Below are positions 1 to 64,000 of a stretch of DNA of 64,000 nucleotides, piece by piece. Below the pieces are notes generated by a model. It saw nothing but the letters and a program-made list of their open reading frames with translations, did no database searches and had not been told where the DNA came from. The translations under genes were made by a program, and so were the position numbers. The stretch spans positions 77,996,001 through 78,060,000 of the forward strand of contig OX597817.1 in the NCBI GenBank assembly GCA_951406725.2, written 5' to 3'. This stretch comes from Octopus vulgaris (lineage: Eukaryota). The first letter of the stretch is position 1; each line of letters opens with the position of its first letter.

Positions 1-11
1 GCGCACGCACA

Positions 12-116
12 TACCACCACAACTACCACCACCACCACCTCGTTGAATGCATGCTGTCAAGCTTCAGTGATTACCGTTCTCTGATGTTCTTAATGCTCTA
101 TGAGATGTGTTGTTGC

Positions 117-152
<36 letters not shown>

Positions 153-320
153 CGATGGCGGTGGAGGCGAAGATAGTGATGGTGGCATGATGATGGGGGA
201 GGTGTCAGTAGGGTTTGTATTACTGGTGGTGGAGATGATGGTAGTGGTGGTGATATGGTGGTGGTGGTGGTGATGGTAGTGGTGGTGTTAACAACGATGG
301 ATATGTGTGTGCATGCGTGA

Positions 321-360
<40 letters not shown>
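12..360. repeat. Low-complexity (ACC/GGT)n, (GTT)n and (TG)n microsatellites
   Basis: Direct reading of tri- and dinucleotide runs. Confidence 0.9.
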
Positions 361-803
361 ATGGAGAGACATGCAGACACTAAATACAAAGAACAAATAA
401 CGTCTGCCAATCAGATAAAAGATTAAAATACTTAGAGCTTAAGTTCTGTGTTAGTAGAATACCTGGATAACACCACAGAACTGGTACCATGCACCCACAC
501 ATGAACAAAAACATACAAACAAATACATATACATACAGATATATATATACACACACACATATATATGTCTATATATGTAATTTTTTGGGACTAATGTATA
601 TATGTTGATTAGTGTACTGAGTAGAGCATGCTCAGAGTTTGGGCTACCTTCATTATGCGTGTACCTGATGTAACACAAACTGCACAAATTGATGGAACAT
701 GATCAGATGCACAAAATCCTACCCACAACAGACAGTTTCAGGATAGGTTCAAATAATCGTCATACTGAATAAAGACTAAAGCTAAATCTATCTTCCTTTA
801 TCA

Positions 804-838
<35 letters not shown>

Positions 839-959
839 TAATAATAATAATGAAAATAATAATAATAGGGAGTACAACTCCAAACTTACAGGCAAAAATT
901 CAATTTAGTATATATAAATCTAATTTATATATATATATCTATATATATCTATATACATA

Positions 960-1442
960 TAGGCTGTGTGGCAAGTAACTTGCTTGCCAACCACATGGTT
1001 CTGGGTTCAATCCCAGCCACATGGTCCCAGACTCTGTTCCACCATGTGGCACCTTGGGTTTCATGGCGATGATGACCAGTGCTCATCAGTTTTGGTGATT
1101 TGCTGTGCTTGAGAAGACTAGTCAAACCAAGTGAAATCATAGTTGCAGCTGGTGCCGTGACTCATAACAGCAGCTGTGCCAGTGACGTGTAAAAGCACCT
1201 GTGCTGGTGACATGTAAAAGCAGCTGTGCCAGTGATATCTAAAAACACTTGTGCTGGTGACATGTAAAAGGCCTCCACTACACTCTTGGAGCAGTTAGCA
1301 TTATGAAGGACATTCAGTCATAGAAACCAAGCCAAAACCAGACTGGAATCTGATGCAGTTCCCTGGCTTACCAATTCCAGTAAAACTGTCTAACCCATGC
1401 CAACATGGAAAGCAGACATTAAATGATGATGATGATGATGAT
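960..1442 (+). mobile_element. SINE family A head joined to RTE-type modular tail (family D)
   Basis: Head ggctgtgtggcaagtaacttgcttgccaaccacatggttctgggttcaatccc; repeated gtg..ggtgacatgtaaaagc modules; ends aacccatgccaacatggaaagcagacattaaa(tga)n. Confidence 0.75.
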
Positions 1443-1479
1443 AATACATATATATATTTAAATATTAGATTAGGGTATC

Positions 1480-1850
1480 TTATATACCCAGGTCTATTCC
1501 CCATTTTTCTAGGGCAGCCATAAGACACCAGGCATTCTGTTCATTTCCCAGCTCAAAGAGGCAAGTCCTGTTCTATGCTTGGGTCAAGGCATAGAATGCA
1601 ACCCCCAATATCAGCAGTGGGGCCTGACAGCATATGCTGGTTTACTCCTGCAGCATCATTCTGGTTCCATACCCTTTTCAGTAACATCAAGTTCACTCAG
1701 CCATCCACAAACATTTTCCAAGCTTTCCTATCATTTATAAACTCTCTTGCCTCTCTCACTCCAATACCTCTAACCACCAAAACTTTCCTCACTCCATCCA
1801 TCCACACAAACCGAGGTCTGCCTCTGGTTCTGCTGCCTACCACTTTTCAT
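1480..1850 (-). mobile_element. 3' end of an RTE-clade LINE (ORF C-terminus plus putative 3' UTR)
   Basis: Minus strand 1850-1697 reads KVVGSRTRGRPRFVWMDGVRKVLVVRGIGVREAREFINDRKAWKMFVDG*, matching the RTE GRPRxxWxD...DRxxW terminus. Confidence 0.7.
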
Positions 1851-1904
1851 TAGGATATTAGATTATTTTCTATTTTAAGCCTGTAAGCTTAAAGCTTATA
1901 ATTA

Positions 1905-2085
1905 TTAAATTCAAATTACGATGAACATAAACAAATGAAGTTTGCTTTAGAAGCATTGAGATATCTTAGAAAGTTAAAGAAGTGATTTTAAATTCCCAAA
2001 CTCGAGAATTTAAAATCACTTCTTTAAATTTCTAAGACATCTCAATGCTTTTTGTTTGTTTACGTTCATCGTAATTTGAATTTAA
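1905..2085. repeat. Long fold-back inverted repeat (arms 1905-1995 and 2006-2085, 10-nt loop)
   Basis: ttaaattcaaattacgatgaac...agaagtgattttaaattc pairs with gaatttaaaatcacttct...gttcatcgtaatttgaatttaa; one indel of about 11 nt. Confidence 0.9.
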
Positions 2086-2152
2086 CATATGATAGCATCT
2101 CATAAAGTGAGATTTCTATATACCTTAAATTTGCGGAAGAATCTGTGGTGTG

Positions 2153-2227
2153 GGCGGTTTAGCTTAATGGTTCAGAGCACTGTGACACGTAATCCCGGAG
2201 GAGTGAGTTCGAGTCTCATAGCCCGCT
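2153..2227 (+). pseudogene. tRNA-like sequence (possibly Thr-CGT derived) followed by an oligo-T run
   Basis: A-box-like tagcttaatggttcagagc; T-arm gtgag-ttcgagt-ctcat; loop ..cgtaa..; acceptor and anticodon stems imperfect; T-run at about 2236-2242. Confidence 0.55.
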
Positions 2228-3074
2228 GCCAACACTTTTTTTCTGCAAAATGGGGGTAGCTTATCCTGTTCAGGCTATATTATAAGCATTATCCTGCATT
2301 TGAGAATTTATAATTATTATTTACAAAATTTTTTAATTTAATGTAGAAGTTCTCCTGACAACTACATCATAACTGATTCAGTTTAATGGGTTGGCATATG
2401 CCATCAGGCGTCATTTTCTGTGCAGCTTTGTTCAGGGTCTTTCAACCAGCTAGGCTTAAAGCAAACTGAATTCATTTGCATGTGCAACTACTCACCTTTG
2501 GTGCAGTGGAAACAATTTTAAAGTTATAAAAACAAACTTACACCTTTATTAATTATTAATTAATCCCTTTTGGATGTGCACTACTCCCTTCTTCCCTCAA
2601 GGTTTTTACCATATAGCATAATATAATATTTCATATTTGTATTTGATTTGCAAGATTCTTGATGTGAATTCATGTGTTGAAAGAAATACTATTGAACCTT
2701 GGGAAGGGCATGATGCCAGTGCATGTGTTGAATATTACTGGCATAATGCCCCTCCCAAATGTAATATATTTATATTTTACTCTTCAAGTTATACACTGAC
2801 AAACCACCCAACCGTTAATGAATACAACACCATTTATGTTTTGAAAATATGTTACCCAATCAAATTCAAATGCTTATTCATCGAATTGTATTATGTCAAA
2901 TTATATATTACATGTGCCATCACAATTTTATTCCAGTTTTAATCACAACTGTCCGATGAACAGGAACGTGAAACACTGACTCACAGTTTGTAAAGTTTTA
3001 CAGCTTTAATAAAAAAAGTATATTACTCTACCTTCAGTATATTTTTCCCACTTTGTTTTGGAGTTATGTGCTAA

Positions 3075-3218
3075 CTCATGTGTGTGTATATATACATATA
3101 TGTATACACACTCACACACACACTTACATATGTGATTATGTAACATATATATGTACATATAGATAGATACATTGATACATATATATATATACATACACAC
3201 ACATATATATACATATAC

Positions 3219-3259
<41 letters not shown>

Positions 3260-3332
3260 CACATATATATATATACATACACATATATATATACATACAC
3301 ATATATATATATATACATACATATATATATAC

Positions 3333-3371
<39 letters not shown>

Positions 3372-3556
3372 AACATACATATATATATATACACATACAT
3401 ATATATACATACATACATATATATATATATCTCTGGAGCACCACCAGCTCAAATATTTTTCATACGAGAGCTATTATATCAATAATACTTTAATTGTTCC
3501 ACATCCTGCGTTGCTGTGTTTTTTTCTCTTTTTTCTGTGTTTTCTTGTTTGGATTA

Positions 3557-3594
<38 letters not shown>

Positions 3595-3739
3595 CATATA
3601 TACATATATATACATACATATATATATATACATACATATATATATATACATACATATATATATACATACATATATATATACATATATATATATATACATA
3701 CATATATATATACATACATATATATATATACATACATAG

Positions 3740-3775
<36 letters not shown>
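3075..3775. repeat. (TA)n/(TACA)n microsatellite block with an embedded 130-bp non-microsatellite insert (3431-3561)
   Basis: Direct reading; source of many spurious YIYI ORFs. Confidence 0.9.
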
Positions 3776-3778
<3 letters not shown>

Positions 3779-4144
3779 TGTGGGTGGGTGTCTTTATGTA
3801 CATTACTTATTTAAATACTTTCCACAATTTCTAAGTAACAAAGCCCTTTTGTTAGATTTGGAGCAATGATAACCACATTGCAGCAGATGGCGCTGTTTAG
3901 AAGGAAAAGAAACATTTTACATAATCATATACTTTTTAAAATTCAGGTCAATTATATTTGTTCAGTCTTTGAGAATATTTACTTTTCAAGGTTACTGTGT
4001 AATAATTTTCTTACATGAACACACACATATATATATATACCAAAGACTTTCGATATGACTGTCACTGCTTAGCCTTGTTTCGGCTTTCGATTCTTGATAA
4101 ATTTGTAGAGGTACTGTTGTGAAATATGGAATATCTTTAGCATA

Positions 4145-4315
4145 GGCGCAGGAGTGGCTGTGTGGTAAGTAGCTTGCTAACCAACCTCATGGTTCCGGGT
4201 TCAGTCCCACTGCGTGGCATCTTGGGCAAGTGTCTTCTGCTATAGCCTCGGGCCGACCAATGCCTTGTGAGTGGATTTGGTAGACGGAAACTGAAAGAAG
4301 CCTGTCGTATATATG

Positions 4316-4346
<31 letters not shown>

Positions 4347-4580
4347 TTGTGTGTCTGTGTTGTCCCCCCAGCATTGCTTGACAACCGATGCTGGTGTGTT
4401 TACGTCCCCGTTACTTAGCGGTTCAGCAAAAGAGACCGATAGAATAAGTACTGGGCTTACAAAGAATAAGTCCCGGGGTCGATTTGCTCGACTAAAGGCA
4501 GTGCTCCAGCATGGCCGCAGTCAAATGACTGAAACAAGTAAAATAGTAAAAGAGTAAAAGAATAAAAGAGTAAAAGAGAG
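4145..4580 (+). mobile_element. Full-length SINE family A (tRNA-derived head, CORE-like cttgggcaagt motif, central TA/TG microsatellite, (gtaaaaga)n tail)
   Basis: ggcgcaggagtggctgtgtggtaag (A box) and gggttcagtccc (B box); more than ten related copies in the window; resembles octopus OR-type CORE-SINEs (from memory, unverified). Confidence 0.9.
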
Positions 4581-4817
4581 ATATTTAGACCTGATAGAGC
4601 CCATTCCTCTCAAGGTCCGATTTCATTCACCCATCAGTTTCTTCCAGAAAGAGATCAAACTGGGGATATGGGCTCAGAACACAAACATGGAAATGATTAC
4701 TGAAGAGCCATCTATCTGAGGCTCTGCTGACTCCATAACTAGGCCTTTAAGACTGCTATTATACGAAGTGGTATCGAAAAGTTCCAGGACAAGTTATGTT
4801 TATTGAAACGTGCCTTA

Positions 4818-5238
4818 TTACTCTTTTACACTTTTACTCTTTTACTTGTTTCAGTCATTTGACTGTGGCCATGCTGGAGAACTGCCTTTAGTCAAGCAAA
4901 TCGATCCCTGGACTTATTCTTCGTAAGCCTAGTACATATTCTATCGGTCTCTTTGCTGAACAACTACATTATGGGGATGTAAACACACCAGCATTGGTTG
5001 TCAAGCGATGTTGGGGGGACAAACACAGATACACAAACATATACACACATATATACATATATATATATATATATACGACGGGCTTCTTTCAGTTTCCGTC
5101 TACCAAATCCACTCACAAGGCTTTGGTTGGCCCAAGGCTATAGTAGAAGACACTTGCCCAAGGTGCCATGTAGTGGGACTGAACCTGGAATCATGTGGTT
5201 CGTGAGCAAGCTACTTACCGCACAGCCACTCCTATGCC
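4818..5238 (-). mobile_element. Full-length SINE family A nested in the mariner
   Basis: Reverse-complement match to 4145-4580 along its whole length. Confidence 0.9.
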
Positions 5239-5748
5239 TATATTTACCAAATTTTTAACATCATCTCCCTTAAGCTTGGAAGTTGTTTTCTGTAAGTGAG
5301 CAAAAGACCTTCTGTAATTTGCTCTGGATCTCAACAAAGGTGATAAAACTGGCACCATTGAGCTGCATTTTCATTTTGGAGATGGAAGTCTGCAGGGGCT
5401 AAATATGGTGAATAGGACAAGTGCAGAAAAGATACCATGTTGTTTTTTGCAAGAACCTTACGAGTGAATTCAGATGTTAGGATTGCTTGCATGGACCCAT
5501 ATGACAGACCCACAACATTAACAATGTCACTGATTATCCTTTGATGATCCTCATGCATGAGCTGGTTAATTTTCTCCACATTTCTGGGGGTGATGCTCAC
5601 GGCAGGTTTTCCAAATTGTTCATCATCTTTCAAGGATGTTCTCCTGCTTTTGAAGTGCCTTTGCCACTCAAAACACTGTATATGGCATGTTGCCTCATCG
5701 CCATAAATTTGCCGAAGTATGCTCAATGTCTCTGTAGCAGACTTACTA

Positions 5749-6155
5749 ACGTTATCAAAGAAGTTATCAAAGACGTTATCAAAGAAGCTTGAGAGGCGGT
5801 TTGATGGATCCTACACTCGCCTCCTTATGAGAGCTCAAAATCCCTTGTGGAAGCATCATCCAACCAAAATGTAAATATATGGGAAACTACCACCTGTGTC
5901 ATATCTTGTGAAAGGTAGGAGAGTCCAGTTTGCTGGACATTGTTGTAGAGCTGAAAACGAGGCAATTTCTACTCTTCTCCTCTGGAAACCATCTAATCAC
6001 AATACCAGAGGGCGCACACTCTCCTACCTTGATGTAATCTCCAGGGATACAGGCATCCAGCAACAGGACCTCCGTAATGCTATGATGGACCGTGAAGTCT
6101 GGCGTAGCATGGTAAATTCCATTGTCTCGACCACGGTCGAACAATGATGATGATG
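5749..6155 (+). mobile_element. 5'-truncated RTE/RTE-X LINE with a 10-bp target-site duplication
   Basis: Reads TLSKKLERRFDGSYTRLLMRAQN..RRVQFAGHCCR..LLLWKP..MDREVWR; (tga)n tail; TSD agacttacta at 5739-5748 and 6156-6165. Confidence 0.92.
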
Positions 6156-6924
6156 AGACTTACTATGTTTAAGGCAAAATTTCAAGTTGGCTCTTTGGTC
6201 TAACATCCAGTCCATGACAAAATCACTGACTACAGCATACATGTGATTACAAAAACACAAATTTCACAACTTGCATAGTAAACACAGTGATGTCACTCAG
6301 CACACTGCCTCATGAAGGCCTTCACTGTTGGCCATCACTGTGCACACAACCGTGTGCTGTCAACTGTTGGTGTGCTACAGAACTAGTCCAGGAGCTGAAA
6401 CTGGAAGAAAGGATGGGGGTACTCTCAAACTAAATACCTAGGCCAAATACTTGCAACAGAGCAGACTCCAGTAAAGGTGATCAAAGTGTCAGGTGCTAGT
6501 ATTAAATCCTGCAATGGATTGAGTCTTCAATCCATATAGGTCATGGTAGGATCTGAAATCAGAATGCAATGAGATGGAATAAATACTGCCAGTCATTTGC
6601 TCTCACATTCTTTCAGTTCTGCCAGTCCAGTGCCTTTGATAGCACTTTTTTATCAACCCCAAAATGATGAAAGGCAAAGCTGACTTCAGTGGGATTTCGA
6701 CTCAAAGTACAGAGACTTGTAATAAATACTGCAAGCTTCCATGATGGCCACCTCCCAGTAGTGTTGAGCGTCAATGAAGAGCCCTTGCCTACAACAAGAC
6801 GACCAAACTTTCTTTTTTCCAAGGTCTGGGGTCTCCTGCCCCTAAGCCCTAGACCATCACCTAATCACCCTTACCTATCTTGTTGCTTAATAACAGCAAC
6901 AGCTTCCATGATCATCATGATCAT

Positions 6925-7080
6925 GATCATCATCACCATCATTTAATGTTTGCTTTCCATGCTGGCATGGGTTGGACAGCTTGACAAGATCCTGGAAAGC
7001 TGTAAGGCTGCATAATGCTCTAATGTTATCTATGGCATGTTTGAAATGCTTTGATGCCCTTCATTATGCCAACCACTTTA
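6925..7080 (-). mobile_element. Degenerate family D tail
   Basis: catcatttaatgtttgctttccatgctggcatgggttggacag, the reverse complement of the D terminus. Confidence 0.65.
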
Positions 7081-7187
7081 CCATTCAGATGAAACAAAAT
7101 ATGAAGCCAAAATTCATTCCCAAAACGAAATGCAATCGCTCTTACACACTCACACACACAAACCTACACATATAAAATTGCACATTT

Positions 7188-7420
7188 CCTATTTCTTTAC
7201 TACCCACAAGGAGCTAAACACAGAGATGACAAATGAGGACAGACAAAGGGATTAAGTCTATTATATCGATCCCAGTGCATAACCGGTTCTTATTTAATCG
7301 ACCCTGAAAGGATGAAAGGCAAAGTCGACCACGGTGGAATTTGAACTCAGAATGTAGCGGCAGACGAAATACCACAAAGTATTTCGCCCAGCGTGCTAAT
7401 GTTTCTGCCAGTTCACCGCC
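7188..7420 (-). mobile_element. Full-length SINE family B (Meta-domain-like core)
   Basis: Minus strand ggcggtgaactggcagaaacattagc..gagttcaaattcc..gactttgcctttcatcctttcagggtcgattaaataag; flanking repeat aaaatt(g/a)cacatttcc at 7174-7189 and 7431-7446. Confidence 0.88.
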
Positions 7421-8199
7421 TTTCCATTCCAAAATTACACATTTCCATTCTCATAAATACACGCAGATATATAACCAAATACATACATATCCAACACACG
7501 TCCAGTCTGATGTTCTCATATTTCTGACTTTTGACCCACTTGCTTACTAGGATTTGAACCCAGATCAGCAAGAGACAAAACAAACAGCTGTACGCAATCC
7601 AGCCATCAGCCTAATAACTCAGCTAATTCTCTGCCTAACAGGAATGCAATATTTGTAGTAATTCAACAAGATACTCAAGCTTCTATACAAAAGCACCAAG
7701 GAGCTGTGATTTACAGACAAAGAAACAGGAAAAAAAAAAACTAAACTAAAAAAGAAAGAGAATGGTTTGTCTGCTCTGAATTTTATTTCTTTATTTTAAT
7801 TTTTAAATTTGATTCCTTTTATGGTTTGTTTTTTGTTGTTGAACTATCCATTAATGCAGAATCAAGATAAAAACTTTACTAAAGTGCAACATTTCTCTCT
7901 CAATTTATCGACGTTTGAATAACAATGAAAGAATCATGTCTCTTAGCTATAAACTGCCTCAAATTCTGTGCATTGAACAAGAAAATAAATAAATAAGACT
8001 GTATATAAATTTGTGTTTGCATATGTATGTACAGACACACACCGATACACACAATACGTACATACATATACACACACAGCATACACACATTTATATACAT
8101 ACACACACACACAACACATACGCACACAAATATACATGCACATATATATATATACACACAGGTGGGCTGAATGTCATAAAGTATAAAAATGCAGTTGGT

Positions 8200-9345
8200 G
8201 CAACAATGACCGAAGGTACTAGGGTATGCCCAGTTTGGCGTTTGCTTTATGATACAAAACGCTATTGCCTCATGGCTTGAGAAATTACCCATTGGCTACT
8301 CTGACCACATCATGTTTCTCCGTTTCCCTCTACAAGATGGCCTGGCACTCTAATGATTATGAAGACAAGTGTTCCAGCCGACTTGATCAATGGAACAGCC
8401 TGCTCGTGAAATAAATGTGCACTTGGCTGAGTATTCCACAGAAAAGTGTACCCTTGACGTAGTTCTTGAGGAAATTCAGTGTGACACAATGTGACCAGGC
8501 TGGCCCTTTGAATTACAGTGATAAGTCAGTTTTGCCAGCGGCATTGATTGGAGCAACACGAATTAAAGTGTCTTGCTCAAGAACACAATACATTGCCAAG
8601 AATCGAACTCCCAATCTGACAATCACGAGCCAAATACCCTAACCACTAAGGCACATGCCTTCAAGATGGGCTACATGGAACCATCATTGGTAATGATGCT
8701 CCAACTTTTCAGGCAGATCCAGCAGCAAAGAAATTGCTTTAGAGTGATCTGATATCGTTCTTCAAAAGACCAACCATAAGGACAAAATTGTCATTTTGGG
8801 TGATTTCAGTTTAAAAGTCGACTGGAATCACTCTATATCAGCCAGGAATACTTGGTTGACATGAAAATGGTAGTTGCAATGATGTCAGGAAAACGTTGTT
8901 TGAATTCTGAGCAGAGCATAGTCTCATCATCACCAATACTCTGTTCCAGTAGAATGCACAGTTCAAGACAACTTCCAGACATCCCTACTCAAAACACTGG
9001 CACTTGCTGGACTAGAATTTGATGTGACAGTTGGATATGATTGACATGCTCCATACCAGAGTCATGCCCAGCACAGACTGCCACTTAGATCACAGGTTGT
9101 TTTAAGTAAAGTCAAATTGTCCATTGAAAATGTCAGGAAGAAGAGATGTCCGCTAATGAAGAAACTACTGTTCAACAGGCTTCAAGAACTTCAGAAAGAG
9201 TTTCAGTCATGTTTGGATAGTAAGCTTCCAAACATCAAAGCAACTGAAACAAACCTAGAGAAGCTCTGATATGATCTGAAACTATGATACAGAAAACAGT
9301 AGCAGAATTGGTGGGCTCCTCATTCAAAGAGAACTTTTTTTATGT
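8200..9345 (+). mobile_element. Degenerate RTE LINE AP-endonuclease region, split by a SINE
   Basis: Reads GVCFMIQ..IMFLRFPLQDG|LHGTIIGNDAPT..DKIVILGDF..SLIITNTLFQ..HPYSKHWHLLD..DCHLDHRL with stops and frameshifts. Confidence 0.85.
8341..8661 (-). mobile_element. SINE family C with an 8-bp TSD
   Basis: Minus strand aggcatgtgccttagtggttagggt..gttcgattc..tgtgttcttgagcaagacac; TSD caagatgg at 8333-8340 and 8662-8669. Confidence 0.85.
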
Positions 9346-9494
9346 AAATGATGAAGGAATCCAGCAACTTCCTCACCGAAGGATGCTTGCTAAATTCAAC
9401 AGTCATTCAAGCAAGTCTGCCAACAGGATCTTCCAGCAGAAACCATAGAACAATTAGTGGGCAACATTTGCTGAGAGAATGCAACATAATACCG

Positions 9495-9947
9495 TCAGCA
9501 ATTAGAGCATTTGAACCAAACTTTGAAGAAAAATGACCCACTTTAGTGAATCGAAAAGGAATGTTTCATCAGGACAATGCACGACCCCACACTGCAAAAG
9601 ATCACATCACAGAAGATCGAAGAGCTTGGTTGGAAAAAAATTCCTCATCCACCTTATTCTCCCAATTTTGCTCCTTCAGACTACCATTTGTTTTGTAGTT
9701 TACAGAATCATTTGGGAGAAATTACTTTCGCAAGCAAGGAGGAGGTCGAAACTGACATTTCAGAGTTCCTTGCTTTGAAACCAAAAGAGTTTTACATTGA
9801 TGGGATTAAAAAGCTTGTAAATAGATGGAAGGAAGTCATAGAAAATCAGGGAAAGTACATTGATGATTAAATTTCAATTAACTATAACATTTGATCACTT
9901 GTTTTCTTTATTCAAAATTTGGCCAGAACTTATGGGATGACCTGATA
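9495..9947 (+). mobile_element. Mariner 3' half (catalytic C-terminus plus right TIR)
   Basis: FHQDNARPH..GWKKIPHPPYSPNFAPSDYHLFCSLQNHL..FYIDGIKKLVNRWKEVIENQGKYIDD; TIR ggccagaacttatgggatgacctga followed by TA. Confidence 0.92.
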
Positions 9948-10199
9948 TATATAACCATGTCTAGAAATGCAAGTATATGCATGAGAAGACATCATACATA
10001 AAACAAAACAGACAAATCGTGCATTCAAAAATACCCTGGTGATGTCAATGAAATTACAGTGAAGGAGCCTTGAATCTAGGTTAGAAGCTAGCCATTTCTC
10101 TATTGGCAAAAAAATCTTGAAATACAACTGAATAATGGCATACATACATACAATACACTCACACATTTATATATACATTTGTGTCTGTATGTGTGTGTA

Positions 10200-10362
10200 G
10201 ATGGGCTTCTTTTAGTTCCCATCCATCAAAACCACTCACAAGTCTTTTGTTGGCCTGGAGTTGTAGTAGAAGACACCCAAAATGCTATGCAGTGGGAGTG
10301 AGACTGAGACCATATGGTTTAGAAGCAAGTTTGTTAACCACACAGCCACACTTGCACCTACC
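10200..10362 (-). mobile_element. Degenerate SINE A head
   Basis: Reverse complement of the A head (gggcttcttttagttcc..ccacacagccacacttgcacc). Confidence 0.7.
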
Positions 10363-10632
10363 AGTGAGTGTATATATATATATATATGTATGCATATTGT
10401 TATACACACATATGTGTATCATTTTCTGTCAGCATACCTTGACTGTTTAACCCCAACATATTTGTTTGTATCTTTCTATCTTTTATCCCTCCTCATATAT
10501 CCTTTCTGTAGAAAAGGAAAAACTGCAAACATTAATGACTTCTTCCAATTTTTCTTGTGTGTCAACTTAATAACCCTGATCATAGTTTTTTCACTTTGTC
10601 TTCTTGTGCTTTTATTTTTGAAAAATATATAC

Positions 10633-10794
10633 AGGCGCAGGAGTGGCTGTGTGATTAGCAGCCTGTTTACCAACCACATGGTTCCAGGTTCAGTCCCACT
10701 GCGTGACACCTTGGGCAAGTGTCTTCTACTATAGCCTCAGTCCGACCAAAGCACTGTGAGTGTATTTGGTAGACAGAAACTGAAAGAAGCCTGT

Positions 10795-10845
<51 letters not shown>

Positions 10846-11500
10846 AAAGAGCACCATCCAAGTGGGATCATTGCCAGAGCAGCTAACTGGCTTCCATGCA
10901 GGTGGCACATAAAAAGATCCATTCAAGCATGATCATTACTAGCATCGCCTTACTGGCACTTGTCCCGGTGGCACGTGAAAAAAACATTCAAGCAAGGTTG
11001 TTGCTAGTGCCGCTGGACTGGCTCCTGTGCAGGTGGCATGTAAAAAACACCATTTGAGCATGGCCATTGCCAGTACCGCCTGACTGGCCCTCATGCCGGT
11101 GGCATGTAAAAGCACCCACTACATTGTCGGAGTGGTTGGCGTTAGGAAGGGCATCCCACTGTAGAAATTCTGCAAGATCAGATTGGAGTCTGGTGAGGCT
11201 ATCTGGTTCGCCAGTCCTCAGTGAAATCGTACGTTAAAACATTGATGATAATGATGTTGATGTATGTATGTGTATATGCTTGTATGTCTGTATTTGTCCC
11301 CCTCCCCATCGCTTGAAAACCAAGGTTGGTGTTTTTATGTTCCCGTAACTTAGCAGTTGAGCAGAACAGAGTGATAGAATAAGTACTATGCTTACAAAGA
11401 ATAAATCCTGAGGTCGATTTGGTTGACTAAAGGCTGTGCTCCAGCATGATCACAGTCAAATGACTGAAACAAGTAAAAGAGTAAAAGAGAGAGTAAAGAG
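10633..11500 (+). mobile_element. SINE A with a multi-module family D element (about 10845-11262) in its central microsatellite
   Basis: A head 10633-10800, (TA)n, four D modules plus terminus, then A tail 11270-11500. Confidence 0.85.
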
Positions 11501-11530
11501 TATATAATCACACAGCCCAATCAGCAATGA

Positions 11531-11719
11531 GGCACCTGTGCAGGTGGCACGTAAAAAGCACCCACTACACTCACGGAGTGGTTGGTGTTAGGAAGGGCAT
11601 CTAGCCATAGAAACACTGCCAGATCAGATTGGGCCTGGCGCAGCCTTCTGGCTTCCCAGACCCCAGTTGAACCGTCCAACCCATGCTAGCATGGAAAACG
11701 GACGTTAAACGATGATGAT
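11531..11719 (+). mobile_element. Short family D 3' end
   Basis: ggcacctgtgcaggtggcacgtaaaaagcaccc..ggacgttaaacgatgatgat. Confidence 0.85.
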
Positions 11720-11934
11720 AACAAGGAGAGATAGAGACAGTTTGAAACAAGGAAAATGGCACTTGTATTGAACACTATACAAATATTCTTTTAAAAAAAC
11801 TTTTTTAATTTTTCTAAACTTAATTGTTTTCCATACTTTAAGTTAAAAAGTCTCAATGACTGATGTTCTTTATAAAATTATTTTAGCATTTTCAATCTTG
11901 ATTTTTTTTTTCCGATGATAATGATATATATATA

Positions 11935-12160
11935 TATTTATGTGTATGTGTCTTTGCATCTGTATTTACTCCCAACCCCCATTGCTTAACAAATGATGCT
12001 GGTGTGTTTGTGTTCCTGTAACTTAACGGCTCAGCAAAAGACACCAATAGAATGCATTAGACTTATAAAGAATAAGTTCTGGGGTCGATTTCTGCAACTA
12101 AAACTCTTTGATGGCAGTGCTCCAGCAAAAGATTGAAACAAGTAAGAGAAGAAAAGAATA
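11935..12160 (+). mobile_element. SINE A tail remnant
   Basis: gatgctggtgtgtttg..aagaataagttctggggtcgattt..gaaacaagtaagag. Confidence 0.7.
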
Positions 12161-12308
12161 TACGAAAAATTTAATTGTCACTAAGTGTGACTAAAGGTGC
12201 TAAAGTACTTACACTGCTAGAAATAAGAGTTAAAAAAATTCAATGTGAGAAGACCACAATATACATATACATTGACAGGGGAGTTAACCACCCCATGACC
12301 GTCTCTAG

Positions 12309-12363
12309 AATCATCCGATTAGGCCTAGTTTCGCTTATTTTGTAGGGATCATCAGTAATGACT
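12309..12363 (-). ncRNA. Candidate minimal type I hammerhead ribozyme (degenerate)
   Basis: Minus strand agtcatta-CTGATGA-tccctacaaaataagc-GAAA-ctaggcctaa-TC-ggatgatt: intact core boxes, helix I pairs 7/8 with G-U, palindromic helix III; helix II weak. Confidence 0.5.
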
Positions 12364-12606
12364 GCTCAGATGGTTGATGGTTTGGCAAATCTCTTCTGCC
12401 ATTATATTTATTTTACCATAAATATTTATGGCTGATTTAGCGAAAGACTAATGCGCATACTAAAAAATTAATACAAACAGCTTAGTGCATTGTAATACCA
12501 TATATATATATATATGTATATATATGTATATATACATATATACATATATGTATCATACATACAAGCACTCACACATGCACACATTTACACATATTGTGTA
12601 TGTATA

Positions 12607-12652
<46 letters not shown>

Positions 12653-12654
<2 letters not shown>

Positions 12655-12879
12655 TGGGGGTGGGGTGTTGAAAAAGTATCCTGGCTTTGGGTAAAAGAAA
12701 ATATAGGATGATCAGTTAATTATGATTTTATTCAACATATTCCCTTCTCAGATTTATACGCTTAATTGCAGTGGTCCTTCAGTTTTTCTAAGCCCTGGAA
12801 AAGAACTCGGAAAGTTGGGCCTTCAACCAGGCATTTCATGATACCCTTAAAACCAGGAACTTTTCAATACCCCCTCATA
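12653..12879. mobile_element. Mariner-type MITE (about 220 bp)
   Basis: TIRs ggggtgttgaaaaagtatcctggctt / aaaccaggaacttttcaatacccc, TA-flanked; sister copies at 18464 and 53787. Confidence 0.85.
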
Positions 12880-13334
12880 TGTGTGTGTGTGTATATATAT
12901 ATATATGTGTGTGTGTGTTTGGGCATGTGTCTGTGGTATGTATAAAACACATGGAAAGTGGTATGGTTCCTCTCAATCTGATTGAGTGTCTATTGTTTTG
13001 AGACAGATCAGATTCACTCTGACCACTGTTTCCAATCAATTTCTTCAATGCAGCAAAAATAGAATTCCAAAAAGAAAAAAACAAAAACAAATCTAATATA
13101 AATAAATAGTTATGGGAGTAATAACAATGATAATGATGTTATATACATACATACATATATGTGTATGCATGTATATATATATATATATTTGTATGTATTT
13201 ACATATACATACTTGTGAGAGTGAGTGTATATAGGTAAATATATATATGTGCGTGTGTGTGTATATATACACACACAATCACATATGTATAAAGCAAATA
13301 TTGACCATCATAGGATAGTAGCTGTAGCAGCAGA

Positions 13335-13405
<71 letters not shown>

Positions 13406-13439
13406 CATTATCATTAGTAGTAGTAGTAGTAGTAGCAGT

Positions 13440-14575
13440 AATAATCACTGCACAAGTATAGAATCTCAGAACTATATCCTGTTACCATCATTTCATCGGC
13501 AAGGATGGTACAGACAATGCTGGATCTGTAGAAAGTATGAAGTTGTCATTGACTACGTTGTCTTTGGGTGCCAAGAATTGGTGAAGACTGAGTATTTTAC
13601 TTGGTATAACAAGCACTGGAAATTATACAGGTATTACGAGAACAAGATGGCTGGATATTGGTATAATTTTCAAACAAACATAATCACTGAGAACAACAGT
13701 TTTACCATCCTCTGGGACATACCCATTCACATGGATTGAGAGATAAAAGCTAACAAGCTTGACATTGTTATCTAAGACAGGAAGAATAGAAGGTGCATAC
13801 TTATCAATATTGATATACTTGTATGTGAGTTACAGAGAAGCTGACCAAATACAGAGAATTACAGATTGAAAATCTACACAGTTAAATGAAACAAAATCCT
13901 GAAGAATCGGGATCTGTCAGTGAAGTATCTCTTCCAGCCTGTGATGTTCAAGATGTTTGGAGGGGATGGGCCACTAACTGCAAAGATTTTTGCCACTGTT
14001 AGTGGCTTGCCTTATCGAGGTGACAGGTGATACCCATGTAGGTGCTTGGTTGCTCCAACACCTTAGTCTCACGATTGCCTGTGGTAATGCTGCAAGCATG
14101 TTGGCTTGTTTCAGTAGGTTCTGTTGAACCTTGTGGTGTGCAACCACTTGAGGCACTTGGTGTTGCACTGATGTTTTGTTCCTCCTTTCTTTTTTTGTTT
14201 GTTTTTTCTTTCTTTTTCTTTCCTTGTTCCTCTTTTTCCACTTTTATTTTGGATATTGAATAAATTGATATATACATACAGCAACATTGTATGATTAATA
14301 ACATATTTAAAGAACTTTAAATTTACAGAATAAAAAATAAATTCCGAAAATGAAGACCAAAATAGTTCCAGTAGTCATTGAGGCTCTAAGAATCATGAAG
14401 AAAGGAAAGAAATGGAGATGTTCCTCTATGGTGTCTCAGGCAACAACAATATCTATGGAGTCTGAAGATTGCCCTCCTTCTTACACTACAAGGAGCATTA
14501 CCATTCAAATGACATTTTTTCTACAGCACCTCTGGCTCATTGATTGGAACCTGGCCCTACAATATAAAAACAAGA
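13440..14575 (+). mobile_element. Degenerate R4/Dong-clade non-LTR retrotransposon 3' region, interrupted at about 13870-14330
   Basis: Zn-knuckle-like CWICRKYEVVIDYVVFGCQELVKTEY; TILWDIPIHMD*EIKANKLDIV; EKLTKYRELQIE; resumes as MKTKIVPVVIEALRIMKKG. Confidence 0.8.
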
Positions 14576-14577
14576 TG

Positions 14578-15000
14578 TCATCATCATCATCATCATCATC
14601 ATTTAACGTCTGTTTTCCATGCTGGCATGGATTACATGGTTTGATTGAAAAATGGTAAGCTGGGGAGCTGCACCAGGTTCTGATTTGGCATGGTTTCTGT
14701 GGCTGGATGCGATTCCTATGGCCAACCACTCCAAGTGTGTAGTGGGTGCTTTTTATATGCCACTGGCATGGATGCCAGCTGTGTGACATTGGCATTAGCC
14801 ACGATTATAATCTCACTTGGCTTGATGAGTCTTCTCAAGCATGGTATATCACCAAAGGTCTCGGTCACTTGTCAATGCCTCCGTGAGGCCCAAAGTTTTA
14901 TGCTACTAGCACAGGTGTCTGTCACACGGCACTGGAATGAGCCACAACTACGATTTCACTTGGCTTGATGAGAGTTCTCAACCACAGCATATCACCCAAT
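14578..15000 (-). mobile_element. Family D element
   Basis: (cat)n ttaacgtctgttttccatgctggcatggg.. then gtagtgggtgctttttatatgccac modules. Confidence 0.8.
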
Positions 15001-16151
15001 GTTCAAAATATTAAATACCTCTGTAGACATGAATCCATAGTAAGACATTTTTTGAAAACGATGGAATAGAGGTGGCTGTTTGAAGGACAGATTTATCTTC
15101 AATTTTCAATACTTTACTTATTTTAATAGATTAAGTTTCTTGATATATATTAATCTATCTACATCATCCCAATAAAAAAAATATGGATGAAAAAACACTA
15201 AGAATAAATAACAAAAAAAGAGATAAAAAAGAGATAAAAACAAAGAGAAAGAAATTAAGGAAAATACAAATGGATTGAAATGGTTTATGTTTTGCCGATA
15301 ATTGGAGAGAAGCCATTGTATCGCTTATGTAATCCATTCTCTTGAGAAGTGTTCGTTTTACTTGTCTGGATAGATAGTTAGATAGATGAGTGGATAGCTG
15401 GAGAAGGAAAATAGAAAAATAAGAAGAAAAATACAAATATGATATCCAAAACGTAATAGTAATAATAATCATTGTATTGCTGTACTAAACAGACTATCGG
15501 ATGTTATTATACACTACTGGAAAAGGAGGGGGAGAAGGAGGAGGAGAAAGATAACTATATTTCACTTTATTTGGACAACAATAGTCAGGCAGTGATGCGC
15601 TTCTTTGTATTGTTGCTGGCTAGGTGAACAGGCCTATGGCACATAAGTGATCGGGATTATGATATTCCCCCTGTAAAGGATACTAGTCTATTGCAGAGTC
15701 ACTCCTTTAATGCTGAGTGGACTGGAGCAGCAATGTGAAGTGAAGTGTTTTGTTTAAGAGCACAATGCATGCACCTACCATGGTGCATCGATGGCAGATA
15801 TGAGAGGATTTTCAGGGTAAGGGCCTTTCAGTGGAAATAAAAGGGCAAGGGATGATGTTAGGGTGTAGTATTAAGAGCAAAGGGGTGTGGTTCCATAGAG
15901 AGGGACATATCTGGTAACTCAAAAGGGGCGAATGAAATACATGCAGTTCTACTCTTATACAAATTACAGCAGCTGAAGGAAAGTGCCGTAGTTAGAGGCG
16001 TACAGGAGGGATGGGTGTCATGAGGAAGGCTTGACTGGTACAGATTAGCTGCAGGGCATCGACATTACTAATAAGAACATGAATTTTGATCCAGTTTCTA
16101 GGAGTGATAAATGTTGATTTAGATAAAAATTTGATTAATTGAATATGGTCA

Positions 16152-16380
16152 GGCAGCGAGCTGGCAGAAATGTTAGCATGCCGGGCGAAATGCTTAGTGG
16201 TATTTCATCTGCTGTTACGTTATGAGTTCAAATTCTGTCGAGGTCGACTTTACCGTTCATTCTTTCGGGGTCGATAAATTAAGTACCAGTTACACACTGG
16301 AGTCGTTGTAATCGACTTAATCCCTTTGTCTGTCCTTGTTTGTCCCTATATGTTTAGCCCTTTGTGGACAATAAAGAAAT
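16152..16380 (+). mobile_element. Full-length SINE B
   Basis: ggcagcgagctggcagaaatgttagc..gaggtcgactttaccgttcattctttcggggtcgataaattaagtaccag; near-TSD aatat(g/a)gtca. Confidence 0.88.
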
Positions 16381-17029
16381 ATGAAATATAGTCATGTGTC
16401 TACAATAACTAAAAGAAGTTCTGGAAAACCAGTACAACCTTATTATTTTTCCACAAAGCACAATATAAAGATAAACCCTTCAATGAATGAATGAATATGC
16501 TTTGGCGACCCTCAGTCATGACTGAGGATTGTTGAAGGGCATCAGATTCAACCACCACTCCTTGTTACATATTGTGGTCCTTTTGCAGTTGTGGAACAAT
16601 CTGCCAAGTTGCTTCCTGTCAATTCTTTTCATATTAACTTAGTTTTATCTTAGTTCTTGCTAACCATATCCTCAATATGTTCAAACAGTTTTCACTGCCT
16701 GACTATTGTTGTCCAAATTAAAATGAAATACAATTATCATCATCCTCTCCTCCTGCTCCTCGTCATTGACATCATCATTGTCATCGTCATCATCATCATC
16801 ATTATCGTCATCGTCATCATCACTACTACCACCATTATTTAACCATTACTTAAACATCTATGTTCCATGCTGACATGAATCAAGTGGCCTGACAGGATTC
16901 GATGGTGGCATGATATCTATGTCTATGGTTAGATTTTCCTCTTAGCACCAACTGCTTAACAGCATGTACTGAAGTGCACAGAGTGCTTTTTTATGGGGCC
17001 ACCAGTACTTGTGATGTTAAAAAAAACGT

Positions 17030-17280
17030 TACCTTCTCGAGTCATACTAACTCATCATGGCCGGTTTCCTAGTTTCATAGCAGATATATATATATTCCCC
17101 ACCTGGATGGAATGCAAGTCCATTGCAGGATTACTCATCTTTGCCTGTTGAGTGGATGGGAGTAACATAAAAATGAAGTGTTTTGCTCAAGAACACAATG
17201 TGTTGGCCTGTCCAGGAATTGAAACCACAATCTTATAATCTTGAGTCCAACACTCTTACCACAAAGCCACATGCCTCCAC
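17030..17280 (-). mobile_element. SINE C
   Basis: Minus strand gtggaggcatgtggctttgtggtaagagtgttggactc..tgtgttcttgagcaaaacacttcat. Confidence 0.8.
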
Positions 17281-17554
17281 TGCTTGTGATGTTGCCATGC
17301 AACATATGAGGTGAGATAGTGGGCATGATTTATTCGAGATGAGGTGATAAAATGTGAAAGAAGAGGCTAGAGCTGAAGAGATTTCTTGCTATAGAAGAGC
17401 TGCTTTCCAGAAACCATTTCTCGCCAGAAAACTGACTTGCGCTGGAAATTACATAGCTCAAACAGGAACTGAACCTCATTAAAAAGGTAAAATCAGAAAA
17501 AAAAAGACAAAAAACTACAAGGTTTAAAACAAAAGAAACACATTTGTTTCATTA

Positions 17555-18436
17555 GATGCAGACATGATTGTGTGGTTAAGAAGCTTGCTTTGCAATGATG
17601 TGGTTTCGGTTTCAGTCCCACTGTGCAACACCTTGGGCAAGTATTTTATACTATAGCTCCAGAATGACTGATGCCTCGTGAGTGAACTTGATGGACAGAA
17701 ATTGTGTGGAAGCTCATCACACACACACACACACACACTCTCTCTCTCACATTGGTTTATCTATATATCTCTCTATTTATCCCTTCCTAATACCAACCAC
17801 TCCAAGGGTGTAATAGGTGCTTTTATGTGCCACTGGCATGGCTGCCGTTTGTGTGACACCAGTATCTGCCACAAATACAATTTCACTTGACTTGGTGGGT
17901 CTTCTTCTCAAGCACAACATGATGCAAAAGGTCTCGGTCATTCATCATTGCCTCCATGAAGTGCAACACTCAAAAGTTGCTTTTCACATGCCACCAGCAT
18001 AGGCCACCTTGATTCCATGAGGTCCAGTGCTTGAAAGGTACTTTTTACATACCAACTGACACCAGCATCGGTCACAACTACGATTTCACTTGGCTTGATG
18101 GTTTTCTCAAGCACAATACATCAGCAATACATCATCATCATCATCATCGTCGTTTAATGTCCACTTTTTATGACTGAGGACTGGTGAATCAGATGGCTGC
18201 ACCAGGCTCCAATCTTGATTTGGCAGAGTTTCTACAGCTGGATGCCCTTCCTAACGCCAACCACTCTGAGAGTGTTGTGGGTGCTTTTACGTGCCACCAG
18301 CACGGGAGCCAGTCAGGTGGTACTGGCAACGGCCACAAAAAAATCGTATTTTTTGTTTTTTATGTGTCACCTGCACACTGGCACTAGTGCCAGCAAGTAA
18401 CAACGCTAGTAACAATCACACTCGAATGGTGCTTTT
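17555..18436. mobile_element. SINE A head (+, 17555-17720) followed by two family D elements (-, about 17780-18125 and 18130-18436)
   Basis: ccttgggcaagt head; reverse-complement D modules and terminus (catcatcgtcgtttaatgtccac). Confidence 0.75.
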
Positions 18437-18463
18437 ATATATATATACATATATATACACACA

Positions 18464-18662
18464 TGCAAAAGGGTACTGAAAAGTTCCTTTTTGTGATACC
18501 CTTAAGGGTATCACAAAAGGCCTGGTTGAAGGCCCAGACTTCTGAGCTCTTTTACAGGCCTTAGAAAAACCGAAAAGGGATGTAATCTATAAAATCATAA
18601 TTAACAGATCCGCCTGTATTTTCTGTTACCTAAAGCCAGGAACTTTTCAGCACCACCTCATA
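18464..18662. mobile_element. Mariner-type MITE with an internal 30-bp perfect palindrome
   Basis: gggtactgaaaagttcc..aaagccaggaacttttcagcaccacctca-ta; same family as 12653 and 53787. Confidence 0.85.
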
Positions 18663-19055
18663 TGTAAGAATTGAAAGTTTGAAAAATCAAATCACATTCA
18701 TGAGTTTAGCATGTGGGGAAAAAATACTTGTGAAAAGATGAAAACCATGTGCAAAAGAGGCATAAAATTCCTGATTTTTTTTTATTTAAAATAAAGCAAA
18801 AAGCAAATTTAAAAAATACAATGTAAAGCAACCTTTTATTTTTATTTAGGCTTCTTTTAAAAAAAAAATAATTATTATTATTCATTTAATTTATAGATTT
18901 CTTTCAGTTAAACAAGCATTTAACATTTAATGTTAAAAGCCAAATAACATTTTAAACTTAACAAATTTATTACTCTTATAAGCCATTAAAATGAAATGTA
19001 AAATAAATATATTGGAGAAATGAAACAAAATCAACAAAAAAAAAACAATAATGAT

Positions 19056-19087
<32 letters not shown>

Positions 19088-19179
19088 TAATAAAACATGA
19101 GTTAATTAATTTTTAATATCCATAAATTTTCATATACTTATTTTTCATTTTTATTCTGAAATTTCTATGTATGTATTGT

Positions 19180-24335
<5,156 letters not shown>

Positions 24336-24836
24336 TCATTTAGAAACACGCACAAGTCCCACCCGTAAAAAAATATATACTTCTCTTACTATGTAAAACA
24401 AAAAAGGATCTGCATAGTGATTTTTGTTTTTTTGTTATTGTTTTATAAGGCTGATGAAGACAGGCTGAAATATTTAGGGTTGTTGTCCTTACTGTAATGT
24501 AACTAGTTTGGAGTTCAAATCCTTCCAGGTTCAACCTTGTTTTTCATCTCTTCCCTGTTTGATTGTTTACCTATAATTTACCAATTCTATCTTTTGTATC
24601 ATAACCTACCATCAATTAAAAAAATTTTTTTTTTCAGGACTATGTCTTGCTCGTTTGTTTATCCATACTTTAACATCTATTTTCCCCTGTTTGTACGGGT
24701 TAGAACAAAGAGTTGTCTGAAGCAGGATTTTATGGTCAGATGTCCTTCCAGTTGCAAATGTCTACTGAAAGAGATTTCTTTATTCCACCCATCTGTGAAT
24801 GCACACACACACACATGCATGCACACACATATATAT

Positions 24837-25142
24837 AGTGAAAGTACATGGCTTAGTGGTTAGGGTGTTACACTCACGATTGCGAGATCATGGGTTTGAT
24901 TCTCAAACCGAGCATTGCATTATGTTCTTGAGCAAAGCACTTCATTTCACATTGCTCTGTGATCATTTCATCATCTTGCATCTCACATTTAACTCTAACC
25001 CTAACCCTATGCCGATTTGATGGAGGGAGTGAGCTTATGTCTACACAAACACTTCATCACTATAAACAAATCATCTGTGTGGTTGTTCAGTAAGAAATTG
25101 TCAAACCATCATATGTCATCTAACAATGGGAGAGTCCATCAT
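24837..25142 (+). mobile_element. SINE C with a variant tail
   Basis: catggcttagtggttagggtgttacactcacgattgcgagatcatgggtttgattc..tgttcttgagcaaagcacttcatttc. Confidence 0.8.
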
Positions 25143-25166
25143 TACATATATATATATATATATACA

Positions 25167-25965
25167 TATTGGATCATCTCATAAATAATGTGGTTTTTTT
25201 CACTTGCATGAACTAAAAGTCAGAGGGGGATAAACTACCTTTATCAATTTGCTATATAAACAGGTATTCTTAGTGCATGTTTTGAAGATTTTAACAGTTA
25301 TTTTTCCAAAGCTATAATGGAAGTGACAAAGGAGCGTATTTGGCATATTTTGCTTTACGAGTTCAATAAAGGTAACAATGCAACAGAAAGTGAGAGGAAT
25401 ATTAATGCAGTATATGGGGATTGGACAATAAGTGTAAGGCAGTATCAACAGTGGTTCCAGAAATTCCAAGCCAGAAACAGCAGCCTGGAAGATTTGCAGA
25501 GCTTGACAAGGACATCCTGAAAACCCTAGTGGAGCAAAAAACCCATCGTAACTTTTGAGGAAATAGTAAAGAGGCTTGGATTTGGTCTTCAGCCATTTAT
25601 TAACAACTGTGCTAGAAGGAAAACGACCATCTTTGGTTAAAAATGAAAAGTGTTCTTTCATCAGGATAATACTTGGCCACATTCAGCAAGAATGGCATTC
25701 CAAAGGATGGAGCAGTTTGAATAGGAAATGATGCCCCATCCACCATATTCACCAGACATTGCTCCAAATGATTATCATTTATTCTGTAGTCTTCAAAATC
25801 ATTTGGATGGAAAAATCATGAATTATGTAGATGAGGTCAGAACAGTACTGGAGAAGTACTTCTCATCATGGACAAGTGAGTTTCGGAAGAGGGATCTTGC
25901 AAGTCGACCAGATAGATGCAGGAGCATTGTAGAAAATGAAGGAGAGTATATTTTAGATTAAAAAA
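25167..25965 (+). mobile_element. Internally deleted mariner element
   Basis: TA plus TIR-like ttggatcatctcataaataatg; MEVTKERIWHILLYEFNKGNNATE..WFQKFQARNSSLED; FHQDN; PHPPYSPDIAPNDYHLFCSLQNHL. Confidence 0.9.
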
Positions 25966-26003
25966 AGTTTATAGATGAGAGACAGATATTCTCCATATAT
26001 ATG

Positions 26004-26050
<47 letters not shown>

Positions 26051-26549
26051 TGGTCAGTTTTTTGCGACTCAAGATGAATTCAGTGACAAAAGTTGAACAA
26101 GCAATTAGATAAAACATGTAATCATTTATAAAAGACATTACATAAATAGATTTTGCAAAGAATATGTACTGTCATATGCATCTTTACAGCTGTTTCAAAG
26201 ATTTTGCAACTGCTTGAAGCATATGTACTGTATATTATGCAAACAGGAGTACATCCTGATACAGTAATGCCCATGGAAAAGTAGAAATTGTTATCAATAC
26301 ACAAATATGCAAAGTTAATTTGTCAAGCTAGAAGAAGCGCAATAAAAGTCACTTGCTCATAGAGTTACATGATGGAATTGAACTCCAAGCCCCATTGTTG
26401 TGAGGCCAAACTTCTTAACCATATATCTATTCCTGCACTGTAAGCAACAATTGCTAAAATACTTAAAATATCTGTCAAAGTAAATTGTGGTTTAGTGACA
26501 TGAATAGTCAATCAGACTATAAAATAAGCTATAATAGGCTTTGGCTGGT

Positions 26550-26790
26550 GGAGAAGCAACATTATAAACTGTTACAAAGGCACCAAAGAGAGGAAACTTC
26601 AGAAGGGTTATAAGGTGAAACCAGGTCGTGAAATTTATTCAAAGAATTATTGCAAAATTGATTAGGAACAGGATTAGCCCTGATGAGATGCAGTTTGGAT
26701 TTGTACCTGGAAGAGGAACAACTGATGTCATCTTCTGAGTGAGACAACCACAAGAGAAATACTTGGCTAGAAATAAACCTCTATGCACAG
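26550..26790 (+). mobile_element. RTE reverse-transcriptase fragment
   Basis: QVVKFIQRIIAKLIRNRISPDEMQFGFVPGRGTTDVIF*VRQPQEKYLARNKPL. Confidence 0.85.
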
Positions 26791-27054
26791 TCACACACAC
26801 ATACATACACATGCAAACATATTCAGCCATATGTATCCTTATTATAATCGTTTTAATAAATGCCTTTCCAGGTTTGCATTGATATAGAGTTTTTTTTTTT
26901 ATGGCTGGTTATCCTTTCTGAAACCACCTTCCACCAGTTTCCAAGCAGATAATAATACTGCTCCATTGTAGTGAACATGAACAGCCTGGACATACTTTCA
27001 TGGTGGACTTTGAGCAAGTGACACCATTTGCATAAACAACAAAGATTTTGTTTA

Positions 27055-27214
27055 CAGTCTGTACATGACTGTGTGGTAAGATGTTTGCTTTCCAACTACA
27101 TGGTTCCAGTTTCAGTCCCACTGTGTTGCACCTTGGGTACGTATCTTATACTACAGCCTCTGGCCAACCAAAACCTTTTGAGTGGATTTGGAAGACAGAA
27201 CTGCAAAGAAGCCC

Positions 27215-27247
<33 letters not shown>
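27055..27247 (+). mobile_element. SINE A head with (TG)n
   Basis: tgactgtgtggtaag..ttcagtcccactg..ccttgggtacg..gagtggatttgg. Confidence 0.75.
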
Positions 27248-27249
<2 letters not shown>

Positions 27250-27251
<2 letters not shown>

Positions 27252-27780
27252 AACCATCCATCATGTTTGAGAAGGCTGTGAAACTAACAGGAGTTTGTTA
27301 TATTAAGGTTTTCAAAGATTTGAAGACCTGGATTCTTTCCAAATATTCTGAGGCTACAGACAAAGGAAGCCCCAACAAGATCGCTAAGAGCAGCAAGTTT
27401 GCATTCTAGTAAGATACAGCTCCTTGTCACACAAGTACAGTGGCTCAAAAATATTTCAGGGATGAGTTTGGGAACAGGTTTTGGGATAAGGACATTTGGT
27501 CCCTTTCATCACCTGATTTGAAACCTTTAGACTTCAGCAACTGGTCAGAAAAACTTGTGAGAAGTCACACAATAACCTGCAAACCCTCAAAAACTCCATC
27601 TGTAGGATGTGGGAGGAGGACATTGATGAAGAATTCATTAAGAAAGCTTGTAGTGCAGTCAGGAAGAGGGTCGAGGAAATCTTTGCCCAAAGAGGAGCAA
27701 CTCTTGATGCCTAGCATTTAGAATTTCTGCCAGGATTGTCTTTGGCACTTTGAAATAAAACTTTAAGCTTCTATCTGAAT
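27250..27780 (+). mobile_element. Tc1/mariner-superfamily (maT/DD37D-like) transposase remnant
   Basis: KFAF*QDTAPCHTSTVAQKYF..RFWDKDIWSLSSPDLKPLDFSNW, matching QQDxAPxH..WPPxSPDLNPLDF. Confidence 0.75.
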
Positions 27781-28139
27781 TTTATTTCAATCCTTTATAA
27801 GCTATGGTTAATTATTTATGAAAATGTAATTGGCATCCATGATCAACTTCACCTTGATTCTTCTGCTGAGAATGGAGAGTAATCAACATTTTTCTTGCTC
27901 AAAATACAACCCAATAACATTAAAGAACCCTTTGATAATTCCACTAAGTTATCTTTCAGCATTCCTGAGATACAATGGTTTGAAGCTGAATCTAAAACCG
28001 GGACAATTTTGCTAGTACAACCAGTATGAATATATACTCACACACATTTAAACTTAGTCCAACATTACTTGAAGTTTCACTATGATTCACTGCACTTAAT
28101 TATGTGTAAGTTTTCCAAGAAATAAAACATATATATATA

Positions 28140-28495
28140 TGTTCATGGCTGTTGCCAGTCTCACCTGGCCCCCGTGCCAGTGGCACGTAAAAAGCACCAT
28201 CCGTTCGTGGCCGTTGCCAGCGCCGCCCCGTCTGGCCTCCGTGCCGGTGGCACGTAAAAGCACCATCAGTTCGTGGCCGTTTGCCAGCACCGTCTGGCAC
28301 CTGTGCGGGTGGCACGTAAAAAGCACCCACTACACTCGCGGAGTGGTTGGCGTTAGGAAGGGCATCCAGCCGTAGAAACACTGCCAGATCAGACTGGGCC
28401 TGATGCAGCCTTCTGGCTTCACAGACCCCAGTTGATCCATCCAACCCATGCTAGCATGGAAAGCGGACGCTAAATGATGCTGCTGATGATGATGA
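28140..28495 (+). mobile_element. Young family D element with three modules
   Basis: Three gtgcc(a/g)gtggcacgtaaaa(a)gcacc-type units, then gttggcgttaggaagggcatccag..(gat)n; CpGs intact. Confidence 0.9.
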
Positions 28496-28505
28496 TATAT
28501 ATATA

Positions 28506-28558
<53 letters not shown>

Positions 28559-29248
28559 GACTGAATGTTTGAGTTATCTCATTAGCTAGTAATCGAACAT
28601 TTTAATATCACATCAACTTTGTTTAGTTTTGCTTTTTTACATGCATAGTGATATCATTATTTATTTTCTATATTTGACTAAAAACCAAACAATCTCCAGA
28701 CACAATGGCTAATAGAAGGGATTCATCGCATGACTATGAGGTTAACATGCTGGTTTATATACTTACTACAATATTATAAACTTAAGCTTTGTTATATCAT
28801 GTGTACTGCATTGACTGAGCAAGGCACAGTAGGTTTCATTTCTTGTTTGACCTACCAGAATGCAGGTGCCACTTGTATTTAAGGTTGAATGAATGTCCAT
28901 AGGAAAAGAGTCTGAAGTATTGTTTATTGTTGTTTAATATTTATGTTTATGTTTAGAGTTTATTGTTGGCGTATGTGTGTGTATGTGGTTGTGGTTGAGG
29001 TATAAATGTTTATTTGCTCTCAATTTACATATAATAACCAAACCATATTTCAGTACAGACGTCTCTGTGTGAGAGTTGCTGGGAGGTTGGTTGGTTGGAT
29101 AAAATCTGAAATATTTTAGTATGCATAGAAAAAAGTAGAAAGGCATGAGGAGGAAAAGGAGGAGGGGTGATGAAGAAGAACAACAAAGGTGCAAAAAGAG
29201 TATATATGTATGTATATGCATAGATATGTCTACATAAATACATACATA

Positions 29249-29309
<61 letters not shown>

Positions 29310-29478
29310 GTATATATATGTGTATGCATGTATGTATATATATGTGTATATATTTATATGTGTGTGTATATATATATACAGTATATATATATATGCATAT
29401 ATATGTGCATATACTTATATATGCATTTATATATATACATATATATATATATATGTATACATATACACAAACTTGTGA

Positions 29479-29512
<34 letters not shown>

Positions 29513-30404
29513 CATCATCGGATGATGATATATATATATATATATATCAGTAATGTTGGCAAAAAATACAGTGGTGAAGAGATGAGGAAGAGAATGAGAA
29601 TGATAAAAGGAGATAATGATGATGATGATGATGGTGACAATGATAATGATAATGAAGAAGCAGAGGAGGAGGAGGTGGAGGGAGAGGAGAATTATGGTCA
29701 TGGCGTTGAAGAGCAAAGGAGAAAAAAAAAAGAATAGTTATAACAACCTCATGATTAACTGCTGCAGTACAAAGAAATTTATTCAGACAAATACATAACA
29801 AAAGCAGACGGACTAACAATATTTTAAACATATTCTCACACATATAATCCCATACATACACATACACACACACATATACACACATACATACATACATATA
29901 CTCACATGCATATATTGCTGAAAAGCTTTCACAAAAGAAATGATTTTACAAGACAATTGGTCTCTGCCTTTCTGATATCTATTGTTTGGGAAGCAATCGG
30001 TGTGTGTTAAGGACTTTCAGAATAATATTCTATATGAAAGCACTACATTTATTCTTCAGTCAAAGATAAAGAAGAATTGGCAGCAATCGATTAAGAAGCA
30101 AAAAGATAAAAAGACAAAGAAAATAAGGGAAAAAAATACAAAGAACATAGAAAAGAAAAAACGAAAACAATAATAATAATGATTTTTATATATTTATTTC
30201 TGATTTTTAAATGACGTTTTTGTTGTCATTTTTTTGTATTATTGGAATTTCATTTTTCATTTCATTTAATAATAATAATAGTAATAATATTTATAATAAT
30301 AAGAGTAATGAAAATATTAATAGTAATAATAATAATAATGGTATTAGTAATAGCAATAATGATGATGATGATAATAATAATAATAGTAATAACCCTTTCT
30401 ACTA

Positions 30405-30944
30405 TAGGCATGATAAAAAAATATTCAGACAAATACATAACAAAAACACCAGGACTTACAAACACATATAACATACATCCTATGCAGAACGCTTTCAATA
30501 CAGTAACCATCAGAGCATCACAACAAATCACAGCACATACCCAAGGCACACAGAGCTGCGCTCGGTAGTGAAGTGAAAGCATGTTATAAAAATAAAACTA
30601 CTGAATGATAATAATAATAAAGAAATATATTAAGCAACTCTCTGGTAACTCCAATCTCCATGAACTACAAAGTGATAACCTTGATGGGAATAGCCCATAT
30701 ACTACAGAAAGCACTCTCTATCTAACATAGAATTAATATGGCGATAATTTTAGCATGCATGGCAAAACAAAAGTGCCCTTGCTAATCTTGGCCTCTGGAG
30801 GATGCCCAGTACTAAGGCAGCTGAAATGAAAGTTATAATGAAAAGAAACCCTAAATGATAATAATAATAATAATAATAATGATGATAATAATAATAATAA
30901 TATCAATAATAATGATAATGATTATAATAATAATAATAATGATT

Positions 30945-30992
<48 letters not shown>

Positions 30993-31894
30993 CAATACCA
31001 GCAGATGACAATGTGTCTCTAAAAGAAATGGAGAAACTCACAAAATACAAGGATTTGTAAAAAAAGGTAACTCGAATGTGGAATCTAAAAACAGAAACAA
31101 TTCCTATCATAGTAGGCGCATTAGGCATGATAAAAAAATATTCAGACAAATACATAACAAAAGCACCTGGACTAACAATTATATATAACATATAGGAATT
31201 TGCACTACTGGGCACTGCACACATCCTATGCAAAACACTTTCAATACAATAACCATCAGAGCATCACAACAAACCACAGCACATACCCAAGGCACACAGA
31301 GCTGCACTCGGTAGCGCAGTGAAAGCATGTTATAAAAATAAGACTACTGAATAATAATAATAATGATAAATAATAATAAAAAGACTTCAGACAAAAATCA
31401 TGCCTCCTCATTGATATGACTGTCCCAATCGATATAAACATATCTGTCAAGACCTACCAAAAACTGAGCAAGTATAAAGATCTTGAAATAGAAATTAGCA
31501 AAATGTGAAACCTGAAGACTAAAACAATACCTGTTGTCATAGATGCCCTGGGAATGATAGCAAAAGGGGATGATTGCTGCCTAGCTCAGATACCAGGAAA
31601 CCCCAAAATGGCAGAAATTCAAAAGATAGCGCTTATGGGAACTGCCCATATCCTATGCAAAATACTTTCTATGTAATCTCAAGTTTTAAAACAAACATAA
31701 TTTTCTTAAACAAACATAATTTTCTTAAACATTCTCTAGAACAACACTATGTACAAAATCAAATATATGGCACCCTAGGCATAACACCAACATGAACTTC
31801 CAACTTGTTGTCTCTTGAGGTCTCTGGGTGAGACTTAGAGCCAACTTGTACAAATGTAAAAGCAAAAGTCAAACGTAAAATGATGATGATAATG

Positions 31895-31976
<82 letters not shown>

Positions 31977-32520
31977 GCTATGCCAACATTATGGAATAAC
32001 AACAGAAAAAAGATGGTATAGGCACACACCAGAAAAGGTCACAGAAAACGAGAAAGCAACCATACTCTGGGATATGCCGATACACACAGACAGAGAAATT
32101 AAGGCCAACAGACCAGATATAGTTGTCAGAGACCATGAAGAAAAAAATGCTTTCTAATCGATGTATCAATACCGGCTGATGACAACGTGTCTCTAAAAGA
32201 AATGGAGAAACTCTCAAAATACAAAGACCTGGAAATAGAGGTAACTAGAATGTGGAATCTGAAAACAGAAACAATTCCTATCATAGTAGGTGCATTAGGC
32301 ATGATAAAAAAATATTCAGACAAATACATAACAAAAACACCAGGACTTACAAACACATATAACATACAGAAAATTGCACTACTAGGCACTGCACACATCC
32401 TACGCAGAACACTTTCCATACAATAACCATCAGAGCATCACAACAAATCACAGCACATACCCAAGGCACACAGAGCTGCGCTCGGTAGTGAAGTGAAAGC
32501 ACGCTATAAAAATAAAACTA

Positions 32521-32559
<39 letters not shown>

Positions 32560-32764
32560 CAGCACTCAACTACCAACATGATTCAAAAAGATTGGTACAA
32601 ATGTAAAGATAGAAGACCTGCAAAAAACAACATTGCTTGGATCTGCAAGAATTCTTCACAAGGTTCTTAAAGCATGACCATAAACAAGTGTCACCTTAGT
32701 CTACTCACTGTGGACAGCTGACACTTTCTATCATGTCCAGGAAAATAAGCTGAGGGTTTTCATC

Positions 32765-32765
<1 letters not shown>
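30405..32765 (+). mobile_element. Tandem stack of six 5'-truncated R4/Dong-like retrotransposon 3' ends separated by (TAA)n
   Basis: Copies at about 30405-30605, 30620-30854, 30991-31351, 31380-31880, 31977-32525 and 32540-32765. The longest reads TILWDMPIHTDREIKANRPDIVVRD..LIDVSIPADDNVSLKEMEKLSKYKDLEIEVTRMW..PIIVGALG..LLGTAHILRR (restriction-like endonuclease). Confidence 0.9.
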
Positions 32766-32804
<39 letters not shown>

Positions 32805-33030
32805 CCTGTCTATTGAAGGCATAAGGCCTTAAATTTAAGGGTGGGGTGACTCTCAATTACGTCGACCCCCAGTACTCAAATGGTAATTATTTTATTGATC
32901 CTGAAAGGATGAAAGACAAAGTTGACCTTGGTGGAATTTGAACTCAGAATGTTCATCTATCTCTACTTTCTGAATTCAAATTCCACCGAGGTTGACTTTG
33001 TCTATAATCCTTATGAGGTTGATAAAATAT
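32805..33030. mobile_element. Fold-back SINE B (minus fragment then plus fragment, head to head)
   Basis: Arms 32890-32949 and 32968-33029 are complementary. Confidence 0.8.
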
Positions 33031-33374
33031 GTAATAATAATAATAATTAATTATTATTAATGGTGGTGTTGTGCTGAGGATAATGATGGTGATGATGATG
33101 ATGATTACAACCTAGCAACAAAATCATTCTATCTTCACTAAATCTGATTTTTTAGGGAAATAACAACAAAACTAAAAAAAATAAAAGCACATTAGTACCA
33201 CCACCATCACCACCACCAATAACAGCAGCAGCAGTAGCAATAACAACAATGACAACAACAAAATACTAATTGAAAGAAAAATTATAACAAAACAAAAATA
33301 GATAAATATATAAGAAAATTAGAAAATTGTCTATAAAATCCAACAATTCCATCTGATGATCTTTTAGCAATGGT

Positions 33375-33660
33375 GAGTAGTAGTAGCAGCAGCAGTAGCA
33401 ATGGTAAGTAGTAGTAGTAGTAGTAGTAGCAGCAGTAGCAGTAGTAACAGTAGTAGCAGCAGCAGTAGTAATAGTAGTAGTAATATTAGCAGTAGTAGCA
33501 GTGGAAGTAGTAGTAATGGTGTTGTTGTTGTTGGTAGTGGTGGTGATGGTGGCAGTGGCAGTGAGTTGTTGGTGATTGTGGTAGTTGTAGAAGTAGGAAT
33601 CGTATTAAGTAGCAGTGGTGGTGGTGGTAGTCGTAGTAATAACTGTTGTGGTCATTGTAC
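33375..33660. repeat. (AGT/AGC/GGT)n low-complexity tract
   Basis: Direct reading; source of poly-Ser/Gly pseudo-ORFs. Confidence 0.9.
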
Positions 33661-33681
33661 AAGTAACTGATAATATGATAA

Positions 33682-34090
33682 TCCTTTCTACTAAAGGTAC
33701 AAGGCCTGAAATTTTGGGGGAGCGGGGCCAGTCGATTGCATTGACCCCAGTGTTTCACTGGTACTTATTTTATCGACTCCAAAAGGATGAAAAGTAAAGC
33801 TGATCTCAGAGGAATTTGAATTCAGAATCTAGTGACGGGCAAAATACCTCGAAGCATTTCATCCAGCATGCTAACGATTCTTTTCTACTCTAGGCGCAAG
33901 GCCCAAAATTTTGGGGGCGGGGTCAGTTAATTAGATCGACTCCAGTACACAACTGGTACTTAATGTACCGAGCCGAAAGGATGAAAGGCAAAGTTGACCT
34001 CAGCGGAATTTGAACTCAGAACGTAGTGATGGGCAAAATACGGCTAAGCATTTCATCCATCATGCTAACAATTCTGCCAGCTCGCCGCCT
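33682..34090 (-). mobile_element. Two tandem SINE B copies (about 33682-33880 and 33881-34090)
   Basis: Each reads cctttctact..aaggcc..ctggtactta..aaaggatgaaa..ggaatttgaa..cagaa. Confidence 0.85.
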
Positions 34091-34126
34091 TCAGTAATGG
34101 TGATGGTATATTAATAATAATATGTA

Positions 34127-34357
34127 GGCGGCAAGCTGGCAGAAACATTAGCATGCCGGGCGAAATGCTTAGCAGTATTTCGTCTGCCGCTACGTTCTGA
34201 GTTCAAATTCCGCCGAGGTCGACTTTGCCTTTCATCCTTTCGGGGTTGATTAAATAAGTACCAGTTACGCACTGGGATCTATGTAATCGACTTAATCCGT
34301 TTGTCTGTCCTTGTTCGTCCCTTCTGTGTTTAGTCCCTTCTGGGTAGTAAAGAAATA
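34127..34357 (+). mobile_element. Full-length SINE B with an 18-bp flanking duplication
   Basis: ggtatattaataataata at 34105-34122 and 34358-34375. Confidence 0.9.
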
Positions 34358-34590
34358 GGTATATTAATAATAATAATGGTTTCAAATTTTAGCACAATGC
34401 CAGCAATTTCAGGACAGCGGATAATTCAGTACTTATTTTATCAACTCTGGAAAGATGAAAGGCTAAGTCAACCATGGTGGAACTGGAATTTAGAATGTGA
34501 AGACTGACGAAATACTGCTAAGTATTTTGTCCAGTGTGTTAGATATTGCACCATTTTGCCACCTTAATAACTATATTATTATTATCATGA

Positions 34591-34932
34591 TTATTACCTC
34601 CGCCTTAGCGAAGGCGGAGGTATTGTTATCAGTCACATTTGTTTGTTTGTCCATGGACAAGATATCTCAAGAACCTTTGAATGCATTCATAACTGGCATG
34701 AACCGATTAGATTTTGGGATTGATCCAGTACCAGACAACGATTCTGGATTATTTTTCTGGTTTTTTTACTTAATTTTTGAGAGTGGTCGGGTTCATTTTT
34801 AGTATTCTCATTTGTGAGAGCAGTCGAGTTTTTATTTCAGATATTCTCGTCTTAAAAATCACCTCCAGCTAATCATTAAGAGGATGTTGGTGTTGCCTTG
34901 GCAGAGTTTTGCACTTTCTGAATGCTCTTGTT
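34591..34932 (+). mobile_element. Helentron/DINE-1-like non-autonomous element (HINE)
   Basis: 5' palindrome tacctccgcctt-agcg-aaggcggaggta, (ttgt)n, 3' subterminal ccttggcagag and stem-loop gcactttctgaatgc before T-rich flank; copies at 40091 and 62080. Confidence 0.75.
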
Positions 34933-34959
34933 GTTATTATTATCATCATTATTATTATT

Positions 34960-35221
34960 AGGTGGTGAGCTGGCAGAATCATTAGTGCACTGAACAAAAT
35001 GCTAAGTGGTATTTTACCAGTCACTACAACCTGAGTTCAAATTCCACCGAGGTTGACTTTACCTTTCATCCTTTCAGGATTGATAGTATAAGTACCAGTG
35101 AAATACTGGGGTCGATGTAATCGACTCACCCACTCTCCCAAAATCTCAGGCCTTGTGCCTATAGTAGAAAGGATTATCATTATTATTATTATTATTATTA
35201 TTATCATTATTATTATTATTA

Positions 35222-35276
<55 letters not shown>

Positions 35277-35836
35277 GTAGTTAACTGACAAAATCATTAG
35301 TGTACAAGATGAAATGCTTTATGGTATTTCGCCTGTTGCTACATTCTGAGTTCAAATTCCACTGAGGTTGACTTTGCCTTTCATCCTTTCGGAATCAATA
35401 AGATGAATACCAGTTGAACACTGGGGTCAATGTAATCGACAAATCCCCATCTCCCCCAAGCTGCCCTTGTGGCAAAAATTTTAAATAATAATAATAATAA
35501 TAATAATTATTATTATTATTTTTATTATTAAGGTGGCAAGCTGGCAGAATCATTAACACACTAGGCAAAAGGCTTAGCAGCCTATCGTCTGTCTTTACAT
35601 TCTGAGTTCAAATTCCTCACCAAGGTGGTGAGGTGGCAGAATCATTAGCATGCTGGACGAAATGCTTAGTGGTATTTTGCCTGTCATTACGTTCTGAGTT
35701 CAAATTCCGCTGGGGTTGACTTTCCCTTTCATCCTTTCAGGGTTGATAAATTAAGAAGCAGTTGTGTACTGGGGTCAATCTAATCGACTAGCCCCCTCCC
35801 CAAAAATTTCAGGCCTTGTGCTTATAGTAGAAATTA
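34960..35836 (+). mobile_element. Head-to-tail run of four SINE B units with (ATT)n/(AAT)n spacers
   Basis: Units at about 34960-35172, 35275-35482, 35531-35620 (head only) and 35623-35836. Confidence 0.85.
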
Positions 35837-35863
35837 GTATTTTTATTCTTCTTATTATTATTA

Positions 35864-36406
35864 TTGAGTGAGAGAGCAGCGCATGCCATCAAAATGACAC
35901 TGGGGTAAAATATACAAAGCCCAGCATACCCATCATGACTATCCGTCTGATAAGGGTACACTGGGCACATGCATCACAACCATATGTGCGCGACATGGTG
36001 ATCTTATATCAAGATAAACAGCACATGACCTTGCAGGTGGGACCCAGTTAAAATTTACTTCTGGTCGAGTAACCCATCCCGCTCAAAAGGTCCCTGAATA
36101 AGGGTTGTTTAAGGATGTTGAACGAACCACCCATGTTTCCAGAGGTGAATTATTCAAACCCAAAAGGATCCCCCTCAACACATGGCTATGATGCTCCCCA
36201 ACAACTTCAGCTCGTGATCAGAGATGCACATATTGTCAGCCACTAAGAGACATGGTCAACTGGTTAAGGTCAAACAACTGACAAGTAAATCTGTGGTATT
36301 GAGCAGAATATTTGCTGTAACCCATCTTTTATACCAAGACAAAACAATGTACATGATAACACTTGTTAAGATCAGAAGCCATGAGAGCCACTGTCTGGTA
36401 CTACAT
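35864..36406 (-). mobile_element. Unclassified (TAA)n-embedded interspersed repeat
   Basis: Reverse-complement copy at 39268-39662; both copies flanked by (AAT/ATT)n. Confidence 0.75.
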
Positions 36407-36417
36407 CATCATCATAT

Positions 36418-36527
<110 letters not shown>

Positions 36528-37689
36528 TGTAGCAGGAACAGCAGTAGTGGTGGTAATAACAGCAGCAGTAGTGGTACCAGCCTGGATCAATACGATCCAT
36601 AGAACAATGTTCTCCTGTCTGTCCAGTTTCTGGGATGTTGTTATGATTATTGGCCTACTTCTCTAAGTAGCCTTCTCAGTTTTACTTTCCGCTATCTTTT
36701 TTTATCTTTTTTCCTCTTTTCCTGCTTATTGCATTTATTTTTATCCTTATTTTTATTTTTATTTTTGTTTTTATTTTTGCTAACTTCTGATTTTCAAGCC
36801 ACCCATCCCCCTCCACCATCACCACCCTCCTTTGCCACCGTTTTGTTCTTACTGTTGTTTGCTTTCGTTATTGTTGTTGTCGTTGTTGTTGATAGTCTGG
36901 CTTAGCTCAGTTATTCCGGCAGGAATGTCCTAGGAGATAGCAGTGCATTGTTGCAGTAGAGGTAGTGGTGGTGACAGAGGCGCCGGTAGTGGTAGTGGTG
37001 GCGGTGGTGGAAGTGGCAGCAGAGCTGTTGGTAACAATGGTGGCGGCAAAGGCGATGCAATGGCGATAGTGGTGGTGTTGGTGGTGAAAGGAAGCAAGAA
37101 TGGTAATAACTGTGATAGAATGGATTAGTGGGAGTAACGCTTAGGGTGGTGGTAGAGACGGCAGAACAGAGGCTGAGATGAATATGTAGAGCATAGGAGT
37201 AAAGAGATTGTTTATGTATTTATTTATTTATTTATCTACTTTGCTTATACTATATTTATGCTTGCAACCAAAGATAATAATCAGAAGAATTCAAGGAGAT
37301 TCATTAATGGTCAAAGTTGGCAAGAATCAATTACAATTTTCCATTTTGGTTGAGATTAACATGTAACCAACGATTGTCTCTTTTAGACTTAATCATTCCT
37401 TATTTCTAACAATAAGGTGTGCTAAGTTCTTGCTGGATATCCTTCCTGGAACTTCCTTCCTTTTGTTTATTATCATTATATTATTATTATTATATTTTTG
37501 TTTGAGTTTTTTGAGGTCTTTGCAGGACTTTTAGGTGACCTCCAAAAACAAGTGAGGTCATCACATGGCTAGCTGCAAACACGTCTGATTTGAGCAGGGT
37601 TTGTAATAAAGTAATTAATCATATCAATATCATTAGAAGAACAATACATGGCAATGAGTTGAAGAATTATTAGAGAAACAGTAAAAGTG

Positions 37690-37950
37690 CATTGTGGTAT
37701 TTTTTTCTGACACTACATTCTGAGTTCAAATCTTGTTGAGATAAACTTGGCCTTTCATCCTTCCAGGGGTCAACAAAATAAAGTACCAGTTAACCAATGT
37801 AATCAATGAGCTCTTGGTTGTGCCCCTGGGGCATAATATTTCTTGCCTTGTCTCTAATTTAGACACCAAAATAAAGTACCAGTCATGCACTAGGGTTGAT
37901 AGTATTAACTTAGCCCCTAAATTGCTGGCTTTACACTTATAAATTAGAAA
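37690..37950 (+). mobile_element. Degenerate SINE B with a duplicated tail
   Basis: cattctgagttcaaat..gcctttcatccttccaggggtcaacaaaataaagtaccag; aaaataaagtaccagt occurs twice. Confidence 0.65.
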
Positions 37951-38029
37951 GCTCAATTAGAGACAATGGAATTCGTTAAGAGGATGTTATAAGGAATGGT
38001 GCTAATGAGCTTTTACTCTGATTCTTGGT

Positions 38030-38466
38030 TTAACAACACCACCACCAACGCCAACACAATGACCATCACCACTGCAACTACCACCACAACCACCATGACT
38101 ACTACAACCAACACCACTGTGAACACCACTTCACCACCACCACCACCACCACTACCAAGAACAGCAACACCAACACAACCTCAATGACTACTACCACTTC
38201 ATCATCATCCCTCAACACTATCACAAACATTATCACCAACACCACCACCACCAACACCACCAACGACAACAACATCAAAAGTACAAATACCATCACCACC
38301 ACCTCACCACCAACAACACCATCACCATGACAACTATGATGGCTGTCATCACCTCACCACTACTAACATCATGATGAGCATGAGGACAATCATGACCACC
38401 ACCCTGACCATCAGCATGACCATCATTGCCACCAGGACCATCAACACAATCACCACCATCACCATC
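38030..38466. repeat. (ACC/AAC/ATC)n low-complexity tract
   Basis: Direct reading. Confidence 0.9.
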
Positions 38467-39041
38467 TAAATCTTAAATTCCCTCAGAAATACCCACTCAA
38501 GAATCCATGCAATGTTTGAGATCTGTTCTTTATGCGAGGATGATAGATATCTTGAGGCTTTGCTTTCTATTGCATCTACCCTGCATGGAGTTTTGATTAT
38601 TTTCATTATTTCTACCATTTTATTTTGTTCCTGTGGGAGCCCACTAATAGGTATGACAAGGATTTTATTCCCAGAATTTCTCCTCTGTAGACTGTTTCAT
38701 ATGCTACCAAGCCTATCCATAGCTGCTGAGTTTTAGCAAGGCTAATTTTTTACCATCAATGCAGTGATTAGAAGCAATTTGATTAGAAGCAATTAGAAGT
38801 GATTAGAAGGGATTTGTACATCTGCTGTTTTGTCACCAATCTTGGACACAGGATTTTGTAAAGTCTGTGAGCACTGTCTCTCCTCCAGAGACTAAATCTT
38901 ATCCAAAAGGATTAAAAGTAAAGCTGACCTCAGCGGTATTTGAACTCAGAACGTAAAGACAGATGAAATGCCTCAAAGCATTTTGTCTGGTATGCTAACA
39001 ATTCTGCCAGGTGACTACCTGAATAATAATAATATTAACAA

Positions 39042-39072
<31 letters not shown>

Positions 39073-39105
39073 AATAACAATAATAATAATAATAACAACA
39101 ACAAC

Positions 39106-39161
<56 letters not shown>

Positions 39162-39223
39162 CAACAATAATAATAAGCGCAGCACAGCACATACAACAAC
39201 AACAACAACAACAACAAAGCAAC

Positions 39224-39267
<44 letters not shown>

Positions 39268-39269
<2 letters not shown>

Positions 39270-39662
39270 CCCTGAAGTACCAGGCAGTTTAACCAGTTAA
39301 GCATGTCCCCTTAAGCAGAAGTAGTTGGGGAGCATCAGAGCTGTGTGTTAAAAGGAATTCTTAGAGGTTTGGATAATTCACCTTTGGAAACATAGGTGTT
39401 TCGTTCAACATCCTTAAACAACTCTTATTTAGGGATCTTTTGAGCAGGATGGGCTACTCAACCTGAAGAAAATTCTAACTGGGCCCCACCTGCAAGGTCA
39501 TGTGCTGTTTATCTTGATATGAGATCACCATGTCGTGCACATATGGTTGTGATGCATGTGCCTGGTGTACCCTTATCAGACGAGTAGTCATGATGGGTAT
39601 ACTGGACTTCGTATATTTGTACCGCAGTGTCACTTTGATGGCATGCACTGATCTCTCATTCA
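39268..39662 (+). mobile_element. Second, internally deleted copy of the (TAA)n-embedded repeat
   Basis: Matches the reverse complement of 35864-36406. Confidence 0.75.
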
Positions 39663-39687
39663 ATAATAATAACAATAATAATAATAT

Positions 39688-39897
39688 GTCCTGCTATAGG
39701 TACAAAGCCTGAAAGTTTTGGGGAAGAGACTAGTCGATTAAATCGACCCCTGTGTTTCACTGGTACTTAATTTATCGACCTTGAAAGGATGAAAGGTGAA
39801 GTTGATCTCAATGGAATTTGAACTCAGAATGTAAAGATGGATGAAATTCTGCTAAGCATTTTGCTTGGCATGTTAACAATTCTGCCACCTCGCCACC

Positions 39898-39899
<2 letters not shown>
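39688..39899 (-). mobile_element. SINE B
   Basis: cactggtacttaatttatcgaccttgaaaggatgaaagg..ggaatttgaactcagaatg..tctgccacctcgccacc. Confidence 0.85.
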
Positions 39900-39934
<35 letters not shown>

Positions 39935-40090
39935 CAATAACAATAATAATGATAATTATGATAATGATGATGATGAGGAGGAGGAGGAGGATGGTGGTCA
40001 CTCTGGTTGATTTTGTTATATGAGTGTTTCAAGAAGAGGATTTAAAAAAGTAGAAGAATAAATGAAAAATGTGATGATAGTAATAATAAT

Positions 40091-40453
40091 AACAAGAGCA
40101 CTCAGAGAGGGCAATTCTCCGCCAAGGCAATGCTAACATCCTCTCAACGATTAGCCGAAGATGATTTTTAAAATGAGAATATCTGATATAAACTCAACTG
40201 TTCTCACAAATGAGAATACTAAAGACGAACCTGACTGCTCTCAAAAATTAAGTTAAAAAACTGGAAAAATAATCTAGAACCTTGTCCGGTACCAGATTGA
40301 TTCCAAAATCTGATCAGTTTGTGCCAGTCATGAAGCCAAACAACCCTAAAAGTTTCATTCGAATCTATCCAGTGGTTCTTGAGATATCTTGTCCACAGAC
40401 AAACAAACAAACAACTGAAACAATACCTCCATCTTCGCTAAGGTAGAGGTAAT
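40091..40453 (-). mobile_element. Helentron/DINE-1-like HINE
   Basis: Reverse complement of the 34591 family, with the 3' hairpin and subterminal ggcggag. Confidence 0.75.
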
Positions 40454-40694
40454 GTTCCTTCTCGAGCCATGCCAGGCTCATAAGGGCCAGTTTTTTGGTT
40501 TCAGTGGTGTAGAAATTCTCCACCTGGACAGGATCCGTCGAAGGATTACTCATTTTTGCCAGCTGAGTGGACTCGAGCAACATGAAATGAAGTGTTTTGC
40601 TCAAGAACACAATTCATCGCCCGGTCCAGGAAGCGAAATCCCAACCTTTTGATCATGAGTTCAACACCCTAACCACTAAGCCACGTGCCTCCAC
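40454..40694 (-). mobile_element. SINE C inserted at the HINE 5' end with a 14-bp TSD
   Basis: aagg(t/c)agaggtaat at 40440-40453 and 40695-40708. Confidence 0.85.
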
Positions 40695-40711
40695 AAGGCA
40701 GAGGTAATAAT

Positions 40712-40926
40712 AGTTTCAAATTTTAGCACAAGACCAGAAATTTTGGGAGAGGGAATGCGTCAGATACATCAGCTCCAGTGCATAACTGGAACTTAATTTA
40801 TCGACCCAGAAATGATAAAAGGCTAAGTTGAGCTAAGCAGAATTTGAACTCAGAAGGTAAAGACAGATGAAATTCTTCTGAGCATTTTTCTCAGCATGCT
40901 AATGATTCAGCCAGCTCGCTACCTTA
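40712..40926 (-). mobile_element. SINE B
   Basis: acttaatttatcgaccc..gaatttgaactcagaa..cagccagctcgctacc. Confidence 0.8.
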
Positions 40927-41255
40927 ATAATAATGATAATAATGATGATAATGATGATGATGATTTCATCATGGTAAGACATTGAAATGTACTGAATTCT
41001 TGAATGCAAGTAAACCAAAAAGTAATCTTGCAGAGACAAAGAGCTATTGGCATTTTTCTTTTTAAATCTATATAACTGGATATATTTTGGCATTGAATAA
41101 AGTTCTATGCAGAGGCTATGCACCTGATTTGAAATGAAATATATTCAATTTTTGCATGTGCAATTTAATTTCCTTCTTGCATGTTATTTGCATAATAGCT
41201 GCACTATACATGCATACATACATACATACTTACTTACAGAGATATACATATACAT

Positions 41256-41656
41256 TTACTCTCTTTTACTTGCTTCAGTAATTTGACTGTGGCCATGCTG
41301 GAGTACCGCCTTTAGTCGAGCAAATTGACCCCAGGACTTATTCTTTGTAAGCCTAGTATTTATTCTATCATTCTCTTTTGCCAAACCGTTATGATACGGA
41401 GACGTAAACACATCAGCATCGGTTGTCAAGCGATGTTGGGGGGATAAACACAGACACACAAACATATACATACACATTCATATGTATATATACAATTATA
41501 CGACAGGCTTCTTTCAGTTTCTGTCTACCAAATCCACTCACAAGGCTTTGGTCAGCAAGAGGCTATAGTAGAAGACACTTGTCCCAAGGTGCCACATAGT
41601 GGGACTGGAACCCGGAACCATGTGGTTGGTAAGCAAGCTACTCACCACACAGCCAT
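41256..41656 (-). mobile_element. Near full-length SINE A
   Basis: Reverse complement of 4145-4580. Confidence 0.88.
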
Positions 41657-41986
41657 TCTTTTCTATAAATTCTTTTACTGGTTTCAGCTAAAGACTGGGA
41701 CCATGCTGGAGCACTGCCTTTCAATGTTTGGAGTTTCCATTCTGTACTGTTTTTGGTGAAGAAGCAAGTTGGATGGAGCTGTACTTCTCTGTGCTTCTTG
41801 CTGCAATGTGGGCTCATCTGGGATTTCTGATAGAAATTTGTCCAGGTGATATTTGAAGATTTCCACACACACACACACACACAGATACACACACATACCT
41901 ACATGTATAATATATATATGAATATATGTATATCTATATCCATATTTGTAATTATGTGTACCTGTATCTGTCTATCTCTCTGTATA

Positions 41987-42028
<42 letters not shown>

Positions 42029-42058
42029 TATACACATATATATATCTAGGTATCTATG

Positions 42059-42095
<37 letters not shown>

Positions 42096-42117
42096 CTAAA
42101 TATATATATATATATAT

Positions 42118-42159
<42 letters not shown>

Positions 42160-43269
42160 TATACATGGGTGATTTTTTCTTGTCTTGGGTTTCACAGCTG
42201 GAAGGAATTGCACAAAAAATTACACATATGTGTAGAATGATCCTTTGTACTTTTTCATGGCTCCCATGGTTATAATAATACTTTTGTATTTATGAATGAG
42301 AAAGGAAGGGGTGATAGATGAACAAGGAAGGAAGGGTGATATCATACTTGGTAGTGGGATGATGAAAATAGTATGCTGAAAAAATAAATCAAACAGCATT
42401 TCAACTCTGTGTGAATATATGTGTGTATGTAAAAGGGGGTATGTGAATGTGTGTGTTTGTATGTGTGTGAGTGCACATGCAATGGAAGTGGAATAGTTCA
42501 TCTTTGTTCGCTTAGTATTTGGGTTTATTTATTGATTTGGTTGAATCTTGGTTGTTTTTTTTTTGTTGGTCAGTTATTTTTAGCGCTTTGTCAGAAAAAG
42601 TTATTCTAAAATTGTTTTTTAATGTAATCATGCCCAAACAAGTCAAATGCTTACACAAAGCAGGATTTTACAGCCATATCATCCAAACCAACCGGGTGAA
42701 ACTGGGCTTAGCTGCTAGTATATATATATATATATATATATGTAGGTGAAGGAATGGATGTGTGGCTAAGAAGCTTGTTACCCATCCATGTTGCCTCAAG
42801 TTCAATTCTACCATGGGAACTTTGATCAAGTGTCTTCTTTGTGAATAAGTTTAGTGGGACAGAAACTAAAAGAAGGCTATCATATATAAATGTTTGTGTG
42901 TGTGTGTGTGTGTGTGCATGTGTGTGTATGTATGTGACTGTGTGTGCTTATGTACTCATGTTCTGACATCATGTAATGGTTGTAAATGAGCTTCAGTCTC
43001 ATACATGTATGTAAACAAACAGTTTTGTTATCATACTATTTTAAGATGTTTTATATAAAGTTTATAGTATTAAAACTCTTACATCATCCTTAAATCCTTA
43101 AAAATGTTTTAGCTAGAAGGCCGCGGCCATGAAAATTTGTGATCTCCTCTCTTCCAAAAATATGTTACTTCAATACATCCATAATAGATAGTATTCTTGA
43201 GGGAAAAAATTCATACATCACACATATTAGACAGTTACAGTCAAGGAATGAACCAGAAATACGATATCA

Positions 43270-43790
43270 TATGCATTGTCTATTTTATCTGAATTGTTAA
43301 GACCAAGTATTCAAAATAGTGTTGATAGTATGCGAAAATGAAGATACCTCAAACAAGCAAAGCTAGTTGAAATCAAGAAAAAGATATACATAGGCATGTA
43401 CAAGGGAATGTTCAAAGAAAGACTTTATAACTATGAGCCACTTTTAGACACAAATAAAACAAATTCCAATCACTAGTAAGTAAAATTTGCTAAATGCTAA
43501 ACTGGAACGTTGAGTAAAGTGTTAAAAACGTCATTGAAAATCGAAGTGATATGTAAACAAACCAAGAAAATTTGGTCATTGCAAAATAGAAAGAATACAC
43601 TTTCTATTTAATTCAAAGAGGCATGGAAATTGTCTACATTACAAAGCAGTTATAAAGTCTTTCTTTGAACACTCTCTTGTACATGCCTATGTATATCTTT
43701 TTCTTGATTTCAACTAACTTTGCTTGTTTGAGGTATCTTCAATTTTGCATACTATCAACACCATTTTGAATACTTGGTCTTAACAATTCA
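43270..43790 (+). mobile_element. Penelope-like retroelement remnant: GIY-YIG endonuclease fragment within a 143-bp inverted repeat
   Basis: From 43387 reads YIGMYKGMFKERLYNYE, resembling the PLE motif YIGxTxxxFKxRxxNH; arms 43290-43432 and 43648-43790. Confidence 0.65.
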
Positions 43791-45062
43791 TCAGGTGTAT
43801 TTATGCAGATGAATTAATTCTATCCATCTGGTAAATCCTACCTCCCCACACCAAATTAGCAGTACCACACACCATAGATCTGGGAGGATACAGCCTGCAC
43901 GTTTTACTTTCCTGTCTTAAAATCTTCAGCACTTAGACATCATTCCACACAAATGAGTACCATCCCAATATCATAATATAGTAACATTATTATTTCTGGA
44001 GCTATACAAAATATTTTAGAAAATTCATATAACTATTTACAAAATTACTGTTTTTGTCTCCACATCCCCCAAACCCTACAAATACATCAACATTGAAATT
44101 TAGATATAATTTTAATATCAATCTTTATAGATTTTGCAAAGGACATAACTTACTCTAAATCTTAGTTACCTCACCTACCAAAAATTTATACTTACTTTCA
44201 GATATGGCATTTCCTCGTGATATCTCATAAATTACTGTCAGTCCCATTCTTGGTACTCACTGACACTGTTTGATGACTGAACAAGACGATTAGACTTTGC
44301 TTTTATCCTAAACAAATTTAGATATCTTCGCTTGAACATGAAACGTGAGTTGATATGAAAAAATATAAAAACCATTATTTCAAATGCTGCACCTATCATG
44401 AAACAAAGAGCATATGTCTACACACACACACACACTAATGCTCACATATACACACTATATGTATATGCATATGAAATATAGACAGTTATGAAATAGTTAC
44501 ATATACCATATATATTTGCACACACACAGATATGTAGTTCACCAACACATAGGTTTATCTCTATATGTATATACACATATACATACATACATGCATACAT
44601 ACATATATACACATACCTATTTTTAGACATCTATATATGCAGTCAAAGATTGTCATATAGACATATTAATAACTAACCCTGACCACTTCCTCCATTCCAT
44701 TAGCTCTTTCATATCTAAATTTAATTTTACTGCATGCATGTATGTATGTGTATATATGTATATACTTATACATACATAGATACATACATACGTATGTATA
44801 TATACCACCATGCAAATATATACATGTACATATATATATCTATTTACATATACATATATAAATATATATATTTATATACATATATATACACACTCACACA
44901 CACACATATATAGGTACACACATACATACATGTACACAACATGTAAAACTTATAAATACATAAATCTATTTCACTTGAGTATTTAATGAAGTATGTCTGC
45001 AAATATATTTAACATATATCACAGACATACATACTTGCACACTAAGAAGTAAGCACGCATAC

Positions 45063-45128
<66 letters not shown>

Positions 45129-45469
45129 TGAGTTTATAGTTTGCTTAAAAGTAAATTACTTATGAAAGATTTATGAATTGTTAGAATAATATGACAATTC
45201 ACAAGATGAAAAGATCGATTTTAAAAAAATGTTATTTAGTTTTTCACTAAAATAAAAAAAAAATTTTTATATCATACTCAGTTCTTATTTACCAGTATTG
45301 AGTTCTTTTTTAATCCATGGTTATTTTTCTGAATAAGTAAGCCTATTTCAGTATATGAATGTATATATGTATATAAAACCTGTGAGGTGTATTTGAGGAT
45401 GTTTAATTGTCAGTGTGTTGCTCTCTTGAGCCCATTTAAAAGATTTTTATTTCTATGAAATCTTTCATG

Positions 45470-46500
45470 GTAGATAAAATGCTAATAAGAGAAATGAAAA
45501 GAAATGTGATCATTGCATAATTTCAAAATGTTATAAGATCTTTTGTACACAGAGTTTGGGTTGAAACTGAAAGCTTCTGATTGGAATGTTTCAACTACCT
45601 CAAAGAGCAAAGCATCTTCTAAATATTTGAACACCACAAGGACACTTCAATTTATCCAATAGGTTCAAAACATCATTGATGACAATTCTGAGAAATCAAT
45701 GGACTTCAGGTGACAGAGTGAGTTATTAGCACTGTACGCACACAAGGATATCTGATACACATTGTATGTACTGAGATGGGGCCAAATTATATCTGCAAAG
45801 TCACAAGAAAACTGTTTGATCATTACCAAGTGGTTACTTAACAAGGTTAAAAGCCCTCACTAACATGGTGGGCTTTGGTTCTTCTTTAGATGAGAAAAAG
45901 TTTGACCAAGACTAAAAGTCTAATAGAAGAAATGATAGATGATTACGTGTAGAGCTACTGATGTCTCCAGAGTGATGCACACTAAGTTCCCAGGAACTGT
46001 AATGGTTTTAGGAGTGTTAAGTAGCAAAAGTCATATGATGTTACCTCACATCTTTCCATGGGTTCTTAAAATTAATGCTACTGGTTACATTGAAGTGTTG
46101 GAGTCAGTTGTTATGCCCTGAATGGATGAGATATACAGTGGAAGGTAACACACATTTCAACAAAACTCAGCACATTCTCACAAGATCCATATAACCCCAA
46201 ATTGGGTATCAGACAATCTTTATGATCATGTAACACTAAACTCATGTAACACTAAACTCTAAACTTGCCAGATTTAAATCCCATGAACTACTACATTTAG
46301 GTAGTTGTTGAAAAGGTGAGTAATCAACATCCTCGCAATACCATAGTATCACTGAAGGTTGCTATTGTCCAGGTGATGTTTTATATAAACAAAGACCATT
46401 TAGTGCAGGCATTCCAATGTTTCCAGACCCACATTAAAACAGTCATTGAAAGTGAAAGCAGATTCAGAGTGTATTCTTATCAGAAAGTTTATTAAGAATG
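45470..46500 (+). mobile_element. maT/DD37D-like Tc1/mariner transposase remnant
   Basis: DEKKFDQD*KSNRRNDR..VMHTKFPGTVMVLGVLSS..PHIF..INATGYIEVLESVVMP*M..FQQNSAHSH..PDLNPMNYY. Confidence 0.85.
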
Positions 46501-46624
46501 TGCCTGAATTTTTATAAAATTTCAAGGTATGATATAATATATATGTAATATATGGTGTATATATATATATATAATATATACATGGACGAGGACAGCTGTG
46601 TAAAAAGTTCTGATCTCTGTGTAG

Positions 46625-47040
46625 GAAACTTGTGGAACATTAAGAGAACCATCATTGCCAGGGCCGTTGACTGGTTCATGTGCCGGTGGCATGTAAAAGG
46701 CACCATTTGAGCATGATCGCTACTAGCATCGCCTTACTGGCAAGTGAAAAACAACATTCGAGCGAGGTCGTTGCCAGTGCTGCTGGACTGGCTCATGTGC
46801 AGTCAGCATGTAAAAAATACCATTTGAGCATGGCTGTTGCCAGTACCGCCTGACTGGCCTTCGTGCAGGTGGCACATAAAAGCACCCACTACACTCTCAA
46901 AGTGGTTGGTGTTAGGAAGGGCATCCAGCTGTAGAAACTCTGCCAGATCAGATTGGAGTATGGTGCAGCCACCTGGCTTTCCAGTCCTCAGTCAAACTAT
47001 GCAATGCATGGAAAGCGGACGTTAAATGATGATGATGATA
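46625..47040 (+). mobile_element. Family D element with four modules
   Basis: Module array and terminus ggaaagcggacgttaaatgatgat; closely parallels 10845-11262. Confidence 0.85.
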
Positions 47041-47065
47041 TATATATACACAAATATACACATGC

Positions 47066-47102
<37 letters not shown>

Positions 47103-47103
<1 letters not shown>

Positions 47104-47430
47104 TCTTTTATTCTTTGACTTGTTTTAGTCATTTGACTGTGGCCATGCTGGAGCAGCGCCTTTAGTCGAAAAAATCAACTCTAGGACTTATTCTTTGTAA
47201 GCCTAGTACTTACTCTATTGGTCTCTTTTGCCGAACTGCTAAGTTACGGGGGACAAACACAAATATATACATACTTCTTTCAGTTTCCATCAACCAAATC
47301 CACTCACAAGGCTTTGGTTGGCCCGAGGCTTTAGTAGAAGATACTCGCCCAAGGGGCCACGCAGTGAGACTGAACCCAGTACCATGTGGTTGAGAAACAA
47401 GCTTCTTGCCACACAGCCATGCCTACACCT
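47103..47430 (-). mobile_element. SINE A with an internal deletion
   Basis: Tail and head present; central section shortened. Confidence 0.8.
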
Positions 47431-47487
47431 ATATATGTATATATATACATACACATTTTGTCTACCTATAATATATATTATTTATAT

Positions 47488-47488
<1 letters not shown>

Positions 47489-47564
<76 letters not shown>

Positions 47565-47603
47565 CAGATAAAGATAGAGAGATGGATAAAAAAACAGACA
47601 GAC

Positions 47604-47667
<64 letters not shown>
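47489..47667. repeat. (GATA)n/(GACA)n tetranucleotide microsatellite
   Basis: Direct reading. Confidence 0.95.
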
Positions 47668-48963
47668 GCAAATAAGCATATACATGCAGCCAAATGAGAG
47701 CAGGGTGCAAAAAATGTTGAAAATAATAACAGCTGTTTCTACCATGTTAAGCCTGCCAAATTTTTTTCATAGAGCTGATAAAAGGGGTGGAGATTAAAAG
47801 GGCTATCTGGGTATCTGTTCGAAAAATTGTGGGAGGTCTCCTTTCTAAGTACCCACTTCACATAGATATATGAAATAAAGAAGTAAATTAAAAACACATA
47901 TATAAAAAAAATACCTTGCATTTTCTTTTTATCCTCCTTTTACTTATTTTAGCATTGTAGGACCCTACTTCTCTCTTATTTTGCTTTATCATAATCCATA
48001 TTGCTTAGCTGTTGCTTTTTATTTTTGTCCTGTCCTTGTAGTAGTAGTAGTAGTAGTTGCTGTTGTAGTTGTCTATTCCCTGGTCGGCTTTGAGGGATTA
48101 GCCCTATGATAAAGATGTCTATATGATATCTCCTAATGACCTTTTACTTTCAAGTTAGTAATGTGAGGAAGATTTAGCTACCATTTCTAGCATGACGTAG
48201 AGGTATAGAGGCATTCTTATTGGCCTATTTACTTATTTATTTATGTATTTATTTAGCTGTTTATTACACTGATGTCATTTAGTCCCAAGTCAGCCCTCTT
48301 CAGACAGACATTCTGATCATAGGTAATCCAGCCATGATCACCATGTCTATTTTATGTGCAGGGAATCCAAGACACTATTTTCAATGTGTTTTTTTCCTAA
48401 AACTGCTGGATGATGATTAGAGAAAGATTTGGCTGCTACTTCTAGCTGGCTAAGTGACCACACATGCTCCATTGTCACTTTCTGTTGATTGTGTTCTTCG
48501 TGGCAGTGGCGATGATGGTAATAATGATGCTCTTTAGCTTTATTGCTACATTCATGGATTCCCATGATTCTCTGTTGCCATCCAATTCCATTATTAAGGA
48601 TTTGAATTGGGAGTTGGAATCATAGTGACTCTTTCATTAGCTGATTACACAACCATGAACGCTGCTCCGATGGATGCACTGCAGTTACTCTCCTGATAGG
48701 GGTTGTTGGTCCTGACCATTGGTCTTCCAGAATTCCTCTGCTCAGCATCAATGTAAAAAGCACCATTGGCTCAGTTGAGCTTTACTGTTACCTCTTAACA
48801 ATCCACCATGCTGCAATCCTAGGACTTTGCTGTATTCAAGGGCAGCCCATAATCATGGTCATCACTCTGTGAGGTATTTTCAAAATATCTCCTACATATC
48901 CAATAAGGATGCTAATATTGGGGTGATGATAGGGTTACTGCTGCTGATGGTAATACTAATACA

Positions 48964-49784
48964 TCTATATATATAAAACTCAACTTGTGTATCTGTGTGT
49001 GTGTCTGTGTATTTAACTTCCCGGCACACCTCCTAGCCAACAAATCGTAGAACCACCAAAAATGGATCATTTAAAGTTTAGGCGAATGAAAATTGAACTG
49101 CCCTATTTCTGTTCCGAAATTCATCTCGCAAGTGCAAAAATTGATAATGTATTTGTTTAGGCCTTATCCCATGCATTGAATAGTGAACTTTACTCAGTCA
49201 GCTGTTTGACGTGAACTGTGTTCACCATGCATGCAAGCATGTGTAAATTGCATGAAAAATAAAAAATCAAGATATAAAAACGAATCGCCGTAAACATTGT
49301 AGAAATTCGGCAAAGAAATGAATTTTCGGGATGTAGCCTGGAGGGCTTTTTCGTATTAATCGTTTGGACTTTGTGAACATATACCAATTGTTTCCATAAC
49401 ATTTTTAACACTTTGAATTAAATATTACCATTTTGCGTTGAGTCTGCAGTTTGAATCACTTTAACCAAATTTTAGCAGGCCGGATTTTTGATCATCACGA
49501 TACATCGCCAGCGACTCCCTGAAACTCTCCCCTGAAATCCCCATTGAGAAATACTGATCTAAAAGAATAATTCAACAGTGCAATTATTTGATCAACAAAA
49601 ATTTATGAAATGCTTCTACGTACTTCCTATTGAGGAAATGGAACACATAAGTGCAAAAATAGAGGGCATTAAATGCTTGATTTTAAAACCAAAATAATTG
49701 AATTTTGATTGAACTTCATCCAAGTTTAGCTTAATTCGCGCATGCATAGAATGCACGAGCGCACAAGCCGGGCAATACTGCTAG
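48964..49784 (+). mobile_element. Non-autonomous Helitron (about 820 bp)
   Basis: A|TCtatatatataaaa 5' end; GC-rich subterminal hairpin gcgcatgcatagaatgcacgagcgc; CTAG|T 3' end; no TSD. Confidence 0.75.
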
Positions 49785-49794
49785 TACATATATA

Positions 49795-50204
49795 TACTCT
49801 TTACTCTTTTACTTGTTTCAGTTATTTGACTGCGGCCATGCTGGAGCACCAACTTTAATTGAGCAACTCGACCCCTGGACTTATTCTTTGTAAGCCCAGT
49901 ACTTATTCTATCGGTCTCTTTTTGCTGAACCACTAAGTGACGGGGACATAAACATACCAGCATCGGTTGTCAAGCAATGCTAGGGGGACAAACACAGACA
50001 CACAAACATATACACATACATATATATATATACATATATACGATGGGCTTCTTTCAGTTTCTGTCTACCAAATCCACTCACAAGGCTTTGGTCGGCCCGA
50101 AGCTATAGTAGAAGACACTTGCCCAAGGTGCCATGCAGTGGGACTGAACCCGGAACCATGTGGTTGGTAAACAAGCTTCTTACCATACAGCCACTCCTGC
50201 GCCT
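49795..50204 (-). mobile_element. Full-length SINE A
   Basis: Reverse complement of 4145-4580, ending cagccactcctgcgcc. Confidence 0.9.
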
Positions 50205-50310
50205 ATTTATATATAATATATATATGTGTGTATATATATATATATATTTATATATAATATATATATGTGTGTGTATATATATATATATATATTTATATAT
50301 AATATATATA

Positions 50311-50356
<46 letters not shown>

Positions 50357-50519
50357 TATGTATATATATGTGTATATATATATGTATGCATATATGGGTA
50401 CAGAATGTCATCAACTGTGTAATTTGCACTGAAAGAGGTTTTAGATGTGTGCTAGACTTATATATATATATATATACTGTTGCAGCTTAAACTTGATAAA
50501 ACTCACTATAAGTACATTT

Positions 50520-51065
50520 TTGACCTACATAGGCCATCCATATTGGTCCTGTATTAATTGAGGGAGGTCTTCAGGGTGGCATTGAGTGTCTGTTAGGAGT
50601 TGATCTATAAACGTTGTGTTTGGATAACCTGTTTGTGTGTGGCCATGATTTTGCCATCCGTAGTAGTAGGTCACTTGCCAACTCTTGTATATCCTACCAG
50701 CAATGTCCGGCAAAACATAAGCACCATTCTCTTATTATGGTGGAAACAGGCAGGAGATGTCCATTCAGCTGTTTCTTAGTGGGATGAGATATGTTTAAGA
50801 CTGCTCTTTACATTTGGATGTCGGCTTCACCAATCTTGGATTCCACTTTTTTGGTAAGCATCCAAACTGTTGCTCCATAAAATTGAAGGACTGACTCTAC
50901 CTTTGCATGAAAAAATTCCTCTTAAGGTTGTCTGACAGGGCTGATTCCCAGACAACCTTCAGTTTGTTTTGGGGTGACTATGCTTGGGCTATCTGAATTT
51001 TTACATCCTTTTCAGTTGAGGCTGTCTCAGAACCGAGGTATGCAAAATCATCAACTACAAATTGA
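50520..51065 (-). mobile_element. Degenerate RTE/RTE-X LINE 3' region
   Basis: VDDFAYLGSETASTEKDVKIQIAQA*..KVESVL..YGATVWMLTK..FAGHCW. Confidence 0.85.
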
Positions 51066-52301
51066 CCATTTGGAGGCTTATTTGTTTTGTTGTTGCTAAT
51101 GTTGCTGTGGTCAATGAAGTTGTTGTTTGTCATCCTCATTGCTGTAATAACTATTACCACCACCACGATCACCACTACCACCCCTAACAACACAATGACC
51201 ACCATCACTTAAACCACATCCACCACTGCTGCCATCATCACCATCACCGCCACTACAACTACTATAATCATTATCTCCACCACCAGCTCCTCTTTCTCCT
51301 CACCCTACCCTTCTCCTCCTCATCCTACCCACCCCTCCTCCTCCTCACCCTACCCTCCTTCACCTCCTCACCCACCCTTCACCTTCTCACCCAACCTCCT
51401 CCTCCTCCTCTTCCTCACCCACTCCTCCTCCCCACCCCACCCCACCCTACTTCTCCTCCTTCTCTTCACCCTATTCCTCATCCTCCTCAATCATTTTTCT
51501 TTTCCTTATTGAAAACATTATGTCTTCACATCACCAACACTGTCACTTGTTCGGTAAATTGGTTTTGTTGTGGTTTTCCTTATTCTTGTGGCTGTTGGTT
51601 TTGTTATTGTTATTTCTGTTGCTGTCGTTATTTTAATTATGGCAATTTTCATTTCCTAATTCTCTAATACATGGCGATGATGATAATAATCCATCATCAT
51701 TAGAGCGTTAATTATTTGTATTATTTATCAGCAAATGCATACGTGCATATATAAACATGCATATGCATGCACACTTACTTAAATAAATGCAGTCATGCAT
51801 ACATACATACATGCATAAGCACATACGTACATCCATGCATACACAAACACATACATATAGATATGTAAACATATGTACAGGCATACAGATATATTTACAT
51901 ATATGTACGCAAAAACATATCAAAGAACATACATACATATGTACAAAAGTGCAAGCATACAAACATAGATGTATAAATGCAGACTTATATATACACAGTT
52001 ATATAAGGAGTGTTTGTCAACTGGCATTAAGTAACAGGAATGTACTGTATGTGCTCAGTTATGATAACCACTAAAACTCTGGTTTGAACTGCTACTGAAA
52101 GTGTTGAGGTTACCTATCACAGGTGGCTAGAAGTGGTTTCTCCTTGAGCAGATAGCTATAGATTAAAGTAGAGTTGGGAAAGGAAAACGTTTGGTGTCAC
52201 TTGAAAAGAACATTTAATTATGATGAATAATACAGTACTATATAGAGAGATAATACACGTATATTCTATGCCAAACGGTTTGCTTTTTCCTTTTTAGTTT
52301 A

Positions 52302-52339
<38 letters not shown>

Positions 52340-52792
52340 TCAATAATAATAAAGGGTAAAATGAATGAATTAATTAATAATTATACCAAGTAGTTTGGTA
52401 TGTTAAAAGAACCGTTATCGGTAAACTTATACAAAAATTCTATAATTATGAGTATAATTATAATTAGTGTTCAGCAAATATTTGCTTCACCACATACCAA
52501 AATTTAGAAATAGCTGTTAAAACTATTATTTCACTACCATAAGAAAATCTCCCAGACAGCAATACTCAACAACTCACACAGTTAAAGACAGAAAAAACAA
52601 TGAATCCAGCCAGCTTCAATTATTTTTTCTCTCTTTACCTGTGTGAGTTGTTGAGTATTGCTGTCTGGGAGATTTTCTTATGGTTGTGAAATAGTAGATT
52701 TAACTGCTATTTCTAAATTTCGGTATGTGGTGAAGCAAATTTTTGCTGAACCCTAATTATAATTATACTCATAATTATAGAATTTTTGTATA
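52340..52792. mobile_element. (TA)n-embedded element with a fold-back hairpin (arms about 177 bp)
   Basis: Arms 52428-52604 and 52615-52792; loop tccagccagc; by eye more than 90% complementary. Confidence 0.85.
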
Positions 52793-52809
52793 TATATATA
52801 TATATATAT

Positions 52810-53006
52810 TGGTAGAGTTTACGAAAAAAACAAAAGACAAAGACAGGTGGTGTACAAAACAAACAGTATTAGTATAACGCTCAGGAATTGAAAAAGTCTT
52901 CTACGTTTCAAGCCTATGCTCTTCTACAGAAAGGGACACAGAAAAAACAAGGAGAGAAACAAAGAGAGAAAAAAATGTGTGTAGTGGCTAACGATCTATC
53001 ATGGTG
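52810..53006 (-). mobile_element. (TA)n-embedded short element with a hammerhead-like motif (52896-52937)
   Basis: Minus strand gtcccttt-CTGTAGA-a-gagc-atag-gctt-GAAA-cg-TA-gaagac; core has an A6>U variant. Confidence 0.5.
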
Positions 53007-53031
<25 letters not shown>

Positions 53032-53040
<9 letters not shown>

Positions 53041-53400
53041 GAATGAAATAAAAATCCAAGGCCATGAAAAATTTCAGAACATTTATAAAGAGAAGGTCTT
53101 ACAGCTGTTTCCGGGATATTTTACATGTCCCTTCATCAGAGACGGTATGAGAAAATGGTTAAGCAATAGTTATTCTAGATGAGATATGAAATAGACAGTG
53201 AAATCTTTCACAGCCTTGGATTTTTATCACATTCTGTTAGATTTTTTATATATACGTATGCTGATATATGACCTACGTTTGACTCCTTATTCGCATAATC
53301 ACCAAACCTGGAGCTTAACTATAGTCTGTTCATAGCACTTACTCAGCATTACCTAACACATCTGGGTCTTCTTGACACCATTACCTCTCATAAAGTCTAC
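53032..53400 (-). mobile_element. (TA)n-embedded Penelope/retrozyme-like element with 41-bp inverted repeats enclosing a hammerhead motif
   Basis: IR arms 53036-53076 and 53199-53239 (36/41 match); segment 53270-53397 recurs at about 58500-58625. Confidence 0.65.
53096..53143 (-). ncRNA. Minimal type I hammerhead ribozyme motif
   Basis: Minus strand gtct-CTGATGA-agggacatgtaaaatatcccg-GAAA-cagctg-TA-agac: helix I gtct/agac, helix II ggga/tccc, palindromic helix III, GUA cleavage triplet. Confidence 0.7.
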
Positions 53401-53411
53401 ATATATATATA

Positions 53412-53766
53412 TCAAAATCGAAATTAATCAACATCAATGGAACTTGTAGCTGTGATACCCGTGCCGGTGGCACATAAGAGAGCCATCCGATCGTGGCCAT
53501 TGCCAGCGCCGCCCAGACTGGCCTCTGTGCCAGTGGCATGTAAAAAGCACCATCCGATCATGGCTGTTGCCAGCCTCGACTGGCATGTAAAAAGCACCCA
53601 CTACACTCACGGACTGGTTGGCGTTAGGAAGGGCATCCAGCCATAGAAACATTGCCAGATCAGACTGGGCCTGGCACAGCCTTCTGGCTTCCCAGACCCC
53701 AGTTGAACCGTCCAACCCATGCTAGCATGGAAAGCGGACACTAAACGATGATGATGATGATGATGA
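53412..53766 (+). mobile_element. Family D element
   Basis: Modules plus terminus ggaaagcggacactaaacg(atg)n. Confidence 0.88.
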
Positions 53767-53786
53767 TATATATATATATATGTGTA

Positions 53787-54009
53787 TACTCAAGGAGGTA
53801 CTAAAAAGTTCCTGGCTTTAAGGGTACCATGAAAGATCTAACTGCAAGTCCGACCTTCCGAGTTCTTTTACAGGGCTTAGGAAAAATGAAGAATTACTGC
53901 AGTAAATGTGTAAATCAAAGAGGGAAATGTGTTGAATAAAATCATAATTAACTGATCCTCCTGTATTTTCTTTTCCCCAAAGCCAGAAACTCTTTGGCAC
54001 CCCCTCATA
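53787..54009. mobile_element. Mariner-type MITE
   Basis: gaggtactaaaaagttcctggcttt / aaagccagaaactctttggcaccccctcata. Confidence 0.85.
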
Positions 54010-54366
54010 TACAATTACAACCATACATAAATGAATGCTGAGTTGATATTATCAAAATTCCAATAAAGGAACCTTGTTAATAGTTGATGTTGTGATGATG
54101 ATGGTGTAGTTAAAACTTTATATGATTAATATAAAATCTCTGGAAGAGGATACATATGTAGGAGCACATATGGAGTTTGTTTTCGTTGCATGCATATAGA
54201 TATACAGTTAGACAAACAAACACTCAGACATAAATTGATAGACATACAGATAAACACACAATCAAGCAAGCAATCAAGATACACAGGGGAAATTAGACAT
54301 TGTGTAACGGAATTTTAGAATTCAGTCAGTGGGTAGATAGTGTCAGAGGGTTTAAATATATATATA

Positions 54367-54439
<73 letters not shown>

Positions 54440-54546
54440 AGAGAGAGAGAGGGGGGAAGAGATACATATATATACATAAGTACTTACACGCATACACACT
54501 CACATACGTATATACATACAGACAGGCATACAAATATATGTATATA

Positions 54547-54595
<49 letters not shown>

Positions 54596-54620
54596 GACAA
54601 TGTATGTATACATGTGTATG

Positions 54621-54654
<34 letters not shown>

Positions 54655-55399
54655 TATAAATATATATACATGTATATATATGTATATAGTAGAAGACACT
54701 TGTATATATAAATATATATATATATATACATATAAATATATATATATATATATATATACATGTATATATCTGTATGAGTATATATATATATTTATATATA
54801 TATCCATATATATGTTTATATGCATATATATCATCTATATGTGTGTGTGAGGGTGTGTATCCAGTCACACATAAACTAATGTATATTTATGTGTGATTGT
54901 GTGTATGCATATATATATGTATATATATATATATATATAGGGTAAGGGAAATGTTTTATATAAGTGTGTGTGTGTGTGTGTATTTTTGTAGGAGACTACA
55001 ACAAAGGGTGTGTCCCATTTGATTTGAAGTACCCGGAAAATCCTGATATAACTTCTCCATTGTCTTGGAGTGAATGGTTAATACTTTTCTGGGTTTTTTT
55101 TATATTTATTAAGTTTTTCTTATTCTTTTACTCCACTTTTCCTTTGATAGACAAGCAAGGCTGCTGGATATAAAGATGGCTAGTGTTAAAATCAGAAATT
55201 ATGAGTCCTTTAAATTGACAAATCATCTGGACTTCCAGCTGTCATTGTTCGTGTTTTTGTTGCTGTTCTCCTTATGCCAGAATATATTGAAATCAACGTT
55301 GGTGGTTTATGGAAAGACAGAACTTCTTTTATGTGTTTAATCTATGAGTGAATATGTTTCTACCAGCACCAGGCACTAACACATACATAAACATGTATA

Positions 55400-55553
55400 C
55401 ATGTTGAGTGTGGCAAGAATTTTGCTTCCCAACTACATGGTTCCTGGTTCAGTCCCATTGTGTGACCTGTTGGGCAAGTGTCTTCTATATAGCCTCGGGC
55501 TGACCAAATCCTTGTGAGTGAATTTGGTTGACAGAAACTGAAAGAAGCCTGTC

Positions 55554-55556
<3 letters not shown>
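55400..55556 (+). mobile_element. SINE A head
   Basis: ggttcagtccc..ttgggcaagtgtcttc..gaaactgaaagaagcctgtc. Confidence 0.8.
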
Positions 55557-55587
<31 letters not shown>

Positions 55588-55591
<4 letters not shown>

Positions 55592-55871
55592 TCATCATCA
55601 TCATCATTTAGCGTCCGTTTTCCATGCTTGCATGGGTTGGACGGTTCAACTGGGGTCTGGGAAGCCGGAAGACTTCATCAGGCCCCTTCCTACTTATTAG
55701 GACTTTGGTTTTGGCTAGGTTGATTCTAAGGCCCTTTGATTCTAAACCTTGCTTCCACACCTGAAACTTCTCCTCCAGTTCTGATAGAGACTCAGCAATT
55801 AGAGCAAGGTCATCAGCATAGAGGAGCTCCTAGGGGCATCCCGTCTTGAATACCTCCGTTATTGCCTGGAG

Positions 55872-55877
<6 letters not shown>
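55588..55877 (-). mobile_element. RTE RT catalytic fragment fused directly to the family D terminus
   Basis: [63 protein letters not shown], then at about 55685 the last ~100 nt of D and (gat)n. Confidence 0.9.
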
Positions 55878-55939
<62 letters not shown>

Positions 55940-56074
55940 ATATATGTATATATATGTGTATATATATATATATGTATATATATGTGTATATATATATGTG
56001 TGTGTATATATATATATATGTGTGTATATATATATGTATATATATATGTATATGTATATATATATATGTATATA

Positions 56075-56121
<47 letters not shown>

Positions 56122-56284
56122 ATATATATATGTATGATGGGTTTTTGTTTAAGAAACACAAAAACTGTTAGATTCACTTCAACATTTAGATTTAATTTGG
56201 TAAAATATTTTCGTCTCTTTGAGACCGTGACCTGTTCACAGACAAAATTCTGTGCTGCATCTCTTTAATTTCTTTACTTTTCTA

Positions 56285-56700
56285 CTTTCAACAAGATGGT
56301 GTACCACCTCACTATGGGTAAAACATTCAGGAATGGTTAAATCTTAATTTTGAGGTGACGTGGATTGGACAACGTGGAGCAATTGAGCGGTCATCATGAT
56401 CTTGATACCTAACACCACCTGACTTTTTCTTGTGGCTGTATTGAAAGATCTTGTTTACTCCTTCAAACTAAAAACAATTTGTGAATTAAAACAAGCAATT
56501 ATTTCTGATACATTTTCTGCAATTAACGTGGAAATGTGTCAGCAGGTTTGTAGATGTGTTGCTGGTAGGGTTCAGTATGGTACTGAAAACGAAAGGGGGC
56601 ACTTTGAACATGTTAATTAAATTTATCATAATGAATTATGTTATTTTGATAGAGCAATACTTAATACATTTCTTAAAACTACTGAAATTTATTTTCATTA
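56285..56700 (+). mobile_element. Tc1/mariner-superfamily transposase C-terminal remnant
   Basis: FQQDGVPPHYG..WLNLNF..WIGQRGAIE..LTPPDFFLW..LKDLVY..GHFEHVN. Confidence 0.8.
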
Positions 56701-56843
56701 ATTGGTTTTCTTTATTTCTTTACTGTAAAAAATTTTTGTTCAATAAAATATTACGAAATAAAAAGAAATTTTGTACTATAAAAATTCCTAAATAAAAGGT
56801 TATTGCTTCTACCACACCTTGTATGTATGTGTATATGCATGTG

Positions 56844-56969
<126 letters not shown>

Positions 56970-56976
56970 TAAATAT

Positions 56977-58014
56977 ATGTAAGCTCACGAGGAATGAAGC
57001 CAGTATGCTCTCCGATGGATGTGTAATGTCAGTGTACTTACTCGACAGAGTGTAAGTACCTTGAAAGAAAAGTTGGATCTAAGAAGCATCAGCTGTGGTG
57101 TGCAAGGGAGATGATTGCGCTGGTATGGTCATGTGATGAGAATGGATGAAGATAGGTGTGTGAAAAAGTGCCAATGCCTAGCGGTTGAGGGAACCCATGG
57201 AAGAGGTAGACCCAGGAAAAGCTGGGACAAGATGGTGAAGCACGATCTTCGAACATTAGGCCTTACCCAGGCAATGACTAGTGACCGAGATCTTTGGAAA
57301 TATGCTGTGTGTGAGAAGACCCGGCAGGACAAGTGAGTCCATCCCGTGTCCCTTGCCAGGGATGTAGCCAGCCCATTTATGCATGCCTTTCCTTCCCTGG
57401 ACACGTGAAGATCTGTTGAGGCAAGTGAAGTCGAAATTGAATTTGAAATCGAACCTCATCCAACGACTGGCATCCATGCCAATCTCCCTTCATAGGACAC
57501 TAAACTCTGCTTGTGAAGACCTGTTAGGGCAAGTGAAATCAGAATCGAAATTGAACCAATCCTATGACTGGCACCTGGCAGTTGCCGGTGCCACTGGACT
57601 GTCTCCTGTGCAGGTGGCAAGTAAAGAAACACCGTTTCGACCCTGTGCTTGAGGAGACCTATTGAGTCAAGTACACAAACATCAAAATCAATGGAAATTA
57701 TAGTTGTGATCCCTGTGCCAGTGGCACTTAAAAAGTACCATTCGAACGTGGTCGATGCCAGTGCCGCCTTGACTGGCTTCTGTGCCGATGGCACTTAAAA
57801 AGCACCAATCCGATCATGGCTGTTGCCAGCCTCGCCTGGCATGTAAAAAGCACCCACTACACTCACGGAGTGGCTGGCGTTAGGAAGGGCATCCAGCTGT
57901 AGAAACACTGCCAGATCAGACTGGAGCTTGGTGCACCCTTCTGGCTTCCCAGTTCTCTGTCGAACCGTCCAACCCATGCTAGCATGGAGAATGGACATTA
58001 AATGATGATGATGA
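56977..58014 (+). mobile_element. 5'-truncated RTE LINE: ORF C-terminus (to 57336) plus 3' UTR containing the D modules
   Basis: [47 protein letters not shown], continuous into the module array and (gat)n tail. Confidence 0.9.
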
Positions 58015-58037
58015 TATACATAAATATATACATAAAT

Positions 58038-58346
58038 ATCCGATCGTGGCTGTCTGCCAGCCTTGCCTGGCCTCCGTGCCGGTGGCACGTAAAAAGCACC
58101 ATCCGACCGTGGCCGTTTGCCAGCCTCGTCTGGCACCTGTGCCGGTGGCATGTAAAAAGCACCCATTACACTTATGGAGTGGCTGGCGTTAGGAAGGGCA
58201 TCCAGCCGTAGAAACATTGCCAGATTGGACTGGGCCTGTTGCAGCCTTCTGGCTTCCCAGACCCCAGTCGCACCGTGCAACCCATGCCAGCGTGGAAAGC
58301 AGACACTAAATGATGATGATGGGGATGATGATGATGATGATGATGA
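58038..58346 (+). mobile_element. Second family D 3' end in tandem
   Basis: Closely similar to 28140-28495. Confidence 0.88.
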
Positions 58347-58368
58347 TATATATATATATATATATTAT

Positions 58369-58628
58369 ATAGAGGGCATTACTATACATAAATGCCATAT
58401 GCTAGGAGGGACTCTTAAAGTCAAAACTACCAAAATAAATAAACACATAGTATCTCATTCCGTAAATTTTTTTTATTTATATGCATGCTAATACACAAGC
58501 TATGTTGGACTCCTCATTCGTATAATCATCAAATGTGAAGCTTAACTATAGTCTGTCCATAGAACTTACTCAGCATCACCTGTCTCCTTTGGGTCTTCTT
58601 GACACCATTACCTCTAATACCATCAATA
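58369..58628. mobile_element. Second (TA)n-flanked copy of the 53032-53400 family, without the hammerhead part
   Basis: Shares gcttaactatagtctgt.catag.acttactcagcat..gggtcttcttgacaccattacctct. Confidence 0.7.
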
Positions 58629-58643
58629 CATACATACATACAT

Positions 58644-58686
<43 letters not shown>

Positions 58687-58688
58687 CG

Positions 58689-58723
<35 letters not shown>

Positions 58724-60000
58724 CACACACGCACATATAAATCTTTACAGTTTAAGTCTATCTAAATTCTAATCTTATTCATACAAAGCAAAGCACTTCC
58801 AGAGTACCACACAGTAACACACTCAAATACTGCTTTACATAACATCACTCACAGTCTTATTCTGCATCACACAGCCTGTCACCGCCACCACTGCCATTAC
58901 TGCTGCACCCCCCACCTTCACCTTACAGCTCACATCTTCACAGTGAAATAACTTAGCACCATGTGATACCATACCATATGCCACATTACAGCATATCATA
59001 CCATCCCACACCACATTGAACCAAATTGCTCACCTCTAATAACATACCACATGACACTAGAGTACACTGCAATAACGGCTACACTGCATGACCAGACAAC
59101 ACTGCACCAGACCTAAGCATACCCTAACCACCTGCCCTTAAACACACCTCCAAACAAACCTGAGATATATAACTAACACACATATCCACAAATAAGGATA
59201 CATATACATAGATACATACAAATGTGTGTGTATATGTATATATATATATAGATATAGATATATTTGCATACAAAGACACACACACATATATATATGAACA
59301 AGCATACATGTACACACACACAGATGTATCTCCATCTGTCTCTTTTCTTACTCCCTTCTGCTCTCTCTCACTCTCTCTTTCCCCTCTCTGTATATGTGTG
59401 TGTTTTGTGTTTAAGTGTTTGTGTGTTTACACACATATATGCTTACATATGTATCTGTAAGTATGTGTGCATGTACATATATCTATATATCTATACACAT
59501 ACATGCATATACAAGTGTATCCATATATGCGTGTATATATATATATATATACATACACGCACACACATGCATATACTACTTATATAGCTATATGTATACA
59601 CATGTTCACATACAAATATATATATACATGTCTGTATAAATGCATATATCTTCCCATATGTCTTTTTCTTCACACCCTCATCCACCAGTCTACACCCCTT
59701 GCCTGTCAGGAACATCAGTAGTGAAGTGAAATACTTGCTGTATTTATAATGAACTGTTGGCCCTAATCAGAGCATTATCTTAAGAGACAGTCAAACCGCA
59801 CAAGTGTTATATTACCTCAATAACCCTAGTCCTTTGCACAGAGTCTTACACGCAATCTTGCATGATTCCTAATTACTCCAGCCTTTATTGCCAAGCCATA
59901 CATGCATGCCTGCCTTTGTGTATGCATGTGTGTATCTATGTATCTATCTAGGGATATATATATATATATACATACACACACATACCTACACATACATAGT

Positions 60001-60051
<51 letters not shown>

Positions 60052-61096
60052 ATATATACATAGATATATATATGTGTGCGTCAGAGACAGAGTGTGTGTA
60101 TGTGGGATTTTTGTATTTTATCCTTGTTCTACATATTTCTATGTGTTGGTATGTAGAATTCTATGTGTTTATACATGTGCATATACATGAGTGTGTACAT
60201 GCTTGCATGTATGCCTGAATATATGTACATTGGTATACATACTTGCAAACACACGCACACACACATATGTATGTATAAATATGTGTAAGGATGTATGTAT
60301 GTATTGATATGATTATGTGTATAAGTGTATGAATTTTTGCATGCACAAGTACTTCTTTCTATGTGTGATTTTGCATATGTGTTTACAGATATATATTCCT
60401 GTATGACCAATAAATCAATTATGTCTGTCAATGCCCTCCTAATCTTGAGTAAAGATTATTTCCTTTCCACTCCTGGTTAAAGGCTTTCCTCTGTTTCCTC
60501 CATAATTCCTGACTTTCGGGTGCTTAGACCCCAATTATTCAAATCTATCCAATACACCTTTCCTGTATTTTTTTTATTATCATCCCCTTCTTTTTTGCTT
60601 GTTTGTCTGTCTGCAGTTTTTTGGTTTTTTTCTTTTGTTATTTTTGTGATAAATGGAGTTCTCTTAGATACATTCTGAATGCATTTTTCCTCTGTCTTCT
60701 GACATACATTTTCTGAATGTGTCCGTGTGTCCATCCTTAAATCCTTTTCTACTGTAGCAAAATAAGAAACCAAGGTGACAAATTGCCAAGTTAAAATCAC
60801 GGCTTAGCAACAGCTTTTTTATGTGATCGGCTGATTTATGGGCCAACCAGCATTGAATCATCACATGATGTATCGTTCTAGAAACTGCTAGAAGATCTCT
60901 TTACAAATCTAATAGATAGACACGTTTTGAGTGCCAAACTTCAGTTTGGGATCACCCTCAACTAAACTAACCACATCCTCATTGTACTGCTTTTAATACT
61001 TATTTACACAACCTGGACAGCAGCTAAGTTCGCTGACAGGAACCTAGTGGGGATACTTTCTCTTGTCTCGGCAACTTAATTACAGAGCTTTCTTAA

Positions 61097-61320
61097 CCCT
61101 TTAACATTTAATCTGGTCATATCTGGCTCTAATATTCAACCTGTTTCATGAGCAAACAAACTGACCACGTCTGACCTCTCATACCTGCTCTACAATGTCA
61201 TTTTAAAAATAAATAACCACGTCATTGATATCTCAAAGCTGCAAGATGATGCATGATTAATTCAAAACAATGTGAGTAAATAAGCATTGCATTTGACAGA
61301 GTAATCTGAATACTAAAGGA
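61097..61320. mobile_element. piggyBac-type MITE
   Basis: TTAA-ccctttaacattta ... tgaatactaaagga-TTAA: TTAA on both sides with imperfect CCC-start TIRs. Confidence 0.75.
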
Positions 61321-61349
61321 TTAATTAACTATTTGTAAAATAAAAAGAG

Positions 61350-61678
61350 GGTAAAGACCCCTTTCAGTCATGAATGACCTTGGGATTGCACCTAGAAAAT
61401 TCCACTTTGTGGCACAAGTCCAGGCAAGGTTGTCTATGGAAGACCAGCGGTCGCCCATACATAGCAGCCTCTCCTTTCCATGCCACTGATGTTATTATGC
61501 AAAGGCCAATACAGCTTGGCACCAGTGATGTTGCAACTCATTTCTACAGCTGAGTGAACTGGAGTAACATGAAATAAAGTGCCTTGCTCAAGAATAGAAC
61601 ATACAGCCTGGTCCAGGAATCGAACTCATTGCTTTATGACTGTGAACCCAATGCTTTAACTACTGAGCCATGCACCTT
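61350..61678 (-). mobile_element. SINE C with a distinct tail
   Basis: Minus strand ggtgcatggctcagtagttaaagc..gagttcgattcctggacc..ttcttgagcaaggcac. Confidence 0.8.
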
Positions 61679-62079
61679 GTACACGTAACAGCTACAGAAT
61701 TGTTCTCCCAGTGTATAAACTTTGTTGTCACATCTTTAATTCTTAACCATCATGGAAAATATTTGTGCAGTGAAATAAAATTCTGTAAATTGTTCATAAG
61801 ATTTGTGCATTAATTATATGCAGCTTGAACTCAGCTCTACCACCAGCATCTCATATCTGTCATGACAATAGTTAACAACATCTTGTGACAATTACAATTC
61901 TATAACCTTGACAATGTCTTATAGTCAAGTTTCTGGGAGCGTTTCTTATATTCATTGCTTTTCCACATACATTTGTTCATTTTAGGTCTATCTTAGTACG
62001 AAATGTTGGCATGAGTAATATTGAGACATAGATGCCCTTTCTGTCACATATACTTTTCTGTTTTCAAGCAAGAAATCTT

Positions 62080-62425
62080 TTATTACCTTTGCCTTAGCAA
62101 AGGCGGAAGTATTGTTTTCAGTCATGTTTGTTTGTTTGTTTGTCTGTGGACAAGATATCTCAAGAACCGCTGGATGGATTCAGATGAAACTTTCAGGGAT
62201 GTTTGGCCTCATGACTGGCACAAACTTACTAGATTTCGGAATCAATCTGATTCTGGACAAGGATTCTAGATTATTTTCCCGTTTTTTTTCTTTTTTTATT
62301 TAATTTTTGAGATTGGTCAAGTTCATTTTTAGTAATCTTGTTTGTGAGAGCAGTTGAGTTTATTTCAGATATTCTCATTAAAAAAAAACATCTTTGGCTA
62401 ATTGTTGAGAGGACGTTGGTATTGC
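62080..62425 (+). mobile_element. Helentron/DINE-1-like HINE, 3'-truncated
   Basis: tacctttgccttagcaaaggcggaagta, (tttg)n, body matches 34591 and 40091. Confidence 0.75.
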
Positions 62426-62479
62426 TCTTGCTTCAAATGTGTTTGAGAGCATGGAATGAACTGAGAATTTGTTGGCTGA

Positions 62480-63650
62480 TACAAGTACCTCTGACTGGCT
62501 CCCGGTGGCATGTAAAAAGTACTATCTGAGCATGATCGATGCCAGGGCTACCTGACTGGCTCCTGTGCTAGTGCCACATAAAAAGCACCATCTGAATGTG
62601 GCTGAAGCCAATACCCCCGATTGGTTCCTGTGCTGGTGACACATAGAAATCACCTACTACACCCTAGGAGTGGTTGGAATTAGGGAGAGCATCCAGCTGT
62701 AGAAACATTGCCAGATCAGATTGAAGCCTGGTGCAGCTGCTGGCTCTTCAGATCTCAGTCAAAACCGTCCAACACATGCCAGTATGGAAAACGGACATTA
62801 AACAATGATGATGATGATGAAAAGTGACAACAGTAATACCACCTGAAGAGATCATCTTTCAGAGTGTGCAAATGTAATCCAATACATAGACAAACACATG
62901 CATGTACATTCATATATCTTTTATTTGTTTTAGTTTTTAAATTGCAGCCCAGGGCCAACTATTTTCTTTTTAAGCCTGGTACTTAATCTATTGGTTTCTT
63001 CATGCTCCAGGCCACTCAGCTTGCAAAAACTAAGTAATCCTGTAATGGACCAGCATCCCGTCAAGGTGAGGAATATATATATAGGTCATTGCCAGTGCCG
63101 CCTGACTGGCTCCCATGCTGGTGACTCGTAAAATGCACCATTTGAGCATCATCATCGCCAGTGCTGCCTGACTGGCTCCCATGCTGGTGTCATCTAAAAT
63201 GCACCCATCACACTCTCAGAGTGGTTGGCATTAGAAAGGGCATCCAGCTGTAGAAATCTTGCCAGATAAGACTGGAGCCTGATACAGCCTTCTGGACTTG
63301 TGCCACAAAGTGGAATTTTCTAAGTGCGATCCCAAGGTCATTCATAACTGAAGGGGGTCTTTAACTTCTTTTCTTTTTTTACAAATATTTAATTGATCCT
63401 TTAGTATTCAGATTATTTAAGCATGGTTAATGCTAGTACCACCTGACTGGCCCTCATACTGGTGTCACGTAAAAAGCACCCACTACACTCTTGGAGTGGT
63501 TGGTATTAGAAAGGGTATCCAGCTGTAGATATCTTACCAGATCAGATTGGAGCCTGGTACAACCTTCCGGCTTGCCAGTCCACAGTCAAATCATCCAACC
63601 CATGCCATCATGGAAAGTGGATGTTAAACAATGATGATGATAATGATGAT
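62480..63650 (+). mobile_element. Cluster of family D elements (about 62480-62820, 63085-63300 and 63420-63650)
   Basis: Module arrays; termini ending (gat)n at about 62820 and 63650. Confidence 0.8.
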
Positions 63651-64000
63651 GCCACAGAATCTAAGGAAGCAGCCTTATAAGTCTGTGGCTTTGGAGGGAC
63701 TTTGATCAATTTTGGCATGTGTGTGAGTGTATGTATATTTATGTCATTTTGACTTGACATAGCTCAATAATTGTAACTGAACGTCCCTGTCATACAAGCA
63801 ATGCCAATCGTTTTCAACATTCTGCAAGAAAATGTCTAGTCATGGAGAAATATTACCTTACTTGGAAACAGGTGAGGGTTGATAACTGGGAGGGCATCTG
63901 GCTATAGAAAATCTACACATGCTTCTTTAAAACTCCATCAAGCCCTTGCAAGCATGGTAAAGTAGACAGCCTATCTCTCTCTCTTTCTCCATATGCATAT

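What the first reader, a model, noticed from the sequence alone, without database searches (positions are those of the whole stretch)
52340..53400. Three ribozyme- or hairpin-bearing mini-elements stacked in one (TA)n array: candidate Penelope-driven retrozyme-like system
Seen: three unrelated short non-coding elements lie back to back, each bounded by (TA)n. They are a ~177-bp-arm hairpin (52340-52792), an element with a hammerhead-like motif (52810-53006), and an element whose 41-bp inverted repeats enclose a near-canonical hammerhead (53032-53400). Established: Penelope-like elements (PLEs) carry minimal type I hammerheads in their pseudo-LTRs, often form inverted terminal structures, and some lineages target microsatellites; retrozymes are non-autonomous hammerhead-bearing retroelements. 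Inference: these are non-autonomous, TA-targeting PLE derivatives mobilised in trans, possibly by elements like the GIY-YIG remnant at 43.3 kb. I cannot tell whether they have been described in this lineage.
Basis: partly seen in the sequence, partly recalled or inferred. Interest (0 to 1): 0.72.

Follow-up and report, generated by a model that had tools for sequence, protein, structure and literature searches.

The report
Three stacked Penelope-type transposon ends
The three pieces are the tail ends of three different repeat families, each with thousands of copies, that likely landed one after another in the same TA repeat; two belong to protein-coding Penelope-like retrotransposons and one to a small non-coding repeat likely moved by such elements, so this is mostly ordinary apart from an unusual, fixed change in one family's predicted self-cutting RNA.

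Summary
The three elements are real and abundant, but they are not one retrozyme system.
E2 (52811-53006) is the 5'-truncated 3' end of a Neptune-type Penelope-like element (PLE). E3 (53033-53393) is the truncated, part-inverted 3' end of a Hydra-type PLE. Longer copies of both run through a long 3' UTR into RT/GIY-YIG coding sequence.
E1 (52340-52792) has no hammerhead here. It is the inverted end of a ~570-bp non-coding, circularly permuted family whose longer copies carry a canonical minimal type I hammerhead. No ORF-bearing parent and no tandem pair of hammerheads was found, so it is retrozyme-like but not a shown retrozyme.
All three families end at (TA)n, which explains the stacking. The 43.3-kb remnant is near-unique and broken.
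Inverted ends, tails, minimal hammerheads and TA targeting are published PLE features. The notable detail is E2's core: U replaces A6 in 98 of 100 sampled copies, while the free positions N7 and H17 vary. This scan already noted a U6 core, head-to-head PLE ends and two-start retrozyme-like families on other DNA of this genome. Cleavage is untested.

The parts
52305..52338 (.). (TA)n tract at the tail end of E1
   Evidence: TRF
52340..52615 (-). E1 main arm: unit positions ~387 to 570, continuing into the ~100-nt tail; begins 14 nt downstream of the family's predicted cut, so it holds no hammerhead
   Evidence: BLAST to the family unit; unit
52619..52792 (+). E1 inverted 5' arm (unit positions ~402-570, no tail), ending at the family's other fixed 3' end
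52787..52810 (.). (TA)n tract shared by the E1 short arm and the E2 3' end
   Evidence: sequence
52811..53006 (-). E2: 5'-truncated 3' end of a Neptune-type PLE family; 7 differences in 194 positions from its subfamily consensus
52896..52935 (-). E2 minimal type I hammerhead motif: core 52929-52923 with U at position 6, one extra A before a 4-bp stem II, no stem III loop, predicted cut after 52902
   Evidence: activity untested
53007..53035 (.). (TA)n tract between E2 and the E3 inverted arm
   Evidence: TRF
53033..53202 (-). E3 inverted 5' arm, ending at the family's internal AT-rich 3' end; carries the hammerhead
53094..53145 (-). E3 minimal type I hammerhead motif: core 53139-53133 (U4 here; C4 in 58 and U4 in 40 of 100 family copies), palindromic stem III, predicted cut after 53100
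   Evidence: activity untested
53199..53393 (+). E3 main arm: last ~45 nt of the pseudo-LTR plus a ~150-nt tail of a Hydra-type PLE family
53401..53412 (.). short (AT)6 tract after the E3 tail
   Evidence: sequence

Best explanation
The locus holds the 3' ends of three different TA-flanked repeat families, likely inserted independently into one (TA)n tract by Penelope-like (PLE) target-primed reverse transcription: E2 and E3 are truncated copies of ORF-bearing Neptune-type and Hydra-type PLEs, and E1 is the inverted end of a ~570-bp non-coding family likely moved in trans. Shown: family membership, fixed 3' ends at (TA)n, variable 5' ends, inverted arms, the links of E2 and E3 to RT/GIY-YIG sequence, and E1's circularly permuted unit with a canonical hammerhead core upstream of the part kept here. 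Inferred: a GIY-YIG endonuclease nicks (TA)n; the RNA is primed at one of two AT-rich sites, giving a short end and a tailed end; early termination, or priming from the second strand, gives truncation and the inverted arm; each insertion leaves (TA)n on both sides as a target for the next. The hammerhead is predicted to cut the master transcript as a dimer and set the template's 5' end. The window copies are likely inert by-products.
For: Multi-copy families; 7,174 and 626 exact pattern matches for the E2 and E3 hammerhead regions, control 0. (TA)4 within 25-30 nt of the 3' end in 33 of 43 E2 ends, 13 of 20 E3 tail ends and 22 of 25 E3 short ends, and in 25 of 36 and 20 of 37 E1 ends at its two sites, against a 7-8% background. 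E3: four fetched loci (L140, L141, L142, L145) align over 1.8-2.2 kb at 79-84% from ORF to hammerhead; the ORF has a CxCX5C linker and no CCHH, the Hydra traits in PMC8557442. E2: 7 of 25 pattern-sampled loci have Neptune-type EN sequence (one of the 7 supplied the query), and L171 runs RT, CX2-5CxxC, CCHH EN, ~700-nt UTR, hammerhead, (TA)n. E1: 570-nt unit, longest stop-free frame 62 aa, core invariant but for N7 in 35 copies, stem I covaries. A second of the three families occurs in 22 of 180 loci, 7 within 100 nt.
Against: No intact full-length PLE was found; every linked ORF is broken, and Pfam gave only sub-threshold GIY-YIG hits (E 0.0011 and 0.039) and none for the RT pieces. Clade names rest on motifs compared by eye, with no tree. 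E1's non-autonomy rests on absence in a sample (0 of 84 loci with a PLE protein hit; 1 of 112 later), and most loci came from top-40 lists biased toward the query. The order and independence of the three insertions are inferred, only loosely backed by divergence (3.6%, 6-7%, 8%). No cleavage or expression data.
Confidence: 0.85

Rival explanations
1. E1's family is also just the terminal repeat region of an autonomous PLE whose ORF-bearing master I did not sample, so none of the three is non-autonomous.
For: Same two-end, inverted-arm anatomy as E3. One locus (L243) joins a Hydra-type ORF fragment directly to an E1 copy. My samples were small and query-biased.
Against: Upstream of the hammerhead, E1 copies run through a ~200-nt linker into their own tail, and 27 of 68 hammerhead-bearing arms continue into the preceding unit. 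Flanks of 35 arms starting in the linker or hammerhead share only inverted arms of the unit or common repeats. The Hydra family at L243 showed no E1 match in 24 of 24 other loci.
Confidence: 0.15
2. E1's family is a true non-LTR retrozyme that spreads through a circular RNA copied by rolling reverse transcription.
For: Circularly permuted non-coding unit with a conserved canonical core; copies up to ~1.45 units long; the circular fold is somewhat more stable than shuffles, z -2.2 on 40 shuffles.
Against: None of 68 hammerhead-bearing arms has two complete hammerheads and no dimer or multimer appears among the 40 best long hits. 26 of 27 longer-than-tail arms start at or after the predicted upstream cut, which fits a linear cleaved template better than a circle. 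The hammerhead is of the minimal PLE type, and the unit is longer than the 170-400 nt circles in PMC7229834.
Confidence: 0.3
3. All three are non-autonomous retrozyme-like minis mobilised by elements like the 43.3-kb remnant.
For: Short non-coding TA-bounded pieces, two with hammerhead motifs; many E2 copies begin near the same 5' point (biased by the query length).
Against: E2 and E3 continue upstream into their own ORFs; 613 E2 copies extend past that 5' point by exact pattern. The remnant is near-unique and had no tblastn hit from E2- or E3-linked protein pieces.
Confidence: 0.05
4. E1 and E3 are MITE-like DNA transposons defined by terminal inverted repeats.
For: Long inverted arms and TA flanks.
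Against: The hairpin turning point and arm length differ from copy to copy, one arm carries an extra tail, and many copies have no inverted arm (inverted arm in 27 of 66 E1 loci). E3 links to RT and GIY-YIG sequence.
Confidence: 0.02

Closest known systems
Hydra-clade C-terminal EN+ PLEs (PMC8557442; includes Hydra-1_Obim of Octopus bimaculoides) - for E3
   Same: CxCX5C linker, no CCHH in the EN, similar RT-C and thumb blocks, hammerhead in the 3' repeat, (TA)n target, inverted 5' copy and tail.
   Different: A different family: three motifs from E3's hammerhead region were absent from that paper's supplement and the Hydra-1_Obim hammerhead differs. Tail ~150 nt rather than 30-40 nt; UTR ~1.25 kb; position 4 is C in 58 of 100 copies.
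Neptune-clade PLEs (PMC8557442) - for E2
   Same: DKG motif, RT core, CX2-5CxxC linker, CCHH GIY-YIG EN at the C terminus, hammerhead near the 3' end, microsatellite target.
   Different: Hammerhead core carries U6 family-wide. No tailed second end was seen in the copies read.
Minimal type I hammerheads of metazoan PLEs (PMC4209133)
   Same: Extra base between positions 9 and 10.1, short stem I, absent or palindromic stem III implying dimer activity; mostly single or inverted copies from truncated PLEs.
   Different: The variants I saw described are U3-A8 (PMC4209133) and A6C and U4C (PMC3088659); I saw no A6U. E1's motif has a ~45-nt loop II.
Metazoan non-LTR retrozymes (PMC7229834; bioRxiv 10.64898/2026.07.22.740005) - for E1
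   Same: Short non-coding unit with a type I hammerhead, head-to-tail junction, proposed PLE origin and PLE-dependent mobility.
   Different: No two-hammerhead tandem seen; minimal rather than canonical-architecture hammerhead; PLE-type two-ended inverted insertions into (TA)n; circular RNA not shown.

Membership tests
EN+ PLE (E2 family, Neptune type) | PLE RT followed by C-terminal GIY-YIG EN, colinear with the 3' end | tested here: met
   L171 read through RT, EN, UTR, hammerhead; broken ORF; Pfam GIY-YIG E 0.0011, below cut-off
EN+ PLE (E2 family, Neptune type) | CX2-5CxxC linker and CCHH motif | tested here: met
   Seen in L160 and L161 translations; definition from PMC8557442
EN+ PLE (E2 family, Neptune type) | RT phylogeny places it in Neptune | not tested
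   No tree built; by-eye match to supplement alignments only
Hydra-clade PLE (E3 family) | C-terminal GIY-YIG EN without CCHH; CxCX5C linker | tested here: met
   L140-L142 translations; Atlas GIY-YIG clusters at 0.94; Pfam E 0.039
Hydra-clade PLE (E3 family) | N-terminal RWK and DKT motifs | not tested
   All linked copies are 5'-truncated at or after RT motif C
PLE insertion anatomy (all three) | 5' truncation, inverted 5' copy, tail at one end, microsatellite target | tested here: met
   E2 shows truncation and TA target, with an inverted piece in few copies and no tail seen
Minimal type I hammerhead | Canonical core C3 U4 G5 A6 N7 G8 A9 plus G12 A13 A14 (E1 family) | tested here: met
   35 copies, core columns 32-35 of 35, N7 variable; 29 pattern-sampled copies show all four bases at N7. 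The window copy lacks the motif.
Minimal type I hammerhead | Canonical core (E2 family) | tested here: not met
   Position 6 is U in 98, C in 2, A in 0 of the first 100 of 7,174 matches; the other core positions are conserved
Minimal type I hammerhead | Canonical core (E3 family) | tested here: inconclusive
   Position 4: C 58, U 40, A 2 of the first 100 of 626 matches; the window copy has U
Minimal type I hammerhead | Self-cleavage | not testable with these tools
   Needs an in vitro assay
Non-LTR retrozyme (E1 family) | Non-coding short unit with a type I hammerhead | tested here: met
   570-nt unit, longest stop-free frame 62 aa
Non-LTR retrozyme (E1 family) | At least two consecutive units each with a complete hammerhead | tested here: not met
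   0 of 68 arms; none among 40 scored long hits; a sample, not the whole genome
Non-LTR retrozyme (E1 family) | Circular monomer RNA | not testable with these tools
   Only assembled contigs of runs not on record as RNA were available
Non-LTR retrozyme (E2, E3 families) | No coding sequence in the element | tested here: not met
   Both link to PLE ORFs

The most novel reading that the evidence does not exclude
Two things may be real biology rather than decay. First, a Neptune-type PLE family with over 7,000 copies keeps a working hammerhead with U at the near-invariant core position 6: only the chemically free positions N7 and H17 differ between its subfamilies, so selection appears to hold an A6U ribozyme that standard searches miss. 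Second, E1's family is a 570-bp protein-less PLE parasite between a pseudo-LTR and a retrozyme, whose longest insertions stop at the upstream hammerhead cut, a genomic record of in vivo cleavage defining a linear template.
Probability: 0.35. Interest if true: 0.6.

Novelty: new member of a known kind. Interest (0 to 1): 0.3.

Why it matters
As a locus it is ordinary: it shows how TA-targeting PLE ends pile up and can be mistaken for MITEs or retrozymes in repeat annotation. The A6U core matters if it cleaves, because A6 changes are reported to lower activity (A6C in PMC3088659) and descriptor searches that demand A6 would miss thousands of motifs per genome. The E1 family offers a testable case of a non-coding PLE dependent, the relationship argued for in a 2026 preprint mainly from vertebrates.

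Tried and rejected
Rfam did not detect these minimal hammerheads. Folding single motifs gave no stability over shuffles (z 0.09, 0.70, -0.30), as expected for dimer-type motifs, so it is not evidence either way.
My first reading, that the window's U4 in E3 is only CpG decay of a C4 consensus (52 C, 13 U of 68), was weakened: in 100 pattern-sampled copies U4 (40) far exceeds the mirror change at G5 (7) and decay at a neighbouring CpG (about 20 per strand), so U4 masters likely existed (hand count).
A search for E3 tails running on into a 5' region gave 9 hits with no shared continuation.
The 43.3-kb remnant as driver was rejected.
L243, a Hydra ORF fused to E1, was followed up: that family showed no E1 match in 24 other loci and looks older (78-83% identity), so the fusion does not identify E1's partner.
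No RNA holder was listed as RNA on record. Contigs of four guessed-RNA runs showed no joint at the candidate intron, and their head-to-tail joints also exist in genomic DNA; neither is evidence.
Lünse et al. (RNA Biol, PMC5785218), the paper most likely to list PLE hammerhead variants, is not held. Supplements of the 2026 preprint and one supplement file of PMC4209133 were not seen and may bear on novelty.
An unbiased sample of E1 copies anchored on the hammerhead's 3' half was not obtained, so a parent sharing only the hammerhead and downstream part with E1 is not excluded.

Full report
Observation. The coordinates hold. E1 has 174-nt arms at 94% complementarity, E3 has 41-nt inverted repeats with 36 matches, and TA tracts separate and flank the three pieces. 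A hammerhead descriptor, written after I had seen the motifs, found two hits in the window, both on the minus strand in E2 and E3, and none in 30 shuffles. Rfam found no hammerhead. The genome is 2.8 Gb in 227 contigs; I infer an octopus-like host from that size and from the likeness of E3's ORF to Hydra-1_Obim. Each piece has thousands of first-look candidates, of which 40 were scored per search.

E3. Against a family copy, the window element is an inverted arm (53033-53202, holding the hammerhead) fused to a main arm and ~150-nt tail (53199-53393). Inversion points differ among copies. Walking upstream led through ~1.25 kb of low-complexity UTR into a GIY-YIG EN and an RT thumb. Four of six 9-kb loci fetched were chosen for E3, and all four align over 1.8-2.2 kb from ORF to hammerhead. 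The ORF has a CxCX5C linker and lacks CCHH, the Hydra traits given in PMC8557442 (passages), and its RT-C and thumb blocks match that paper's Hydra alignment by eye (supplement). Pfam gave only E 0.039 for GIY-YIG; the Atlas gave GIY-YIG clusters at 0.94. Core position 4 is C in 58, U in 40 and A in 2 of the first 100 of 626 pattern matches (counted by hand).

E2. The 30 best copies end at one point before (TA)n or a derived repeat, and a few extend upstream. A pattern on that extension found 613 copies, control 0. Of 25 loci taken in genome order, 7 have Neptune-type EN sequence (one supplied the query). L171 reads RT with the DKG motif, CX2-5CxxC linker, CCHH EN, ~700-nt UTR, hammerhead and (TA)n. 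The hammerhead region matched 7,174 times with the core left free; in the first 100, position 6 was U in 98, C in 2 and never A, while N7 was A 49, G 34, C 11 and U 6 (counted by hand; U may be CpG decay of C). Between the N7=A (42 copies) and N7=G (11 copies) consensus lines, only N7 and H17 differ from C3 through the 3' strand of stem I. Contigs of four runs from four coded organisms showed differences of 10% or more within the motif only at N7, one loop II base, G16.2 and H17, not at position 6. This pattern fits selection on a hammerhead fold with A6U; it does not show cleavage.

E1. The window copy is an inverted arm plus a main arm with a ~100-nt tail, starting 14 nt downstream of the family's predicted cut. 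Longer copies carry a hammerhead whose core is nearly invariant in 35 copies except N7, with a compensated stem I pair (10 copies A-U, 9 G-C). With four core positions left free, 29 matches showed all four bases at N7. Upstream of the hammerhead, copies run through a linker into the family's own tail, closing a 570-nt unit with no frame over 62 aa. Of 95 arms in 66 loci, 73 end at one of two fixed sites, and 27 loci have an inverted arm. PLE protein pieces hit 0 of 84 loci and 1 of 112 partly redundant loci later. That one, L243, is a fusion to a different, older Hydra family that showed no E1 match in 24 other loci. Of 68 arms with a full hammerhead, 27 reach into the preceding unit; 26 of these start at or after the predicted cut, one exactly on it, and one starts 17 nt before it at a hairpin turn; none has two hammerheads. 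The numbers are small and the sample is query-biased.

Why stacked. (TA)4 follows the 3' ends in 54-88% of cases across the five end classes, against 7-8% background. A second of the three families occurs in 22 of 180 loci (two are one place), 7 within 100 nt. Divergence from consensus is 3.6% for E2, 6-7% for E3 and 8% for E1, compatible with separate events, E2 last. The 43.3-kb remnant has 2 candidates genome-wide and is broken.

Mechanism. Shown: family links, fixed 3' ends, variable 5' ends, inversions and core conservation patterns. Inferred from PLE literature: EN nicking of (TA)n, target-primed reverse transcription from one of two AT-rich RNA sites, and dimeric hammerhead cleavage of the master transcript.

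Comparison with print. PMC8557442 (passages, supplement rows) describes truncation, inverted 5' copies, tails, (TA)n targeting and Hydra and Naiad families in Octopus. PMC4209133 (parts 1-2 of 4, supplement passages) describes minimal PLE hammerheads, mostly single or inverted copies of truncated PLEs. PMC7229834 (parts 2-3 of 6) and bioRxiv 10.64898/2026.07.22.740005 (parts 1-3 of 5) define non-LTR retrozymes and argue PLE origin. PMC3088659 (passages) reports low-activity A6C and U4C variants. PMC13282606 (passages), an Octopus vulgaris repeat annotation, lists PLE families and has no occurrence of 'hammerhead' or 'retrozyme'. PMC6155905 and PMC6765202 were seen as passages. Searches for A6U found no description, but Lünse et al. 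was unavailable, so absence from print is not established.

Earlier notes of this scan, seen after I had reached these readings, report a fixed U6 core, head-to-head PLE ends and two-start hammerhead repeats on other DNA of this genome. Look-ups by the E1 and E2 sequences and near this place returned nothing.

Verdict. Interest 0.3, carried by the A6U core and the E1 family.

Noticed in passing
E1-family hammerhead, e.g. L123 unit positions ~319-378: The long loop II holds a 5' splice-site-like hexamer (22 of 35 copies) and a branch-point-like motif followed by an AG at the end of stem I (31 of 35). Splicing of this ~60-nt stretch would remove the ribozyme's 3' half. No junction was seen in contigs.
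   Followed up: partly
L243 (G000:C1:98503565+), locus 530-2005: A Hydra-type ORF fragment of a third family is fused, without (TA)n, to an E1 copy; the rest of that ORF is missing downstream.
   Followed up: yes
L266 (G000:C20:26486808+): The same third Hydra family, cut near the end of its EN, is joined to an E3-family 3' end with hammerhead and tail; possible template switch or later insertion.
   Followed up: no
window 43288-43434 and 43655-43795: The GIY-YIG remnant is itself partly duplicated in inverted orientation (143 nt, 96%), the same anatomy as PLE ends.
   Followed up: partly
window 53435-53750: A common dispersed repeat with internal near-duplications follows E3; similar copies lie at 1145-1270, 10895-11111, 28165-28327 and 58038-58163. 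It resembles octopus SINEs (label recalled, not tested).
   Followed up: no
L037 and L047: E2-family 3' ends occur as direct pairs separated by a short (TA)n, probably re-insertion into the tract left by the first.
   Followed up: no
L179, L184, L185, L190, L200, L202-L205: 5' ends of E1 copies cluster at unit positions 229-239 (9 of 29 pattern-sampled loci) with unrelated flanks; a truncation hot spot or a sampling effect.
   Followed up: partly
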